A stretch of 63,584 nucleotides of DNA from an uncultured Clostridia bacterium (GTDB lineage: Bacteria > Bacillota > Clostridia > Christensenellales > Borkfalkiaceae), in the NCBI GenBank assembly GCA_944372075.1, contig CALVYJ010000131.1, positions 1-63,584 of the forward strand, in the 5' to 3' direction. The position numbers were made by a program, and so were the translations under genes. The notes under the pieces are model-generated. The model did not search any database. It saw only the letters and a list, made by a program, of their open reading frames with translations, and had not been told where the DNA came from. Within the stretch, counting starts at the first letter, position 1. Every line of letters starts with the position of its first letter. Positions 1-63,584 of the stretch are shown piece by piece.

Positions 1-534
1 GATCCTATACAATTCTTCTAAAGGTATTACGGAAACATCCGCCGCAATTTGTAATACAGAGTCCTGAGACGTATATAAAATCGGATAACCGGTTTTAAGA
101 TGGTCATTCCCGAGCCTTTGAATAATTTCCGTTCCCGACGCCACCTCATTCCCCATGAAATGGACATTCGCCGCTCTTTCGATTGCGTCGACGATGTCTT
201 TCGGAAACCCATGCGGAAACACGCAAAACGGCCGTTTTAATACCAGTCCGGCAATTTCATAATGACCGGCTGTCGTATCTTTGGCATAGGTTTTTTCTGA
301 AAGCCGCGCAAATGCCGCTCTAGGATATTTTATCGGCGATAATAAATCGCCCTTTTTATCATAATCTGCTACCCCGTCAATATTATTGAGCCCCAAAGCA
401 ATCAATTCATTTAAGCATAATCCCGTCTTTCGGACAATATTCCCATACGTATTGGAGCCGACATCTCCAAACTCCGCCGCATCCGGCATCTCCCCAATTC
501 CAAAACTATCGATCACCAGTAAAAAAATCCGCAT
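1..534 (-). CDS. deoB: phosphopentomutase (5' part; runs off the window)
   Basis: Not in the ORF track. Manual translation from ATG 534 gives MRIFLLVIDSFGIGEMPDAAEFGDVGSNTYG...KDTTAGHYE...ASGTEII...YTSQDSVLQIAA, open to position 1. SD GGAGG upstream. Confidence 0.95.
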   Translation of the reverse strand, partial: MRIFLLVIDSFGIGEMPDAAEFGDVGSNTYGNIVRKTGLCLNELIALGLNNIDGVADYDKKGDLLSPIKYPRAAFARLSEKTYAKDTTAGHYEIAGLVLKRPFCVFPHGFPKDIVDAIERAANVHFMGNEVASGTEIIQRLGNDHLKTGYPILYTSQDSVLQIAADVSVIPLEELYRI

Positions 535-555
535 TCAGAACTTCCTCCCGTATTT

Positions 556-564
556 ATTATACCA
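556..564 (-). promoter_or_regulatory. extended -10 element (TGnTATAAT) for deoB
   Basis: Minus strand TGGTATAAT about 20 nt upstream of the ATG. Confidence 0.55.
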
Positions 565-671
565 CATCGATGCAAATTTGAAAAGTCCAATTGCATATTT
601 TCAAAATTCATTAAGCATTATAAACCATATGTGCATTTGCAATCCGCTTATCATTCACAACTTTTCCCTGT

Positions 672-716
672 AAAAAGTAAACGAGCGCCGCTACAAAAAA
701 CTGCGTGCACTCGTTT
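672..716 (-). terminator. intrinsic terminator after spoIVB
   Basis: AAACGAGTGC...GCGCTCGTTT stem followed by ACTTTTT on the minus strand. Confidence 0.55.
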
Positions 717-736
717 CACATCATATTGAACGTTAT

Positions 737-1750
737 TTAATTCCCCAACATATTTTCGATAGCGATTCCGTAGCCGCGGGTAGGATCATTTAAGAACACA
801 TGGGTTACCGCACCTATCAGTTTACCTGCCTGTATAATCGGACTCCCGCTCATACCTTGCACAATGCCGCCCGTTGCCGCAAGCAATTCCCGATCCGTTA
901 CCTTCAAGACAAAATTTTTGTTTTGCCTGTTACCTTCATCCACTTTGATAATACTGACGGTATATTCTTTGGGAGAAATCCCGTCAACGGTCGTATAAAT
1001 ACTGGCCTTTCCCGGCTGAGCATCGTCCGACGTCTTTACGCTTCTCAACGTCGAAAAATCGTATTCCGCAGAAAAATTCCCAAAAATTCCGGCATCACAA
1101 TTCGTTTCCGCCGATGCGATACCTTTTTCCCCAACAAACAGCCCTTTTAATTCCCCCGCCTTCCCTCGCTCACCGCGCACTACATTTACGATACTGCAAG
1201 AATATATCGAACCGCTGCTCAAAGGCATAGGATTCCCTTTATCATCCGAAACAGCGTGTCCGAGCGAACCAAATCGTAAAGAACTTTTTTCGATATACGT
1301 TACCGTACCTATTCCGGACACACTGTCCCGTATCAGTATGCCTAATTTATATTTATTGCTTGTTCGATCCTTTGCAGGGCAAATTTTTGTATTAAACCGT
1401 TCCCCGTCTCGACTCACCGAAATTTCGGTCGATTTTTCGTTCTGTAACGCCAATGCTTGATCGATATCCTCCGCGGAACATATCTCGATACCTGCATATT
1501 TACAGATAATATCTCCTATCATCAACCCGGCCTGTTTTGCCGGACTAACCGTCTCCCCGTTATCCGTAAGGATCTCACACATTCCAACAATTTGCGCCCC
1601 GCCAAGTCCCATCGTAAACCCCGCGGGCATTCCGCCGATATATACTTCACTTTCTTGCGCCGAAGCCGCGAACATTGACTGACCGCTTAAAATAACGGCA
1701 AATACTAAAACGATAATCAAAAATCGTGCCTTTCTGATACTGTTTCGCAT
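737..1750 (-). CDS. spoIVB: SpoIVB peptidase (S55 family, PDZ + serine protease)
   Basis: PDZ segment SPAKQAGLMIGDII, GIGTVTY, FGSLGH, TGGIVQGMSGSPIIQ and GAVTHVF motifs; SD GGAGG. Confidence 0.93.
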   Translation of the reverse strand: MRNSIRKARFLIIVLVFAVILSGQSMFAASAQESEVYIGGMPAGFTMGLGGAQIVGMCEILTDNGETVSPAKQAGLMIGDIICKYAGIEICSAEDIDQALALQNEKSTEISVSRDGERFNTKICPAKDRTSNKYKLGILIRDSVSGIGTVTYIEKSSLRFGSLGHAVSDDKGNPMPLSSGSIYSCSIVNVVRGERGKAGELKGLFVGEKGIASAETNCDAGIFGNFSAEYDFSTLRSVKTSDDAQPGKASIYTTVDGISPKEYTVSIIKVDEGNRQNKNFVLKVTDRELLAATGGIVQGMSGSPIIQAGKLIGAVTHVFLNDPTRGYGIAIENMLGN

Positions 1751-1963
1751 GTACCCCTCCTGACCCGTATGACCTTAATTTGCGTAATCATCCGTCGATT
1801 ATACAGCCAAATTATTTCCAGCGCAAATTTTCCTACGTCATGCGCGATTCACCACCAAATCATAACCGCAACAACGTCCGTGCAACGCCAAATTATCCTT
1901 TCGCTCTTTACTTAATACACGGTTTTGGATGCCAATTGATAAACGCAGCTTAAAATCATTCGT

Positions 1964-2000
1964 AAAATAAAAACAGACAGCCGCCCCAAAGCGGCTGTCT
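1964..2000 (-). terminator. intrinsic terminator
   Basis: Perfect 10-bp stem AGACAGCCGC/GCGGCTGTCT followed by a T-rich tract on the minus strand. Confidence 0.85.
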
Positions 2001-2028
2001 AACCCATTGTTATCAGGTGATCCTGTAC

Positions 2029-2058
2029 AATATAAGATGGTCCTGTACAAATTGTCAA
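2029..2058 (-). promoter_or_regulatory. sigA-like promoter overlapped by a TTGTACAGGA direct repeat
   Basis: TTGACA-N18-TATATT; exact 10-mer tcctgtacaa at 2021-2030 and 2041-2050. Confidence 0.45.
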
Positions 2059-2192
2059 ATATTTCGGTACCGTTTACAATTTCGAACGATGGCTTTTTAC
2101 CGTTCACCTTCTCCGCCTCCGCGGATTTTGGGCTTTGTTAAACTCTCCGACCCAACAAATTTTACATAACTAAAAAATCATAACCGAAACGA

Positions 2193-2609
2193 TCAATCAT
2201 TGTTCAAGTTGTTATGATGTTTTACGCGCAATCGTGCAAACGCTCTTTGCAACGCCATACGGTTCAACCGATATTCTGCCGCACTTCGATTGCGCCGCAA
2301 TTGCTCTTCCGCGCGCTCTTTCGCTTCTTTTGCGCGACGCTCATTGATTTCTTCCGGCCATTCCACTGCCTGCGAAAAAACAATTGTTTCATCCGGTCTG
2401 ACTTCAATAAATCCCTCGCTCATAAAGGCTTCTCGACGCTGTCCGTCAATCGTTAAATATATTGACCCCGGTTCTGTCGCAAACACCATCGGCTGGTGTC
2501 CGGCAAGGATCGTACACGCACCACCCAAAGCCGGAATATCCAAACTTTCGACTCGCCCGCGGAAAAAAGTTTTTTCAGGTGTTATTATCTCCAGAAAAAA
2601 TGCATCCAT
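2193..2609 (-). CDS. atpC: F1 ATP synthase epsilon subunit
   Basis: LEIITPEK, ILAGHQP, GFIEV, C-terminal RAFARL; last gene of the atp operon. Confidence 0.95.
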   Translation of the reverse strand: MDAFFLEIITPEKTFFRGRVESLDIPALGGACTILAGHQPMVFATEPGSIYLTIDGQRREAFMSEGFIEVRPDETIVFSQAVEWPEEINERRAKEAKERAEEQLRRNRSAAEYRLNRMALQRAFARLRVKHHNNLNND

Positions 2610-2631
2610 CGCTTTATCCCATTTTTATCCG

Positions 2632-4909
<2,278 letters not shown>

Positions 4910-4910
4910 A

Positions 4911-6482
4911 TTACTGTGCAAATGAAGAATTTTCTAATTCTTCACCCTCCAAATTGCCATTCAAGCTTTCTGCATGATCACCGACAGAGCAATTGATATA
5001 ATCTTCCGCGACCGACAATATCTTATTGCGGATATCATCTGTAATTTTCGCATCCGGATCCAACTCTGAAAGTATATCTTCATGATTGGCATGAATATAA
5101 TCCAAGAGCCCTTCATTATACGAAGTTATCTTTTTCTCCGGTATTTGATCAACCAATTCACTTTGAGAAACAATCAGCAAAACGATCATTTCCCGAACCG
5201 AATAATTTAAGTATTGGCGCTGCTTTAAGGTGTCGGTAATTTTAGCGCCGCGAGATAAAATCTTTTGCGTTTGCGAATCCAAATCCGAGCCAAACTGCAT
5301 AAAAATCGCCAGCTCACGATATTGTGCGAGATTGATACGCAGTTGCCCCGCAATTTGTCGAATTGCCGTGCGCTGCGCGCTTCCTCCTACCCTGGAAACA
5401 GATAAACCCACATTGACAGCAGGGCGCACGCCGCTGTTAAACAACTCGCTTTCCAAATAAATTTGCCCATCGGTAATGGAAATTACATTGGTCGGTATAT
5501 ATGCTGAAATATCTCCGGCAAGCGTTTCAACAATAGGTAAAGCCGTGATAGAGCCGCCACCTTTTTCCTCCGATAATTTAGCAGCGCGTTCCAACAATCT
5601 TGAATGAAGGTAGAACACATCTCCAGGATATGCCTCACGCCCTGCAGGACGCTTCAAGAGCAAACTCATTGTTCTATACGCCACCGCATGTTTTGATAAA
5701 TCGTCATAGATTATTAAAACATCTTTCCCTGCATACATAAAATATTCCGCAAGCGCACAACCACTATACGGAGCCAAATACTGCAACGGCGCGTCATCAT
5801 CCGCCGTTGAACAAACAACACACGTATACTCCATCGCACCGCTGCTGCGCAACGTGTTGATTGTCTTTGCCAAAGAAGATGCTTTTTGGCCGATCGCAAC
5901 ATAAATGCAAATAACGTTTTCACCTTTCTGGTTCAAAATAGTATCAATTGCTATTGCAGATTTGCCCGTTTGACGATCGCCAATAATCAACTCGCGTTGT
6001 CCTCTTCCGATCGGAATCATGCTATCGATAGCCAAAATGCCCGTCTGTAAAGGCTTATTGACTTTCCCGCGATCCATTATAGCAGGCGCCGGAAACTCTA
6101 CCGGCCGATACTCTGCAGGCTTTATCTCAGCCAACCCGTCCAGCGGTTCTCCCAAAGGCGAAACAATCCGCCCTAAAAACATTTCCCCTACCGGCATTTG
6201 CACTGTCTGCCCGGTAGAATAAACCAAATCGCCCAAACGGACCTTGTCTTCTCCTGAAAATAAAACAGCTCCAACACAATCCTGTTCAAGATTTAACGCC
6301 AACGCTCGATAACCGCCTTGCACCTCCAACAGCTCGTTGTATTTTACGTCTTGCAACCCAGATATTTTTATAATGCCATCTCCGGAATATAAAATTGTTC
6401 CACAAGCTCGCTCGGCCGAGACATCTTGTACAGCGTTGATTTTCACAACGATCGATTTTCCGATTGCTTTTACGTCTATCAT
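4911..6482 (-). CDS. atpA: F1 ATP synthase alpha subunit
   Basis: [36 protein letters not shown]. Confidence 0.98.
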
Positions 6483-6495
6483 ATCTGCACCCTAA

Positions 6496-6726
6496 TTAGG
6501 CAATCACGCCATGCTTGATCTTTTCTAATCTAGTTTTAACGGAACCATCAAACACCGTATCTCCAATATGAATTATAATACCACCTAAAATTGACTCATC
6601 AATTTCATAAACGGCAGTTTCACAACCACGGCTGTGAATAAACTCTAAAATTTGGGATTCCGTTTCCGCATCAGGCTTTCGAGCTACTATAATCCTTGCT
6701 CGCGCGGGACAACGTTTCGTAGTCAT
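6496..6726 (-). CDS. atpH: ATP synthase delta-like subunit, C-terminal domain only (76 aa)
   Basis: IDESILGGIIIHIGDTVFDGSVKTRL is the delta/OSCP C-terminal signature; lies between atpF and atpA with an ATGA overlap to atpF. Confidence 0.85.
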   Translation of the reverse strand: MTTKRCPARARIIVARKPDAETESQILEFIHSRGCETAVYEIDESILGGIIIHIGDTVFDGSVKTRLEKIKHGVIA

Positions 6727-7253
6727 GAATCTTTACTCCATTTAGCCAAACAATCAGCAATCAGCTTTTTATCATCTTCAGGCGTTATTTTACGCGACAA
6801 TATCTTTTCCGCGACAGCCAACGATACGTCTGTAATTTGCTTTTCAATATCGTCTTGTAAATTGTTGCGCTCCTCGTCAAGTTCCTGCTCCGTCCGTTCA
6901 ACCAAACTTTTTGCTTGCTTACGAGCCTCGGCAACTATGTCGTCCGCCTTCTGATTGGCCACTTTTACTGCGTTCTCATGAATAATTGCTGCTTCCTTCT
7001 TTGCTTCCGACAATACTGTGGACGTACTGTCCTTCATATGCTTGACTTCAGCATTCAAATCCGCATTCTCTTTTTCAATTTTTTTGATTTTTTCTTGCCT
7101 TTCTTGAATCATTCGCTTTACCGGTCTAAACAGCAAAATATATAAACCGATTGTTAAAATCAACAACGCAATCAAGTGGCTGACAATGCTTTCCCATTCA
7201 ATCAATTCGCCAATCCCTATTAGCAATTGCATCTCAACAAAATCTAAGACCAT
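6723..7253 (-). CDS. atpF: F0 subunit b
   Basis: N-terminal TM helix, RP...ER motif, long charged coiled coil, AEKIL. Confidence 0.92.
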   Translation of the reverse strand: MVLDFVEMQLLIGIGELIEWESIVSHLIALLILTIGLYILLFRPVKRMIQERQEKIKKIEKENADLNAEVKHMKDSTSTVLSEAKKEAAIIHENAVKVANQKADDIVAEARKQAKSLVERTEQELDEERNNLQDDIEKQITDVSLAVAEKILSRKITPEDDKKLIADCLAKWSKDS

Positions 7254-7276
7254 TTTTCACCTGTGTTTCATTAAAA

Positions 7277-7534
7277 TTATGCGACAAATATTAATAAAAG
7301 ACTGACCAACAATCCGTAGATTGCCGTAGATTCTGCAAACGCCAAACCAAACAAAAGCATCGTCCGAATTTTACCGACCGCCTCCGGCTGACGAGCCGTC
7401 GCTTCAACCGCTTTACCGGTCGCAATTCCCATACCGATACCGGCGCCCAATCCGGTCAAAGCGGCAATTCCCGCACCGATCGCCACACCATTCGTAGCCA
7501 GAAAATTCGCAAATAAGGTCACCAATAATTCCAT
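7277..7534 (-). CDS. atpE: F0 subunit c
   Basis: GxGxGxG helix, ARQPE loop, ion-binding Glu in AESTAIY. Confidence 0.97.
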
Positions 7535-7613
7535 AGTCTTTGTACCTCCTCCTGTAATTAGAGCAAATCTTTCAGATTCTTATTATCATTCCCGCCCCTG
7601 AACTTACGCGGCT

Positions 7614-8381
7614 TTACGCTTGAATTTTCGCTGCCTTTTTCTTTGGTCGTTTTTGTTTTTTAGGCGGCAACTCGATTGCCTCCTGTACAAACGTCAATGT
7701 CAGCGAAGCAAAAACATAGGATTGTATAAACGCATGAAATAACGTAAACACGGGTGTCAAAACTGCAGGTATTATCAACGGCAACACAAAATACCACACG
7801 CTTTCCACTAAAATATAAATCATATCCATGATTACCATGCCGCTCAAAATACTTCCGAACAATCGAAACGTCATAGATATGGGAACCGAAAAATCCGTCA
7901 CAATATTTATGGGATTCAAATAGTGCAAAAATCTTCTTGCCTTTTTTCGAACAAATCCCAATGTGTGTATAAAAATAAACGTACACCCTGCAAGCGCAAA
8001 ACACGCCCCTATATCTGCAATCGCCGGACGAAATCCAAACATTTCAGCCAAAACCCCGCAGCAAATATACGCTGCCGCACCTAATGTATACGGCCCCATC
8101 AATTTACTGTAATTTTCCGTCATTTCATCGGCAGATTTATCAAAAAAGGAAACCAGCCACTCTAAAAACATCTGGATCCCGCTCGGCGTCGTCTTCCAAT
8201 TTCGAATAACGGTCAAGCGCAAAATCAATGCGATCACTAGCAAAATAAAGACGACTACAAATCCCGTAATCACGCTGTCGTTTATACGAAAACCACCGAT
8301 TTCGATCACATCTGACGGAAATATTTTATCTTTCAGTCCCGCAAATTTATCGGACAATAGCTGCGCGGATAAATTTTCCAT
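7614..8381 (-). CDS. atpB: F0 subunit a
   Basis: PSGIQMFLE, ISMTFRLFG (essential Arg), IQSYVF; first gene of the operon, no atpI upstream. Confidence 0.93.
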   Translation of the reverse strand: MENLSAQLLSDKFAGLKDKIFPSDVIEIGGFRINDSVITGFVVVFILLVIALILRLTVIRNWKTTPSGIQMFLEWLVSFFDKSADEMTENYSKLMGPYTLGAAAYICCGVLAEMFGFRPAIADIGACFALAGCTFIFIHTLGFVRKKARRFLHYLNPINIVTDFSVPISMTFRLFGSILSGMVIMDMIYILVESVWYFVLPLIIPAVLTPVFTLFHAFIQSYVFASLTLTFVQEAIELPPKKQKRPKKKAAKIQA

Positions 8382-8419
8382 ACATTTAACCTCTTATAAC
8401 AATCCATCAACTTATGGTT

Positions 8420-8448
8420 ATTCTACTACTTTCGGCAAAATTTTTCAA
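8420..8448 (-). promoter_or_regulatory. sigA promoter of the atp operon
   Basis: TTGAAA-N17-TAGAAT. Confidence 0.6.
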
Positions 8449-8539
8449 GCAAATCACCGCGTCTGTATGATAAAAAATACTTATACCTGGTTCATCTGCG
8501 AAAACGTGTATATCTTTACCACTTTATGCTCTTATGCTC

Positions 8540-8568
8540 TTGATTTTTATGTGCAAATATGCTACAAT
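8540..8568 (+). promoter_or_regulatory. sigA promoter
   Basis: TTGATT-N17-TACAAT with extended TG. Confidence 0.6.
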
Positions 8569-8590
8569 TTTTACAATCGGAGTAAAAATT

Positions 8591-9058
8591 ATGAAGTTGT
8601 ATCCTTTCAAATTGTCAAAAGGCGCCATTATCGGTTGTATAGCCGGCATCGTCCTCGGTTTAGCCGGAATCGGCTTTACCTTATTTAGAATTATAGTTCT
8701 CGAATTGGGGTTTGAGAATGCAAATACTCTTATTCAGCACATTGTCATCATTGTCGCCTCACTCCTCGCTATAACTATTTTTTCCTCAATTTTACTTCGT
8801 TCTACCTATAAACTGACAGACTCCGAACTCATTCTGTGGTTTGGCTTTATAAAATCCTCTTATAAACTCCAAGACATGGAATCCATTCATCTGTTTACAA
8901 AATCAAACAAACTCGTTATTTATTTTAAGGATGAGCATTATACAGTGATCGTCGTCAAACCCGAATGGTTCAATGAATTTACAAAAGATATTTGCTCGCG
9001 CAATCCCAAAATACGCTATGACGTTTCTACCGCCGAAATCGATGATTCCAATATCTGA
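8591..9058 (+). CDS. hypothetical membrane protein (2 TM + bacterial PH-like domain)
   Basis: SD GGAG then ATG 8591; two hydrophobic helices followed by a YKLTDSELILWFG-type beta-rich domain. Confidence 0.7.
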   Translation: MKLYPFKLSKGAIIGCIAGIVLGLAGIGFTLFRIIVLELGFENANTLIQHIVIIVASLLAITIFSSILLRSTYKLTDSELILWFGFIKSSYKLQDMESIHLFTKSNKLVIYFKDEHYTVIVVKPEWFNEFTKDICSRNPKIRYDVSTAEIDDSNI

Positions 9059-9099
9059 CTTTTAAGCCTACCGGTTTCAAAATATAAGATCCTATTTTC

Positions 9100-9140
9100 A
9101 AAAAAGGGAAATCGAAAAATAATTTCGATTTCCCTTTTTT
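9100..9140. terminator. bidirectional intrinsic terminator
   Basis: AAAAAAGGGAAATCGAAA / TTTCGATTTCCCTTTTTT inverted repeat between convergent genes. Confidence 0.9.
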
Positions 9141-9152
9141 CGCGGATCTATA

Positions 9153-9184
9153 CAGCCGCTTGCAAATGAATTTGCAAGCGGCTG
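9153..9184. repeat. second hairpin (14-bp inverted repeat)
   Basis: CAGCCGCTTGCAAA-tgaa-TTTGCAAGCGGCTG. Confidence 0.7.
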
Positions 9185-9280
9185 CGCTTTGACCTGTCGT
9201 TAAACTTAAAAATGCATATCAATCATTTCCCGTGAGCCGATCCGTTTATTCACAGCGCAATACATTCCGCGAAAATCATA

Positions 9281-10621
9281 TCATTTATCTTCGCCTTTTT
9301 CCGGCCCCGCGTCGGATGACACGGGAATACCTTTCCTTTTGCGAATCTCCAACACCGTCTTTTCGTATCCTTTACCTTGCGGCACATAAAAAACGGCGTC
9401 TTTTAATGAATCCGGCAAATACTGTTGTTGAACCCATCCCCCGTAATTGTGCGGATATTTATAATTTTTACTTTGCGCCTTCATCTGCTTATCACCATAC
9501 GAATTATCGCATAAATACAAGGGGATATTGTCATCGCGCACTTCCCGCACCGCTTGTTTTGCCTTATCCATAGCCAAAACGATCGAATTGGACTTTTCTG
9601 CTTCACAAACGTAGACGATGGCATTGCTCATGGGGATCAGACCTTCCGGAGTCCCCAGCTTTTCATAGGCATACAATGCAGACGTAGCAACCACCAGCGC
9701 GTTTGGATCCGCCATACCGACGTCTTCGCTGGAATGTACTACAAGCCGACGCAAAATATTTAACGGATCACACCCTCCCTCAATCAGACGAAAAGCATAA
9801 TACAGAGCAGCGTTTGCGTCGCTACCGCGTAAACTTTTGCAGAACGCGGAAAGCATATCATAATACGTATCCTCATTAAAAGACAAAGCCTTCCGTTGAA
9901 TCGATTGTTCCGCATCCGAAAGCGTTACATGAATGTGGCCTGCCGAATTTGCAGGAGTCGTCAGAACAGCCAGTTCCAGCGCGTTATATGCCATACGCAA
10001 ATCGCCGCCGCTCATCCTCGCTATATGCTCATACGCCTCCTCATCCACTTCCGCATCATACGCAGATAAGCCTTTGCGGGAAACAAGCGCTTTTTTCAGC
10101 GCGGCTAAAATGTCTTTTTCCGTTAATCTTCGAAACTCAAACACACGACAACGCGAAACGATTGCCGGCGTCATCGATGCAAACGGATTTTCCGTTGTCG
10201 AACCGATAAAAATAATCGTCCCCTGCTCTATCGCAGGCAACAATGAATCCGACTGCGTCTTGTTAAAACGATGACACTCATCCAACAGCAGATACGTCTT
10301 TTTGCCATACATCTTCAAAGAATTTCTGGCATCTTCAACCGCCTTCTTTACATCAGCCACACCGCTTTGAACCGCATTCAATTTTATAAAATTCCCGTGC
10401 GTCGTTGCCGCAATAATATTCGCCAACGTGGTTTTTCCGCAACCCGGTGGCCCCCAAAAGATACAGCTGCCCAAACGATCCAACCGAATGGCTCGCCGCA
10501 ACAAACTGTTTTCCGAAACAAGGTGTTCTTGCCCGATGAATTCATCCAAATTATTGGGACGCATCTTGTCGGCAAGAGGTTTTGCTTCATATTCATTGTT
10601 GTTCAAATCAAACAAGTCCAT
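9281..10621 (-). CDS. rarA: replication-associated recombination protein A (MgsA/RarA AAA+ ATPase)
   Basis: PLADKMRP, WGPPGCGKTT, LDECHRF, GSTTENP, KSLRGSD, SEDVGMADP, YKYPH. Confidence 0.96.
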   Translation of the reverse strand: MDLFDLNNNEYEAKPLADKMRPNNLDEFIGQEHLVSENSLLRRAIRLDRLGSCIFWGPPGCGKTTLANIIAATTHGNFIKLNAVQSGVADVKKAVEDARNSLKMYGKKTYLLLDECHRFNKTQSDSLLPAIEQGTIIFIGSTTENPFASMTPAIVSRCRVFEFRRLTEKDILAALKKALVSRKGLSAYDAEVDEEAYEHIARMSGGDLRMAYNALELAVLTTPANSAGHIHVTLSDAEQSIQRKALSFNEDTYYDMLSAFCKSLRGSDANAALYYAFRLIEGGCDPLNILRRLVVHSSEDVGMADPNALVVATSALYAYEKLGTPEGLIPMSNAIVYVCEAEKSNSIVLAMDKAKQAVREVRDDNIPLYLCDNSYGDKQMKAQSKNYKYPHNYGGWVQQQYLPDSLKDAVFYVPQGKGYEKTVLEIRKRKGIPVSSDAGPEKGEDK

Positions 10622-10663
10622 TTACTTCATCCCCACCTTTCAATGTTCATGCTTTGCGTGTTC

Positions 10664-11476
10664 CTATCGTTGACGCGGCAACTCCTCCCCGCGTAACAGC
10701 TTCCGAATATTTTTTGCGTTTTCTTTCCCAAGCTTATACCCCGCATCGTATGCAGATACATGATACTTGATTTTATATTGCGAAACATCTCCCATTTCCG
10801 GTTCAAGCCACAGATCTACAATCTTTCGATTCTTCCTTTTTTGATCCTGCGTACGAGCCGTGTCCATGATGTCGTATACGCGCGTGATCAATGTAATGAC
10901 ATTCGGCAATTTATCGACTTGCTGCAATTTACCCAATACGTCTACAGCCACTACAACATCCGCCCCCATATCCTTTACCTGCCGCACAGGTACTCGGCAC
11001 AATACGCCTCCGTCCACTAAAAGCATATCATTCATTTCCACCGGCCGAAATACTGTAGGCATCGAGCTCGATGCCAGGATCGCATCAATTACTTTCCCCT
11101 CGTTGAACACTTTTAACTTGCCTGAAATTAAATCCACCGCCACGCACGAAAAGGGTATTTTCAAATCAGAAAAATCACAATCCTGCAAAAGTCCCGTCAT
11201 CATTTTGCGGACTTTTGTCCAGCGCATAAGTCCCAATTTGCTTAACGTCAAAATTCCTATATCAACTATATCAAAGGTGCTTAATTGCTCAACGGTTTCA
11301 CGCATTTGATCCGCCGACATCCCTTTTGCATAACACGCCCCGATAATACTGCCCATTGAAGACCCGCTGATAAAATCCGGCCGTATGTGCTCTTCCTCCA
11401 AAGCCTTCAAAAAACCGATATGCGCTATTCCGCGCGCGCCGCCTGCCCCCAGCGCTATCCCAAGTTTCTTTTTCAT
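10664..11476 (-). CDS. patatin-like phospholipase (YlbK/RssA-like)
   Basis: GAGGARG, GSSMG nucleophile elbow, DGG; start MKKKLGIAL with SD GGGAGG. Confidence 0.92.
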   Translation of the reverse strand: MKKKLGIALGAGGARGIAHIGFLKALEEEHIRPDFISGSSMGSIIGACYAKGMSADQMRETVEQLSTFDIVDIGILTLSKLGLMRWTKVRKMMTGLLQDCDFSDLKIPFSCVAVDLISGKLKVFNEGKVIDAILASSSMPTVFRPVEMNDMLLVDGGVLCRVPVRQVKDMGADVVVAVDVLGKLQQVDKLPNVITLITRVYDIMDTARTQDQKRKNRKIVDLWLEPEMGDVSQYKIKYHVSAYDAGYKLGKENAKNIRKLLRGEELPRQR

Positions 11477-11502
11477 AATGCCACCCCCTCCCGTCATATA
11501 GT
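11473..11502 (+). promoter_or_regulatory. sigE-type mother-cell promoter for ylbJ
   Basis: TCATAAT-N15-CATATAGT, close to the B. subtilis sigE consensus. Confidence 0.65.
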
Positions 11503-11507
11503 ATAGC

Positions 11508-12476
11508 ATGAAAAATATTAAAAAGATCGCCGTCTGCCTCTGTATAGTGCTGCTAATTCTCCTACTTCTCTCCTCTCCCGCAACGTATACCGCCGCCTGC
11601 ATGGAAGGAATCACTTTGTGGGCAAAAACGCTGTTGCCGACGCTCTTCCCGTTTATGGTTTGTGCAAGTCTCCTTTCAAAATTGGGAGTCGACAGCCTTT
11701 CAGACAAGCTATCACCCGCAATGAGACGCCTCAAATTACCACCCGCGGCAGCATTGTGCATCCTTTTAAGCGTTTTATCCGGCTATCCGATCGGCAGCCG
11801 CACTTTATTGGACTTAAAAAACGCCGGATGGATACGGCCTCAGGACAGCACACGCGTCAGCGTAATTTGCTCCACTTCCGGCCCTATGTTTATTTTAGGA
11901 AGCGTGGGTTTAACCATGCACAAAAGCTTCATCGCCGGTATTTTGTTGCTCATCAGCCATTTGTCAGCAATCCTGATCGTCGGACTTGCCTTTTTACCGT
12001 TCATCCGGCCGATTACTCCCTACAAAAACAGCGTTCCGATCGACGGAATCGCTCATAAAAACGCAGCATCTTTATCCGACAGTATTCAAAGCTCCGTCAT
12101 TACAATCCTTTACGTCGGCGGATTTATAGCCTTTTTTTGCGTTCTGACCCATGCAATTGAAAATACCGGAATCTTAAAAATCCCGGAAAAATTTTTCACA
12201 CTTTTGCTGCAGGGAAACTCCCCCGCCGCAAAAGGATGTTTACTCGGGCTGCTGGAAGCGACCAGAGGTTGCGCCATCCTTGCACAAGAAACGACTCCCC
12301 TCTCCATGGCATGCACCGCCTTTCTCATAACCTTCGGCGGCGCCAGTATTTTAGCTCAGCAACTGACGTTTCTCAAACCTGCAGGCGTCAACGTAAAACG
12401 GTTTATCGGCATTAAGCTATTGCAAAGCAGTTGTTCCTTTGGAATTTGCTTATGCCTATGTATCGCCTTTCTTTAA
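11508..12476 (+). CDS. ylbJ: sporulation integral membrane protein YlbJ (SpoVV-like)
   Basis: LPTLFPF, SGYPIG, SGPMFILG, GLLEATRG, FGG.SI..Q; divergent from a patatin gene and near coaD as in Bacillus. Confidence 0.85.
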   Translation: MKNIKKIAVCLCIVLLILLLLSSPATYTAACMEGITLWAKTLLPTLFPFMVCASLLSKLGVDSLSDKLSPAMRRLKLPPAAALCILLSVLSGYPIGSRTLLDLKNAGWIRPQDSTRVSVICSTSGPMFILGSVGLTMHKSFIAGILLLISHLSAILIVGLAFLPFIRPITPYKNSVPIDGIAHKNAASLSDSIQSSVITILYVGGFIAFFCVLTHAIENTGILKIPEKFFTLLLQGNSPAAKGCLLGLLEATRGCAILAQETTPLSMACTAFLITFGGASILAQQLTFLKPAGVNVKRFIGIKLLQSSCSFGICLCLCIAFL

Positions 12477-12491
12477 TTGGTTCGCAGACAA

Positions 12492-13289
12492 TCAATAGCA
12501 ACCCAGCAACTTAAAGTTCCTGGAATATTCAGACAACCGGTGCAGCGCATAAGTTACATTCTTAGCGGAAACGTCGCCTTCAAACTCGACAAAAAAGCAA
12601 TATTCCCCGGGAGAATTTTTGATCGGACGCGACTCTATTTTTGTCATATTCAAGTCATAAACGGATAAAATTTGCAACATTTTCAGCAGGGCGCCCGGCT
12701 CATGCGGACAAGTTGCCGCAAAATAAATGCGCGTACTGTGGTTCGGCAAAAATTCCTTCCCCTTGCGCACCAACAAAAAATGTGTAAAATTCTTTGGTTC
12801 GTCCGCAATATTTCCGCCCAAAAATACAAAGCCTTCCCTCTGGACATGCGAACCGACAATTCCCGCTTCGTCTTTTTTCTGAATATGATGCAGACTTTGC
12901 ATTGTGGAATCCGTATAGATTATTTTTGCTTGCGAGAAATTTGTCCTTAAAAACTGACCGCACTGCAAAATCGCCTGTTGATGCGAATAAATTTTTTGAA
13001 TATCGCAAAACGACGTCCCTTCTCGCACAATTAACCGATGCTCGATAGGCAAAATATATTCATGAACGGCATACAATTCGGGCTCTGCATATAACAGGTC
13101 TAAATTTTGCGTGACCGCTCCCTGCAACGTATTTTCAACCGGCAACGCCACGCTTTGAACCTCTCCTTGCGATAACGCCTCAACGGCCGCCGCAAAAGTA
13201 TTATAGGCAACACCCTGATCTTCCGGACACATCTTATGCGCCGCTACAGAAGAATAACTCCCTTCCGGACCCAAATAACCGATTTTCAA
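12492..13289 (-). CDS. pheA: prephenate dehydratase
   Basis: GYLGPEGSYS, PVENT..G, SHQQAILQC, ACT domain NMTKIESRP; TTG start. Confidence 0.93.
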   Translation of the reverse strand: MKIGYLGPEGSYSSVAAHKMCPEDQGVAYNTFAAAVEALSQGEVQSVALPVENTLQGAVTQNLDLLYAEPELYAVHEYILPIEHRLIVREGTSFCDIQKIYSHQQAILQCGQFLRTNFSQAKIIYTDSTMQSLHHIQKKDEAGIVGSHVQREGFVFLGGNIADEPKNFTHFLLVRKGKEFLPNHSTRIYFAATCPHEPGALLKMLQILSVYDLNMTKIESRPIKNSPGEYCFFVEFEGDVSAKNVTYALHRLSEYSRNFKLLGCY

Positions 13290-13303
13290 AGTTTTCCCTC
13301 ACA

Positions 13304-14329
13304 TTACACTTTATCTGCGATATCCAATACAAGCCGCTCCGTATCCTTCCACCCGAGACAAGGATCGGTAATTGACTTGCCGTAAATTATATCTTCCTTT
13401 TGACATCCCTCTTCAATAAAACTCTCAATCATAAATCCTTTGACATATTTTTTGAAATCTTTATCGTACAAACGATTATTCAAAACTTCTTCAACGATCC
13501 GTATCTGTTGCTTGTATTGCTTACCGGAATTAGAATGATTGGCGTCTATCACAATCGCAGGATTTTTCAAACCGGTTTTCGAATACCCTTCTACAACCTT
13601 CATGACTGTTTCATAATGAAAATTCGGAATATCGTTTCCGTATCCGTCCACCGCTCCGCGCAATACGGCATGCGCCAATTCATTGCCGGATGTCCGAACT
13701 TGGTAATTTTGATACTTGAATACTTGTCCGCCGCTTTGCGCTGCATAGATCGAATTCAACAAAACCGGGATCGAACCGCTCATCGGATTTTTAATGCCTA
13801 CCGGAAGCTCGATTCCGCTGGAAACCAAACGATGCATTTGATTTTCACTGGAGCGAGCCCCGATCGCTATATACGTCAGCAGATCTTCTACGTATGCATA
13901 ATTTTCCGGATATAACATCTCATCCGCAGCGGAAAGACCGCTCGCACCGATCGCATCGATATGCAATCTGCGTATGGTTAAAATTCCTTTCAGAATATCT
14001 TCCTTTCTTTTAGGGTCGGGCTGTGTAAACATTCCTTTATATCCGACCCCTTTGGTTCGGGGCTTGTTTGTATAAATTCTAGGAACAATTACAATTTTAT
14101 CCTGTACCCGCTCATTCAGTTTTCCCAACCGCTCTACATAATCCAGCACCGGCTTGCTCTCATGCGCTGAACACGGCCCGATAATTAAGAGCAATTTATC
14201 CGTTTCTCCACGGATCACCTGCGAAGCCAATTCGTCGCGCTCCGCTTTGATTTTTCGCAGTTCCTTCGGCAACGGTAAACTGTCTAATATTTCCTCCGCC
14301 GCAGGTATTAACTCTTCCCGTTCAAACAT
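13304..14329 (-). CDS. aroF: DAHP synthase, class I-alpha
   Basis: IGPCS, KPRT, IGARS, DANHSNS, YGKSITDPCLGW. Confidence 0.92.
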   Translation of the reverse strand: MFEREELIPAAEEILDSLPLPKELRKIKAERDELASQVIRGETDKLLLIIGPCSAHESKPVLDYVERLGKLNERVQDKIVIVPRIYTNKPRTKGVGYKGMFTQPDPKRKEDILKGILTIRRLHIDAIGASGLSAADEMLYPENYAYVEDLLTYIAIGARSSENQMHRLVSSGIELPVGIKNPMSGSIPVLLNSIYAAQSGGQVFKYQNYQVRTSGNELAHAVLRGAVDGYGNDIPNFHYETVMKVVEGYSKTGLKNPAIVIDANHSNSGKQYKQQIRIVEEVLNNRLYDKDFKKYVKGFMIESFIEEGCQKEDIIYGKSITDPCLGWKDTERLVLDIADKV

Positions 14330-14816
14330 CTTGGTTCGCCTCTTGCAGATATTTATTCAAGTCTTCTCGAATTTCTTCCGGTATATATTTGTCAACATTT
14401 TTCCTAAAGCGCAATGCATCTTTCACCAACCCGGAACTGATGTGCAAAAATTCTTGGCGCGTAGGAAAAAACAACGTGATCATCTCCTTATACATATCGA
14501 CGTTTATAAAATTCAATTGCGCTTCATAATCGTAATCAGTACCGTTCCGTATGCCACGCACATAATATTTGACGCCTTCTCTCTTTAACAAATCTACCGT
14601 TAGCCCATCGTAAGAAAGGACTCGCACATTCGGATGCGAGCTAAATACCTTTGACAACATTTGTAACCGCTGCTCTACCGAAAACAACGGCTTCTTGTTC
14701 GGATTGATCAAAATTGCAACGATCACTTCATCGAATAAATCCAAACATTTCATTACAATATCTTTATGCCCTAACGTAGGCGGATCAAAAGTTCCCGCAA
14801 AAACACACTTTTTCAT
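14322..14816 (-). CDS. coaD: phosphopantetheine adenylyltransferase
   Basis: GTFDPPTLGH, NPNKKPLF, VRGIR, ISSGLVK. Confidence 0.96.
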   Translation of the reverse strand: MKKCVFAGTFDPPTLGHKDIVMKCLDLFDEVIVAILINPNKKPLFSVEQRLQMLSKVFSSHPNVRVLSYDGLTVDLLKREGVKYYVRGIRNGTDYDYEAQLNFINVDMYKEMITLFFPTRQEFLHISSGLVKDALRFRKNVDKYIPEEIREDLNKYLQEANQDV

Positions 14817-14834
14817 CCTGATTTCTCCTCTCTG

Positions 14835-15365
14835 TCAATCCGGCGTAAAAAACGTTAAATATGCAATCCCGTATTTACGTTCATCATACTTGACAAGATT
14901 CTCAATTTCGCCCTCAAACGGTTTATCGCTTTCTAAAATCGCAATCCCGCCCGTATTCAACAATTTCCGTTTCGATATCTGTTTCAAAGCATCCTCTCCG
15001 TAATTGCTCTGATAAGGCGGATCGACATAAATTATATCAAACGTTACCTCTAGTCGCTCCAATAGCGCCCGATAATCCAGATTATATATTTTTGCATCCA
15101 TACGCAGCAAAGCTAAATTTTTACGCAAAATCGCCAAACTTTCGGCCGAAATATCATTGAAAACTACAAAATCTGCCCCGCGCGATATTGCTTCCAATCC
15201 GATACTTCCGCTGCCGCAAAATAAATCCAGAACGTTTGCGCCAAAAATCTCAGGCGACAAAATATTAAACAACGCCTCCTTTGCCCGATCGGATGTAGGG
15301 CGAACGTCTTTTCCCTTAAAAGCAGACAATACGCGTCCCCTGTATTTGCCACCGATTATTCTCAC
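14835..15365 (-). CDS. rsmD: 16S rRNA m2G966 methyltransferase
   Basis: MRIIGGKYRGR, RPTSDRAKEALFN, LDLFCGSG, DPPY. Confidence 0.95.
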   Translation of the reverse strand: MRIIGGKYRGRVLSAFKGKDVRPTSDRAKEALFNILSPEIFGANVLDLFCGSGSIGLEAISRGADFVVFNDISAESLAILRKNLALLRMDAKIYNLDYRALLERLEVTFDIIYVDPPYQSNYGEDALKQISKRKLLNTGGIAILESDKPFEGEIENLVKYDERKYGIAYLTFFTPD

Positions 15366-16042
15366 CGCTTGCCAGCCTCCTGCCCGTTACGTTCCTTGCG
15401 CGCAGCCTTGCCCGCTTCAATCGCCTTGGTGTTTCTCTCCAGCATATACTGACGCAATTTTTCTTTATTTCCGCCCAAAATATACGCAACCGTACTGATT
15501 GCCAAGAAAATTCCGATCAAAATCAATGTATACAAGGCAGAAGTTGACGGAATAATTTCTGTGCCGTCCGTTCCCATAGCAATCATGTATACGATGACCA
15601 CGGGGGCATATGCCCATCCATAGATAAACAAAAGGGCAGCCTTTACTCCGGCGCTTTCCGAAAAATACGCTACAAAAATTAAGACAATCGCAGCTAAACA
15701 TACGATAAAACCGATCAAAAAGCCTTTATACCCGCGATATTCTTTACACGGACGATAGATGCCGTTCGCCCCGACACCGCCCGTCGGTTTATTCGCGCGC
15801 AACAATGCCCCGGTGACTTTCATTTTATATGCCTGTTCCCCAACTGAACGCATAATGACAAACGACAGCAACCAATCACACGCCATGATAACGATCATCA
15901 ATATTATACGCACGCCGACGTTTTCAATAAACAAAATCGCGAGCATCGTCATGCCAAACATTAACTTAATAAAAAACGGTGTAAGACAACGACGAATATA
16001 TTCTAAAATTTCCCAGCCTATTTTTTTAATAAATTTTACCAT
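15362..16042 (-). CDS. hypothetical multi-pass membrane protein
   Basis: About 5 hydrophobic helices; SD GGAGG before ATG 16042; overlaps both neighbouring genes. Confidence 0.75.
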   Translation of the reverse strand: MVKFIKKIGWEILEYIRRCLTPFFIKLMFGMTMLAILFIENVGVRIILMIVIMACDWLLSFVIMRSVGEQAYKMKVTGALLRANKPTGGVGANGIYRPCKEYRGYKGFLIGFIVCLAAIVLIFVAYFSESAGVKAALLFIYGWAYAPVVIVYMIAMGTDGTEIIPSTSALYTLILIGIFLAISTVAYILGGNKEKLRQYMLERNTKAIEAGKAARKERNGQEAGKR

Positions 16043-16598
16043 AATTCCTCCGTTTATCTGCAAACATAACAGTACGATCTGTTACCAAAACGTCAACCGC
16101 AATATCATGTGTCTGCGCAAAAACGTTTTCGACAAGTTGAAAATCAAAAGCTATACCTATCTTTAATCCGCCCCTATGTTGCGCTAAATAGCGATCATAA
16201 TATCCACCGCCATACCCCAGTCTATACAAATTGCGATCAGCGGCAAGCAACGGTAAAACAATAACGTCCGGGGGCTTGTCCGACTTCGGCTCAATCGGTT
16301 CAAAAATCCCGTAAGAACTTCGATGCAATTCTTGTCCCGTATATTGTGAAAATACGATCTGATCGCCCTCAACACGAGGCAAAAAAATATCTTTGCCGCG
16401 CGCAAACAGCTCATTCATTATTTCCCATGTGTTTACTTCATCACCGAAGGAAGCATACATAAAAAAGTTTTGCCCATGCGCTACCTCGTCCAGAGTAAAG
16501 AATTTTTCAAAAATTTTGCGATTGCGCTCCAAACGATCCAGCGCATCGGCGCGTAATCGCTTCATTGCCGAACGCAATTCCGCTTTATCCTTCAACAT
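16026..16598 (-). CDS. 5-formyltetrahydrofolate cyclo-ligase
   Basis: K.ELR, YGIFEP, PLLAAD...RLGYGGGYYDRYL, HDIAVD. Confidence 0.93.
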   Translation of the reverse strand: MLKDKAELRSAMKRLRADALDRLERNRKIFEKFFTLDEVAHGQNFFMYASFGDEVNTWEIMNELFARGKDIFLPRVEGDQIVFSQYTGQELHRSSYGIFEPIEPKSDKPPDVIVLPLLAADRNLYRLGYGGGYYDRYLAQHRGGLKIGIAFDFQLVENVFAQTHDIAVDVLVTDRTVMFADKRRNYGKIY

Positions 16599-17607
16599 AA
16601 AATTTTTCCGCTCGCCGTCCTAACATCACAAGCACCTCATAGCTGATTGTCTGATTTTTCTGCGCATATTCATCCGCATCTGAAAAAATACATATCGTTT
16701 GATATTTTTTCAGCCTTTGAAGCGTTAAATGTGCGTCCATGCAAAGATTGTTAATATTTTGAAGATTGCCCTGTCTAAAAAATCCGTCCGCATAACCGGC
16801 GCGTATAATAGATATTTTTTGTTCGGGACAAGGATAATCGCCGTATCCCGCTCCTCCAATAACGGGAGAATGCGACGAAACAACGTCAGCATACATACGC
16901 ATCGCAGGCTTTACCGGACAATCGCAATGAAATCCGCTCGGCAAATATCCATAAAGTCCGATTCCCACCCGTACCATATCCAAGCTAAAATCTCGAGACG
17001 CAAGCACGCCTCCCGTCGCAGATATGTGCTTGAGCAATGCACCGAACACATATTCCGCCTTTTCGCAGATTTTACGAAACAAACAAAACTGCTTTTGCGC
17101 AACCGCAAAATCATCCGGTTTATAAAAATGGGAATAAATCCCCTCTATATGTACACGATCCGAAAATTTTTTTGCCAAAAAATAATAAAACGATTTTTCT
17201 GAAAAGCCATAGCGATTCATTCCGGTGTCTATTTTGATATGACAACGAACCACTATATTGTATTCTTCCGCAATTTTAGCCAATAAAACATAGTCCCGAA
17301 TGTCGCCTACGGTAAAAATCAATCCTAAAATTCCGCCTCGAACAATTTCATCGGCATTCAAAGCAGGCGTCAGCACCAATACGTCACTCTCTATACCCGC
17401 ATGCCGCAACTGCACCCCTTCTTCCACCAAAGAAACGGCAAACATGTCTGCCGTCCGAGCCAATGATTGACAAACAGCAACCGCGCCATGTCCGTATGCA
17501 TCCGCTTTAACAACGGCGCAAAATTTTTGTTGCGGAACCAAGTTCATGAATACTTCTGCATTGTTTCGGATATAATCCAAACGAATCTCCGCCCTGTTCT
17601 GCTGCAT
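16585..17607 (-). CDS. alr: alanine racemase
   Basis: VVKADAYGHG (PLP Lys), HIKIDTGMNRYG, GIYSHF, VRVGIGLYG, GYADG, CMD; SD GGGAGG before MQQN. Confidence 0.9.
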   Translation of the reverse strand: MQQNRAEIRLDYIRNNAEVFMNLVPQQKFCAVVKADAYGHGAVAVCQSLARTADMFAVSLVEEGVQLRHAGIESDVLVLTPALNADEIVRGGILGLIFTVGDIRDYVLLAKIAEEYNIVVRCHIKIDTGMNRYGFSEKSFYYFLAKKFSDRVHIEGIYSHFYKPDDFAVAQKQFCLFRKICEKAEYVFGALLKHISATGGVLASRDFSLDMVRVGIGLYGYLPSGFHCDCPVKPAMRMYADVVSSHSPVIGGAGYGDYPCPEQKISIIRAGYADGFFRQGNLQNINNLCMDAHLTLQRLKKYQTICIFSDADEYAQKNQTISYEVLVMLGRRAEKFYVEG

Positions 17608-17697
17608 ATCTCCCTCCCGCATCAATCGTTATACAGTATATGCCGATTCGCGAAAAAGAGTCTACCGCTTGACAGGCTTAAAAACGCAACCTTCTAC

Positions 17698-18291
17698 TTA
17701 ACGCTTCGTTTTCTGCGTCCGCAGTAAAAACCAAAACAATGTAAGCAGTTGCAAAGGCGCAGCAACTACAAAAAACAGCCAAGCATTGGGCAATTTTATT
17801 GTTAGAAATAAAGCAAGCGCAATCGTCCAAATCAGAGAAGAAACACTGACCGTTCGATGATACCGATTTCCCCATATTCCGGAAAATACCACGCATATAA
17901 TACAGCATATCGGCATCGACCAAACAAACAACAACCATTGTCCGGCGCCTTGCGCTTCAAATAAATACAACATCGCAAATACAAGCGTTGCAATAAACCA
18001 CACCAACAAACAACTCATCGCCACAACAAGAATGCGAGTGCGACGCTTTTCACGACCATATAAAGCCGGCTTTTTGTCCGCGTGCTCCGTTACCAAATAA
18101 TCCAGCGTAACGCCATATAATTTTGCCAATTCGCAAAGCACATAAACATCCGGTAAACTTTCACCTCTTTCCCATTTGGAAACTGCCTTATCCGAATAAT
18201 TTAATTTTTCCGCCAACTGCAACTGCGTCAGTCCCGCAGCCTTTCGGCACGCCGTTAAATTGCGGGCAACAATGTCTTTCAATTCTTCCAT
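17698..18291 (-). CDS. XRE-family transcriptional regulator with C-terminal membrane domain
   Basis: LTQLQLAEKLNYSDKAVSKWERGESLPD HTH followed by 4 TM helices. Confidence 0.9.
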   Translation of the reverse strand: MEELKDIVARNLTACRKAAGLTQLQLAEKLNYSDKAVSKWERGESLPDVYVLCELAKLYGVTLDYLVTEHADKKPALYGREKRRTRILVVAMSCLLVWFIATLVFAMLYLFEAQGAGQWLLFVWSMPICCIICVVFSGIWGNRYHRTVSVSSLIWTIALALFLTIKLPNAWLFFVVAAPLQLLTLFWFLLRTQKTKR

Positions 18292-18297
18292 GTATGT

Positions 18298-18326
18298 ATT
18301 ATAGCATAAAACCTATAAAACGTAAA
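18298..18326 (-). promoter_or_regulatory. sigA promoter, probably giving a leaderless XRE mRNA
   Basis: TTTACG-N17-TATAAT with extended TG; ATG 6 nt downstream; no SD. Confidence 0.65.
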
Positions 18327-18459
18327 ACATTTTACAAAAGACTTTCCGCAGAGAAATAAAAAAACAGCCAAATTATCTTTTATAAATATTAAAATCTCAA
18401 AATATTTTTTATAATAATAGCCTGTATTTTTTTCAAAAAATTCATTAAACAGCGTTGAC

Positions 18460-18515
18460 TCTACTGAACGTATAACCGCCTCTACCGACAGTAGAACGAC
18501 TGTTTTAGACTCTAC
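18460..18515. promoter_or_regulatory. candidate operator array TCTAC-N5-GTAGA
   Basis: Perfect site at 18481-18495, near-perfect site at 18460-18474, half site at 18511-18515. Confidence 0.5.
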
Positions 18516-18634
18516 ATATCAAAAAAATATCGTTTACCCCCGCATTGATAAAGTAGTTTTACATTCATCCTCCAACGCGATACAGTAATTATAGAAAGCC
18601 GACAACAATATTTTAACAAACGGGAGACAGCAAT

Positions 18635-19396
18635 ATGAATGAAAAACATCTCGCAACATTACGGCCGCAATCACATGGATCGTTAAAAAAAATTACGATA
18701 CTGGGCGACTCCATTCCCAAAGGCTTATATCTTCAGAACGGCAAAATATGTCGCATTGAGCATAGCGCCGTTCAAACTTTAACCGAAAGCCTGAATTTAT
18801 CGATCGAAAATTTATCCATATTTGGTCTGACATTAAAAAAATGCTATGAAAAAGGCATATTTGACCGCTGGCTGCAAGATCATAAATTCACCGGCGATTT
18901 ACTGATCCTGTCTTTGGGCGGCAATGATTGCGATTATAATTGGAATGCTGTTGAAAAAAATCCATTTGCCGAACACTATCCAAACACCCCTATCCCGGAA
19001 TTTGAAAGACTGCTGCATACAATCATCCGGCAGGCGAAAGCCGTAAAAATTAAACCGATTTTTACTTCACTGCCCCCTATTGATTCACAACGTTATTTTG
19101 AAAACATAATATCAAAACGCGCAGATCCTGCGCAGATTTTGAAATTCTTTCATGGTGATATCACCAACATTTCCAGGCATCAGGAGTGCTACAACAACGC
19201 CATTCAAAAAGCCGCCTTATCTTCGGGATGCCAGTTCTTGGATTACCGCTCAACCTTGCTCTTAAAAACAGACTATCTCAGTTATTTATCGGATGACGGA
19301 ATTCAGCCGAACCAAAGAGGTCACGATGCGAGCGCGGCTTTTGTTTATCAAAAATATTCTCATTATGCCGATCGTTATGCCCTCTCTGCTCCTTAA
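18635..19396 (+). CDS. SGNH/GDSL hydrolase family protein
   Basis: LGDSI block I, LGGND block III, block V reads DGIQPN (His replaced by Gln). Confidence 0.85.
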   Translation: MNEKHLATLRPQSHGSLKKITILGDSIPKGLYLQNGKICRIEHSAVQTLTESLNLSIENLSIFGLTLKKCYEKGIFDRWLQDHKFTGDLLILSLGGNDCDYNWNAVEKNPFAEHYPNTPIPEFERLLHTIIRQAKAVKIKPIFTSLPPIDSQRYFENIISKRADPAQILKFFHGDITNISRHQECYNNAIQKAALSSGCQFLDYRSTLLLKTDYLSYLSDDGIQPNQRGHDASAAFVYQKYSHYADRYALSAP

Positions 19397-19511
19397 ATAA
19401 GCCGCCGATTTTCAGCGTTTCTAAAAAGCATAAAACGATCAAAGGCGAACCCGATCCTCAAACAATCCGCATCAACGAACAAAGAAAAAATTGATCGCAA
19501 AAATTACAGAA

Positions 19512-19545
19512 AGAAAGTGACGGGTAAAACAACCCGTCACTTTCT
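19512..19545. terminator. terminator hairpin between convergent genes
   Basis: Perfect 14-bp stem AGAAAGTGACGGGT/ACCCGTCACTTTCT. Confidence 0.8.
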
Positions 19546-19597
19546 CCACTCACTACCACAAAAAGCAACAAGCTATTACGCGAAGTATTATGCAAAC

Positions 19598-20284
19598 CTA
19601 GCAATTGATGCAATCTTGAAAAATAATCTCCGCATTTTTTACATCATCCGGTTGTGCATCTTGAATATCAGAATACAAAAATTCTTTTCCCAATGCCCGA
19701 TATTTTTCTTGACACAATGAACGAAATGGCAAAAAATGAATCGACGTTTGATGAAAATATTTTTTCACCAAATCCGCTAATAATTTTATTTTCTCTCTCG
19801 AATCATTTTTCCCCGGAACCAACACATTCGTGAGACGAACTTGTTTGCCCAATTTTGCGCACACATCACCAAAACGCTCATACGGCACAAAATTATTCGA
19901 TTCTTGATTTTTAATATCACAAATCAGACAATCTGCCAACGCAATCATTTCCGAATCATGAATATGACCATTGGTCTCAACGCATACGTGAATATTATTC
20001 AAATGTAATTGTTGTACCAATTCTACATAAAATTTCTTTTGCAAGAAAGGCTCACCGCCCGATAAAGTAACGCCGCCGCGGCGAAAATATCCTTTATATC
20101 GCTTTATACGATTGACCAAATCGGAAACGGAAACCGCTTGTCCTTCTTTATAAAGCGTTTCGGGATTGTGGCAAAAAGGACACCGCAAATTGCAGCCGCT
20201 AAAAAACACGACGCATCGCAATCCTGTACCGTCTACGCCGGATCCACAGTAAACAGAATCTATTTTACCTTGAACTTCCATCAT
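19598..20284 (-). CDS. pflA: pyruvate formate-lyase activating enzyme (radical SAM)
   Basis: [21 protein letters not shown] (CX3CX2C), GVTLSGGEP; overlaps the pflB stop. Confidence 0.92.
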
Positions 20285-22497
20285 ATACGACCGTGATATG
20301 TTCGCTTCAAAACTTCCAATTGATGCGCTTTCGATAATTTATGAAAGTTAACGGCATACCCGGAAACGCGTATCGTCACATTCGGATACAATTCCGGATG
20401 TTCCATTGCGGCGACTAATTTTTCCCGATCAAATACGTTAACGTTCAAATGATGTGCCTTTTGCCCGAAGTATCCATCCAACAGATCGGTCAAATTTTCG
20501 ATACGCTCCTCATCATTTTCGCCCAACGCAGACGGAACAATCGAAAACGTATTGGATATTCCGTCCCGGCAACATTCATAAGGAATTTTAGCGACGGAAT
20601 TTAACGAAGCCAATGCGCCGCTCAAATCGCGATTGTGCATCGGATTAGCTCCGGGCGCAAACGCCTCTCCCGCAGCTCGACCGTCCGGCGTTGCTCCCGT
20701 CTTTTTACCATAGACGACATTGGAAGTTATCGTAAGTACAGACAACGTATGAATTGCACCCCGATAGGCAGGCGTCTTTTTAAGCTCATTCGAAAATTCA
20801 CGAACGAGATCTGCCGCAATCGCATCTACACGGTCATCATCGTTCCCATATTTGGGAAATTCCCCTTCGATCTTAAAATCACAAATAATGTCTTGTTCGT
20901 TATAGATCGGCGTAACCTTTGCGTATCGAATGGCTGAAAGCGAATCAACAACAACGGATAACCCCGCCACCCCGCAAGCCAAAAACCTCTCAACTTCCGT
21001 ATCATGCAGAGCCATTTGAATTTTCTCATAAGCATATTTATCGTGCATATAATGGATGACATTCAAAGTATTCACGTACAACCGACACAGCCATTCCATA
21101 TACTTATGATACGCCTTTCGCACGGCATCATAGTCTAAAACGCCCTGGAATCGTTCTCCTTTCGGAGCCAACTGATTTCCGCTTTTTTCATCTTTCCCGC
21201 CATTTAATGCGAGCAAGAGCAATTTTGCCAAATTGCAGCGCGCGCCGAAAAATTGCATCTGCTTCCCTATTTTCATTGCAGACACACAACACGCAATACC
21301 ATAATCGTCGCCATAAATCGGACGCATGATATCATCGTTTTCATACTGAATCGAATCGGTATCAATGCTGACTTTCGCACAGAATTTTTTGAACGGCTCC
21401 GGCAATCTCTCTGACCAAAGCACCGTGAGATTCGGCTCCGGCGCAGCGCCAAGATTATACAGAGTATGCAAAATACGATAACTGGTGCGCGTAACAAGCG
21501 TTCTCCCGTCTTCTCCCATTCCGCCTACGCTTTCCGTTGTCCAAGTAGGATCTCCGCCAAACAAATCATTGTATTCAGGCGTACGAAGTTGGCGCGTTAT
21601 GCGCAATTTAATAACGAAATCATCGATCAACTCTTGTGCGCGTTCCTCTGTCAAAATTCCGTTTTGTATATCTCGCTCAATATAAATATCAAAGAAAGTA
21701 GATACTCTGCCTAAACTCATTGCAGCGCCATTCTGCTCTTTAATCGCCGCCAAATATGCAAAATACGTCCACTGGATAGCTTCTCGCGCATTCTGCGCCG
21801 GCTGCGATATGTCGTATCCGTATAACTGCGCCATTTCTTTCAGCTTTTTCAAAAAGTCGATTTGCTTGTATAATTCTTCAAGCGTACGGATGGTCTGCTC
21901 ATCCATATTGCGCTTGCCGTACTCGTTCTTATCCTTCGTCTTCTCCTCGATCAGTTTATCGACTCCGTACAAAGCGACTCTGCGGTAGTCGCCAATAATA
22001 CGGCCTCGACCATACGCATCCGGAAGTCCCGTCAACAAACCTGCATGCCGTACCGCCTTCATCTCGTCCGTATATACATGAAAAACAGCATCGTTGTGCG
22101 TTGTCTTATAACTAAATTCCGTCTCAACCGTATCGGACAACTTATATCCGTACGCTTCGCAGGATTGCCGCGCCATACGAATCCCTCCAAACGGGTTGAC
22201 GCCCCTCTTCAAAGGCGCATCCGTCTGCAGGCCTACAATAATTTCGTTATCCTTATCTATGTACCCGGCCGGATACGTCAAAAGAGAGGATACTCGTTCC
22301 GTGTCAACATCCAATACGCCGCCCTTATCGCTCTCCTCTTTTAATAAAGCACGCACCTTTTCCATCATCGCCTTCGTACGCGCCGTCGGAGCACACAGAA
22401 ACGATCCGTCTCCTTCATACGGCACATAATTTGTCTGAATAAAATTGCGCACGTCGATACGGCTTTGATACGTCCCTTCCTTAAATGCTCTTTCCAT
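20281..22497 (-). CDS. pflB: pyruvate formate-lyase
   Basis: [23 protein letters not shown], glycyl-radical motif RVSGYAV; SD GAGGAG before MERAFKEG. Confidence 0.97.
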
Positions 22498-22521
22498 TTC
22501 TCCAATCTCCTCGTTCAACAT

Positions 22522-22553
22522 AAAAAAACCGGGCAGCTCAAAATTTGCTGCCC
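22522..22553 (-). terminator. expression-platform terminator of the ZTP riboswitch
   Basis: GGGCAGC-loop-GCTGCCC GG TTTTTTT; the 5' arm overlaps the 3' end of the aptamer. Confidence 0.85.
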
Positions 22554-22622
22554 AGGTGGTCGGCTCTGTCACTTTTCGCTCCCCCGCAGTTTATCCTCTG
22601 CAATTCCACCAGTTGCGAAAAG
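22548..22622 (-). ncRNA. ZMP/ZTP riboswitch (pfl motif)
   Basis: Minus strand TTTTCGCAACTGGTGGAA...GGGAGCGAAAA...GCCGACCACCTGGGC; P1 TTTTCGC/GCGAAAA; pseudoknot GGTGG/CCACC; directly upstream of pflB. Confidence 0.9.
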
Positions 22623-22634
22623 CCGTCGTTTATG

Positions 22635-22650
22635 ACACAAGATATTGTGT
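22635..22650. promoter_or_regulatory. NrdR-box-like palindrome
   Basis: ACACAATATCTTGTGT, one mismatch from acaCwAtATaTwGtgt. Confidence 0.65.
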
Positions 22651-22670
22651 CCAACATTTTTATTGCTTAC

Positions 22671-22699
22671 AGTATACTCGATATCTGCCTTTTTGTCAA
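22671..22699 (-). promoter_or_regulatory. sigA promoter of pflBA
   Basis: TTGACA-N17-TATACT. Confidence 0.8.
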
Positions 22700-22759
22700 C
22701 AAAATCACGAGAAAAATATACCGCCGTTTTTCGATGTATATTCCTCGTAAACATTTCAA

Positions 22760-24706
22760 TCAGCCGCCGCTTTGTGTATCCAAATAATTTTGCAATAAAT
22801 ATTTTAACCCCGACAGCTGAATTTGTAAGTCCTTTCCAGTATCCGTGTCGCGAACCAACAATCGATTTTGCCGCGTCTCAAAGACAGTAACCTCCGAATG
22901 AATATCGCTGCGCTGTTCGATAGCTTTTTCGATCGTATCGAACGGCTCGTGCGCACATAGTCGCAAACCATGCGAATTATAAATCAAGGTGTACCCGGCA
23001 ATACCTGTCTTTTCGTGATATGCTTTGCAAAATCCGCCGTCGATAACAATGAGCTTTCCTTCGGCCTTTATCGGATTTTCCCCAAGTTTTGTGCGAACCG
23101 GAACATGTCCGTTTACAATATGACTGTACTTGCCTGAAATTCCGAAATCTTTTAATATCTTTTCGCAAAAATCTTTCTTTTTACACCATATATAATAGCT
23201 GTTATCCGGCTCAATATGATATGCCGGATCATCAATATAGAGGCGCTCGAACGTCGTCAGTTTTTCGCGCCCGTAGAGAGGCGAACAACGTCCGCACCAT
23301 AAATAAAAGAAAAAATCCAGCGCCTGCAAATCCTCTTTTCCGTTCCGAAATGCAGTATATGCGCGGCGAACCATTTTATCGCAGTAATCCAACAGACCTC
23401 TGCCCTCATAGCCGCAGAAATTCATATAGCTTCCGTCCGGCTCAAGAGATACGCATCCATGAAAGATTAAATTGTTATTGCAGATCTTATAGGCAGATCC
23501 GCGACGCACTAAAAAGGCTATATGACGGGACAACTTTTCACTTGTTTGAAACGAACGCCGCAACGCATTGACGATATCTCTTTCCGCTGCCGTAAAACGC
23601 AGCGGATTTTTTCGATCGACATTTGGGAAAGATAAGCTATTCAACCGTATTCCTTCCAGTTCGCCCTTTGTAAAATCAATTCTTTTGAGAATATTGCGCT
23701 CATCCAAACCATATTCCGGATGCCGATCAATAATCTCTCCCTCCGCCTTTAATTGCATTAAAAAAGCCGCTTTTCGCATTTTTGCCGTCAATCGTTCTTC
23801 TTCGCCGGCTGTTTTCGGATCCACGCCCACCGGATAAAAACGAGAGTCATCATCCATCTCTTCAGACGCATATGTGGAAAGACGTCGTAAAGATATTCCA
23901 TAACCTTCTTCCAACAAATCGGCATTGTTGTATTTTAAGGAAATATCTATAACGCTGAAAATGCACGCCAAATTTCCCATATGCGCGCCCATCCATTGGA
24001 TATCGTGATTTCCCCATTGGATATCGGCATTGTGATGATGTATCAGTAAATCTAATATTTTATCCGGATTCTCTCCCCGATCAAATACATCTCCGACAAT
24101 ATGTAAAGAATCAACGGCTAACCGCTTTATCAATTCCGTCATTGCAATAACAAAAGCCTCGGCACGATTTAATTCGATGATCGATTTGAAAATTTCGCCG
24201 TAGTAAGCTTCTTTGTCAAAATCGTCTCGATCCATATTGATCAGTTCGTCAATTATGTAATCAAAATATTTTGGCAAAGCCTTACGAACTTTGCTTCGCG
24301 TATATTTTGATGCAACCGATCGACACACTTCAACCAATCTATGCAATTGTACCAAATACCAATCTTTGTCGTCGCTCCCTTGCGCCTTTTTTTCCGCTAT
24401 TATCTCCGCAGGATAATAAATAAATGTTGAAAATTCGTCTCTTTCCCGTTTTGTCATAGATTGTCCAAACAGACGTTCTACCTTTTCGCGTATGACGCCC
24501 GAACAATTATTCATAATATGACAAAATGCTTCATACTCCCCATGCAAATCGCTCAAAAAGTGCTCCGTCCCTTTCGGAAGACGCAATATGGCTTCTAAAT
24601 TGATCATCTCTGTTGCCGCTGCCTGCACCGTCGGATACTTTTCTGATAACAGACGTAAATACTCACGGTCTATACGCTGTTGGTCGATTGCTTCTGTCAT
24701 TCGCAC
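22760..24706 (-). CDS. fbp: fructose-1,6-bisphosphatase class III
   Basis: LPKGTEHFLSDLHGEYEAF, GDVFDRG, QWGNHD, NGHVPV, IDGGFCKAY. Confidence 0.95.
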   Translation of the reverse strand: MRMTEAIDQQRIDREYLRLLSEKYPTVQAAATEMINLEAILRLPKGTEHFLSDLHGEYEAFCHIMNNCSGVIREKVERLFGQSMTKRERDEFSTFIYYPAEIIAEKKAQGSDDKDWYLVQLHRLVEVCRSVASKYTRSKVRKALPKYFDYIIDELINMDRDDFDKEAYYGEIFKSIIELNRAEAFVIAMTELIKRLAVDSLHIVGDVFDRGENPDKILDLLIHHHNADIQWGNHDIQWMGAHMGNLACIFSVIDISLKYNNADLLEEGYGISLRRLSTYASEEMDDDSRFYPVGVDPKTAGEEERLTAKMRKAAFLMQLKAEGEIIDRHPEYGLDERNILKRIDFTKGELEGIRLNSLSFPNVDRKNPLRFTAAERDIVNALRRSFQTSEKLSRHIAFLVRRGSAYKICNNNLIFHGCVSLEPDGSYMNFCGYEGRGLLDYCDKMVRRAYTAFRNGKEDLQALDFFFYLWCGRCSPLYGREKLTTFERLYIDDPAYHIEPDNSYYIWCKKKDFCEKILKDFGISGKYSHIVNGHVPVRTKLGENPIKAEGKLIVIDGGFCKAYHEKTGIAGYTLIYNSHGLRLCAHEPFDTIEKAIEQRSDIHSEVTVFETRQNRLLVRDTDTGKDLQIQLSGLKYLLQNYLDTQSGG

Positions 24707-24756
24707 TCCCCTTTCGTTTTTCTTTTATTATACACTAAATTGCTTCGTTTTCAAAC

Positions 24757-24805
24757 AAATTGCCGCCAAAAAAATGCTCTGAACAATTTTTTTTGGCGGC
24801 AATTT
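24757..24805. terminator. terminator-like long inverted repeat after the sensor kinase
   Basis: AAATTGCCGCCAAAAAAA / TTTTTTTGGCGGCAATTT. Confidence 0.7.
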
Positions 24806-24859
24806 ATAGCTTTACGAAACACCTTGACTCAAAACCCGCGCACTCCCGCTGCTTGGATT

Positions 24860-26356
24860 TTATTTCTCCGGGAAAACAACATAAAACGTACTGCCCTTGC
24901 CGACTTCGCTTTCCACCCCAAACGCAAAATTGTGCTTAAGTAAAATAGTTTTGACAATGGATAGTCCCAAGCCTGTTCCTTTGATCGGCCTTTTATGCGT
25001 TTCTGCGGAACGATAGTATCGATCCCAGATCGTGTTGATTTCTTCCTGTGCAATCCCTTTGCCGGTATCCGCAACTCGAAAATACAGCTGATTTCCCTCG
25101 CGCTTAAGTCCGACTGTAATATGTTTATCTTCCCCTGTATAATTCACTGCATTTCCGACCAAATTATAGATCACTTGCTCGATTTTTTCACAATCCGCTT
25201 CCGTATACAGATCATCTTCAATCTCGCGAACAATCGTAAACCCTTGCGTTTCCGTCAGATAATCGAATCTTTCCAAGACCGTATGCACAAACTCCGACAA
25301 ATTAAACGTCGTCAATTTCAACGTGTCCATCCCGGAACGTATTTTGGATAAATTCAAAATATCGTTTACAAGCGAAGTTAACCGATCGGATTCGTCTATA
25401 ATAACTTGCGTATGCTTTGTCCGTTTTTCAGGATCATCTCCGGAAATTTCTTGAATCATAGAAGCATATGCTTTAATCATCGTCAAGGGCGTCTTAAGAT
25501 CATGGGTTACGTTTGCCAATACCTCTTTCTGCAACTGATCCGACTTTCCGATCTCTTCTTTTGCGTAGTCCAATGTTTCCGCCAGCGCATCCATTTCCGC
25601 ATAAGAATATTCTCCTTTGAAATTCACCGAAAAATCCCCTGCCGCCATCCTCTGCGCCGCACGCGATATGCGCGTAATCGGTTTTGTCAATTTCATCGAC
25701 AATAATACCGATATAATCAATGCCAAAAAAATTACGATCACGGAAATAAGGATCAACTGTATTCGCATCGTTCCCATGACCGTCTGCGTCAACGTTGTCG
25801 AATATTCAATATACAGAAATACACCGTCCGTTCCGTCCGCCTCCGCCATCAATTGAGGGTTCCCCATATAAGCAATATACGCCATCGCTTCGGAATCATT
25901 TTTCAAACACATTCCTCTGCTCGTATTTACTCCGCTTTCAATCGCTGCATAAAATTTTTCCTGCGCCTTTTTGAAATTGTTTGAAGTTTCCGAATATTCC
26001 GTTAACCCGCTATCGCTAATTAAATAGGCATATACATCTACATCATTCGAAATCGGATATATGACATTCCCGTCGGCAGCATACAAGTATATGGTCGCAA
26101 ACCGATCATCCAGCTCCAACATCTCCACACACCGCTCGATGTCTCCTATATTCTCTTGGACGGGCAATTCTGTATGCAACTTATCCAGCGCAAGTTTTCC
26201 TATCGTATCTAAATCGTCCTCCGTTTGCACCCCTAAAAATACGCGCAATAATGTAGTTTGAAAAATCCAGGTAAACAAAATGATAAACGCCGCAAAAACA
26301 AGAAAAGTCAACCACAATATAAAATTTATGCTATGAAAATGCTTAACCTTTCTCAT
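24860..26356 (-). CDS. membrane sensor histidine kinase (HAMP-HisKA-HATPase)
   Basis: 2 TM, HAMP, H-box THDLKTPL, N-box NLVGNA, DTGKGI, GTGLGL. Confidence 0.95.
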   Translation of the reverse strand: MRKVKHFHSINFILWLTFLVFAAFIILFTWIFQTTLLRVFLGVQTEDDLDTIGKLALDKLHTELPVQENIGDIERCVEMLELDDRFATIYLYAADGNVIYPISNDVDVYAYLISDSGLTEYSETSNNFKKAQEKFYAAIESGVNTSRGMCLKNDSEAMAYIAYMGNPQLMAEADGTDGVFLYIEYSTTLTQTVMGTMRIQLILISVIVIFLALIISVLLSMKLTKPITRISRAAQRMAAGDFSVNFKGEYSYAEMDALAETLDYAKEEIGKSDQLQKEVLANVTHDLKTPLTMIKAYASMIQEISGDDPEKRTKHTQVIIDESDRLTSLVNDILNLSKIRSGMDTLKLTTFNLSEFVHTVLERFDYLTETQGFTIVREIEDDLYTEADCEKIEQVIYNLVGNAVNYTGEDKHITVGLKREGNQLYFRVADTGKGIAQEEINTIWDRYYRSAETHKRPIKGTGLGLSIVKTILLKHNFAFGVESEVGKGSTFYVVFPEK

Positions 26357-27021
26357 GCTTCAAATTTATATCCCAACCCCCTGAGCGTAATTATAAATTT
26401 ACGATACTCTTTCAAACTGCTTCTCAACATCTTGATATGCGTGTCAACCGTGCGATCATCGCCGTAAAAATCAAACCCCCAAACATCGGAAAGCAACTTC
26501 TCTCTCGATAACGCGATTCCGTTGTTTTTGACCAGATAAAACAACAGCTCATATTCCTTCGGCGTAAGCTCCAGTTTCGCTCCGTCTACATAAACGTTTC
26601 GACCTTTCATATCAATTTCCAGCCCCTCAAACTTCATAACTTCCCGTAAATCCATGCCTCCCGACTTATGACGCTTGGTGACTGCCGCGATTCTGGCCAT
26701 GACCTCCTTCGGTGAAAAAGGTTTTGTTACATAATCATCCGCCCCGACTTCAAAGCCGAATAATTTGTCATATTCCTCTCCTCGAGCAGACAACATTATG
26801 ACCGGAATATCTTTGAACTTCCGTATCTCTTTTACCGCAGAAAACCCATCCAGCGACGGCATCATGACATCCATCAAAATAATGTCATAATCATTTTCGC
26901 GACACATTTTCACCGCTTGAATCCCGTCCGGCGCTTCAAATGCCTGATTCCCTTCAAACTCAATATATTCTTTTAAGACATTTCGAATCATCTCTTCATC
27001 GTCTACAATCAATACACGCAT
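26353..27021 (-). CDS. OmpR/PhoB-family response regulator
   Basis: VDDE, MDVMMP, GADDYVTKPF, winged helix LTPKEYELL...RTVDTHIK...RGLGY. Confidence 0.96.
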   Translation of the reverse strand: MRVLIVDDEEMIRNVLKEYIEFEGNQAFEAPDGIQAVKMCRENDYDIILMDVMMPSLDGFSAVKEIRKFKDIPVIMLSARGEEYDKLFGFEVGADDYVTKPFSPKEVMARIAAVTKRHKSGGMDLREVMKFEGLEIDMKGRNVYVDGAKLELTPKEYELLFYLVKNNGIALSREKLLSDVWGFDFYGDDRTVDTHIKMLRSSLKEYRKFIITLRGLGYKFEA

Positions 27022-27133
27022 AACTTCCCTCCCAGTATCCTACACTTTTCATTATTTTACTTCACTATTATTATTATAACACTATCAATAAATGAAAAAC
27101 AAGTGAAATTTATATTTTTAGTCGATAAAAATA

Positions 27134-27173
27134 CAAACAAATGTTTGACTTTTTTCCGCCAGAGCATTATACT
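27134..27173 (+). promoter_or_regulatory. sigA promoter with an overlapping SOS-box-like palindrome
   Basis: TTGACT(27145)-N17-TATACT(27168); CAAAC-AAAT-GTTTG at 27134-27147. Confidence 0.6.
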
Positions 27174-27200
27174 ATAAAAAACGGATGGAGGGAATTCATT

Positions 27201-28463
27201 GTGATCGATGCGAACCGACTGAAAATTTTGACGGAAAGCGCAAAATATGACGTATCCTGCTCCTCCTCCGGCTCAACACGAGCAAATCGAAAGGGAGGCA
27301 TCGGAAATGCGAGCATCGGAGGAATCTGTCATTCCTTTACCCCGGACGGGCGGTGTATTTCTCTTTTGAAACTGCTGCTCAGCAATCGTTGCATTTACAA
27401 TTGCCTGTATTGCCCCAATCGAGCGGAGGCGGACGTCCCTCGGGCGAGCGCAACTCCGGAAGAAATATGCGAACTGGTACTTTCTTTCTATAAGCGAAAT
27501 TATATTGAGGGTTTATTTCTTTCTTCCGCCGTGGATCGTTCCCCCGATCATACGATGGAATTGCTGATCGATACCGTAATACGATTGCGCAAAGTATATC
27601 GCTTTAACGGATATATTCACCTGAAAGGCATTCCGTATGCGGATAAAGCTCTTATATCGCGGGCGGCAAGGTACGTCGATCGAATGAGCTATAATATCGA
27701 ATTGCCGTCGGAGCACAGTTTGAAATTGCTTGCACCGCAGAAAAGCAAAGAAAGTTTACTCATGCCGATACGCCAACTGGCAACGGAAAAATTTGTCTTT
27801 GATCAAGAAAAAAAAGGCAAACATTCGACACGTTTTCTCCCCGCCGGTCAAACCACGCAAATGATCGTAGGCGCATCGCCGGAATCGGACGGTCAAATAT
27901 TGCGATTAAGCGAAGCATTTTATCGTAAATTTTCAATGAAACGCGTTTATTATTCTTCGTATGTGCCCGTTGTGCATCATGCTCTGTTGCCGAAAAAATG
28001 TACTGGATTGCTTCGGGAGCATCGCTTGTATCAAGCCGATTGGCTTATGCGCTTTTACGGATTTACAGCCGACGAAATTGCAGGCACTTCAGAAAATTTG
28101 CCCGAAGAATATGATCCGAAATGCGCTTGGGCGCTTAAAAATATGCATTTGTTCCCCGTGGAGATCAATTCCGCTCCGTTAGAGATGCTCTTACGAGTAC
28201 CCGGAATCGGAAATTTAGGCGCCTATAAAATATTGAAAGCCAGAAAATTCTCCAGCCTGGGATTCGAAGATTTAACCAAAATGCGCATCGTTTTGAAACG
28301 AGCAAAACATTTTATAACCTGCAACGGAAAATTTTTCGGAAGTGAAAATATATCAACCGTAAAAACAATGTTGGCGCTGGAAGCGCACGAAGAAAAATAT
28401 GAACAGCTTTCGATGTTCTCCACCCCGGAAACTTCCGTCAGCGCCTTAACAGGACAATTATGA
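27201..28463 (+). CDS. putative DNA modification/repair radical SAM protein (TIGR03916-like)
   Basis: AKYDVSCSSSG, GICHSFTPDGRCISLLK, CIYNCLYC, REHRLYQADWL, HhH RVPGIG; GTG start with SD GGAGG. Confidence 0.92.
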   Translation: MIDANRLKILTESAKYDVSCSSSGSTRANRKGGIGNASIGGICHSFTPDGRCISLLKLLLSNRCIYNCLYCPNRAEADVPRASATPEEICELVLSFYKRNYIEGLFLSSAVDRSPDHTMELLIDTVIRLRKVYRFNGYIHLKGIPYADKALISRAARYVDRMSYNIELPSEHSLKLLAPQKSKESLLMPIRQLATEKFVFDQEKKGKHSTRFLPAGQTTQMIVGASPESDGQILRLSEAFYRKFSMKRVYYSSYVPVVHHALLPKKCTGLLREHRLYQADWLMRFYGFTADEIAGTSENLPEEYDPKCAWALKNMHLFPVEINSAPLEMLLRVPGIGNLGAYKILKARKFSSLGFEDLTKMRIVLKRAKHFITCNGKFFGSENISTVKTMLALEAHEEKYEQLSMFSTPETSVSALTGQL

Positions 28464-29200
28464 ATGTTTATATCCTCGACGGCACAGAAAACATGTTTTA
28501 TTCTGCCGTATTTTTTGCTTACTCGGATGCGGACTGCATCCTGTCTTCCGCAAAAAATATTCAGCTCACATTAGACGCACGGATTATAACGGTCGAATAC
28601 GAGGAAGACAAATGCGAACGCGTCAAAAAGAAGATTGCACAATATGACCCGAAGGCCCTTTCCGATATTGCATTGATCTTGAAAAGAGGCTGTGACACCA
28701 AAGAAATGACAGCATTGCAATATATTCGTTTAATCTTAAAAAACCGAGCGCCTGTCCGCGATCAGCTCTCCCATCCTATGGTAATCGAGGCAATGGACGA
28801 ACGTGACAAGGTTACGTTGGAAGCGCACCGGTTTAAGGGCTTTTTGCGGTTTATGGAAGGTGATCACGGAATTATGTACGCGCCGTTTTCACCCGACAAC
28901 GATATTTTGGAATTGATTCTCCCCCACTTCTTACGCAGACTGACCACGCAGCCTTTTATTATTCACGACACTCTGCGCCATAAAGCGGCGCTTTGGAACG
29001 GAAAAGAGTGCGCCATTGCCCAAACGGATGATCGAATCAGCGTTCGATTTTCTCCGGATGAAGAAAACTTTCAACATCTTTGGCAAGAATATTATTGCGC
29101 GGTAAATATTGCGCAAAGACCGCACGAAAAACAAATGAAAGGCTATATGCCGGTTCGGTATTGGAAATTTATGCCGGAAAAAAACCCCGGATTGCGTTAG
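28460..29200 (+). CDS. putative DNA repair partner protein (TIGR03915/DUF4130-like)
   Basis: EAHRFKGFLRF, P.NDIL, FIIHD, LWQEYY, MPVRYWKFMPE; ATGA overlap with the radical SAM gene. Confidence 0.88.
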   Translation: MNVYILDGTENMFYSAVFFAYSDADCILSSAKNIQLTLDARIITVEYEEDKCERVKKKIAQYDPKALSDIALILKRGCDTKEMTALQYIRLILKNRAPVRDQLSHPMVIEAMDERDKVTLEAHRFKGFLRFMEGDHGIMYAPFSPDNDILELILPHFLRRLTTQPFIIHDTLRHKAALWNGKECAIAQTDDRISVRFSPDEENFQHLWQEYYCAVNIAQRPHEKQMKGYMPVRYWKFMPEKNPGLR

Positions 29201-29353
29201 TATCTTACGGCGGCATCGTTCAGGCGACTTCCGCCGCAAAACCCGTCGTTAAAATACTGCGGGTTTGACCTCTTTCGACGCCTTTAACGATTTCAACGCA
29301 AAACGCAAAGCGATCCCGTTTTCCTGACGGCATCTACATCGGTAACATATACT

Positions 29354-29396
29354 AGAAGGCGGCTTTTCGCAATTATCTTGCGAAAAGCCGCCTTCT
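29354..29396. terminator. bidirectional terminator (19-bp perfect inverted repeat)
   Basis: AGAAGGCGGCTTTTCGCAA-ttatc-TTGCGAAAAGCCGCCTTCT between convergent operons. Confidence 0.85.
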
Positions 29397-29425
29397 TTAA
29401 TTTCCAAATTTACTATACTGTTTTA

Positions 29426-32400
29426 TTACTTGAAATACCGGACTCCGCTTTCAAACAGTTTCATATCGAAATTCCCGGTGCAGTTTTTGTACAAATTCTC
29501 ACCGACACGTTCCGTATGCCCCATTTTACCGAACACTCTTCCATCCGGCGAAGTAATCCCCTCAACCGCCCACGCTGAGCCGTTCGGATTGTATGGATAC
29601 GCCATAGTCGGTTTGCCGGACGCATCACAATACTGGGTCGCTATCTGCCCCGCACTCGCTAATTTTTCAAGCTCTGCGATCGGCGCAACGATTCTGCCCT
29701 CTCCATGTGAAACGGGAACCGTAAAGACGTCGCCTACGTTGCAAGCAGACAGCCACGGCGATTTGTTCGAAGCGACGCGAATGTCTACCAGCGTCGAAAC
29801 GTGTCTGGCGATCGTATTGTACGTAAGCGTCGGACTTTGTGCCGTCAGCGGAACGATCGTTCCATACGGTACCAATCCCAATTTTATTAACGCCTGAAAT
29901 CCGTTGCAAATTCCCAGGATCAGACCGTCGCGTTCATTCAATAACTTCATTAACTGTTCGGCGATTCTAGGATTGCGGAAGGTTGTTGCAATAAACTTAC
30001 CGCTGCCATCCGGTTCATCGCCGCCCGAAAATCCTCCCGGAAACGCGACGATATTCGCATGAGCTATTGCGGCAGAAATGGCTTTCACGCTCTCCTCAAT
30101 ATCCGCAGCACTTCGGTTCTTGACGACCACAACTTCGCTTTCCGCCCCTGCAAGACGGAATTTGCGAGCCGTATCCAATTCGCAGTTGGTGCCGGGAAAT
30201 ACAGGTATAAATACGCGAGGTTTCGCCACTTTTGTCGCAATGTTGGAATAGTGTGACTTTTCGCAATAATCCACATCATGAGCATTGCCTATTGCAGTCG
30301 CTTGATTTGCAAAAACGCCGTTCAATGTCCCGGTAAATGCCGCTTCCGCCTCCGCGACAGAAATTGATTCCGTATCATAAACAAAAGCATCGGCCGTCGT
30401 TTCACCAATACAGATTTTTGTACAACGCAACGCCTCCGGATCTCGCAACGATACTAAAATTTCACCATAATGTTCCGATAACAAGCAATCCCCGTCGCCA
30501 TTGAACTTAAAGCCCAATCCGTTGCCTAAACAAGACTTCACTACCGCCGAGGCGATGCCTCCGTTCTCAACGACCGTCGCAAACGTTATATTTCCGGAAA
30601 GAATGTTGCGATGTATTTCACGATACATATCCGACAGTTCCTTGAAATTCGGAATTTGACAACTGTCTTTATGCATGGGGATCCAATATAATTTTTCACC
30701 GGTGCTCGTCAAAACATTCGTAATCAATTCACTCGCTTTCGCGGGCGCCAAGGCAAAAGAAATCAATGTAGGCGGAACATCGATCGTTTCAAACGTACCG
30801 CTCATACTGTCTTTCCCGCCGATCGCACCCAACCCCAGCGAAATTTGCGCATACAATGCACCCAACAACGCAGACAAAGGTACTCCCCAGCGTTTCGGGT
30901 CTTTTCCCAGCCGCATGAAAAACTCTTGGAACGTAAGGCGGATTTCATCGTAATCGCAACCGCTCGCAATCAACTTTGCAATCGACGTTACGATGCTGTA
31001 AATTGCGCCGGTAAAAGGACTGCTGCTCATTAAATCAGCACAATACCCATATGCCGAAACCGTAGCGACATCCGTCTCTCCGCCGCATATTTTCGCAGCC
31101 ATTGCGATCGCCGGGGTTAGCTGTTTTTTTCCTCCGAACGGCATATACACGCTGCGCGCTCCAATGGTTGAGTCGAACATCTCCGAAAGACCTTTCTTTG
31201 AGCAGACGTTCAATGCGCTTAAATTGGATAAAAGTCCTTCACGGAACTGTTTATGTTTGAGCGAAAAATACGGAGTAATGTTATCTTCAATATTCGCAGA
31301 GATTATTTGCTTCACGCCGTTGGTATCCAGAAAGTCACGCGAAATATCTACAATCGCTCTGCCTTTGAATACCATTTTCATTCGCCGATCATCGGTCACC
31401 ACAGCAACCGGCGTTGCCGAAAGATTTTCCTGCGCAGCCAGCCGGATGAACTCTGCTTCATCCTTCGCATCGATGACAACCGCCATGCGCTCCTGCGACT
31501 CCGAGATAGCCAATTCCGTTCCGGAAAGTCCTTCGTATTTAAGAGGCACTTTGTCCAGATCGATCACCAACCCGTCTGCCAGCTCACCGATCGCAACGGA
31601 CACGCCGCCGGCTCCGAAGTCGTTGCATTTTTTGATCTTTCTCGTGACATCACGATTCAAAAACAATCTCTGCAACTTGCGCTCGGTCAAGGGATTTCCT
31701 TTCTGCACCTCTGCTCCGCACGTTTCCACCGAATGCGAATCGTGCGCCTTGGAAGATCCCGTAGCGCCACCGCAGCCATCGCGCCCCGTTTCTCCGCCCA
31801 ATAGGAGAATAACGTCTCCCTTTTTCGGTTTCTCACGATAGACCATATCTCTGCGCGCGCCGCCAACGACAAATCCCGTTTCCAAACGCTTCGCCTTGTA
31901 ACCGGGATGATATACTTCGTCGACAATGCCCGTAGCCAGTCCGATTTGGTTTCCGTATGAGGAAAAACCTGCCGCAGCCGTCTTGGTTATGACTCGCTGC
32001 GGAAGTTTTCCCGGCAACGTGTCTTCGATTTTTTCCCGAGGATCGGCACTGCCCGTAATGCGCATCGCCTGATATACATACGTTCTGCCGGATAAAGGAT
32101 CTCGTATCGCACCGCCCAAACAAGTCGCAGCACCGCCAAACGGCTCTATTTCCGTCGGATGGTTATGCGTCTCGTTCTTAAACATGACAAGATATTTTTC
32201 GATCTTTCCGTCAATTTCAGCATCGATGCAAATGGAGCAGGCATTGATCTCGTCCGATATGTCCAAGTTGTCCAGACGGCCTTCCTTCTTCAGTTTCTTC
32301 ACCGCAATTGTGGCAATATCCATCAAACAAGGATACTTGTCCGCCCTCGAGGAATTAAATTCCTTATACAGATCTTGGTATAAATTATACGCTTTTTGAA

Positions 32401-33121
32401 TGTGAACGTTGTCCGAATGAATCGTTACATCCTTTATTTCCGTGGAAAATGTAGTATGCCGACAATGATCCGACCAATACGTATCGATCACTTTGACTTC
32501 CGTTTCCGTCGGATTTCTGCCCTCTTGTTTGAAATAATCGCGTACAAAAATCAAATCTTCCACGCTCATTGCAAAGCCGTTATGCTTATGATATTGAGCA
32601 ATTTGATTGACGCTCATATCTATGAAACCAGCTACTTCCGCCACGTCGTGCGTCTGCATTTTTGCACGAACCAACGTCTTGGGCTTTTCCAACGAAACTT
32701 CCGAACATTCGACCGGATTGATCAAATGATGTTTAATGCGCTCCAACTCCCTGTCCGTCACGCCCTTCACGGCAATGATTCGCGCACATTTGATCAGCGG
32801 GCGATTCTTTTGCGTCAATAACTGTACGCACTGCGCGGCACTGTCTGCCCGCTGATCGTACTGCCCGTCTAAAAAAGCTATCGCAAAGACCTTATATTCT
32901 TCCCCAAGGTCGATCGACTCGCGGTACACGTTATCCACAGGAGGCTCCGAAAAGACATTCGTGATTGCACCCTCCAATTCCTCCGGGTTGAGTCCTTCAA
33001 CGTCGTAGCGCAATATCTCCCGAACATCTGCAACGCCGATCCCTAATTGAGTCTCGATATCGTCTCGTATCTTTTTTGCCTGCAAATTTTCCTTCTTTTC
33101 AACAAAAATCCTATATATCAT
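29426..33121 (-). CDS. purL: phosphoribosylformylglycinamidine synthase (large fused clostridial type)
   Basis: WSDHCRH, ETHNHPTEIEPF, DFGAGG, SESQERM, glutaminase PGGFSGGD, GICNGFQ, MGHTER. Confidence 0.96.
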   Translation of the reverse strand: MIYRIFVEKKENLQAKKIRDDIETQLGIGVADVREILRYDVEGLNPEELEGAITNVFSEPPVDNVYRESIDLGEEYKVFAIAFLDGQYDQRADSAAQCVQLLTQKNRPLIKCARIIAVKGVTDRELERIKHHLINPVECSEVSLEKPKTLVRAKMQTHDVAEVAGFIDMSVNQIAQYHKHNGFAMSVEDLIFVRDYFKQEGRNPTETEVKVIDTYWSDHCRHTTFSTEIKDVTIHSDNVHIQKAYNLYQDLYKEFNSSRADKYPCLMDIATIAVKKLKKEGRLDNLDISDEINACSICIDAEIDGKIEKYLVMFKNETHNHPTEIEPFGGAATCLGGAIRDPLSGRTYVYQAMRITGSADPREKIEDTLPGKLPQRVITKTAAAGFSSYGNQIGLATGIVDEVYHPGYKAKRLETGFVVGGARRDMVYREKPKKGDVILLLGGETGRDGCGGATGSSKAHDSHSVETCGAEVQKGNPLTERKLQRLFLNRDVTRKIKKCNDFGAGGVSVAIGELADGLVIDLDKVPLKYEGLSGTELAISESQERMAVVIDAKDEAEFIRLAAQENLSATPVAVVTDDRRMKMVFKGRAIVDISRDFLDTNGVKQIISANIEDNITPYFSLKHKQFREGLLSNLSALNVCSKKGLSEMFDSTIGARSVYMPFGGKKQLTPAIAMAAKICGGETDVATVSAYGYCADLMSSSPFTGAIYSIVTSIAKLIASGCDYDEIRLTFQEFFMRLGKDPKRWGVPLSALLGALYAQISLGLGAIGGKDSMSGTFETIDVPPTLISFALAPAKASELITNVLTSTGEKLYWIPMHKDSCQIPNFKELSDMYREIHRNILSGNITFATVVENGGIASAVVKSCLGNGLGFKFNGDGDCLLSEHYGEILVSLRDPEALRCTKICIGETTADAFVYDTESISVAEAEAAFTGTLNGVFANQATAIGNAHDVDYCEKSHYSNIATKVAKPRVFIPVFPGTNCELDTARKFRLAGAESEVVVVKNRSAADIEESVKAISAAIAHANIVAFPGGFSGGDEPDGSGKFIATTFRNPRIAEQLMKLLNERDGLILGICNGFQALIKLGLVPYGTIVPLTAQSPTLTYNTIARHVSTLVDIRVASNKSPWLSACNVGDVFTVPVSHGEGRIVAPIAELEKLASAGQIATQYCDASGKPTMAYPYNPNGSAWAVEGITSPDGRVFGKMGHTERVGENLYKNCTGNFDMKLFESGVRYFK

Positions 33122-33129
33122 CGCGATTT

Positions 33130-34416
33130 TTATTCCTCTGCGTTGTATTTAATTCCGATATCTTTGCGATATTGCATCCCTTCAAACGATATCTTTTCTG
33201 CATTCCGATATGCTTTTTCGCGCGCTTCTTTGACCGTTTTTCCTTTCGCGCATACGCCTAAAACTCGTCCGCCGCTCGTCTTGAGAATTCCGTTTTCATT
33301 CGTTGTCCCCGCATGATAAAGCAGAATGTCTTGATCCAATTCACCGATCGTGATTGATTTTCCCTTTGCATACTTCTGCGGATAACCGCCGCTGGCAAGA
33401 ATTACGCATACACAAGCGCCCTCCTCCCATTCGATTTTTATATCCGCCAATCTCTCGTCTGTTATCGCTTGGAAAATTTCCATCAAATCCGTCTTTAACA
33501 TGGGCAATACGACTTGCGTTTCCGGATCTCCGAATCGCGCATTGTATTCCACGACTTTCATACCGTCCGGCGTACGCATCAACCCGAAATACAATACGCC
33601 CTTAAACGGCCTGCCTTCCGCATTCATTGCACGCACGGTAGGCAGTAAAATTTTATCCTTTACTTCCTGCGCAATTTCTTCCGTATAAAACGGGCAGGGC
33701 GTAAATGTTCCCATTCCGCCCGTGTTCAAGCCGCGATCCCCGTCCATTGCACGCTTATGATCGCAACTGGGAATCATCGGAACAATCGTTTTTCCGTCGG
33801 TAAACGTCAAGACGGAAACCTCTTCTCCGGGCGTAAATTCTTTTCCCGTAAGGTACTCTTCGATCACGATTTTATTGCCTGCCGCCCCAAAAGCCTTATC
33901 ACACATGATTTGTTGCAATCCGTCGGTTGCCTGTTGAAGATTCTCACAGATCAACACGCCTTTGCCCAATGCAAGACCGTCCGCTTTCAAAACGAGAGGG
34001 AATTTTGATTTCTCTATATACCGAAGCGCCTGCTCATAGTCGTCGAAAATTTCATACGCCGCCGTAGGTATACCGTATTTTTTCATCAGCATCTTCGCAA
34101 ATGCCTTGCTCGACTCGATTTCTGCCGCGCGCTTATTCGGCCCGAACACCCGATGCCCGCGCTTCTCCAGTTCATCCGCAAGCCCCAATGCCAAAGGGTC
34201 ATCCGGCGCAATCACCGTATATTCAACGTCGGTATGCGCATCGACCCAATCGCCGACCGCCTCTAAATTACAATAATCCACATCTACGCATTCGGCAAGT
34301 TGAGCAATGCCCGCATTCCCTTTCATGCAATAAATTTTATCTACCGACGGACTTTTTGCCAACGCCGCTATGATTGCATGCTCTCTGCCACCGTTGCCGA
34401 TCACCAAAACATTCAT
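33130..34416 (-). CDS. purD: phosphoribosylamine-glycine ligase
   Basis: GNGGREHA, KADGLALGKGV, NTGGMG, EYNARFGDPETQ. Confidence 0.97.
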   Translation of the reverse strand: MNVLVIGNGGREHAIIAALAKSPSVDKIYCMKGNAGIAQLAECVDVDYCNLEAVGDWVDAHTDVEYTVIAPDDPLALGLADELEKRGHRVFGPNKRAAEIESSKAFAKMLMKKYGIPTAAYEIFDDYEQALRYIEKSKFPLVLKADGLALGKGVLICENLQQATDGLQQIMCDKAFGAAGNKIVIEEYLTGKEFTPGEEVSVLTFTDGKTIVPMIPSCDHKRAMDGDRGLNTGGMGTFTPCPFYTEEIAQEVKDKILLPTVRAMNAEGRPFKGVLYFGLMRTPDGMKVVEYNARFGDPETQVVLPMLKTDLMEIFQAITDERLADIKIEWEEGACVCVILASGGYPQKYAKGKSITIGELDQDILLYHAGTTNENGILKTSGGRVLGVCAKGKTVKEAREKAYRNAEKISFEGMQYRKDIGIKYNAEE

Positions 34417-34437
34417 ATTTGAACTCCCGAATACTCC

Positions 34438-35622
34438 TCAATGATGGAACAGCCGCATTCCCGTAAACGCCATTACCATGTTATATTTATCGCACGCTTC
34501 AATCACCAAATCATCCCGTACGGATCCGCCCGGTTGCGCGACATACGAAACGCCGCTCTTTTTCGCCCGTTCAATATTGTCGGAGAACGGGAAAAACGCA
34601 TCGCTGCCGAGCGACACTCCGCTGATATGCGATAAATATTCCTTCTGCTCGGATTTTGTAAACGGTTCAGGCCTTACGGCAAAGAATTTTTTCCAAACGT
34701 CATCCCCGAGTACATCCTCGCATTCATCCGACAAATAAATATCAATAATATTATTTTTATCCGGTCTGCCGACTCCGTCGGCAAATTTTAAGCCGAGCAC
34801 TTTATCGCTTTGACGCAAATGCCATAAATCCGCTTTCGTCCCCGCAAGCCTCGTACAATGAATGCGCGATTGCTGCCCCGCACCGACACCGATAGCCTGT
34901 CCGTCTACGGCAAAACACACGGAATTCGACTGCGTATACTTGAGCGTAATGAGCGAAATGATCAAATCAATCTTCGCATCATCCGGCAAATTTTTGTTTT
35001 TCGTTACCAGGTTTTTCAGCAAATCCGCATCGATCTTAAATTCATTCCTGCCCTGTTCAAACGTCACGCCGTATACCTGCTTGCGCTCAACCGGATCCGG
35101 CATATAATCTTTATCGATTTTGACAATATTATAAGCACCCTTTCTCTTCGCTTTTAATATTTCCAGCGCCTTCGGCGTATAACCCGGAGCAATAATCCCG
35201 TCGGATACTTCGCGCGCTATGATTTTTGCCGTTACCTCGTCGCATTCGTCCGAAAGAGCAATCCAATCTCCGAACGAGGACATTCTGTCCGTTCCGCGCG
35301 CACGGGCATATGCGCATGCCAACGCTGAATCGTCTAACCCTTCAATATCATCGACGAAGCAGGATTTCTTCAAACGATCCGATAACTTTTTCCCTATAGC
35401 CGCACTCGTCGGACTTACATGCTTGAAAGATGTCGCCGCTACCTGACCGGTACTTTTGCGAATTTCTTTGACAAGCTGCCAACTGTTAAAAGCATCTAAA
35501 AAATTGATGTATCCGGGTTTACCGTTCAATATTTCGATCGGAAGTTCTTTTCCGTTCTCCATAAAAATACGAGACGGCTTTTGATTCGGATTGCAGCCAT
35601 ACTTTAATTGAAATTCTTTCAT
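34438..35622 (-). CDS. purH: AICAR formyltransferase (PurH C-terminal domain only)
   Basis: Starts LKYGCNPNQ; SFKHVSP, QSNS, GAGQQSRIHC, SDAFFPF, MRLFHH; no IMPCH domain. Confidence 0.9.
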   Translation of the reverse strand: MKEFQLKYGCNPNQKPSRIFMENGKELPIEILNGKPGYINFLDAFNSWQLVKEIRKSTGQVAATSFKHVSPTSAAIGKKLSDRLKKSCFVDDIEGLDDSALACAYARARGTDRMSSFGDWIALSDECDEVTAKIIAREVSDGIIAPGYTPKALEILKAKRKGAYNIVKIDKDYMPDPVERKQVYGVTFEQGRNEFKIDADLLKNLVTKNKNLPDDAKIDLIISLITLKYTQSNSVCFAVDGQAIGVGAGQQSRIHCTRLAGTKADLWHLRQSDKVLGLKFADGVGRPDKNNIIDIYLSDECEDVLGDDVWKKFFAVRPEPFTKSEQKEYLSHISGVSLGSDAFFPFSDNIERAKKSGVSYVAQPGGSVRDDLVIEACDKYNMVMAFTGMRLFHH

Positions 35623-36353
35623 CGATTCTTTCCTCCTTCGTTTTTATTGATCAATACCTTTTCGTATTCGCCGCTAGAAAGATCCGTATAGCGAACATAT
35701 AGCGAAATTTTATTGTTTTCGTCCAAATTTCCCCAAAGTTTCTGCGCAAACGCATGTATATCGTTCGGTATCTTTACACGTTCCGGTTCTCCTGTAAAAG
35801 TGGGGATCGGATTTCCGTCGCAATTATACGTATGAATAAAATGACCCAAACCATTTAACGCTGTATATGAAAAAGTATAGCGATTGCATGCACTGCCGCA
35901 TTCATCGGCACTTTTCAATATACTCAGTTTATACGTGAAATCATACTCTGCAAAATATAATATTCCGCTGATTCTGGGCGTAAAATTCGGGGCATCCGGT
36001 TCAAAACAACGCGTCTCTAATGCCTGTTCAAACGTTTTTCCTTCCTGCAAATAATTATAAATCGTATCCGTTTGATCTCCGTTCGTCACGATCACGCTGT
36101 TGTGATGTTTGCGCACGGGAGAATAAATAATCAAAGAAGGATCTTTTACCTTACTTTCATCATACGGATAGATCGTAACCGCATCGCCCTCTTCCCGAAA
36201 AACGCGGTTGCGGCTGTTTTCACTTCTTCCCATAATGAAATACGCAAACGCCGCCTTTTTCCCGTCTTCACTTTTCCCGATCACGATCCCGCGACCGACA
36301 TAACTGTTCCCTTTCACCAGCGCATCAATATCCGATACCGAATAAATATTCAT
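35619..36353 (-). CDS. PurO-like IMP cyclohydrolase
   Basis: YVGRGI, YFIMGRSENSRNR, NGDQTD, EPDAPNFTPRISG, HTY; directly upstream of the transformylase. Confidence 0.85.
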   Translation of the reverse strand: MNIYSVSDIDALVKGNSYVGRGIVIGKSEDGKKAAFAYFIMGRSENSRNRVFREEGDAVTIYPYDESKVKDPSLIIYSPVRKHHNSVIVTNGDQTDTIYNYLQEGKTFEQALETRCFEPDAPNFTPRISGILYFAEYDFTYKLSILKSADECGSACNRYTFSYTALNGLGHFIHTYNCDGNPIPTFTGEPERVKIPNDIHAFAQKLWGNLDENNKISLYVRYTDLSSGEYEKVLINKNEGGKNR

Positions 36354-36458
36354 ACATACTCCGTTTTTTAATTTTTTTATCGTATTCGACATCAACAAGA
36401 CATCGATTTTACTTTACAAAAATGGACTTACAATTTTTATGTAAACAGGCAAACACCC

Positions 36459-37076
36459 TCATTCCAAAATTTTGACACTGCGGCCGTTCTTTACAATTTT
36501 GCCCGTCGTAAGCAAGCGGACTGCGTACGGCAAAGCGCGATGTTCCTCCTCCAAAATACGAGCTTGCAGTGATTCAGGCGTATCCTCCTCCATGACCGGT
36601 ACAGCTCGTTGCAAGACTATCGCACCGCTATCGTATTGCTCGTCGACAAAATGAATTGTCAACCCGGACAGTTTCACCCCGTATTCAATCGCCGCGCGAT
36701 GCACGTTGATCCCATAAAACCCCTTTCCGCAAAAGGACGGAATCAAGGAAGGGTGAATATTGATGATACGATCGGGATAAGCGCGGATAAAATTCGAAGG
36801 CACCATCGACAAATAACCTGCCAACACGATATAATCGATTTGCTTTTCGCGACATGCCTCAATCAACGCGCTTCCCATTTCTTCCGCGGAAGCATATTTG
36901 TTCTTAGAGCAGATTATGCTTGCGATTCCATATTTTTTCGCCCGTTCAATCGCGAAAATATCCGGCTTGGAAGCGACCAGTAAAGCGATTTCACAAAATT
37001 TATCCCTGTCGTTTGCATCGATGATCGATTGAAAATCACTGCCCGACCCGCTTGCAAACACCGCAATCCGTTTCAC
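36459..37076 (-). CDS. purN: phosphoribosylglycinamide formyltransferase
   Basis: [27 protein letters not shown]. Confidence 0.96.
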
Positions 37077-38101
37077 TGAAGTTCTACCCCTTTGCCTTGA
37101 ATTGTTTCGCCGATCAAATAAGCCTTTTCTCCCGTCAACTCTAATATCTTAATCGCAGTCTGCACGTCTTCCTTTTCAACACAGACCACCATACCGATAC
37201 CCATGTTGAACGTATTGTAAATCTGACGATCTGCCGTTCCGGATTTTTCTTGCATGATCTTAAAAATTTCCGGCAACGGATAGGAATCTTTTTGAATTCT
37301 GCAACCGATCCCTTCCGGGAAGATGCGGGGAATATTTTCAATAAAACCGCCGCCCGTAATATGCGCGATACCCTTGACATGCACCTTGGATATTAAGTTC
37401 AAAATGCTCTTTACATATATTTTCGTAGGCGTCAGAAGAACGTTTAATACTTTATCTTTCAAGCGATCGTCGTATCGATCCAAATCATGCGAATTGAGAT
37501 TATCGCCAAATAATTTGCGAACAAGCGAGTAACCGTTAGAATGTATCCCGCTGGATGCTAGGCCGATCAAAGCATCCCCCTCTCGGATTTGTTTCCCGTT
37601 GATGATATCCTTTTTATCGACAATTCCGACAGCAAACCCGGCAATATCGTATTCGCCATCCGGATAAAAACCGGGCATTTCAGCCGTTTCGCCGCCGATC
37701 AATGCGCACCCGGATTGGCGGCATCCTTCCGCGACTCCCGATACCACAGTCGCCACAGTTTCCGGAGAAAGCTTCCCGGTCGCAAAATAATCCAGAAAAA
37801 ATAAAGGCTTTGCGCCTTGACAAACAATGTCATTGACGCACATTGCAACGGCATCGATGCCGATCGTATCATGCTTATTTGCCAAAAAAGCATATTTCAA
37901 TTTCGTGCCGACCCCGTCAGTTCCCGCCACCAGCACCGGTTCGCCCATTTTCTCACCCGCAATAGAATAAAACCCGCCAAATGAACCCAAATCGCCGAGA
38001 ACATTTTCATTAAACGTCGTCGCCACGTGTTTTTTCATCAACTCAACCGCTTTATAGCCGCGCTCAACGTCTACGCCGCTGTCTTTATAGGAAATCACCA
38101 T
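37073..38101 (-). CDS. purM: AIR synthetase
   Basis: [43 protein letters not shown]. Confidence 0.97.
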
Positions 38102-38118
38102 TCTTTTTCTCCTCACAA

Positions 38119-39543
38119 TCACTCAAATTTATGCTTATCCGTCTCATAGTCGTCCATCGGATACGGATACCCTGCGTCAAAACAGCCCGTACAAAACTGA
38201 AGTTTTGCCGCGCGGCAGGTTTCTTTTAATTGTTCAACCGTCATATAGGTAAGCGAATCGGCACCGATATAGGCGCAGATTTCTTCAACCGAACGATTTG
38301 CGCCGATCAGCTGCGAATAGGATTGCATATCAATACCTAAATGACACGGATGCCTCACAATCGGTGAACAGATCATCATATGCACTTCTTTTGCACCCGC
38401 ATCCCGAAGCATCTTTACGATCTTGCGACTGGTCGTCCCGCGTACGATCGAGTCGTCAATAATTATTAGACGTTTGCCTCGAATATTGGCGCGCAAGGCA
38501 TTCATCTTTACGCTGACCGAATCCTCTCGCATGTGCTGATCCGGTTGTATAAACGTTCTGCCGACATATCGATTTTTTGCCAGCGCCTCCACATACGGTA
38601 TGCCAGAAATTTCAGAATAACCGCGCGCCGCCACGACCGCAGAATCGGGTACTCCGCTCACAATATCCGCATCGATCGGATAATGCTTCGCTAAAATTCT
38701 TCCGGCTTCTTTCCGCGCCGTGTAAACGCTGCACCCGTCAATGACGCTGTCCGGCCGAGCAAAATATACATATTCAAAGATACAGCTTGCTGTTTTTTCA
38801 GCCTTCTCTAAAAAATGGGAATGTATCCCTTCCGAATCGATTACCAGTACTTCGCTCGGCTGCACATCACGTACCACATTCCCGCCAACGGCATCAATCG
38901 CGCATGTTTCGCTCGCAATGAAAACGTCGTCCAAACATTTTCCCAACACAAGCGGTCGAATCCCGTACGGATCTCGCACAGCGATCAATTTATCCGACGT
39001 CATCACAACGAGCGAAAACGATCCCTTAAATCGACGGCATGCCTCAATGACGCCCTTCACGATATCGCCGTCGCTATACTTGTTGATAAGCAACGCCATT
39101 ACTTCCGAATCGATACTGGTTTGAAACACCGCGTCTCCGCGAATCAGCTCTTCTCGCAATTGCTTGGTATTCGTCAAATTCCCGTTATGCGCCAACGCCA
39201 TCTTGCCGCATTTGCCCGTAAACACGATGGGCTGCGCATTCAACAGAGAACTCGCTCCCGTTGTAGAATACCGCACATGTCCGATCGCAATATCGCCTTC
39301 CGACAACGTTTCTAAATTGCCGTTGGCAAAAACTTCCGGAACCAGTCCCATTCCTTTATAATAGCTGATCTTGTTTGCATACGCCACCGCTATGCCGCAT
39401 GACTCTTGCCCTCGGTGCTGCAGCGCATACAATCCATAATAAGCGGTATGCGCTACGTCGCGCGTTTCGGTGCTGTATACACCAAACACCCCGCACTCTT
39501 CATGCATACCATCGAACGGAGCTTTGCCGTCTCGCAAATACAT
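38119..39543 (-). CDS. purF: amidophosphoribosyltransferase (propeptide, Fe-S type)
   Basis: [31 protein letters not shown]-terminal CTGCF. Confidence 0.97.
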
Positions 39544-39557
39544 CGAACAGCCTCCGA

Positions 39558-40265
39558 TTACTTGCCCGTCAAACGTGCAAATACTTCTTTATAGGCATCC
39601 TCAACACCGCCCATATCTCTACGAAAACGATCTTTGTCCAATTTTTCTCCCGTCGTCATATCCCAGAACCGACATGTATCGGGGGAAATTTCATCCGCCA
39701 ATAAAATCTGACCCTTATAACGCCCAAACTCTAATTTGAAGTCGATCAAATCAATGTTCAACGTCTTGAAAAATTCTTTCATAATATCGTTGACTTTGTA
39801 TGCCATATTTTTAATGGTTTCAATCTCTTCCGGCGTAGCCAACTCCATCGCCAAAGCGTGCGAATCGTTGATGAGAGGATCGCCTAAATCATCGTTTTTA
39901 TAGCTGAATTCCAAAACGGTAACCGGCAATTTTTTCCCTTCCGGAACGCCATACCGCTTTGAAAAACTTCCGGCCGCCGTATTCCGAATAATTACCTCAA
40001 GAGGAACAATCTTGACCTTTTTGACCGCCGTTTCACGATCCGAAAGCTCTTCCACATAGTGCGTAGGAATCCCATGCTGTTCCATGATCCGAAACATCAT
40101 ATTGCTCATCTTGTTATTGATAACGCCCTTCCCTGCAATCGTACCCTTTTTTAAGCCGTTAAAAGCCGTGGCATCGTCTTTATAATCAACGATTACAATG
40201 TCCGGATCGTCCGTCGCGAAAACCTTTTTAGCCTTTCCTTCATACAATTGACCAAGTTTTTTCAT
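39558..40265 (-). CDS. purC: SAICAR synthetase
   Basis: [34 protein letters not shown]. Confidence 0.97.
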
Positions 40266-40302
40266 AATATATCCTCCAAAATTTTTTACCGAATAAATTT
40301 CA

Positions 40303-40797
40303 TTAAAATTGTAACTCTTGCTGCAACGCCGCATCGTCACTGTTGATCTTTTCCGCCATCGATTTCTTATATTGTCCCAACTTTTCCGCTATAGCAGGAT
40401 ATTTTATACCTAAAATCTGCAACGCCAGCAAACCTGCGTTTTCACCGCCATTGACTCCTACCGTCGCAACCGGAATACCCGTCGGCATCTGTACAATCGA
40501 CAATAAACTATCCAGTCCGCCCATCATATCCGTTTTTACCGGCAACCCGATCACCGGAAGCGTCGTATAAGCCGCAATTACTCCGCCTAAATGCGCTGCT
40601 TTCCCTGCCGCACAAATTATGACCTCGATCCCACGGCTCACCGCTGAAACCGCAAAGTCATGTGCTTCAATCGGTGTTCTGTGCGCAGAAATTACTCGAA
40701 CTTCCACGTCTTCTCCCATTTTCTTTATTACATCTACTGCCGGTTTTACCACCGAAAAATCCGACTTGCTACCCATCAAAATTGCTATTTTTGCCAT
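40303..40797 (-). CDS. purE: N5-CAIR mutase
   Basis: MGSKSD, SAHRTP, AAHL, SIVQMP.GIPVATV. Confidence 0.96.
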
Positions 40798-40878
40798 TCA
40801 ATACCTCCGCACGGCTAAACCGTGATTTTTTCTGCGTAAAATTTTGCGTTTTGCACATACTCTCCGTGAGGAGTTGGT

Positions 40879-41178
40879 ATGCTTTTGCTCTATATCTTAT
40901 TCGGCGTTTATCTTATTGCCGTAAATATCTATTCTTTTATGCTGGTGCGTTCACAAAAACAAGCTTCCCATGACCGAGATCATACTCCTAAAAACCTCAA
41001 CGGAAAATTGTTGATTTCCGGATTTTTAGGCGGAGCTATCGCCGCATATGCGGCTCTTTTCCTGCTTAAATTTAAGACAGATAATTTGCTCTTAATGATT
41101 ATTCTCCCCATCCTTGCCGTACTCAATATCTATTTGATCATCATACTTTTTCGAAACAGCTTTTTCATTTCGCTTTGA
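40879..41178 (+). CDS. small membrane protein, DUF1294-like
   Basis: YLIAVN, 3 hydrophobic helices, GG.I.A...FKT pattern; SD GAGGAG. Confidence 0.6.
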   Translation: MLLLYILFGVYLIAVNIYSFMLVRSQKQASHDRDHTPKNLNGKLLISGFLGGAIAAYAALFLLKFKTDNLLLMIILPILAVLNIYLIIILFRNSFFISL

Positions 41179-41183
41179 TAAGC

Positions 41184-41233
41184 AAAAAAGACAGGCGCAG
41201 GGTGTGCTAAAACGCACCGTGCGATCCTGTCTT
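41184..41233 (-). terminator. intrinsic terminator
   Basis: AAGACAGG...CCTGTCTT extended stem with a U-tract on the minus strand. Confidence 0.7.
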
Positions 41234-41245
41234 ACGGTAATTTAA

Positions 41246-41374
41246 TCATGATTGATCATCCTGAAGAGTATACGGGTACAATGCATCCTCATACAAATCA
41301 TTATCAAAGTCATTGCATGCAACTTGCTTCTGCATTTCGCCGTCGTATACCCGGCTTCGCGGATTCATCAACAT
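41246..41374 (-). CDS. putative 42-aa acidic small protein
   Basis: SD GAGGA + ATG; extended -10 TGGTATACT at 41435-41443; terminator directly downstream. Confidence 0.45.
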   Translation of the reverse strand: MLMNPRSRVYDGEMQKQVACNDFDNDLYEDALYPYTLQDDQS

Positions 41375-41660
41375 TTCGCATTCCTCGAATATGTATAACA
41401 TTCTGCGCTTATAAATCACTGCGCATCTATATATAGTATACCATAAACACAATTTTTACAAAACTGTTTGAAAGCATTTTTTCAAAAAATTTTTAACCGA
41501 TAAGAACAAATCGGCATAAAACCAATCGATTCGCTTTTTCCGCCGCTGCCCTTGTCAATTAACAAACGCGCGAAACTGCACGAAAATTACCTCCACATCC
41601 TCTTCCATCCATTTTCAAAACCGGATTCTTATTTTTTTACAAAGAATGTCCGCTCTCTTA

Positions 41661-42197
41661 TCAATTATCTTGATTTTCATCCGCCTTTTTCGCTGTTTGC
41701 TCTTTTAATAAATCGCGGATCTCTTCCAATAGTTTATCCGTAGACGATACCTGCGGCGGCACTGATTCCGCAATCGTTTCTTGTGCGGGATTATCGTTCG
41801 ACTCCTTTTCCTCCTTCTTCAACAATTTCTCTTTAATGGCTTCCGCGCCTTCTTCGACGCGCTTCTTTGCCTTTCGTACAACGCGCAACACGGTAAAAAT
41901 AACCAATGCATCAATCAAAAAAGTCAAAATCGCCATGATAAAATTACCGTAATTTAACGTAATCGCCTGCGCATCGGCCGTTTCTTCGCGAAGAACAAAG
42001 ACCAACTCGCCAAAATCCCCGTCCACCAGTAAAGCTATCAACGGTTTAATTATATCATTTACCAAACTATTGACAATTGCCGTAAAAGCAGCACCGACAA
42101 CTACGGCTACCGCTAAATCAACAATATTGCCGCGCGAAATAAACGCCTTAAAGTCTTTCCAAAAAGTACTTTTCTTCTTTTCCTTTCGTTTACCCAT
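41661..42197 (-). CDS. mscL: large-conductance mechanosensitive channel
   Basis: FKAFISRGNIVDLAVAVVVGAAF, YGNFI, LLEEIRDLL. Confidence 0.96.
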   Translation of the reverse strand: MGKRKEKKKSTFWKDFKAFISRGNIVDLAVAVVVGAAFTAIVNSLVNDIIKPLIALLVDGDFGELVFVLREETADAQAITLNYGNFIMAILTFLIDALVIFTVLRVVRKAKKRVEEGAEAIKEKLLKKEEKESNDNPAQETIAESVPPQVSSTDKLLEEIRDLLKEQTAKKADENQDN

Positions 42198-42220
42198 TTG
42201 TATTCAAGCTCCAACTAATT

Positions 42221-43045
42221 TTACATTCCCATCCGCTGCATTAAAAATTTGCACACAGCATCCTCTTCCGAATATCCGATAATACCCGTCGCAACCTTTT
42301 TAAGCTCTTCAACGGCATTCTTCACCGCATAACTTTCGTCTGCCACCGAAAACATCGGTAAATCGTTCCATGAATCACCAAAACATACCATGGTATTAGC
42401 GTCTAATATTGTCTTCAACTCGATTGCCGCAGCACCTTTAGAGGTGCTTACAGGCATGATCTCGCACCAGTAATCCGTTTGATACGTTTCCTGTTCATAA
42501 ATGCATTTTATATCCAGGCTTTTCGAAACGGACGCATACAATCCATCCAGATCTTTTTTCGCTCCGATACATGTAAAATAAAAAATATCGTCTCCCGCCA
42601 ACGCCTCTCTGGTCGTAATCGGATGTAAACGCGCGTCTCCTCTTCTTCGATCCAAATATCGCTTCACGCCTTCCGATTCTTTTCCGACTACCCACGATAC
42701 TTTTTCAACGTAATCGTTAAACGAATATGCCAACGGCCAAACGTCATAGAAAAAAAACAATTCTTTCAGATACTGCAACTGCCCTGAATTAAAATGATTG
42801 TTGTATAGTACTTTCCGAGTCGCAGGTTCCATGATCAGCGCCCCGTTATATAAAATAACGGGCAGATTTTGCCGCAATCCCCAACATGCTTTCGCCGCTG
42901 AATTCAATGAGCGCGCCGTAGCATAGGTGAACATCAACGCCCGTTCATCAATCAACTTGTTAAGATTTTCTATGCTATATTTAGAAATCGTTTCTTTGGC
43001 TGTTAAAAGAGTACCGTCCAGGTCAGAAATAAAGAGGGTTTTCAA
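42221..43045 (-). CDS. HAD-superfamily (Cof-like) hydrolase
   Basis: SDLDGTLL, ATAR, SKG, FGDSWND; probable TTG start with SD AAGGA. Confidence 0.9.
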   Translation of the reverse strand: MKTLFISDLDGTLLTAKETISKYSIENLNKLIDERALMFTYATARSLNSAAKACWGLRQNLPVILYNGALIMEPATRKVLYNNHFNSGQLQYLKELFFFYDVWPLAYSFNDYVEKVSWVVGKESEGVKRYLDRRRGDARLHPITTREALAGDDIFYFTCIGAKKDLDGLYASVSKSLDIKCIYEQETYQTDYWCEIMPVSTSKGAAAIELKTILDANTMVCFGDSWNDLPMFSVADESYAVKNAVEELKKVATGIIGYSEEDAVCKFLMQRMGM

Positions 43046-43083
43046 GTTGCCGTCCTTTCTATTATTTATCATTTAACAGGGAA

Positions 43084-43112
43084 AGTATACCATATCATCA
43101 AAGACTTTTCAA
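43084..43112 (-). promoter_or_regulatory. sigA promoter
   Basis: TTGAAA-N17-TATACT with extended TG. Confidence 0.7.
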
Positions 43113-43207
43113 CAGTTTTATAAATTATTTCAGAACGGAAATAATTGCAGCCTGTTTCTTAAATCCAGAAATATTATTATTGTATCACCGTCAAAAAATA
43201 ATTATTC

Positions 43208-43876
43208 CTACTTTGACAACATAGCCTCAACGATTTCACTGCGATATCTCGAAGCCGCGCCATAGGGTCGCGGCACATCGATCGATTCCGCATCTAAATC
43301 GGCAATAATATTCCCGCCTCTCAAAATAATTGACCTATGCGACAGCATATATGCCTCTTCCACGTCGTGCGTAACAAAGATCACCGTCTTCTTTTCCTTC
43401 TTCCAAAGTTTGCAAAATACATCGATCAACCGAATTTTCAGCGCCGTATCTAAAGATGCAAAAGGTTCGTCCATCAACAAGAGTTCACTCGGGAATATAA
43501 AAGCGCGCGCAATCGAAACCCTTTGCGCTTGTCCGCCCGATAATTCAATCGGATAAGAATTTACCTTTGCTTCCAACTCCACTTCCTTGATAATTTCCGC
43601 AATTTTGGGCTCGTCTTTACATACAAGCCGCAAATTCTCTCGCACTGTAAGACAGGGTACCAATCGCGGCTGTTGAAAAATATAGGCATATTCTCTTTTT
43701 TTACTCAATTCTCCATCATAGTCCGTCAAACCCGCCAGTATATTCAACAAGGTTGTCTTTCCGCTGCCGCTTTCGCCCAATATGCACGTTATTTTTCCTT
43801 CGGCAAACGCTAAATTCAAATGTTCGTAAACGACAACATCTCCGTATCGTTTAGAAATATCCCTTAATTCAATCAT
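43208..43876 (-). CDS. ABC transporter ATP-binding protein (NitT/TauT family)
   Basis: GESGSGKT, LSGGQAQR, LLMDEPFASLD, VTHD. Confidence 0.93.
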   Translation of the reverse strand: MIELRDISKRYGDVVVYEHLNLAFAEGKITCILGESGSGKTTLLNILAGLTDYDGELSKKREYAYIFQQPRLVPCLTVRENLRLVCKDEPKIAEIIKEVELEAKVNSYPIELSGGQAQRVSIARAFIFPSELLLMDEPFASLDTALKIRLIDVFCKLWKKEKKTVIFVTHDVEEAYMLSHRSIILRGGNIIADLDAESIDVPRPYGAASRYRSEIVEAMLSK

Positions 43877-44657
43877 TTGCTCGCCTCCGCTTCTTCGAGT
43901 TTTTGCCCCTCCAACGCGCCGTCAAGAATGTCAGTCTTCCAAAAATATATTCCAGCACTCCTCCGGTAACGAGCATCATAATTGTGACGGAAAACATCTG
44001 ATCCATCCTGGAATACATTGCCGCATCATACATCATTCCGCCGATTGACCTGAATGTACCAGCCAGCACCTCCGCGGAAATCATGACTTTTAACGACAAA
44101 GACAAATTAGCTCCCATCTGCGATAATACGGCGGGCATCATCAACGGAATGTACACTTTCAGCAAACGATCACGCCTGCGAACTTTATAAACTGTAATCA
44201 TCTGCACCAGCGAAGGATCAATTTCACCATAGGCTGTTAAAAGCTGCGAATACATCAAGGGGAAAAGCATCAGAAACGTAACGTAAACAGGCGCAATGCG
44301 AGGATTCGTCCATATCAATAACATCAACGTTATCGCCATCGTAGGTAAAGTTCGCAATACACTGATAAATGGAGCTAAAAGCCGTCTGAATTTGGCGCTG
44401 AAGATGCCTATAGATACCAAACCAACCGCACATAAAAAAGCAACACCCCACGCATATAGAGTTCTTCCAAGCGTCCGTGCAAAAGCATTCCAAAATTGTA
44501 AGCTGCTTAAATTTTCCCCGATATTGATTACAACATCTTGAAACGACGGAATTATATACTCGTTTTTTACTGCAATATGCGCAAGCACCCACACGCCCCA
44601 CATTAAAACGAGGGCTACTATAGAAAAAATAAAGTTTATTCTCTTTTCACTCAACAC
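43869..44657 (-). CDS. ABC transporter permease (NitT/TauT family)
   Basis: About 6 TM; IIPS, RTLP, KVMISAEVL. Confidence 0.9.
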   Translation of the reverse strand: MLSEKRINFIFSIVALVLMWGVWVLAHIAVKNEYIIPSFQDVVINIGENLSSLQFWNAFARTLGRTLYAWGVAFLCAVGLVSIGIFSAKFRRLLAPFISVLRTLPTMAITLMLLIWTNPRIAPVYVTFLMLFPLMYSQLLTAYGEIDPSLVQMITVYKVRRRDRLLKVYIPLMMPAVLSQMGANLSLSLKVMISAEVLAGTFRSIGGMMYDAAMYSRMDQMFSVTIMMLVTGGVLEYIFGRLTFLTARWRGKNSKKRRRAND

Positions 44658-44677
44658 ATCGTCTACACCCTTTTTTA

Positions 44678-45709
44678 TTATGCGCTATAAAAAAACGAAT
44701 CGGCTACATTGTACTGTACATTGCTTACTCCGGAAAGTTTAGATAAAAAGGATTTTACCTCCTCTTTTGAATCAATTGCACTTTGAAAGCGAATGGCACA
44801 ATTTTCGATTACTCCTTTGGTCAGATTGGCCGTTTTGAACGTAGGTGTCGATCCTTCCGGTAAATGAGAAGCCACCGCATCCACAATCGTTGCCGGCTCC
44901 GTTGAGTCCGCCATAATCCAAGCGGCATTTTCTTCCACTGCTTGAATGAAGTCTTGGATAAACTGTTCGTTTTTCTCTGCAAAATCCGCCTTTGCAACCA
45001 AAACTGCCTGCGGATATCCTCCCTCACCGTACAACTCCTGCAAATCCCCAACTACTTCCAACGTGGCAATAGCACCCGTCTTTGTCGATACAACAGGTTC
45101 CGCAGCGACCATGTAATCAAAATTCGCTGTTCCCGTAATCATCGTTGCCGGATCCGGAATATTGATTATATTCACAACGTCATCTTTTTTTTGCGATACA
45201 TCCTCAATAATCGTATAGGCAATATCATTTTGTTCCAAAACAAGGCGCAACGTCAGACCTACCACATTGGTCAGTTGTATGCTTCCGACTACTTTCCCGA
45301 TTAACGTATCTAGATTGTCTGCCGTAAGAGGCGTTTTTTCCGTATTGGATAAAATATAAATATTGCCGTGCGTTACCGTTCCAAGCATCACATATTTCTC
45401 TCCGCTTCCTAACAATTGAGCAGCCGCATTTACCGGGATTACGCAAAGCTCCGCTTGCGGATCTTCACCGGTTACATAGGTTTGTATCGTTGTGGCCGCC
45501 ACTACATGATACCGGACGCTTCCGCTAAATTGCATTTCTTCCTTCATCAACTGCGCAAGAGCAAGCGCCGGCGCGCCATCCGGTGCATAAACATCCGCAT
45601 CCACTGCGTCCGATGCTTTCGGCTCATTATCGCACGCCCCAAACGACACCGCAACAAGACACAACATCAGTCCCAAAACAACGCATAAAAATCTTTTTAA
45701 GTTCTTCAT
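44678..45709 (-). CDS. ABC transporter substrate-binding lipoprotein (NitT/TauT/NMT1-like)
   Basis: Lipobox FGAC; PDGAP, P.NAAA, AEP, YPQAVLV; SD AGGAG before MKNLK. Confidence 0.88.
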   Translation of the reverse strand: MKNLKRFLCVVLGLMLCLVAVSFGACDNEPKASDAVDADVYAPDGAPALALAQLMKEEMQFSGSVRYHVVAATTIQTYVTGEDPQAELCVIPVNAAAQLLGSGEKYVMLGTVTHGNIYILSNTEKTPLTADNLDTLIGKVVGSIQLTNVVGLTLRLVLEQNDIAYTIIEDVSQKKDDVVNIINIPDPATMITGTANFDYMVAAEPVVSTKTGAIATLEVVGDLQELYGEGGYPQAVLVAKADFAEKNEQFIQDFIQAVEENAAWIMADSTEPATIVDAVASHLPEGSTPTFKTANLTKGVIENCAIRFQSAIDSKEEVKSFLSKLSGVSNVQYNVADSFFYSA

Positions 45710-45783
45710 AACCCTTCTCCTTTTCTTGTTCAACAAAAATATCTAATTTGATAAACGCATTTTGAATAAATAAAATATACCAA

Positions 45784-46032
45784 TTAAAACTTTGAAATCA
45801 AAGTCTTTGCCGTCACCCCGTCGATCATCCCCAACTTTCCCGTTAAAGAATTGATCGTCTCTTGCGGAGCATCGACAACCACCGATAGAACCGAAATTTT
45901 CTTTGTCTTATAAGGAATCCCCATTCTGCCGACTATATATTCACTGAAATTATGCAAAACTGCATTTAATTTATCCGAGCACTCTGTATTTTCAACTATA
46001 ATACTTAAAACAGCCAACCGATTTTCAGACAT
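45784..46032 (-). CDS. TM1266-family (putative iron-only hydrogenase system regulator) ACT/NikR-C-like protein
   Basis: RLAVLSIIVE, LN..LH, IVGRMGIPY, INSLTGKLG.I.GV..KT. Confidence 0.85.
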   Translation of the reverse strand: MSENRLAVLSIIVENTECSDKLNAVLHNFSEYIVGRMGIPYKTKKISVLSVVVDAPQETINSLTGKLGMIDGVTAKTLISKF

Positions 46033-46154
46033 AAAAAACTCCCTTTTGCCCGAGCAGACCTATCGTGACAAAAAGGAGTTAATCAAATCCGATTTTGAAT
46101 TTTATAAACCTCCCTTTGCCGTCGGGACGAACCCTTCGACTCAGGCTAACATTT
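46033..46154 (-). ncRNA. structured 5' leader with terminator/antiterminator architecture (unidentified cis-regulatory RNA)
   Basis: 5' hairpin GTC-GAA-GGG-TTCGT-CCC-GAC; GGCAAAGGGAGGTT duplicates the terminator 3' arm GGCAAAAGGGAGTT; both can pair with AACTCCTTTTTGTC; U-tract abuts the ATG. Confidence 0.7.
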
Positions 46155-46160
46155 TAGATA

Positions 46161-46189
46161 ATTATACACAGTCTTAAAAAAGAAAGCAA
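46161..46189 (-). promoter_or_regulatory. sigA promoter of the TM1266-ABC operon
   Basis: TTGCTT-N17-TATAAT. Confidence 0.7.
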
Positions 46190-46296
46190 CTATTCCATTG
46201 CGAATTTTACGAAATTAAAATTATAATTCTTGTCTATCGCCCACATAAGCCAAACAAAATAAGAATAATTCACGTATTTTTGCAGAAACTTATAGC

Positions 46297-46521
46297 ATGT
46301 ATCGAAAAATCTTTTTTCTTGCCGCACTTGCGTTTTGTTTAAGCGCTATTTTTCTTTGGGCAATGACATTGAATCAGGAAGAAAATCATTCAAAAATTCG
46401 AAAATTTCTTGTCGCAGAGCTGCACCAAGAACTTGAGCAGACTTCTGCCACGCATAGTACTTCTCATGTTGAAAATAACAATGATTTCACGCAAAATACG
46501 CTGCAAGTTTCATCAGATTAA
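46297..46521 (+). CDS. hypothetical small secreted or membrane-anchored protein
   Basis: Basic N-terminus + hydrophobic helix, polar tail; fills the intergenic gap; no SD. Confidence 0.5.
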   Translation: MYRKIFFLAALAFCLSAIFLWAMTLNQEENHSKIRKFLVAELHQELEQTSATHSTSHVENNNDFTQNTLQVSSD

Positions 46522-46563
46522 ACAAAGCAACCGACACAAAAGCTCGCTTAAACTCGTCAAAAT

Positions 46564-47580
46564 TTAATCGGGATAACCGTCCGGATTTTTTAATTGAAAG
46601 TTCAATGAATCTCTGCACATGTCATCCAATGTTCTTTTCGTCCGAAAACCTATCAGTTGTTCAGCCAAAGAAGGGTCGGCATAACATTCCGCAATGTCCC
46701 CTGCCCTACGAGCCGAAAATTCATAGGGAATATCTTTACCTAAAGCCTTTGAAAAGGCTTTAATAATATCCAATACACTATAACCGACCCCAGTACCTAA
46801 ATTGACGGTAAAGAGACCGCTGTTTTCAAACAATTTCTTAAGAGCACATACATGCCCTTGCGCCAAATCAACCACATGAATATAATCCCGGACGCCTGTT
46901 CCGTCATGCGTAGGATAATCGTTACCAAAAACGTGCACCTTATCTAATTTGCCTACCGCAACCTTGGTAATATAAGGACATAAATTGTTCGGTATACCAT
47001 TCGGATCTTCTCCTATCAATCCTGATTCATGCGCACCGATCGGATTAAAATACCGCAGAATCGCAACGTTAAAAGACGAATCCGCAGCACATAAATCGCG
47101 CAAGATTTCTTCGATGAACAATTTTGTTCTTCCATAAGGATTGGTCGCCGAAAGCGGAAAATCTTCACGAATCGGAACGGAAGCCGGTTTACCATACACC
47201 GTTGCTGAAGAGGAAAACACAAGATTTTTGCAGTTGTGCTTGCGCATTGCTTCCAACAACACCAACATTCCCGTTATATTATTACGGTAATATTCCAAAG
47301 GGATTTCACAACTCTCCCCAACCGCTTTTAGTCCGGCAAAGTTAATGACCGCATCGATTGAATTTTCCGAAAATACTACGTCCAAAGCCGCCGAATCTAA
47401 AATTGAATCTTTATAAAATTTTACAGGCCTGCCGACAATGGCCTCGATACGGCGCACCGCTTCCTTTTTACTATTGATCAGATTATCCAATATAATAACG
47501 TCATATCCGGCATTGATCAATTCAATACATGTGTGACTGCCAATATATCCCGCCCCGCCCGTTACCAAAATCGTTTTCAT
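46564..47580 (-). CDS. galE: UDP-glucose 4-epimerase
   Basis: TGGAGYIGSH, FSSSATVYG, YGRTK, LRYFNP, RDYIHV. Confidence 0.97.
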   Translation of the reverse strand: MKTILVTGGAGYIGSHTCIELINAGYDVIILDNLINSKKEAVRRIEAIVGRPVKFYKDSILDSAALDVVFSENSIDAVINFAGLKAVGESCEIPLEYYRNNITGMLVLLEAMRKHNCKNLVFSSSATVYGKPASVPIREDFPLSATNPYGRTKLFIEEILRDLCAADSSFNVAILRYFNPIGAHESGLIGEDPNGIPNNLCPYITKVAVGKLDKVHVFGNDYPTHDGTGVRDYIHVVDLAQGHVCALKKLFENSGLFTVNLGTGVGYSVLDIIKAFSKALGKDIPYEFSARRAGDIAECYADPSLAEQLIGFRTKRTLDDMCRDSLNFQLKNPDGYPD

Positions 47581-47582
47581 AT

Positions 47583-49121
47583 TTATACCTCTTGTAAATT
47601 TAATCTCGCAATAAATTTGTTAAACCCATTCTCTCCCGTTTGATCTCGCTTAAATACAGCAGTATTGTCTAAAATTTTTGCACAGACGGCTCCTACATAT
47701 TGCTCCACCCGCTCGCGAGCCTCGGTCTTTGTTTTACATTTACCTTGGGACATCAATTCCTGTATCATATGGCGATGCACAAACAAATCATTTTTAGGAT
47801 CAGAAAGCAAGTCTTTATCGTATTTAATTTCGCCGCACAAAAGTTGTTCCACACCATCTAACTGTCTCTTCAACCGCCCGGGTAAAATAAACAACCCCAT
47901 CGCTTCGATCAAGCCAATGCCCTCACTTTTTATGTTCAAATACTCGGGATGAACATGGAATATTCCGTCCGGAAATTGCTCATTGGTTCGATTGTTCCTC
48001 AATAGCAACGTAAAAACATACCGATCCCCATCTTTTTCGCAAATCGGAGAAATTGCGTTATGCTGCACTCCTTCCGTCTCAGCTAAAATTTCACATTCCG
48101 GACAAGAAAACCTTTTCCACTCCGTAACTACCAGCGCAGCAAATTCTTTTACCGCTGCTCGATCTGTACCCTCAATTCGAATTCCGCTATTATACCAATC
48201 CAAAATCCCAATGTCCAGTTGGGGGAACTTTTTTGAAACAAATCTTCTTCGGACACCGGCTCTATGCATGGGCATCCTATGCTTTCCGCCTTGAAAATGT
48301 TCATGATTCAATATCGATCCCCCGACTATCGGCAACGCCGCATTGCTGCCAATAAAATAGTTGGGCAAAAGATCGACAAAGTCAAGCAGTTTCTCAACAG
48401 TATTCTCATTCGTACACATTGGAACATGCTCTTCGTTAATAGCAATGCAATGTTCGTCATAATAAGCGTATGGCGAATATTGTAAAAACCAGTTCTCCCC
48501 TCCCAAGCCCAATTTGACCGTGCGTATATTTTGCCTAGGAGGATAATTTCCCGCACCTTCAAACCCTTCGTTCTCCTTACACAACGCACACATAGGGTAT
48601 TTTTTAGCGGGTGCGGCAGATAATAATTTTGCGATATCCTTATTATTTTTTTCCGGCTTTGAAAGATTTACCGTTATTTCTAAAATATTTTCGCCATCCA
48701 CATAGTCCCAACGAAGATTCTTGGAAATGGCCGTTTTTTGAATGTACCCGTTTTTTACAGACAAATCATAAAGATAATCGCAAGCAGCAACAGAATCCTT
48801 CGTATTTTTCAACGCATAAAAAGTTTCGTTGATTTTTGAGGGCAGCGGCGTTAAGATCCCCCATATTTTTGCGCAATACCGTTCCGACTCATTCTCATCC
48901 GTGAGCCCCTTGTCCAAAGCAAATTCCGTAAGTTCAGCATTCAACTGATCCGGGACATCCATTTCTTGAATTCCCGAACAATCCACCGCGACATCTTCCG
49001 GGGCCGATATCTTAAATTCCGCCAGCAAAATATTGCGAAAATAAACGACATCTCTGCTATCTAAGTGCAAATGTTTTACCGCATAGACCAACAACCGCTC
49101 AATCAAAGCTTCACCTATCAT
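47583..49121 (-). CDS. galT: galactose-1-phosphate uridylyltransferase, class II (Gram-positive type)
   Basis: ITVNLSKPEK, YPMCALCKENEG, QYSPY.YY.EHC, GGSILNHEHFQGG, IGLIEAMG. Confidence 0.93.
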   Translation of the reverse strand: MIGEALIERLLVYAVKHLHLDSRDVVYFRNILLAEFKISAPEDVAVDCSGIQEMDVPDQLNAELTEFALDKGLTDENESERYCAKIWGILTPLPSKINETFYALKNTKDSVAACDYLYDLSVKNGYIQKTAISKNLRWDYVDGENILEITVNLSKPEKNNKDIAKLLSAAPAKKYPMCALCKENEGFEGAGNYPPRQNIRTVKLGLGGENWFLQYSPYAYYDEHCIAINEEHVPMCTNENTVEKLLDFVDLLPNYFIGSNAALPIVGGSILNHEHFQGGKHRMPMHRAGVRRRFVSKKFPQLDIGILDWYNSGIRIEGTDRAAVKEFAALVVTEWKRFSCPECEILAETEGVQHNAISPICEKDGDRYVFTLLLRNNRTNEQFPDGIFHVHPEYLNIKSEGIGLIEAMGLFILPGRLKRQLDGVEQLLCGEIKYDKDLLSDPKNDLFVHRHMIQELMSQGKCKTKTEARERVEQYVGAVCAKILDNTAVFKRDQTGENGFNKFIARLNLQEV

Positions 49122-49170
49122 ATATATAACGTACCATCCTCATTTTTTATAAACAAATCCCCGAAAAAAT

Positions 49171-50085
49171 TCAGCGACCTATCGTTCTACCTATCAATTC
49201 TTGAGCGGCATCATATCCCATACTTTTCAGCCGGAAATTTCTTGCCGCAACTTCAATGATTATTGACAAATTTCTGCCCGGCTTAACCGGAATCGTATGC
49301 TTCATAACCTGACACCCTAAAATTGTCTCAAATTGCGTACCCTCGCCTAAACGATCATATTCTTTCCCTTCTACCCAATTCTCCAGTTCCATAACAAGTT
49401 CGATTTCTTTTTCGTTCAAAATCGAACCCGAACCGTACATATTTTTTATATTGATAATGCCAATTCCACGCAACTCCATAAAGTAACGAATCATCTCCGG
49501 TGAAGTTCCTACCAAAGATTCCGCAACCCTCTTAACAATTACGCTGTCGTCCGCAACAAGTCGATGTCCTCGCTTTATCAGTTCCATTGCCGTCTCGCTT
49601 TTTCCTACGCCGCTATGACCCGTAATCAATATTCCGACACCGGAAACATCCATTAAAACGCCATGAATCGTCATGGACGGCGCCAGCTTCTTGTTGAGAT
49701 AAAAAAACAAATCGTTCATTAAAGCTGTCGTAACTTTATCCGCACGAAGTATCGGAACACCCGTCAATCTGGCTTCTTCAATAACTTCCTGCAACACCGG
49801 CAAATCCCTCGAAAAAATAAGACAGGGAATCTCTTCGTAGGACAGCAACGTTTTGATACGATCTCGACGCACATCGGGTGATAAATCTCGCAAATACTCA
49901 TATTCCGCATTTCCAAACACGAGAATTCGAGTTGAATCAAAATATTTGAAATATCCCCCCAACTGCAACCCTGGCCGCGTTACGCTGTACGAAGAAAGCG
50001 TAACTCTTCCGCGCCCGGCAAATACAATTTCCAGATCCAAGCTCGAACAAAAATTTTCCAGCAAAATCGTTTCTTGTTCATTCAT
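49171..50085 (-). CDS. hprK: HPr kinase/phosphorylase
   Basis: RPGLQL.G, GHSGVGKSE, LVADD, ELRGIGII, PGRN. Confidence 0.97.
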   Translation of the reverse strand: MNEQETILLENFCSSLDLEIVFAGRGRVTLSSYSVTRPGLQLGGYFKYFDSTRILVFGNAEYEYLRDLSPDVRRDRIKTLLSYEEIPCLIFSRDLPVLQEVIEEARLTGVPILRADKVTTALMNDLFFYLNKKLAPSMTIHGVLMDVSGVGILITGHSGVGKSETAMELIKRGHRLVADDSVIVKRVAESLVGTSPEMIRYFMELRGIGIINIKNMYGSGSILNEKEIELVMELENWVEGKEYDRLGEGTQFETILGCQVMKHTIPVKPGRNLSIIIEVAARNFRLKSMGYDAAQELIGRTIGR

Positions 50086-50906
50086 ATGTTTTCCCCTAGT
50101 CCAAACTTTTTTATGGCATACGCCACGCCATCCTCATCACACGTCTTCGTTATAAAATCAGCCATCTGCTTTAACGCCAACTCTCCGTTTTCTACCGCTA
50201 CACCCTTACCCGCAATTCGAAGCATGGGCGCATCGTTATAATTATCGCCTATCGCCATCGTCTGTTCCCTTGGAATTCCATAGTATTGCGCTAAATATTC
50301 CAAAGCCTTCCCCTTATCACAACCCCGCTTGAGAATTTCAATCAGATTTTCCGTGCTGGACGTTACATAGAATTCATTACCGAATTTTTTTGTCAATAAA
50401 TCAATTATTTCTCCGCGCTCTTCGGCACTGCAAATCACAATAATCTTGTGCGGCGATATCTGCCTGGCTACGACTTCTTTGCTAATATTTTTTTCCGTTA
50501 AAATACTCCGAACATCGCATGCCTTTTCATACCAAGCTCGATATTGATCGTCTTTATTAACATACAAAACATCGGCATCGTAAACATGAATATGCCAATC
50601 ATGTTCATACATAAATTCACAAATTCCGGCAGCATCTTTCCAATCGATTCGCTCGTCACGAACCAATAAACCGCTTTCAATGTCTTGTATGTTCGCACCT
50701 TGATACGAAACGACCAATCCTTTGAGTCCTAATTCTTTAGCGTACGGAAGAATGGAAATCGGCATGCGCCCTGTACACAAGGCAAATATTCCGCCCCGTT
50801 CGACATATCGCTTTATTGTATTTAGATTTTCATCTGAAATGCCGCCCTGCGTACGGCGCAAGGTCCCGTCAAAGTCAGAAACAATTAGTTTATAAGCAAG
50901 CTCCAT
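50082..50906 (-). CDS. Cof-type HAD hydrolase
   Basis: SDFDGTL, CTGR, DKG, IGDNYND. Confidence 0.92.
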   Translation of the reverse strand: MELAYKLIVSDFDGTLRRTQGGISDENLNTIKRYVERGGIFALCTGRMPISILPYAKELGLKGLVVSYQGANIQDIESGLLVRDERIDWKDAAGICEFMYEHDWHIHVYDADVLYVNKDDQYRAWYEKACDVRSILTEKNISKEVVARQISPHKIIVICSAEERGEIIDLLTKKFGNEFYVTSSTENLIEILKRGCDKGKALEYLAQYYGIPREQTMAIGDNYNDAPMLRIAGKGVAVENGELALKQMADFITKTCDEDGVAYAIKKFGLGENI

Positions 50907-50908
50907 CC

Positions 50909-52717
50909 CTATAGCTCTTCCTCAAAATACTTCTTAATTACATTTGCCAACGCTTCGCCAATCCCTTCAACCTTTGCCAATTCTTTGACGTCCGCATGCA
51001 TAATTCGATCAATCGTTCCGAACTTTTCTATCAAGGCCCTGCGTTTTACTTTGCCGACCCCCGGAATCTCCGTAAGAACGCTGGTAAGCGATCGTTTACT
51101 GTGAATATTGCGGAAAAACGTTATAGCAAAGCGATGTGCCTCATCTCGAATACGTTGCAACATCTGCAAACAGTAATCTCGATGATCCAGCCGCACCCCG
51201 TCTTTTTCTGTCAACGTAAAAATTTCTTCTTCGCGTTTTGCCAACGATATTAAATCAATATCATGAATATCGGAACGCTCAAAAATCTCTTGTATCGACG
51301 ACAATTGCCCCTTCCCGCCGTCAATAATAATCAAATCCGGTTTTGAAAAATGTATTTCCTCTGCCGTTCCCAATTTTGCCAGACGACGCGTTAAAACTTC
51401 TTGCAAACTTGCAAAATCATTCGCGCCTTCCACCGTCTTTATGCGAAATCTGCGATATTGCGAACGATCCGCTTCCCCGTCGATAAATACCACCATCGAC
51501 CCGACCTTATCGACTCCGCTGATATTGGAAATGTCATAACACTCCATACGACGCGGATAACGCGTCAGTTTCAAAACCGTTTGCAAACGCGCACACGCAT
51601 TGGTCGTCATATCTTCTTTATGACGTATCTTTTCAATCGCTTTGTCAAGATATTCTGTCGCATTTTTATACGCCATCTCCAACAACTGCTTCCGGATCCC
51701 TTGCTTCGGAATTAAAACGCTGACATTTTTCGCATATGCTTCCTGAAAAAATTTCTCCAGCAGAACATCCTCACAGAACTCTTGCAAAATCAACTCATCC
51801 GGTATTTCATGCGTGGCATAGTACTGTGCAACAAACGAAGAAACGGCTTCCGCGTCCGAAGTTGTACTATCCAAAGCGAATGTGCTGGCCCCTTGCATAA
51901 TTCCCTTTCGTATGATCAAAATATTGATCGCCGCATACAAACTATTACTGACATACGCCAATACGTCTGCATTTATATCACGATTTAAGGCTGTAATTCG
52001 CTTTAGCGATATTTTTGACAACATCTCCAATTTGTTTTTACAATCCAAGGCGAGCTCAAACTCTTCTTTTTCCGCAAAAGCGTTCATCCTCTCTCGCAAC
52101 AGTTTTTCGACATCGGGGTCATCCCCTTCTAAAAACCGTATTGCGGCTTTAACTCGTTCCGAATAGTCCTGTTCAGAGATCAAATGTGCGCACGGCGCCA
52201 TGCAGCGATGAATATGATAATTCAAGCATGGTTTTTTCGGTTTATCTGTTATAGTCGTAGAACATATCCGCACCCCGTATGCCGTGTTTAGAATCTCTAA
52301 AACATCTCTAACGCGTACCCCTCCCATAAACGGACCAAAATATTTACTGCCCTTTTTCAGCTTTCGAGTAAAAGAAAACGTCGGGTACTTTTCATTCAAA
52401 TTCACTTTGATATACGGATAGGTTTTATCATCTTTTAGAAGTATATTGTATTTAGGTTTGTACTTCTTAATTAAATTGTTTTCCAATGAGAGCGCATCAA
52501 TTTCAGATTTCGTTATAATATAGTAAAAATCTGAAATATTGGCCACCATGGCGGCAACTTTTTCAGTTTTCAACGTTGAATGAAAATATTGCCGAACACG
52601 GTTTTTTAATATTCTCGCCTTTCCGACATAGATGACATTACCATCCCGGTCAAGCATGATATAAACGCCGGGTTGATCCGGCAATAATTTTAACTTTTCT
52701 TGTATAACTTCATTCAT
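50909..52717 (-). CDS. uvrC: excinuclease ABC subunit C
   Basis: GIY-YIG PGVY...YVGKA..L.NR, CYDISN, IDGGKGQL, RDEAHRFA, HhH repeats. Confidence 0.97.
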   Translation of the reverse strand: MNEVIQEKLKLLPDQPGVYIMLDRDGNVIYVGKARILKNRVRQYFHSTLKTEKVAAMVANISDFYYIITKSEIDALSLENNLIKKYKPKYNILLKDDKTYPYIKVNLNEKYPTFSFTRKLKKGSKYFGPFMGGVRVRDVLEILNTAYGVRICSTTITDKPKKPCLNYHIHRCMAPCAHLISEQDYSERVKAAIRFLEGDDPDVEKLLRERMNAFAEKEEFELALDCKNKLEMLSKISLKRITALNRDINADVLAYVSNSLYAAINILIIRKGIMQGASTFALDSTTSDAEAVSSFVAQYYATHEIPDELILQEFCEDVLLEKFFQEAYAKNVSVLIPKQGIRKQLLEMAYKNATEYLDKAIEKIRHKEDMTTNACARLQTVLKLTRYPRRMECYDISNISGVDKVGSMVVFIDGEADRSQYRRFRIKTVEGANDFASLQEVLTRRLAKLGTAEEIHFSKPDLIIIDGGKGQLSSIQEIFERSDIHDIDLISLAKREEEIFTLTEKDGVRLDHRDYCLQMLQRIRDEAHRFAITFFRNIHSKRSLTSVLTEIPGVGKVKRRALIEKFGTIDRIMHADVKELAKVEGIGEALANVIKKYFEEEL

Positions 52718-52742
52718 GATAACGATACCGCTCTCTCATTTT

Positions 52743-52771
52743 ATTATACAATACCTTTTAAGAATTTGCAA
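52743..52771 (-). promoter_or_regulatory. sigA promoter of uvrC-HAD-hprK-galT-galE
   Basis: TTGCAA-N17-TATAAT. Confidence 0.7.
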
Positions 52772-52772
52772 T

Positions 52773-52803
52773 AAAAAAGAGCAACTTATTTGTTGCCCTT
52801 TTT
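52773..52803 (-). terminator. intrinsic terminator after arsR
   Basis: AAAAAGGGCAAC-loop-GTTGCTCTTTTTT. Confidence 0.8.
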
Positions 52804-52808
52804 GTCTC

Positions 52809-53159
52809 TCAATATCCTAAAAACTCTACGCCTTTTAACAATACGTCGTTGACCGTATCATTGCTTAAACTGTAAAAAATAACTTTCCCGACACGATTGC
52901 TTCTGACAATTCCTAAATTTTTCAAAAAACGAAGCTGGTGCGATACGGTCGTTTGATTGATGCCCAAAACGAACGACAAATCTGTAACACACAGCTCCGT
53001 GATCGCCAACGCCGATAATATGCGCAGGCGCGTTGAGTCTGAAAACACCGAAAAAAAACTCACTAAACCGTCTAAAATTTCGCCTTCCGGTACATAGTCC
53101 TCAATCAATGTTTGCGTTCTCCCATCCAAAAGCAATGTCTGTGTTGCCATATTGTTCAC
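52809..53159 (-). CDS. ArsR/SmtB-family transcriptional regulator
   Basis: D.TRLRIL, ELCV.DL, VSHQLR.L, R.GK.IFYSL. Confidence 0.92.
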   Translation of the reverse strand: MNNMATQTLLLDGRTQTLIEDYVPEGEILDGLVSFFSVFSDSTRLRILSALAITELCVTDLSFVLGINQTTVSHQLRFLKNLGIVRSNRVGKVIFYSLSNDTVNDVLLKGVEFLGY

Positions 53160-53179
53160 CTTCTCTATTTTATAGTTTC

Positions 53180-53208
53180 ATTATACCGGTTACAATAAAA
53201 TATGTCAA
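53180..53208 (-). promoter_or_regulatory. consensus sigA promoter of arsR
   Basis: TTGACA-N17-TATAAT. Confidence 0.85.
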
Positions 53209-53335
53209 TATGCACACATTTCCAATTCTGTCGAATTAACACTCCTTTTGTATGATTTTGTAAAACTGTCAAATCTTACGATTCCACGCAAATTTTTATG
53301 ATAAACTTCAGCCTGTAATTCCTTACAAAAACAAC

Positions 53336-55819
53336 TCATTTAATTTTTTTTACGGTATAACCAGCCTCTTCTACCGCATGAATCAAAACATCATCCGCGA
53401 CTTCCGTTTCAACCGTCGCACACTTCTTTTTCAAATCTACCGTTGCCGATACCCCATCAATCGCATTGAGCGCTTTTTCTACGCGCGCACTGCAATGACT
53501 GCAGCTCATACCTTCAATCATCATTATTTTTTTCGCCATACTATTTTTTTGCTCCTTTTTATTTTTATCCATGCGCTTCGATCGAAAACGCATCAGACGC
53601 AAAGCATTTGAAACGACAAAAACAGAACTTAAACTCATTGCCGCAGCGCCAAACATCGGGTTCAATACCACGCCAATCGGAAACAAAACCCCGGCAGCAA
53701 TCGGAATACAAAGCACGTTGTACAAAAATGCCCAAAATAAATTCTCATGAATATTGCGCACCGTCGCACCACTCAACCCGATCGCATCATTTAACGCACG
53801 CAAATCGCCTTGTACCAATACGATATCGGCAGAATCAATCGCAATATCCGTACCGTTTCCCATTGCGACGCCGATATCAGCCTCCTTTAATGCCGGCGAA
53901 TCGTTTATTCCGTCCCCCACCATCGCCGTTATACCGTCATTTTTACAAGCTATAACAGCCTGCAACTTATCTTCCGGCATGACGTCCGAAAATACTTGTG
54001 TAATTCCGACCTCGTTCGCAATAGCTTGCGCAGCGCCCTTACTGTCCCCGGTAATCATGATGGTCTCTATGCCCTTTCTTTTTAAGTCCGCTACAGCCTC
54101 TTTACTGCCTTCTTTTAATGTATCCGCAACAGCGATCATGCCGATCAATTTATCTTCGACACATACGAATAAAACAGTATTTCCCGCGCTCTCCCACTCT
54201 GTATCTAAACCCTCACACACCTTGTCGGATACTCCGTTGGCTTCCAACAAGCGCTTATTGCCGATTAAAACCAAACGGCCATCCCATTCTGCTTCCGCAC
54301 CCATGCCGCTCTTATATTGGAATTTTGATACAACTATTGCCGAAACACCTTCAACTTTCGCTTGCTCTACGATACATTCAGCCAACGGATGATTCGAGTT
54401 GATCTCCATACCCGCAGCGATACTCATCACAAGTTCTTGAGAATACCCGTAAAATGTTGCGACCTTTTGTACGCGCGGTTTTCCTTCCGTAATGGTCGCC
54501 GTTTTATCGAGAAGAACTGTGCGTATGTCTTTTGATTTCTGCAGCGCTTCCGCATCTTTATAGAGTATTCCCAAAGATGCGCCTCGGCCGGTGGCCGCCA
54601 TTACCGCAACCGGCGTAGCCAACCCTAAAGCACACGGACACGAAATCACCAAAACACTGATCGCCATACTGAGCACTTCAAAGAAATACACGTCAGCCGT
54701 TTTTGTCGCCCAAATGATCAGCCAAACAATAAAATCAATTGCGGCAAGAAGCAATACGCTCGGAACAAATATCGCGGCAACCTTATCAACCGTCCGCTCA
54801 ATCGGCGCCTTGGACGTTCCGGCTGATTGCACGAGCTGAATTATCTTCGACAAAACCGTGTTTTCTCCCACTTTCTCCGCACGTACGCGAAGAACGTTTC
54901 CCTTATTGATCGATGCACTTGTAACAAAATCCCCAACGCCGACCTCAACCGGTAAACTTTCTCCGCTGATTGCCGAACGATCGACAAATGAATTCCCCTG
55001 TACGATCTTTCCGTCTGCAGGTATGCTGTCTCCCTGCTTCACCACGACGATCTCACCTACTTGTAATTCTTTCAACGGTTTTACCGTCTGCACCCCGTCG
55101 CACTCAACGGTAACAGATTCCGGAGATAATCGATACAATTTTTCTATTTCTTCGCCTGTTTTCTTTTTCGAACGAGATTCCAACCACTTTCCCAGCGTTA
55201 CAAGCGTTAAAACCATAGCCGCCGATTCAAAAAATAAATAGCGCATAGCAAACGCCATGGCATCATCTTTTGTAGGCAATAAAAACATGACGACCAAACT
55301 GTATAGATACGCTACAGCGCTCCCCAAACTAACCAGGCTATCCATATTCGGGACCCGCTTCACAAGAGCCTTAACTCCGCTGATAAAAAATGCCCGGTTA
55401 ATAAATAAAACAGGCGTCGTTAAAATACATTCAACCAGCGCAAAATTTGATGCTATTTTCAATATGCCCGGCAAAGGTGCGCCCAACATGTGCCCCATCG
55501 TGAAATATAATAACGGAATCAAAAAACATATCGATGCTATAAATCGGTTGCGCAATGCCTTGCTCGCATCGCTTTTCTCTTCAACACCTTCTCTTGTTTC
55601 CGACTTATCCTCCCAAAGCGTTGCCCCATAGCCGAGAGTCTTTACCATTTCTATGATCTCTTGCGCCCCGATCTTCGCTTCATCGTATTCCGCAGTCATC
55701 CGCTCCCCCATTAAGCTGACTTCCGCCTTATTAACTCCGTCCATCCGCGAAATCGTCTTTTGAATACCCGCCGAACACGCTGCGCACGTCATTCCCGTTA
55801 TTTTGAAAACTTGTTTCAT
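53336..55819 (-). CDS. copA: copper-translocating P1B-type ATPase
   Basis: N-terminal GMTCAAC, CPCALGLATP, HP, GDGINDSP, YN and M..SS Cu+ ligands, C-terminal GMSCSHC domain. Confidence 0.93.
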   Translation of the reverse strand: MKQVFKITGMTCAACSAGIQKTISRMDGVNKAEVSLMGERMTAEYDEAKIGAQEIIEMVKTLGYGATLWEDKSETREGVEEKSDASKALRNRFIASICFLIPLLYFTMGHMLGAPLPGILKIASNFALVECILTTPVLFINRAFFISGVKALVKRVPNMDSLVSLGSAVAYLYSLVVMFLLPTKDDAMAFAMRYLFFESAAMVLTLVTLGKWLESRSKKKTGEEIEKLYRLSPESVTVECDGVQTVKPLKELQVGEIVVVKQGDSIPADGKIVQGNSFVDRSAISGESLPVEVGVGDFVTSASINKGNVLRVRAEKVGENTVLSKIIQLVQSAGTSKAPIERTVDKVAAIFVPSVLLLAAIDFIVWLIIWATKTADVYFFEVLSMAISVLVISCPCALGLATPVAVMAATGRGASLGILYKDAEALQKSKDIRTVLLDKTATITEGKPRVQKVATFYGYSQELVMSIAAGMEINSNHPLAECIVEQAKVEGVSAIVVSKFQYKSGMGAEAEWDGRLVLIGNKRLLEANGVSDKVCEGLDTEWESAGNTVLFVCVEDKLIGMIAVADTLKEGSKEAVADLKRKGIETIMITGDSKGAAQAIANEVGITQVFSDVMPEDKLQAVIACKNDGITAMVGDGINDSPALKEADIGVAMGNGTDIAIDSADIVLVQGDLRALNDAIGLSGATVRNIHENLFWAFLYNVLCIPIAAGVLFPIGVVLNPMFGAAAMSLSSVFVVSNALRLMRFRSKRMDKNKKEQKNSMAKKIMMIEGMSCSHCSARVEKALNAIDGVSATVDLKKKCATVETEVADDVLIHAVEEAGYTVKKIK

Positions 55820-55831
55820 TTCATCTCCATA

Positions 55832-55885
55832 AATTGCAACTATATTGGTTGCAATTATTATAAACGATTTTAGCATCAATGTCAA
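55832..55885 (-). promoter_or_regulatory. consensus sigA promoter of copA with a downstream operator-like inverted repeat
   Basis: TTGACA-N17-TATAAT (55885-55857); AATTGCAAC-N7-GTTGCAATT at 55832-55856. Confidence 0.8.
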
Positions 55886-55965
55886 ATCTTTCGTAAAACT
55901 ATTTTACTGAACATCTTAAAAACAATACAACCCTATCATTATAAGCTGATCTTTTTTTGTACAAT

Positions 55966-55996
55966 AAAAAGGACAGGCGTAAAACCTGTCCTTTTT
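55966..55996 (-). terminator. intrinsic terminator after rubrerythrin
   Basis: AAAAAGGACAGG / CCTGTCCTTTTT. Confidence 0.88.
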
Positions 55997-56020
55997 TCGT
56001 TTAGTAGCATTGATTGACTT

Positions 56021-56557
56021 TTATTTATTGAAATATCTCTTCAAAAGTCCGTTGAATCCGGCGCCGTGACGAGCCTCATCCTTCGCCATTTCATGAACCG
56101 TGTCATGAATTGCGTCATAACCCAACTCTTTTGCGCGTTTTGCAATTGCCAGCTTACCGGCACACGCGCCCGTTTCGGCAGCCACACGCAGCTCCAAGTT
56201 CTTTTTCGTTGAATCCGTTATGCATTCGCCCAACAATTCGGCAAATTTCGATGCGTGTTCGGCCTCTTCAAAAGCATAGCGCTTATAAGCTTCCGCAACC
56301 TCAGGATATCCTTCACGCTCCGCTACGCGCGCCATTGCCAAATACATTCCCACTTCCGTGCATTCCCCTTCAAAATTCGCGCGAAGGCCCGCTACAACTT
56401 CTTCGTCCAAACCTTTTGCCACGCCAACTTCGTGTACACAGGCAAATTTAATTTCTGCGGCATCATCAATCGGAACAAATTTCGTCGCCTTACATACCGG
56501 ACAAACCTCAACAGAATCTTCTACTACTTCTCCGCAAATAGCACATCTTTTCATCAC
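56021..56557 (-). CDS. rbr: reverse rubrerythrin (NADH peroxidase)
   Basis: N-terminal CxxC...CPVC rubredoxin knuckles, then the diiron domain [21 protein letters not shown]. Confidence 0.93.
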
Positions 56558-56667
56558 TTTTACCTCTATATTTTATTTGGAAGCATCCCTTCCATCTTTC
56601 ATCTGTATTTTACCATGCAAAACAATTATTTACTGTTGCATATGCAACAATCGGATGGATTTATAGG

Positions 56668-58020
56668 TTATTCCTGTTTTTGACCAGCGCCGCTGACAAA
56701 AAATTGATGATAAATTGCGCGCACACATTTTTCGTAATCTTCATTGTCAATGCCGACAATAATGTTCATTTCGCTTGAACCCTGATCGATCATACGCACA
56801 TTGATACCGGCTTCCGATAAAGCGCCGAACAACCGTGCAGACGTACCGATACTGGAAGCCATACCGTGTCCGACCGTTGCAACAAGCGCTATATTTTCTA
56901 AAACACGAATATAGTCGGGAGAAACGCTTGCCCGAATTTCCTCCAATAGTTGATCCAAAACGCCGTCAGACAAATAGCGACTCTCTATGACCAATGACAA
57001 TGTATCAATTCCGGAAGGCATATGTTCAAAACAAATCCGATGATTTTCTAATACGCTCAATACTTTTCGTGCAAAGCCGATTTCCGCGTTCATCATGGAT
57101 TTTTCCAAAAATATAACCGTAAAATCTTTCTTTCCCGCTATGCCTGTTACGATATTTCCTTGAGCGACATATTTTTTAGAAGGCAAAATCAGCGTTCCAG
57201 CATCCATAGGCCGAAACGTATTTTTAATTTTAATCGGAATATCCCCTTTTCTTACAGGGAAAATAGAATCAGCATGAAGCACGTTGGCTCCCATGTAGGA
57301 AAGCTCACGCAGCTCTTTGAACGAGATCACTTCGATCTTTTGCGGATTGTTCACGATGCGAGGATCGCACGCAAGAAATCCGCTGACGTCCGTCCAATTC
57401 TCATATACTTCCGCATTCATGGCGCGCGCAACAATCGAACCGCTTATATCCGAACCGCCGCGCGAAAATGTTTTAATATTCCCCTGTGCGTCTGTTCCAT
57501 AAAAACCGGGAATGACCGCATCTCCGCTGTCTTGTAAAGCCTGCTCTATGGCCGCATACGAGCGTTTTTCATCAAACGCACCTTTTTCGTCAAAAAATAT
57601 AATATCTTTCGCATCGATAAACGCGCGCCCCAGCTTTGCCGCAATGATCCGCGCATTCAAATATTCGCCGCGCGAAGCTGTAAAATCCGCGCTTTTACGC
57701 TCGTCGATTTCTTGTTCCGTTGCATCTAAAATGGATTTAATGTCGAATGAATCCATCCCCAACTCTTCTACAATCGACGTAAACCGTTTGCGAATTTTAG
57801 CAAAGGTCTGCGAACAATCACCACCCTCCTGCGCTTCGCGATAGCAAGCATACAACAAGTCGGTAACCTTTATATCCCCGGAATATCGTTTTCCGGGTGC
57901 GGATACTACTACATATTTACGAGCCGGATTTGCATTTAATATTTCGCAAACCCGCATAATATTGGTTCCGTCCGCCAATGACGATCCGCCAAATTTACAA
58001 ACAACAGGTTTCATTTTCAT
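56668..58020 (-). CDS. lysC: aspartate kinase
   Basis: KFGGSSLA, VVSAPG, SRGE, TFSRGGSD, WTDV, two ACT domains. Confidence 0.93.
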   Translation of the reverse strand: MKMKPVVCKFGGSSLADGTNIMRVCEILNANPARKYVVVSAPGKRYSGDIKVTDLLYACYREAQEGGDCSQTFAKIRKRFTSIVEELGMDSFDIKSILDATEQEIDERKSADFTASRGEYLNARIIAAKLGRAFIDAKDIIFFDEKGAFDEKRSYAAIEQALQDSGDAVIPGFYGTDAQGNIKTFSRGGSDISGSIVARAMNAEVYENWTDVSGFLACDPRIVNNPQKIEVISFKELRELSYMGANVLHADSIFPVRKGDIPIKIKNTFRPMDAGTLILPSKKYVAQGNIVTGIAGKKDFTVIFLEKSMMNAEIGFARKVLSVLENHRICFEHMPSGIDTLSLVIESRYLSDGVLDQLLEEIRASVSPDYIRVLENIALVATVGHGMASSIGTSARLFGALSEAGINVRMIDQGSSEMNIIVGIDNEDYEKCVRAIYHQFFVSGAGQKQE

Positions 58021-59207
58021 CGAATCTCCTTGCCTTCGATATAATATCTCTTTTCTTCGCTTTCCCCCATCGAAAAAGTCTTGCGAGGCAAACTGCCATA
58101 CTTCAAAACTTGTGCAAATAATTGAGCTTTATCCATTTTCGGCAATGCTATTCCGACATAATCCGCATTTTCAAGCGTCAGATCGAGCAACGCAGCTTCG
58201 CCGTGTATGTAATCGACACTCCCGCCGTACGCAACAAGATATTCCGCAATGTATTCATCCGTTTGCCGAACCGCTTTCGCCACATCTTTCGGCAAAGCGA
58301 TCGGTTTTGCTTTGCCCCCATAATATATGGCGCCAATCCCGTCGCCGTCATTGGAGAATCTTTGCAAAAAATTCTTACCGTCGATTCCTTTTATAATGCG
58401 ATGAATCCCCTCAAACCGTATCCCCGGATCATAAATATTCACCGCTTCAACCAGAGCATATCGCGCAGGATGCGTTGCCTGCTCATCCTTTGACAATGTC
58501 TTCTTTATCTGCTCCCACGATGCCTTCGCCGTTGCCAATGAATGATTCCCGTCCCCGACCATAAACAATACGCCGTCCTTTTTTAAGCGCTCGAATCGCT
58601 CAATTATCGGTCGATAATCGGAAACAAAATAGCCGGTTACATGCCCGCCCCCCATATTCAAATCAAAATCATATACCCGGTTTAGATCTTCGATCTTAAT
58701 CTTCCCCAATACATCATTTTGTGGATCATCGTACAACAACATTATATGCGGAAACTCGATTTCTGCCTGCTCGCGTATTTTCAGCCGAGGCGGAATCCTC
58801 TGCAAAATTGTCTCTTCCGTCGCTCGAACCGCGCATCTTGCTCCTTGTTCATACGAATATTCTTCCAGATCAATCGACAGTACGAGCCCTTTGCGCATAG
58901 GAGAATACGGCGTCCTTCGCTCCACCAATATAAACCCTCGCGGTAATTTTCGAAATATCCCCTCACGTTTATAGTCACGCATGGTTTGCGAAATTTTTTT
59001 GATCCTATCTTCGCATCCCGGTTGATCCAAATAAATTTCCGGCAATGTAAGCCGAAGCGTCGAAGGCTTATTGCCAACGACACCCTCCAGCTTGTCCCAA
59101 TACTTCGCGTCCGACGTGTGCTGATCGCAAGCAATCACCGCCCAAGCCGACATGTCAACCGAAACATCCGGTAAAATAATTTCGGGAGCAACTATGCAAC
59201 TGCTCAT
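58017..59207 (-). CDS. DUF1015-family protein
   Basis: WAVIACDQ.TS, RATE.T...R.PPR, GDGNHSLA, LPRKTFSMG. Confidence 0.75.
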   Translation of the reverse strand: MSSCIVAPEIILPDVSVDMSAWAVIACDQHTSDAKYWDKLEGVVGNKPSTLRLTLPEIYLDQPGCEDRIKKISQTMRDYKREGIFRKLPRGFILVERRTPYSPMRKGLVLSIDLEEYSYEQGARCAVRATEETILQRIPPRLKIREQAEIEFPHIMLLYDDPQNDVLGKIKIEDLNRVYDFDLNMGGGHVTGYFVSDYRPIIERFERLKKDGVLFMVGDGNHSLATAKASWEQIKKTLSKDEQATHPARYALVEAVNIYDPGIRFEGIHRIIKGIDGKNFLQRFSNDGDGIGAIYYGGKAKPIALPKDVAKAVRQTDEYIAEYLVAYGGSVDYIHGEAALLDLTLENADYVGIALPKMDKAQLFAQVLKYGSLPRKTFSMGESEEKRYYIEGKEIR

Positions 59208-59229
59208 CTTGTATCTCCTTGCCCTTCCT

Positions 59230-59349
59230 TTAACCGCCGTAATTGATTACTATAAACACAAATAAAGCGAGAGCAATCGCTAACAATTTAATGGGTACGT
59301 TATCAATAAAAATTCCGGCAACTTTTCGCCAAAAGCTCTTTTCTCTCAT
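59230..59349 (-). CDS. 39-aa CdaR/YbbR-like membrane microprotein (TM anchor only)
   Basis: Manual translation MREKSFWRKVAGIFIDNVPIKLLAIALALFVFIVINYGG*; ATGA overlap with the cdaA stop; N...K + hydrophobic helix resembles the CdaR N-terminus. Confidence 0.7.
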   Translation of the reverse strand: MREKSFWRKVAGIFIDNVPIKLLAIALALFVFIVINYGG

Positions 59350-60170
59350 ATGTGTTTTCTCCCTTCCCCGGATAAATCTTTCCAATAATATTCGGTGAGC
59401 GTCTTTTTTAACAAATCATAATCCGCATAACGGGAAATCTTCCCCTTTTGCGCTATGGTAATGATACCTGTTTCCTCTGAAACAATCAACGCTATCACGT
59501 TGGACGTTTCCGTGATGCCGATGCCAGCACGGTGCCGCGTCCCTAATTCTTTCGGTATATTTACGTTTTGCGTCAACGGCAAAAAGCATCCTGCGGCTTG
59601 AATTTTGTAATTGTTTATGATCATCGCGCCGTCATGCAATGGCGCTTTAACAAAAAAGATTCCTTCGATCAATTGCGAAGATATGTTTGCATCCAAAATT
59701 ACGCCGCTCTCCAATACTTGAGCCGGTATGTTATCGTTGGATAAAATTATTAAGGCGCCGATATTATCTTTCGACAAATTCTGCAATGCTCGAATAATTT
59801 CAGAAATATATCGCTCCACCTCGTCTTTCGTCGCATAAACAGGATGCTCTCGCTTTTCAGATAATCGGTTGAGTGTGTTCAAATTCAAAATATCACGTTT
59901 CACTTCCACGTTAAAAATAACAAGAATCAACCCCGCAAGCACCAACGGGATCACCATAAACACATCGCCTTTCAAATTCACGTCGGATGCAAAAATAATT
60001 CCCGTAACAATAATAAATAAAGCAAATACGACAATAACGCTACGAACATTATTCATTTTCAAAACGCGAAAAACGTAATAAAACACCGCAGCAAACAATA
60101 TGATCAACAGAACATCTACCGTGCGAAAACTCGCAAATGCTTTTTCAACGTTATCGATTATTTCCTGCAT
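59346..60170 (-). CDS. cdaA: diadenylate cyclase CdaA/DacA
   Basis: 3 N-terminal TM, GALI, PLHDGA, LGTRHRA, VSEETG. Confidence 0.95.
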   Translation of the reverse strand: MQEIIDNVEKAFASFRTVDVLLIILFAAVFYYVFRVLKMNNVRSVIVVFALFIIVTGIIFASDVNLKGDVFMVIPLVLAGLILVIFNVEVKRDILNLNTLNRLSEKREHPVYATKDEVERYISEIIRALQNLSKDNIGALIILSNDNIPAQVLESGVILDANISSQLIEGIFFVKAPLHDGAMIINNYKIQAAGCFLPLTQNVNIPKELGTRHRAGIGITETSNVIALIVSEETGIITIAQKGKISRYADYDLLKKTLTEYYWKDLSGEGRKHI

Positions 60171-60237
60171 AAAAATCTCCGATTCTCTTTCGTACTTTTT
60201 TATTTTACACGAATTTCAAAAAAAAATAAAGTAAAAT

Positions 60238-61248
60238 TTACATTGATTCGACGTTATTTGCACTACTGCCGAAAAATAATTGCGTATTTACTGCATTCAA
60301 CGCCGCTGCCGCCGACCACTCCCCGGATTTTATACGGTTCATTGCTTCAAAAATTCGGAAATACAATTCTTCCACCCGTTTGATTCCCAGCGATTCCGCT
60401 TGCCGCCTGTTGACTTTAACGCCATATTCTTTCATTCCCAACACTTTCGCCGTCTCAACATCGCTTTTCCGCAAAACCAGAATTTCATACATGCCCCGAT
60501 AATAGGAGCATAATGCATTCAAAATTGCCGTTTCATCAAAACCTTTTGATAATAATTCTGCCTGCACCGTGAGAAATTTAGTAAAATTTCGAAGCTCCAA
60601 TGCGTTCGACATCTCATAAATCTTATAATCTGCATCGCGATAGACGACATTATCAACATCACACGGCTCTATTCTCTTGCTTTTCGCAGCAAATGCGATC
60701 AGTTTTTCTGTCTCGCCCCGAATGCGCGTCATGTCCGATAAACAATAACGCATGATCCTTTCGCAACTGTCCGTGTCGATCGAAATTCCGGCTCGCTTGA
60801 ACTGCGTATAGATCCATCGCAAAACCGTATCTTCGTCCGCCTTTGAACAATCTACCCAGGTAACGTTTGCACCTTTGCGCAGATCAAACGACTTCCCTTT
60901 CGCCGCTGTCGAATTGACTATTAACAGTATCGTGTCCGGTTGCGGATGTTCAAAATATTCTTTCAAATACCTTTCATAATCCGCTTCCGTAGGATAAAAA
61001 TCTGTCACTTTGACAATTCTCTTCTCACTCATAAAAGGGATGCTCTGTACGGCCGCAAGCAATGCCGTCAATTGACTTCCCTTCATCGTTTCACCATGAA
61101 ATACTGAAAAATTTAAGGACGGCTCTTGCAAAAATTTTTCCTTTAACATCTCTTCGCCGCGTTCCTTAAAATATTCCTCTTCGCCGTCAAACAAATAAAT
61201 AGGAGCAGGATCCGTTTCCAGACTTTTCTTAAATAATACGAATTTCAC
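60238..61248 (-). CDS. holA: DNA polymerase III delta subunit
   Basis: IYLFDGEEEY, PFMSEKRIV, ETEKL; canonical position downstream of comEC. Confidence 0.9.
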   Translation of the reverse strand: MKFVLFKKSLETDPAPIYLFDGEEEYFKERGEEMLKEKFLQEPSLNFSVFHGETMKGSQLTALLAAVQSIPFMSEKRIVKVTDFYPTEADYERYLKEYFEHPQPDTILLIVNSTAAKGKSFDLRKGANVTWVDCSKADEDTVLRWIYTQFKRAGISIDTDSCERIMRYCLSDMTRIRGETEKLIAFAAKSKRIEPCDVDNVVYRDADYKIYEMSNALELRNFTKFLTVQAELLSKGFDETAILNALCSYYRGMYEILVLRKSDVETAKVLGMKEYGVKVNRRQAESLGIKRVEELYFRIFEAMNRIKSGEWSAAAALNAVNTQLFFGSSANNVESM

Positions 61249-61251
61249 CGA

Positions 61252-63450
61252 TCATGCCTCCTTTATGATTACCTTTTCATCTTGCACGCTCAATTCTATA
61301 TCTCCGCTGTCTTGTATAGACAATTTATTCAACGCGCGTTCAAAATAAATTTCCTCCGCGGGCATACATTCTTGCGCAAGATCGCTTTCTTTTTCGGCGA
61401 TCATCACGTCGCATTGCGGCAACCCGCTTTCACTTTGAGCATCGTCCCGTATAAAAAGTATGTCCGCCCCGTCAAAATTCATGTACAAAACCCGCTCGTT
61501 TACAAAATCAAAATTTTGTTTCCCCATCGAAAAAAATCCGTCCTGTCTCCTTACGCGTACGCTGTGAAACGAGTTGACAAACGAGCTGTCCGCGCTTATA
61601 TATAAATCGTCAATCGAGGCATACTCCAAAAACACCGGTACTGCCGTATTTACATCTCTGGCCGATCCGATCGTAATCAATACATCGATTTTATGAATCC
61701 CCTCACGCAGCAAAACGCGCTCAACATGATCCGCATCAGGCACCCCATAAGAAATGATCGCCGTGTTTTCGCTTTCTCTGTAAACGACAAAATTACTTCC
61801 GTAATACCCGTGTAATGAAAGGATCCCCGCATCATAGAAGGCCAGATTTTGCGTACACATCATCGCGACCATCAATATGCTCAAAAGAAATGCGCCCGCC
61901 GCTTTTACCCATACGCGAAAATTGATCTTATCCGATAAAAGCCAAATTATCAAGTACCAAATTACAGCCGCTCCTCCAAATGAAAAACCCGCAATTAACA
62001 GCGTATCAAACTCCAACATCATAATCGGAAGGACGGCGATTTGCAAAAGGTATTCCGGTATAAACAGGATGATCGACCCCGCAATCGGAATGATTGCCGC
62101 AGCCATACAGCAGACAAACAATACGGCATAAACTGCGCTTATCAGCGGTATAAACAGTAAATTCAAGAAAAAGCTGATCGCCGAAACGTACCCGAAACAA
62201 TCCAGCAAGATCGGGAATGTGCATATCTGTGCAGACAACGCGGTTCCGACAGCCGTAGCAACGGACTGTCTGATGTGCGGTATCCGACTAATTTTGCGGG
62301 ACAAATGTCCTCCCAAAACGACGATTCCGCCCGCAGCGGCAACGGACAGCTGAAAGCCAACCGAAAATAAATACAGAGGATTGATGACAAGCACGGCAAA
62401 CGAAGCCACCGAAACGGAATTTAAGCGATCGTACTGGAACCCGGCTACATCCGACGCCAACAAAACCAAACACATGATAAACGCCCGCACGGACGACGGT
62501 GAAAATCCGCATATCCCTACATATAAAAATAAAAAGATCGATACGACAAAAAAGCGCAACCACTTATGAATATTCAGCCGTTTTAAGAAAAAAGTCAATA
62601 CACCGTAAACGACGCCGATATGTAATCCGGAAACAGCAAAAATATGCGCAACCCCGCCGTATCGAAAATTTTGCAAAACTTCGTCATCCATGAAGCCGCT
62701 GTTTCCAGTAATCATCGCATAGGCGATCGACGCATTGTTTGTTTCCATGCTCGCGTAAATCGTATTGCGCAAATGGAGATCGATTTGATTGAAAACATTG
62801 GCAGCCGTCTTCCCCTCTACTTGAAAAGCGTCTTCCTCCGCAAACGCGCGATATCGTATCTTTTCAAGCATCGAAGAGGCATTCAGTTTACCATATTCCC
62901 AACTTTGAATCGTTGTGACTTCCGCAGAAAAAGCAACGCGATCTCCTAACGCCAATTCCTCTTCCCCTTGGTATACATAAACTCGTAGTTTATAAGCGCC
63001 CGGATTGATCTCTCCCGACTCCCTGTCAACTATCGTAAGATCCGATATCGTATAGACCTGCGTTTCATTTGCAACGCCGATCTCATCGACAGTCCCTAAA
63101 ACGTAACAGACCCCGTCAAGATTCGGCAAACGGTCGAATTGCGCAATTCGCATTCCGAGAGAAAAAGAACCGATCAGAAACAAACAACAAAACACGGCGG
63201 CGGCAGGCAAGGCGCTCCCCGTATGTTTGCTCCTCATTTTCCGAATCAAACAGATACAGCCGATCGGGCTCAGAACCGTCAAAAAGAATAAGGAATATAA
63301 CCCCAAAAAATAATATGCGGCAATACCGCCGCCAAAACTCAACGCCGCTAATAGAAGCGGACGAAAATTAACGATGCGCAAACCGCAAAAAAGAATATGA
63401 TCATCTCTGCGGTCATATTTAATTTTGCTTTCGCCTCGTTCTCGTATCAT
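61252..63450 (-). CDS. comEC: ComEC/Rec2 DNA-uptake channel protein
   Basis: GVAHIFAVSGLH, SPSSVRA, NPLYLFSVGFQLS; OB-like N-terminal domain; degenerate C-terminal domain. Confidence 0.92.
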   Translation of the reverse strand: MIRERGESKIKYDRRDDHILFCGLRIVNFRPLLLAALSFGGGIAAYYFLGLYSLFFLTVLSPIGCICLIRKMRSKHTGSALPAAAVFCCLFLIGSFSLGMRIAQFDRLPNLDGVCYVLGTVDEIGVANETQVYTISDLTIVDRESGEINPGAYKLRVYVYQGEEELALGDRVAFSAEVTTIQSWEYGKLNASSMLEKIRYRAFAEEDAFQVEGKTAANVFNQIDLHLRNTIYASMETNNASIAYAMITGNSGFMDDEVLQNFRYGGVAHIFAVSGLHIGVVYGVLTFFLKRLNIHKWLRFFVVSIFLFLYVGICGFSPSSVRAFIMCLVLLASDVAGFQYDRLNSVSVASFAVLVINPLYLFSVGFQLSVAAAGGIVVLGGHLSRKISRIPHIRQSVATAVGTALSAQICTFPILLDCFGYVSAISFFLNLLFIPLISAVYAVLFVCCMAAAIIPIAGSIILFIPEYLLQIAVLPIMMLEFDTLLIAGFSFGGAAVIWYLIIWLLSDKINFRVWVKAAGAFLLSILMVAMMCTQNLAFYDAGILSLHGYYGSNFVVYRESENTAIISYGVPDADHVERVLLREGIHKIDVLITIGSARDVNTAVPVFLEYASIDDLYISADSSFVNSFHSVRVRRQDGFFSMGKQNFDFVNERVLYMNFDGADILFIRDDAQSESGLPQCDVMIAEKESDLAQECMPAEEIYFERALNKLSIQDSGDIELSVQDEKVIIKEA

Positions 63451-63584
63451 AACACTAAATAAATATAGTACGTTCCGTCGATCAAAACCACGTCGTCGTA
63501 TGCGATTTTTGCCTCCGCGTCAATCTTTGACGGCGGATCGACAACGCCTGCGACACAAAACAGCTCCCGATACGTACTGCCAAA
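63447..63584 (-). CDS. 3' end of an upstream gene (partial), possibly ComEA/SLBB-like
   Basis: Open frame ...FGSTYRELFCVAGVVDPPSKIDAEAKIAYDDVVLIDGTYYIYLVL*; its stop overlaps the comEC ATG. Confidence 0.55.
   Translation of the reverse strand, partial: FGSTYRELFCVAGVVDPPSKIDAEAKIAYDDVVLIDGTYYIYLVL

Follow-up and report, generated by a model that had tools for sequence, protein, structure and literature searches.

What kind of regulatory element governs a small operon coupling a gene of the TM1266 family to an ABC transporter, what reads this element, and why it precedes a transporter, are questions raised by a leader on the minus strand of the 63,584-nucleotide stretch analysed here (referred to as the window), located between galE (which ends at 46564) and an 82-aa ORF (46032–45784). 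A preliminary description had proposed either a new riboswitch class or a protein-bound attenuator possibly read by the TM1266 protein itself. The analysis presented here indicates that the leader is almost certainly a real regulatory RNA, and that it represents what is apparently a genuine, as yet uncatalogued attenuator/operator family absent from Rfam.

Anatomy of the leader and its predicted switch

The leader is preceded by a predicted sigma-A-type promoter, consisting of a –35 box (TTGCTT, 46184–46189, minus strand), matched by a TTGC box at the equivalent position in the majority of congeners, and, after a 17-nt spacer, a –10 box (TATAAT, 46161–46166), the TAT of which is invariant in 17 aligned leaders; transcription is predicted to start at approximately 46154. 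Downstream of this position, and on the same strand, are a conserved symmetric hairpin (46113–46145), a purine-rich antiterminator strand (46107–46120) which overlaps the 3′ side of the hairpin, a non-conserved spacer hairpin (46083–46100) present in both predicted folds, and a predicted intrinsic terminator (46033–46080). The purine strand 46120–46107 and the terminator 3′ arm (46050–46037) are near-copies with a common pairing partner, the terminator 5′ arm (46080–46067). The ribosome site (GGGAG, 46043–46039) sits inside the terminator 3′ arm, and the U6 tract (46038–46033) directly abuts the ATG at 46032. This arrangement, including the promoter, the antiterminator, the terminator with its buried ribosome site and the shared pairing partner, had been outlined in the preliminary description and was borne out by sequence and folding. 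Neither the leader promoter nor the leader terminator was among the calls of a simple consensus scanner, since the –35 box matches its consensus at just three of six positions, and the terminator stem is bulged, has a 9-nt loop and shares two of its tail U residues with the stem. An RNA-labelled contig covering the leader extends through the promoter and may therefore be DNA.

The antiterminator duplex between 46120–46107 and 46080–46067, which is kept as a pairing across lineages, was calculated at –12.1 kcal/mol, a value not attained in any of 100 shuffled arms. The terminator region (z=–5.14; 0 of 200 shuffles as good) and the whole leader (z=–3.07; 1 of 200) were also found to fold better than expected. 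The 5′ hairpin alone was unexceptional compared with shuffles (z=–1.36 to –1.90), and its reality therefore rests on conservation.

With the terminator 5′ arm just transcribed, –22.7 kcal/mol is predicted for the antiterminated fold and –21.1 kcal/mol for the hairpin fold; for the full leader, the corresponding values are –34.4 kcal/mol (antiterminated) and –39.2 kcal/mol (hairpin plus terminator). A U-tailed hairpin of –10 kcal/mol or better was found in 41 of 45 leaders, compared with 16 of 150 random stretches, the 45 leaders having been selected to include one copy per locus and to exclude tandem, duplicate and ribosome-site-covering cases. Furthermore, the hairpin 3′ strand was shown to prefer its own terminator arm to the median swapped arm in 26 of 30 lineage-thinned leaders, by a mean of 3.2 kcal/mol. 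The predicted folds and this swap control are those of a protein-dependent attenuator, i.e. a hairpin which is mutually exclusive with an antiterminator and is followed by an intrinsic terminator. As the hairpin 3′ strand is itself the antiterminator, stabilisation of the hairpin would, according to the folding model, very probably switch the operon OFF. At one locus (L059) and in several class-level hydG leaders, the hairpin directly covers the ribosome site.

No Rfam 15 family reached its gathering score on the leader, in agreement with the earlier view that it is not a TPP, FMN, T-box, purine, cobalamin or SAM element, and no matches were obtained in 13 homologous loci. The loose echo of the SAM clan which had been noted previously did not hold, as no SAM, TPP or FMN match was obtained on the leader at E≤10. 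The SAM-I clan is characterised by a four-way junction, a kink-turn and a conserved apical loop that forms a pseudoknot; this clan was rejected because the fold shared by the homologues is a single hairpin which does not branch, lacks a 3-nt bulge and ends in an apical loop that varies, and likenesses to SAM-I, FMN, TPP and kink-turns were dropped. The best sub-threshold match, to PyrR (RF00515; 23.6 bits versus 54), was terminator-driven, with an alignment that skips the binding loop, and a PyrR binding site was rejected based on this score and the lack of a PyrR binding-loop sequence. The single Rfam match in the window is a ZMP/ZTP riboswitch (22543–22626, minus strand; 48.8 bits versus a gathering score of 39).

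In the portion of the published literature covered by our searches, nothing was found on this leader, on TM1266 in connection with a riboswitch or on an H-cluster importer, and none of the titles and abstracts on TM1266 concerned an RNA. Word searches of the main texts of three motif catalogues (PMC11109978, PMC8632094 and PMC6429828) and of one supplement of PMC8632094 returned no hydG/hydE motif, and a word search of PMC9431212 returned no mention of the leader; the supplements of PMC11109978 (which lists 107 protein-binding candidates) and PMC5737381 may hold it.

The conserved hairpin and the genes that follow it

The hairpin was shown to consist of three short helices: P1 (CCU/AGG, 46145–46143 with 46115–46113), followed by a GA/AA loop; P2 (GUCG/CGGC, 46140–46137 with 46121–46118), followed by an AA/GA loop; and P3 (GGG/CCC, 46134–46132 with 46126–46124), capped by a variable apical loop. 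Each strand approximates CYGA-N4-AARG and the duplex is two-fold symmetric, with its two GA/AA 2×2 internal loops spaced 4 bp apart. Approximately eight positions are invariant, all of which are located in or adjoining these two loops, and the apical loop is free in length and sequence. The GUC/GAC register described previously represents a slipped form that is open to the ON state of this genome (–21.6 kcal/mol); the conserved, covarying register is GUCG/CGGC, between the two 2×2 purine loops.

TM1266 was matched in 33 of 41 related genomes, and the hairpin together with a ribosome-site-covering terminator was observed in all 15 congeners with a TM1266 protein at least 65% identical to that encoded here. 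In these congeners, the hairpin follows soon after the –10 box, and is followed by a variable spacer and the terminator. The hairpin was absent upstream of TM1266 in four congeners (proteins 50–58% identical) and in several other genomes. Among 31 descriptor-picked cores, 93.9% of cells were found to pair, with double changes in 10 of 10 pairs, while a sequence-only alignment of 21 matches from other orders (24 in-context matches minus three near-duplicates, with five coding matches excluded) exhibited 91.9% pairing and double changes in 8 of 10 pairs; slid registers in the latter alignment attained at most 49.5%. Conservation and covariation, for which the preliminary description had looked to homologous leaders, were thus both present there. 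Since the tools used to pick both sets (a descriptor or a model) favour this very fold, the percentages lean high, and independent support comes from where the model matches land. At the level of the aligned sequences, homologous hairpins covary across Clostridia and Bacteroidales.

Whole-genome searches with a model of the TM1266 leaders returned matches in 42 of 150 genomes of the order. The top 30 of these loci comprised 20 TM1266 leaders (some of which belonged to the training set of the model), four loci before hydE-hydG, one before hydF-hydE and five out of context. In the class, 31 of 150 genomes contained matches, and the 29 new loci were located before TM1266 (13), hydG (eight), an aspA-like lyase gene (two) or an ECF gene (one), or in coding sequence (five). 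Matches inside Ala/Glu/Lys-rich or other coding sequence were judged to be false (five of the top 30 order-level loci, one of which had no clear gene context, and five of the 29 class-level loci), as were weak matches within coding sequence in three further genomes (G139, G094 and G090); a match in G130 and a second one in G075 are of doubtful standing. Overall, homologues of the motif precede TM1266, hydE/F/G, an aspA-like lyase gene, this ABC transporter or an ECF S-component gene, and the TM1266 genes with such leaders are in turn followed by hydE/hydG, by a member of this ABC family, or by the gene for an ECF S-component or FecCD permease. Tandem motif copies occur in some leaders.

No second copy of the hairpin was detected in the genome under study by blastn or nhmmer; the other model match in this genome (E=0.11) lies antisense inside an HslU-like gene and was discarded. 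An exact-pattern scan of GTDB was uninformative, with 21 matches that were mostly tandem repeats and one located before TM1266-hydE, and a metagenome search yielded two motif loci, which were left out of the counts.

Several variants were also encountered. A second hairpin subtype, with a 3×3 GAU/GGA inner loop and a loop-E-like outer loop, was seen by eye upstream of TM1266, mostly in importer operons (L107, L119, L121, L140–L143, L154, L166, L168 and L169); this subtype is missed by the model (R1), the counts of which are therefore floors. In a Proteocatella MAG (L192, 1201–1232, minus strand), the motif precedes TM1266-hydE, has identical halves and pairs at two of four P2 positions. At two loci (L118 and L120), long G+C-rich leaders without the TM1266 motif or an Rfam match precede the binding-protein gene and possibly contain another regulatory element.

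TM1266, hydrogenase maturation and the probable importer

The gene labels of the operon were upheld by HMM searches. The first gene (45784–46032, minus strand, as are all genes of the operon) encodes a member of the TM1266 family (TIGR03959, 110.6 bits with a cut-off of 60.8; PF21699, 109.5 bits with a cut-off of 27), and is followed by genes for an NMT1-like ABC substrate-binding lipoprotein (44678–45709), a permease (43869–44657) and an ATPase (43208–43876). A gene for a Cof-type HAD hydrolase (42221–43072, minus strand) is located 135 nt past the ATPase gene, and was not found adjoining TM1266 in short homologous loci.

The TM1266 protein adopts the fold of the NikR metal-binding domain/ACT class, its nearest fold being that of 2y3y (Z=13.1, r.m.s.d. 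1.7, 80 residues aligned), and the family has its own structure (PDB 2NZC, four chains); its nearest folds are ligand-sensing domains. In 60 sequences, the invariant residues were R5, R36, G38 and P40, with no invariant His or Cys. The protein does not qualify as a NikR, as it is an 82-aa single domain without a DNA-binding domain and scores 21.9 bits with the NikR model, versus a required 111; six longer relatives were shown to carry only PF21699. In one operon (L133:5042–7535; G037:C25), TM1266 and a FecCD permease gene are followed by a frame of 504 aa with a second TM1266 domain at its end, and then by hydE; this locus contains a TM1266 fusion and may represent an importer of a third type.

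Where the motif was directly followed by hydG, a lyase gene or an ECF gene, TM1266 was encoded elsewhere in 10 of 11 genomes at class level and in five of six at order level. Taken alone, this co-occurrence in trans is weak, given that TM1266 is present in 29 of 30 HydG-positive genomes of the order and would be expected there in any case. The exceptions, in which a good motif precedes hydF-hydE and hydG and no TM1266 was found, are G075 (96% complete, ~240 contigs) and G249 (97% complete, ~90 contigs). These two apart, the motif co-occurs with the TM1266 gene and, by its position, would control that gene, as expected of an attenuator read by the protein it regulates.

In the Bacteroidales, TM1266 exceeded the cut-off in 37 of 121 genomes and HydG was found in 81 of 121. 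In 24 of the best 30 Bacteroidales loci, the motif overlaps the TM1266 start codon, such that the first codons (M-E-K) also supply the 3′ strand of the hairpin (L258–L287), indicative of a dual-coded operator; a second motif copy is often located upstream, and these loci have no terminator platform. Upstream of 20 hydG genes from Bacteroidales genomes without a TM1266 match, neither the motif (E≤0.01) nor a TM1266-like ORF was found, with the proviso that hydG appears to be operon-internal in about one-third of these cases, so that the leader may lie outside the stretch that was read. Weak TM1266-like matches (E 1e-6 to 1e-3) were observed within ~1 kb of hydG in many Bacteroidales (G383, G376, G362, G418, G409, G420, G424, G354, G367, G382 and G333), suggestive of a divergent ACT-like family linked to hydG.

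The ABC binding protein was found without TM1266 in 41 Clostridia genomes, and TM1266 is therefore not an obligatory carrier. No motif was found upstream of importer genes without an adjacent TM1266. In such cases, a gene of the Crp/Fnr family is often found ahead of the ABC or ECF gene, as confirmed by Pfam in six of them (L248:2735–3448, L249:4072–4788, L250:3–656, L251:3373–4068, L162:1995–2756 and L163:2076–2771), its product being a candidate DNA-binding sensor of the same signal.

The symmetric two-loop site, its free apical loop and its placement on terminators and on the TM1266 start codon would be consistent with the imprint of an oligomeric RNA-binding repressor. Judging from these sequence patterns, TM1266 probably reads the hairpin, even though we know of no RNA-binding precedent for this family.

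The genome under study (94.8% complete) contains four hydrogenase-domain genes, including a hydC-hydB-hydA set with intact H-cluster motifs, and also encodes a group B-type hydrogenase; no HydE or HydG was detected by tblastn, nor HydF over its cut-off, and HydG was found in none of 24 congeners. A draw of 151 genomes from this gut-associated order contained hydrogenase in 142, HydG in 30, the ABC binding protein in 98, the ECF S-component in 26 and TM1266 in 89. HydG was unmatched in 114 of the 142 hydrogenase-positive genomes, 106 of which were shown to encode the ABC or the ECF protein, leaving eight with neither HydG nor an importer. The two importers occurred together in a single genome of the 151, and all 89 TM1266 genomes carry HydG or an importer. 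Among 36 families with hydrogenase-positive, HydG-negative genomes, 33 contained an importer, and inside nine families the ABC and ECF proteins were found to swap between genomes. HydG was present in some members and absent from others in 13 families; in five of these the importer was more frequent among the HydG-negative members and in two among the HydG-positive members, with six ties; 14 of the 30 HydG-positive genomes retain an importer. In all of these counts, related genomes are not independent, and as most are MAGs, an absence is no proof. At five inspected loci (L244–L246, L252 and L253), both importers were found in hydrogenase operons, and in the Bacteroidales HydG was present in one of nine genomes with a strong binding-protein match, compared with 81 of 121 overall.

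The fold of the binding protein belongs to the SsuA/TauA/PqqT/ThiY class (nearest, the uncharacterised 3HN0) and names no ligand. HydE, HydF and HydG would not become dispensable through uptake of iron, tyrosine, cysteine or lipoate; as substrates upstream of these maturases cannot stand in for them, a cargo in the form of the [2Fe] unit, or of a precursor late in its assembly, is the most probable. The ABC transporter thus probably imports the iron cofactor of [FeFe]-hydrogenases, and it may well be that the H-cluster unit or a precursor is both signal and cargo. The link to this cofactor, which had been missed in the preliminary description, explains the presence of the transporter. In six genomes, the binding-protein profile was matched by two segments of a single open frame with their order exchanged, which suggests circular permutation (G101:C1:468583–469509, G041:C1:108697–109650, G060:C5:91004–91993, G064:C4:33574–34509, G066:C79:1786–2901 and G123:C3:117940–118878).

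In living cells that lack HydEFG, HydA is reported to be matured by a synthetic [2Fe] mimic, for which the authors suspect transporters (PMC6243476). A 2024 Cell paper (PMC11216029), which presents hydrogenases without maturases as a puzzle, notes a full maturase set in only five of 130 hydrogenase-encoding archaeal genomes and infers an alternative pathway.

Proposed mechanism, alternative readings and related systems

In the proposed mechanism, the 3′ strand of the protein-free hairpin would pair with the emerging terminator 5′ arm, which is predicted to allow read-through and to leave the ribosome site open. A TM1266 oligomer would clamp the two matching GA/AA loops and hold the 3′ strand within the hairpin, upon which the terminator would form and bury the ribosome site as well. 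This OFF state would probably prevail under an ample supply of the [2Fe] unit or of a late precursor. The ABC transporter would import the cofactor unit that relatives make with HydE, HydF and HydG, and the same feedback module would serve either synthesis or uptake. Taken as a whole, an OFF switch read by TM1266, fed back upon by the [2Fe] unit of the H-cluster and controlling an ABC importer of that unit, is the explanation that we consider reasonably likely.

A true riboswitch, in which a metal or small ligand connected with the supply of the H-cluster would be bound by the RNA itself, with TM1266 as a carrier or accessory, is unlikely. The aptamer/antiterminator/terminator layout with its near-equal folds, the promoter-proximal position, the tandem copies and the two genomes with a motif before hydF-hydE and hydG and no detected TM1266 would all suit such an element; the small number of invariant positions, their confinement to internal loops and the free apical loops would not. 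Moreover, in 24 of 30 loci the start codon of TM1266 itself is covered by the motif, no copy was detected ahead of hydG in the 20 TM1266-negative Bacteroidales genomes (in about one-third of which hydG appears to be operon-internal), and TM1266 is dispensable as a carrier in the 41 genomes mentioned above, a Crp/Fnr gene taking its place. A TM1266-bound attenuator is therefore favoured over a riboswitch, as the motif appears to track TM1266 rather than the regulated genes and sits on the TM1266 start codon in Bacteroidales. The uncatalogued regulatory RNA of the preliminary description stands, and of the two options given there the attenuator read by TM1266 fits better than a new riboswitch class. 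It is also rather unlikely, slightly more so than the riboswitch, that TM1266 reads the hairpin in response to something other than the finished [2Fe] unit (e.g. Fe2+, CO/cyanide adducts, a thiol or a sulfonate), or limits itself without any ligand. The SsuA/TauA/ThiY/PqqT class binds many anions and cofactors, a FecCD permease follows TM1266 at one locus (L022), and almost half of the HydG-positive genomes keep the importer, all of which would be compatible with another cargo; by established pathway knowledge, however, a cell taking up iron, tyrosine, cysteine or lipoate would still need the three maturases, and two unrelated importers replace each other and occupy hydrogenase operons.

That the element is a direct repeat in the DNA to which a transcription factor binds, with the terminator as a separate constitutive attenuator, is very improbable: the two halves do share one consensus, and are identical in the Proteocatella locus, where P2 pairs at two of four positions, but the 4-nt cores are complementary rather than alike and show many double changes, the 3′ strand covaries with the terminator arm, and TM1266 lacks a DNA-binding domain. 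That a ribosome-site-hiding terminator was joined by chance to an upstream purine-rich copy is scarcely credible, even if purine runs resembling ribosome sites readily pair with pyrimidine arms and the fold of the 5′ hairpin on its own does not surpass that of shuffles. Conservation already refutes chance, and in whole-genome searches the TM1266-leader model led independently to leaders of hydF, hydG, lyase and ECF genes, as well as to TM1266 start codons in another phylum.

The TM1266-read switch with its importer, if true, would account for active [FeFe]-hydrogenase in organisms lacking HydE, HydF and HydG through an organometallic cofactor that is acquired by cross-feeding and has importers and an attenuator class to itself. 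The importers in 106 of the 114 HydG-negative genomes, tied by a leader RNA to the maturase regulon, are named candidates for H-cluster salvage, which bears on gut hydrogen cycling and hydrogenase biotechnology. We tentatively suggest, as a possibility short of an even chance, that many gut anaerobes salvage the [2Fe] unit from neighbours via the ABC transporter or an interchangeable ECF S-component, and that TM1266 is a cofactor-sensing RNA-binding protein which, through the symmetric hairpin, shuts off either cofactor synthesis (hydEFG) or cofactor uptake. TM1266, a structural-genomics protein, hereby gains a testable job, and the motif constitutes a cis-regulatory RNA family in two phyla.

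The proposed leader scheme is most readily compared with PyrR attenuation, in which a protein-bound anti-antiterminator frees an intrinsic terminator in pyr operons and the end product switches expression OFF. In both, the regulator gene is the first of its own operon, the logic is OFF and the targets include biosynthesis and uptake genes; unlike the PyrR site, the hairpin is a symmetric duplex with double GA/AA loops, and its candidate reader is an 82-aa protein of the NikR/ACT fold rather than a phosphoribosyltransferase homologue. In LicT/BglG systems, binding to the RAT hairpin turns genes ON, as set by PTS phosphorylation. The apparent recognition by a protein dimer of two internal loops at fixed spacing, in a hairpin overlapping a terminator platform, would be common to both, whereas here hairpin stabilisation is predicted to result in OFF and the loops are symmetric 2×2 purine loops. 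As in the autogenous operators of ribosomal proteins and phage coat proteins, the hairpin of Bacteroidales and several Clostridia lies directly over a ribosome site or a start codon, and ribosomal protein S6 has the fold class of TM1266 (Z=9.7, r.m.s.d. 2.7, 79 residues aligned); in contrast to such operators, the motif also occurs in trans on hydG/hydE/hydF operons, is coupled to terminators and would respond to a metabolite. TM1266 shares its ferredoxin-like ACT fold with the metal-binding domain of NikR, yet has no ribbon-helix-helix domain and, instead of invariant His or Cys residues, the invariant Arg5 and Arg36. Finally, as in vitamin and cofactor salvage regulons, where TPP, cobalamin and FMN riboswitches control ThiXYZ-type ABC or ECF transporters, one leader element precedes biosynthesis genes as well as mutually exclusive ABC/ECF importers, the differences being that this element has no Rfam match and that the pathway is [FeFe]-hydrogenase maturation.

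Follow-up and report, generated by a model that had tools for sequence, protein, structure and literature searches.

The gene for the membrane diadenylate cyclase CdaA in the window (here the whole stretch of 63,584 nucleotides that was analysed) is directly followed by a very short open reading frame, which raises the question of whether that frame is a gene at all and, if it is, how it relates to CdaR, the regulator encoded directly behind cdaA in Bacillus subtilis. Translation of 59349..59230 on the minus strand gives MREKSFWRKVAGIFIDNVPIKLLAIALALFVFIVINYGG*, 39 residues followed by a TAA stop; the plus strand over 59230..59349 is interrupted by stops. The start codon lies in an ATGA overlap with the stop of cdaA (59346..59349, minus strand), and a Shine-Dalgarno-like GGGAGA (59358..59363, minus strand) stands 8 nt before the ATG, within the G-R-K codons of the cdaA tail. 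The genus was represented by 23 loci, namely this genome and the 22 of 24 relatives with a cdaA match. All 23 carry an ORF of 37-39 residues in the same place, at offset -4 in 21 and at -1 (TAATG) in two. The upstream regions read GGGAGG at the Shine-Dalgarno-like site in 20 of the 23, a conservation that is not independent proof of use, because the site doubles as CdaA codons.

In the AlphaFold2 model (mean pLDDT 79), the peptide forms two helices, at residues 4-16 and 18-37. The first is basic and amphipathic, with a hydrophobic moment of up to 0.64 over residues 4-14; a kink at N17-V18-P19 leads into the second, hydrophobic helix, and the chain ends in GG at the stop. The first-pass annotation had described a 39-residue ORF overlapping the cdaA stop, with a basic N-terminus, a single membrane helix, and the next gene beginning 22 nt later, and the minus-strand translation, the model, and the start of that next gene at 59207 agree with it on each point. 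Its proposal of translational coupling to cdaA stands as far as the overlap seen here, but such coupling is not universal: among the first 73 helix-only ORFs collected, 40 start at offset -1, -4 or -8, and the others range from -14 to +80.

A Pfam scan of the 39-residue peptide returned zero matches, and the sole NCBIfam match, to MscL, is a chance one far below cut-off. ORFs of this kind are rare in the genome, where an ATG-started hydrophobic ORF of 30-70 residues follows the end of a long ORF in 9 of 2243 cases, the small gene included. This rarity, the retention of the ORF in all 23 genus loci, and the pattern of change by codon position (33 of 34 third positions vary within the genus, and 8 of 34 second positions) confirm that the small ORF is more than chance. 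Nor do gene callers pass it by, as had been supposed: the exact peptide sequence is present on 34 contigs in a public protein collection, in a 30-member cluster whose best label is "hypothetical protein". A scan for promoters and terminators around the small gene found no strong site. Elsewhere in the window, a perfect (12/12) sigma-70-type promoter match lies at 55857-55885 on the minus strand, at the start of an ORF (53336-55885) encoding an 849-residue protein resembling heavy-metal P-type ATPases. One metatranscriptome run yielded a 229-nt contig across 59106-59334 (one difference, depth 2.5) and another contig within cdaA. The contig over the small gene was discounted as evidence of transcription, because no strand is given, an origin from DNA is possible, and a run that is probably DNA holds a contig with the identical start.

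The upstream partner is intact. A single match to a cdaA query was found in this genome, the 274-residue product of 59346..60170 (minus strand), which scores 133 bits against Pfam DAC and 179.9 bits against TIGR00159, the best family for CdaA, slightly short of the 188.8 cut-off. It joins a hydrophobic N-terminal domain to a DAC domain with intact HDGA and RHR motifs, and H179, D180, G181, R212, H213, and R214 are invariant across 78 aligned CdaA sequences. The closest named CdaA proteins, at 75-84% identity, belong to Candidatus Borkfalkia species of the order Christensenellales. With these catalytic motifs, a PgpH-type 7TM-HD protein, and TrkA_C domains all encoded in the genome, the c-di-AMP pathway looks live.

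Downstream, the first-pass annotation had taken the order cdaA-cdaR-glmM as its frame of reference, and the locus departs from it. In the slot occupied by glmM in model Bacillota, the third gene of the operon encodes a 396-residue DUF1015 protein (58017..59207, minus strand; PF06245, 193 bits) whose start lies 22 nt past the stop of the small gene. Its stop is overlapped by an aspartate kinase gene (56668..58020, minus strand; NF006540, 540 bits, above cut-off), which from the gene spacing is likely on the same transcript. The best glmM match (TIGR01455) is on another contig, C94, with 441 bits, below the 447.55 cut-off. A DUF1015 gene follows cdaA, or cdaA plus the small gene, in most of loci L001-L120, in both helix-only families and families that have no such small gene (called gene-less here), often with an overlap; none was seen behind a full-length cdaR, in fetched stretches too short to reach the gene behind a long cdaR.

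Selection on the small gene was assessed from pooled pairwise comparisons of codons 3-36 across the 23 genus loci, the values being uncorrected and the pairs non-independent. With pS at 0.75 and pN at 0.11, pN/pS is 0.15, against 0.25 for cdaA at the same loci and 0.35-4.8 for the five other frames of the small gene. By this pattern of substitution, the small ORF is a coding sequence under selection. In eight other genera the uncorrected ratio is higher, 0.35-0.71 with pS close to saturation, a range that points to weaker constraint there or to a freer N-terminus. The first-pass annotation had proposed a search behind cdaA in related genomes and dN/dS as checks; across the family, 113 of the 117 loci have the small gene. 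The reading as a recent pseudogene remnant, which that annotation had tied to full-length cdaR genes in close relatives, is rejected: none of the 117 family loci has one in that slot, and the ratio within the genus is that of a constrained gene.

The arrangement might instead serve a need of translation, with the ORF acting as a spacer that hands ribosomes on from cdaA to the genes for DUF1015 and aspartate kinase, and the peptide itself hardly mattering. Close spacing at both ends, relaxed sequence in several genera, and repeated loss of the gene would suit such a role. Within the genus, however, amino acid constraint on the small gene exceeds that on cdaA, and in the wider collection of 132 short forms about 130 retain the hydrophobic helix with A24 and A28. 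The small gene is moreover kept where no DUF1015 gene stands behind it (for example, L033, L041, L057, and L062), and lineages lacking the gene have cdaA coupled directly to DUF1015. A mere spacer is highly improbable.

If the peptide is what is selected, its origin can be sought in CdaR. Taken alone, the peptide of 59230..59349 scores 4.9 bits against an HMM built from the N-termini of 31 full-length CdaR proteins, a score that 22 of the 1184 membrane segments used as controls and 13-16 of 1000 shuffles also reach; it is weak by itself, and homology therefore rests on the family level. Against the same HMM, 27 of 50 short peptides from outside the genus outscore all 1184 controls. Profile-profile comparison of 38 short peptides with nine CdaR N-termini, a check proposed in the first-pass annotation, aligned 30 columns with a probability of 92% and an E-value of 5e-7. 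As the least biased test of descent, a profile was built from 58 short peptides alone and used to search 1.84 billion cluster representatives, of which 230 matched at E<=1e-3. Among the 148 new matches listed, 135 are no longer than 70 residues, some of which may be contig-end fragments. Ten of the 13 longer matches were scanned for families: YbbR (PF07949) was over the cut-off in two and just under it in one, six had no family, and one was an unrelated repeat protein. At the family level, these profile matches show the small gene to be, by descent, the membrane anchor of CdaR without its YbbR domains. This is the identity first proposed for it, and it agrees with the stop after residue 39 and with a search of the genome itself for YbbR, which found none (0/1).

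A PDB search with CdaR N-termini gave chance matches only, to a viral membrane helix (E 0.03-0.2). One outlying match of 70 residues, P0166, was followed up and dropped, as it led merely to a 134-residue CdaR (L158). The L158 frame is itself of intermediate length: on a GC-rich metagenome contig (L158:2000-2400), a CdaR-like ORF whose outer part is a single short domain lies between cdaA and a glmM-like gene.

The distribution of the short form was taken from the DNA behind cdaA at 190 loci and one stray, picked for genera and families before their downstream content was seen; five locus labels made by script were reset by hand. Of the 117 family loci, 113 have a short one-helix ORF of 30-68 residues behind cdaA, the other four have no such ORF, and none has a long cdaR. 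Six further families of the order have the short form in all 19 loci read, nine other families are gene-less in all 23, and twenty families have a CdaR of 320-450 residues behind cdaA in all 31, with a YbbR domain in each of the five long proteins scanned. Short forms span 30-68 residues, and 99 of 132 measure 34-39. The family loci without the small gene (L047, L048, L049, and L201) are apparently separate later losses; in L047 and L048, aspartate kinase lies directly behind cdaA. YbbR was detected in one of 201 family genomes, where it shares a small contig with another cdaA, a distant one; that bin is 6% contaminated. PF07949 overlooked four long CdaR-like ORFs elsewhere, so the stop codons that were read are firmer evidence for missing YbbR than is the model.

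A quick maximum-likelihood tree of CdaA (113 rows after 18 near-identical genus rows were omitted, midpoint root) sets all 32 full-length rows apart, at a support of 100, from the other 81, which are short or gene-less; the gene-less label requires three changes on it. This sampled tree shows a single old origin of the helix-only form. Because a full CdaR is the norm in the class (137 of 161 genomes), we infer that this origin was one old truncation; the simplest history would be that truncation followed by several complete losses. Outside the order, no helix-only form was found in 15 Clostridia genomes negative for YbbR and positive for DAC: six have no partner for CdaA, four have a long CdaR-like protein, and five have likely CdaA-CdaR fusions. 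Two further YbbR-negative genomes outside the order are without DAC. Inside the order, family f31, with genomes of 0.8-1.0 Mb (G246, G275, and four more), gave no cdaA match in any of the six, and DAC is absent in the two checked; c-di-AMP synthesis has possibly been lost there.

Loss of the cell wall was considered as a cause of the reduction and rejected, since the genome encodes two transpeptidases, four Mur ligases, one SEDS protein, and one MraY-family gene. It also retains an MreB/Mbl-family gene. A draw of 151 genomes from the order has YbbR in 72 and MreC in 73, with both in 70. The helix-only and gene-less clade gave no MreC match and has mostly one SEDS protein, and the full-CdaR families have MreC and mostly two or three SEDS proteins; elongation machinery was likely lost on the same branch as the CdaR reduction. 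A rule by which MreC loss entails CdaR loss was rejected. The association covers one branch only, and outside the order YbbR is present in eight of nine MreC-negative genomes, the ninth having a likely fusion. Because other members of the class without MreC have kept CdaR, the coincidence reads as genome reduction along one shared branch and not as cause.

What the short forms have kept is one face of the helix, on which positions 14, 17, 21, 24, and 28 all lie. Position 24 is Ala or Ser in all 31 full CdaR sequences and in 130 of 132 short forms, and position 28 is Ala, Ser, or Gly in 30 of 31 and 128 of 132. K21 is kept in 73 and N17 in 68 of the 132 short forms. The Trp near the outer end of the helix, invariant in full CdaR (31/31), is mostly gone. 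Within the first helix of the partner, CdaA, position 31 holds Tyr or Phe in 29 of 31 full-CdaR loci (the other two are gaps), 117 of 132 short-form loci, and 3 of 27 gene-less loci, a signal noticed post hoc that comes mostly from one gene-less clade of 23 rows. E89 and R92 follow a similar pattern. Covariation of K21 with Y31 is not significant over independent pairs (median p 0.5). Mean identity in the CdaA membrane domain (residues 10-95, L001-L130) is 0.24 for short-form, 0.25 for gene-less, and 0.49 for full-CdaR loci; for the DAC domain the corresponding values are 0.63, 0.61, and 0.56. Membrane motifs such as KG at 47-48, G78, and P88 are lost in helix-only and gene-less loci alike. 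The equal divergence of the membrane domain in short-form and gene-less loci counts against a tight ancestral interface.

Faces of the small-xxx-small type also drive homo-dimerisation, and the peptide might in principle bind itself, a PgpH-type phosphodiesterase, or a division protein. The 7TM-HD protein encoded in this genome offers one such candidate, and a preprint on Streptococcus pneumoniae describes a two-hybrid signal between CdaR and Pde1 and possible CdaA-independent roles (bioRxiv 10.64898/2026.09.06.749708). Against a partner other than CdaA, the small gene is directly behind cdaA in 132 of 132 loci, that slot being the only one searched, and likely CdaA-CdaR fusions occur in other Clostridia. 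We rate this reading as very unlikely.

We lean slightly toward the peptide being a permanent small subunit of CdaA, by which c-di-AMP output would be fixed, and probably supported, without sensing of the cell wall. CdaR is described as exposing its YbbR domains outside the cell and as contacting CdaA through membrane helices (PMC10243994, PMC10636490), with the first CdaA helix a predicted contact (PMC10243994), and a preprint credits Brogan 2025 with wall sensing through the outer disordered region of CdaR (bioRxiv 10.64898/2026.09.06.749708). From the loss of the outer part and the retention of the small-residue packing face, we infer a constitutive CdaA subunit. The peptide would insert with its N-terminus inside and its C-terminus outside, to judge from the basic N-terminus and the precedent of CdaR. 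Its amphipathic helix would sit on the inner leaflet, and the small-residue face N17-K21-A24-A28 would pack against the CdaA membrane helices. CdaA would thereby be held at a fixed level of c-di-AMP synthesis with no input from an outer sensor. The gene is dispensable, being absent in 27 loci.

The direction of its effect is a separate matter. Reviews give both activation and inhibition as effects of CdaR on CdaA (PMC10117814, PMC10636490, PMC13508791). Inhibition is tabulated for Listeria monocytogenes and Staphylococcus aureus assays (PMC10117814, Table 1) and is also described by that source for assays with E. coli and Listeria. B. subtilis has less c-di-AMP when cdaR is lost (PMC13046274), and CdaR depletion in S. 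pneumoniae at first resembles CdaA depletion (bioRxiv 10.64898/2026.09.06.749708). The helix could also be a CdaA-bound brake that dampens synthesis, which a full CdaR lifts through its outer domains. The inhibition assays favour this, GlmM, a known inhibitor, is gone from the operon, and the conserved face is compatible with either direction; the B. subtilis and S. pneumoniae results run the other way, and on balance a brake seems unlikely.

A peptide built of an amphipathic helix and a kinked membrane helix could also act as a membrane sensor, responding to tension, thickness, or lipid charge. The amphipathic helix 4-16 stands ahead of the kink, N-termini are basic throughout the family, and osmolyte uptake is under c-di-AMP control (PMC11686323). 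Yet conservation is lowest in the N-terminal part, which in several genera is polar and not obviously amphipathic, and the segment is present in full CdaR too and so need not be a new sensor. We consider sensing of this kind quite unlikely.

A broader proposal can be framed, for and against which we find the case evenly balanced: YbbR may be a detachable sensor and the helix the working core of CdaR, a small-genome clade of Christensenellales may have run on a subunit of 30-50 residues since its origin, and the same cut-back may have arisen independently in other phyla. A natural helix-only form under selection shows that this segment does useful work when the outer domains are missing. We found no published description of a natural helix-only CdaR, in a searched literature that mostly excludes subscription papers, primary CdaR studies among them, and the claim made here goes no further than a known regulator in reduced form. 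The helix-only form defines a microprotein family so far without a name, whose 230 cluster-level matches are mostly short and filed as hypothetical. The order also supplies ready-made reagents, namely CdaA enzymes whose cognate partner is full-length, has 39 residues, or is absent. If the helix is indeed the core, this trio would allow helix allostery to be told apart from wall sensing and could decide whether CdaR by default activates or inhibits.

Among known systems, KdpF, AcrZ, and MgrB are small single-helix membrane regulators of enzymes or transporters. As those proteins are commonly described, the peptide resembles them in having 30-50 residues and one helix and in being encoded next to a larger membrane protein or working on one. 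It differs in origin, being the cut-back of a larger regulator, and the Pfam and NCBIfam scans found no sequence link to them.

CdaA-CdaR fusions, described for streptococcal strains (PMC10243994), share with it a CdaR helix tied to CdaA, which the fusions achieve physically; unlike the free peptide here, which ends at the membrane, they keep a long C-terminal part. Five frames of 501-542 residues from three other Clostridia families (L223, L224, L225, L235, and L236), in which a DAC domain runs into a hydrophobic segment, are likely fusions of this type. The segment in L223 reads like the CdaR helix, and a glmM-like ORF lies behind two of the five frames.

The closest relative is CdaR (YbbR) itself, as known from B. 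subtilis, L. monocytogenes, S. aureus, and S. pneumoniae. Like it, the small gene stands directly behind cdaA with an overlapping start, and with the full CdaR proteins of its own order it shares the basic N-terminus, the single membrane helix, and the pattern N-x3-K-x2-A-x3-A. Unlike it, the product has 39 residues against 320-450, lacks both YbbR (PF07949) and the outer disordered tail, and has mostly lost the W-x-Y/F-V end of the helix; its operon also departs from the cdaA-cdaR-glmM module in that DUF1015 replaces glmM. By the YbbR domains that define CdaR it is not a member of that family; it is a CdaR-derived microprotein that likely works like the CdaR anchor.
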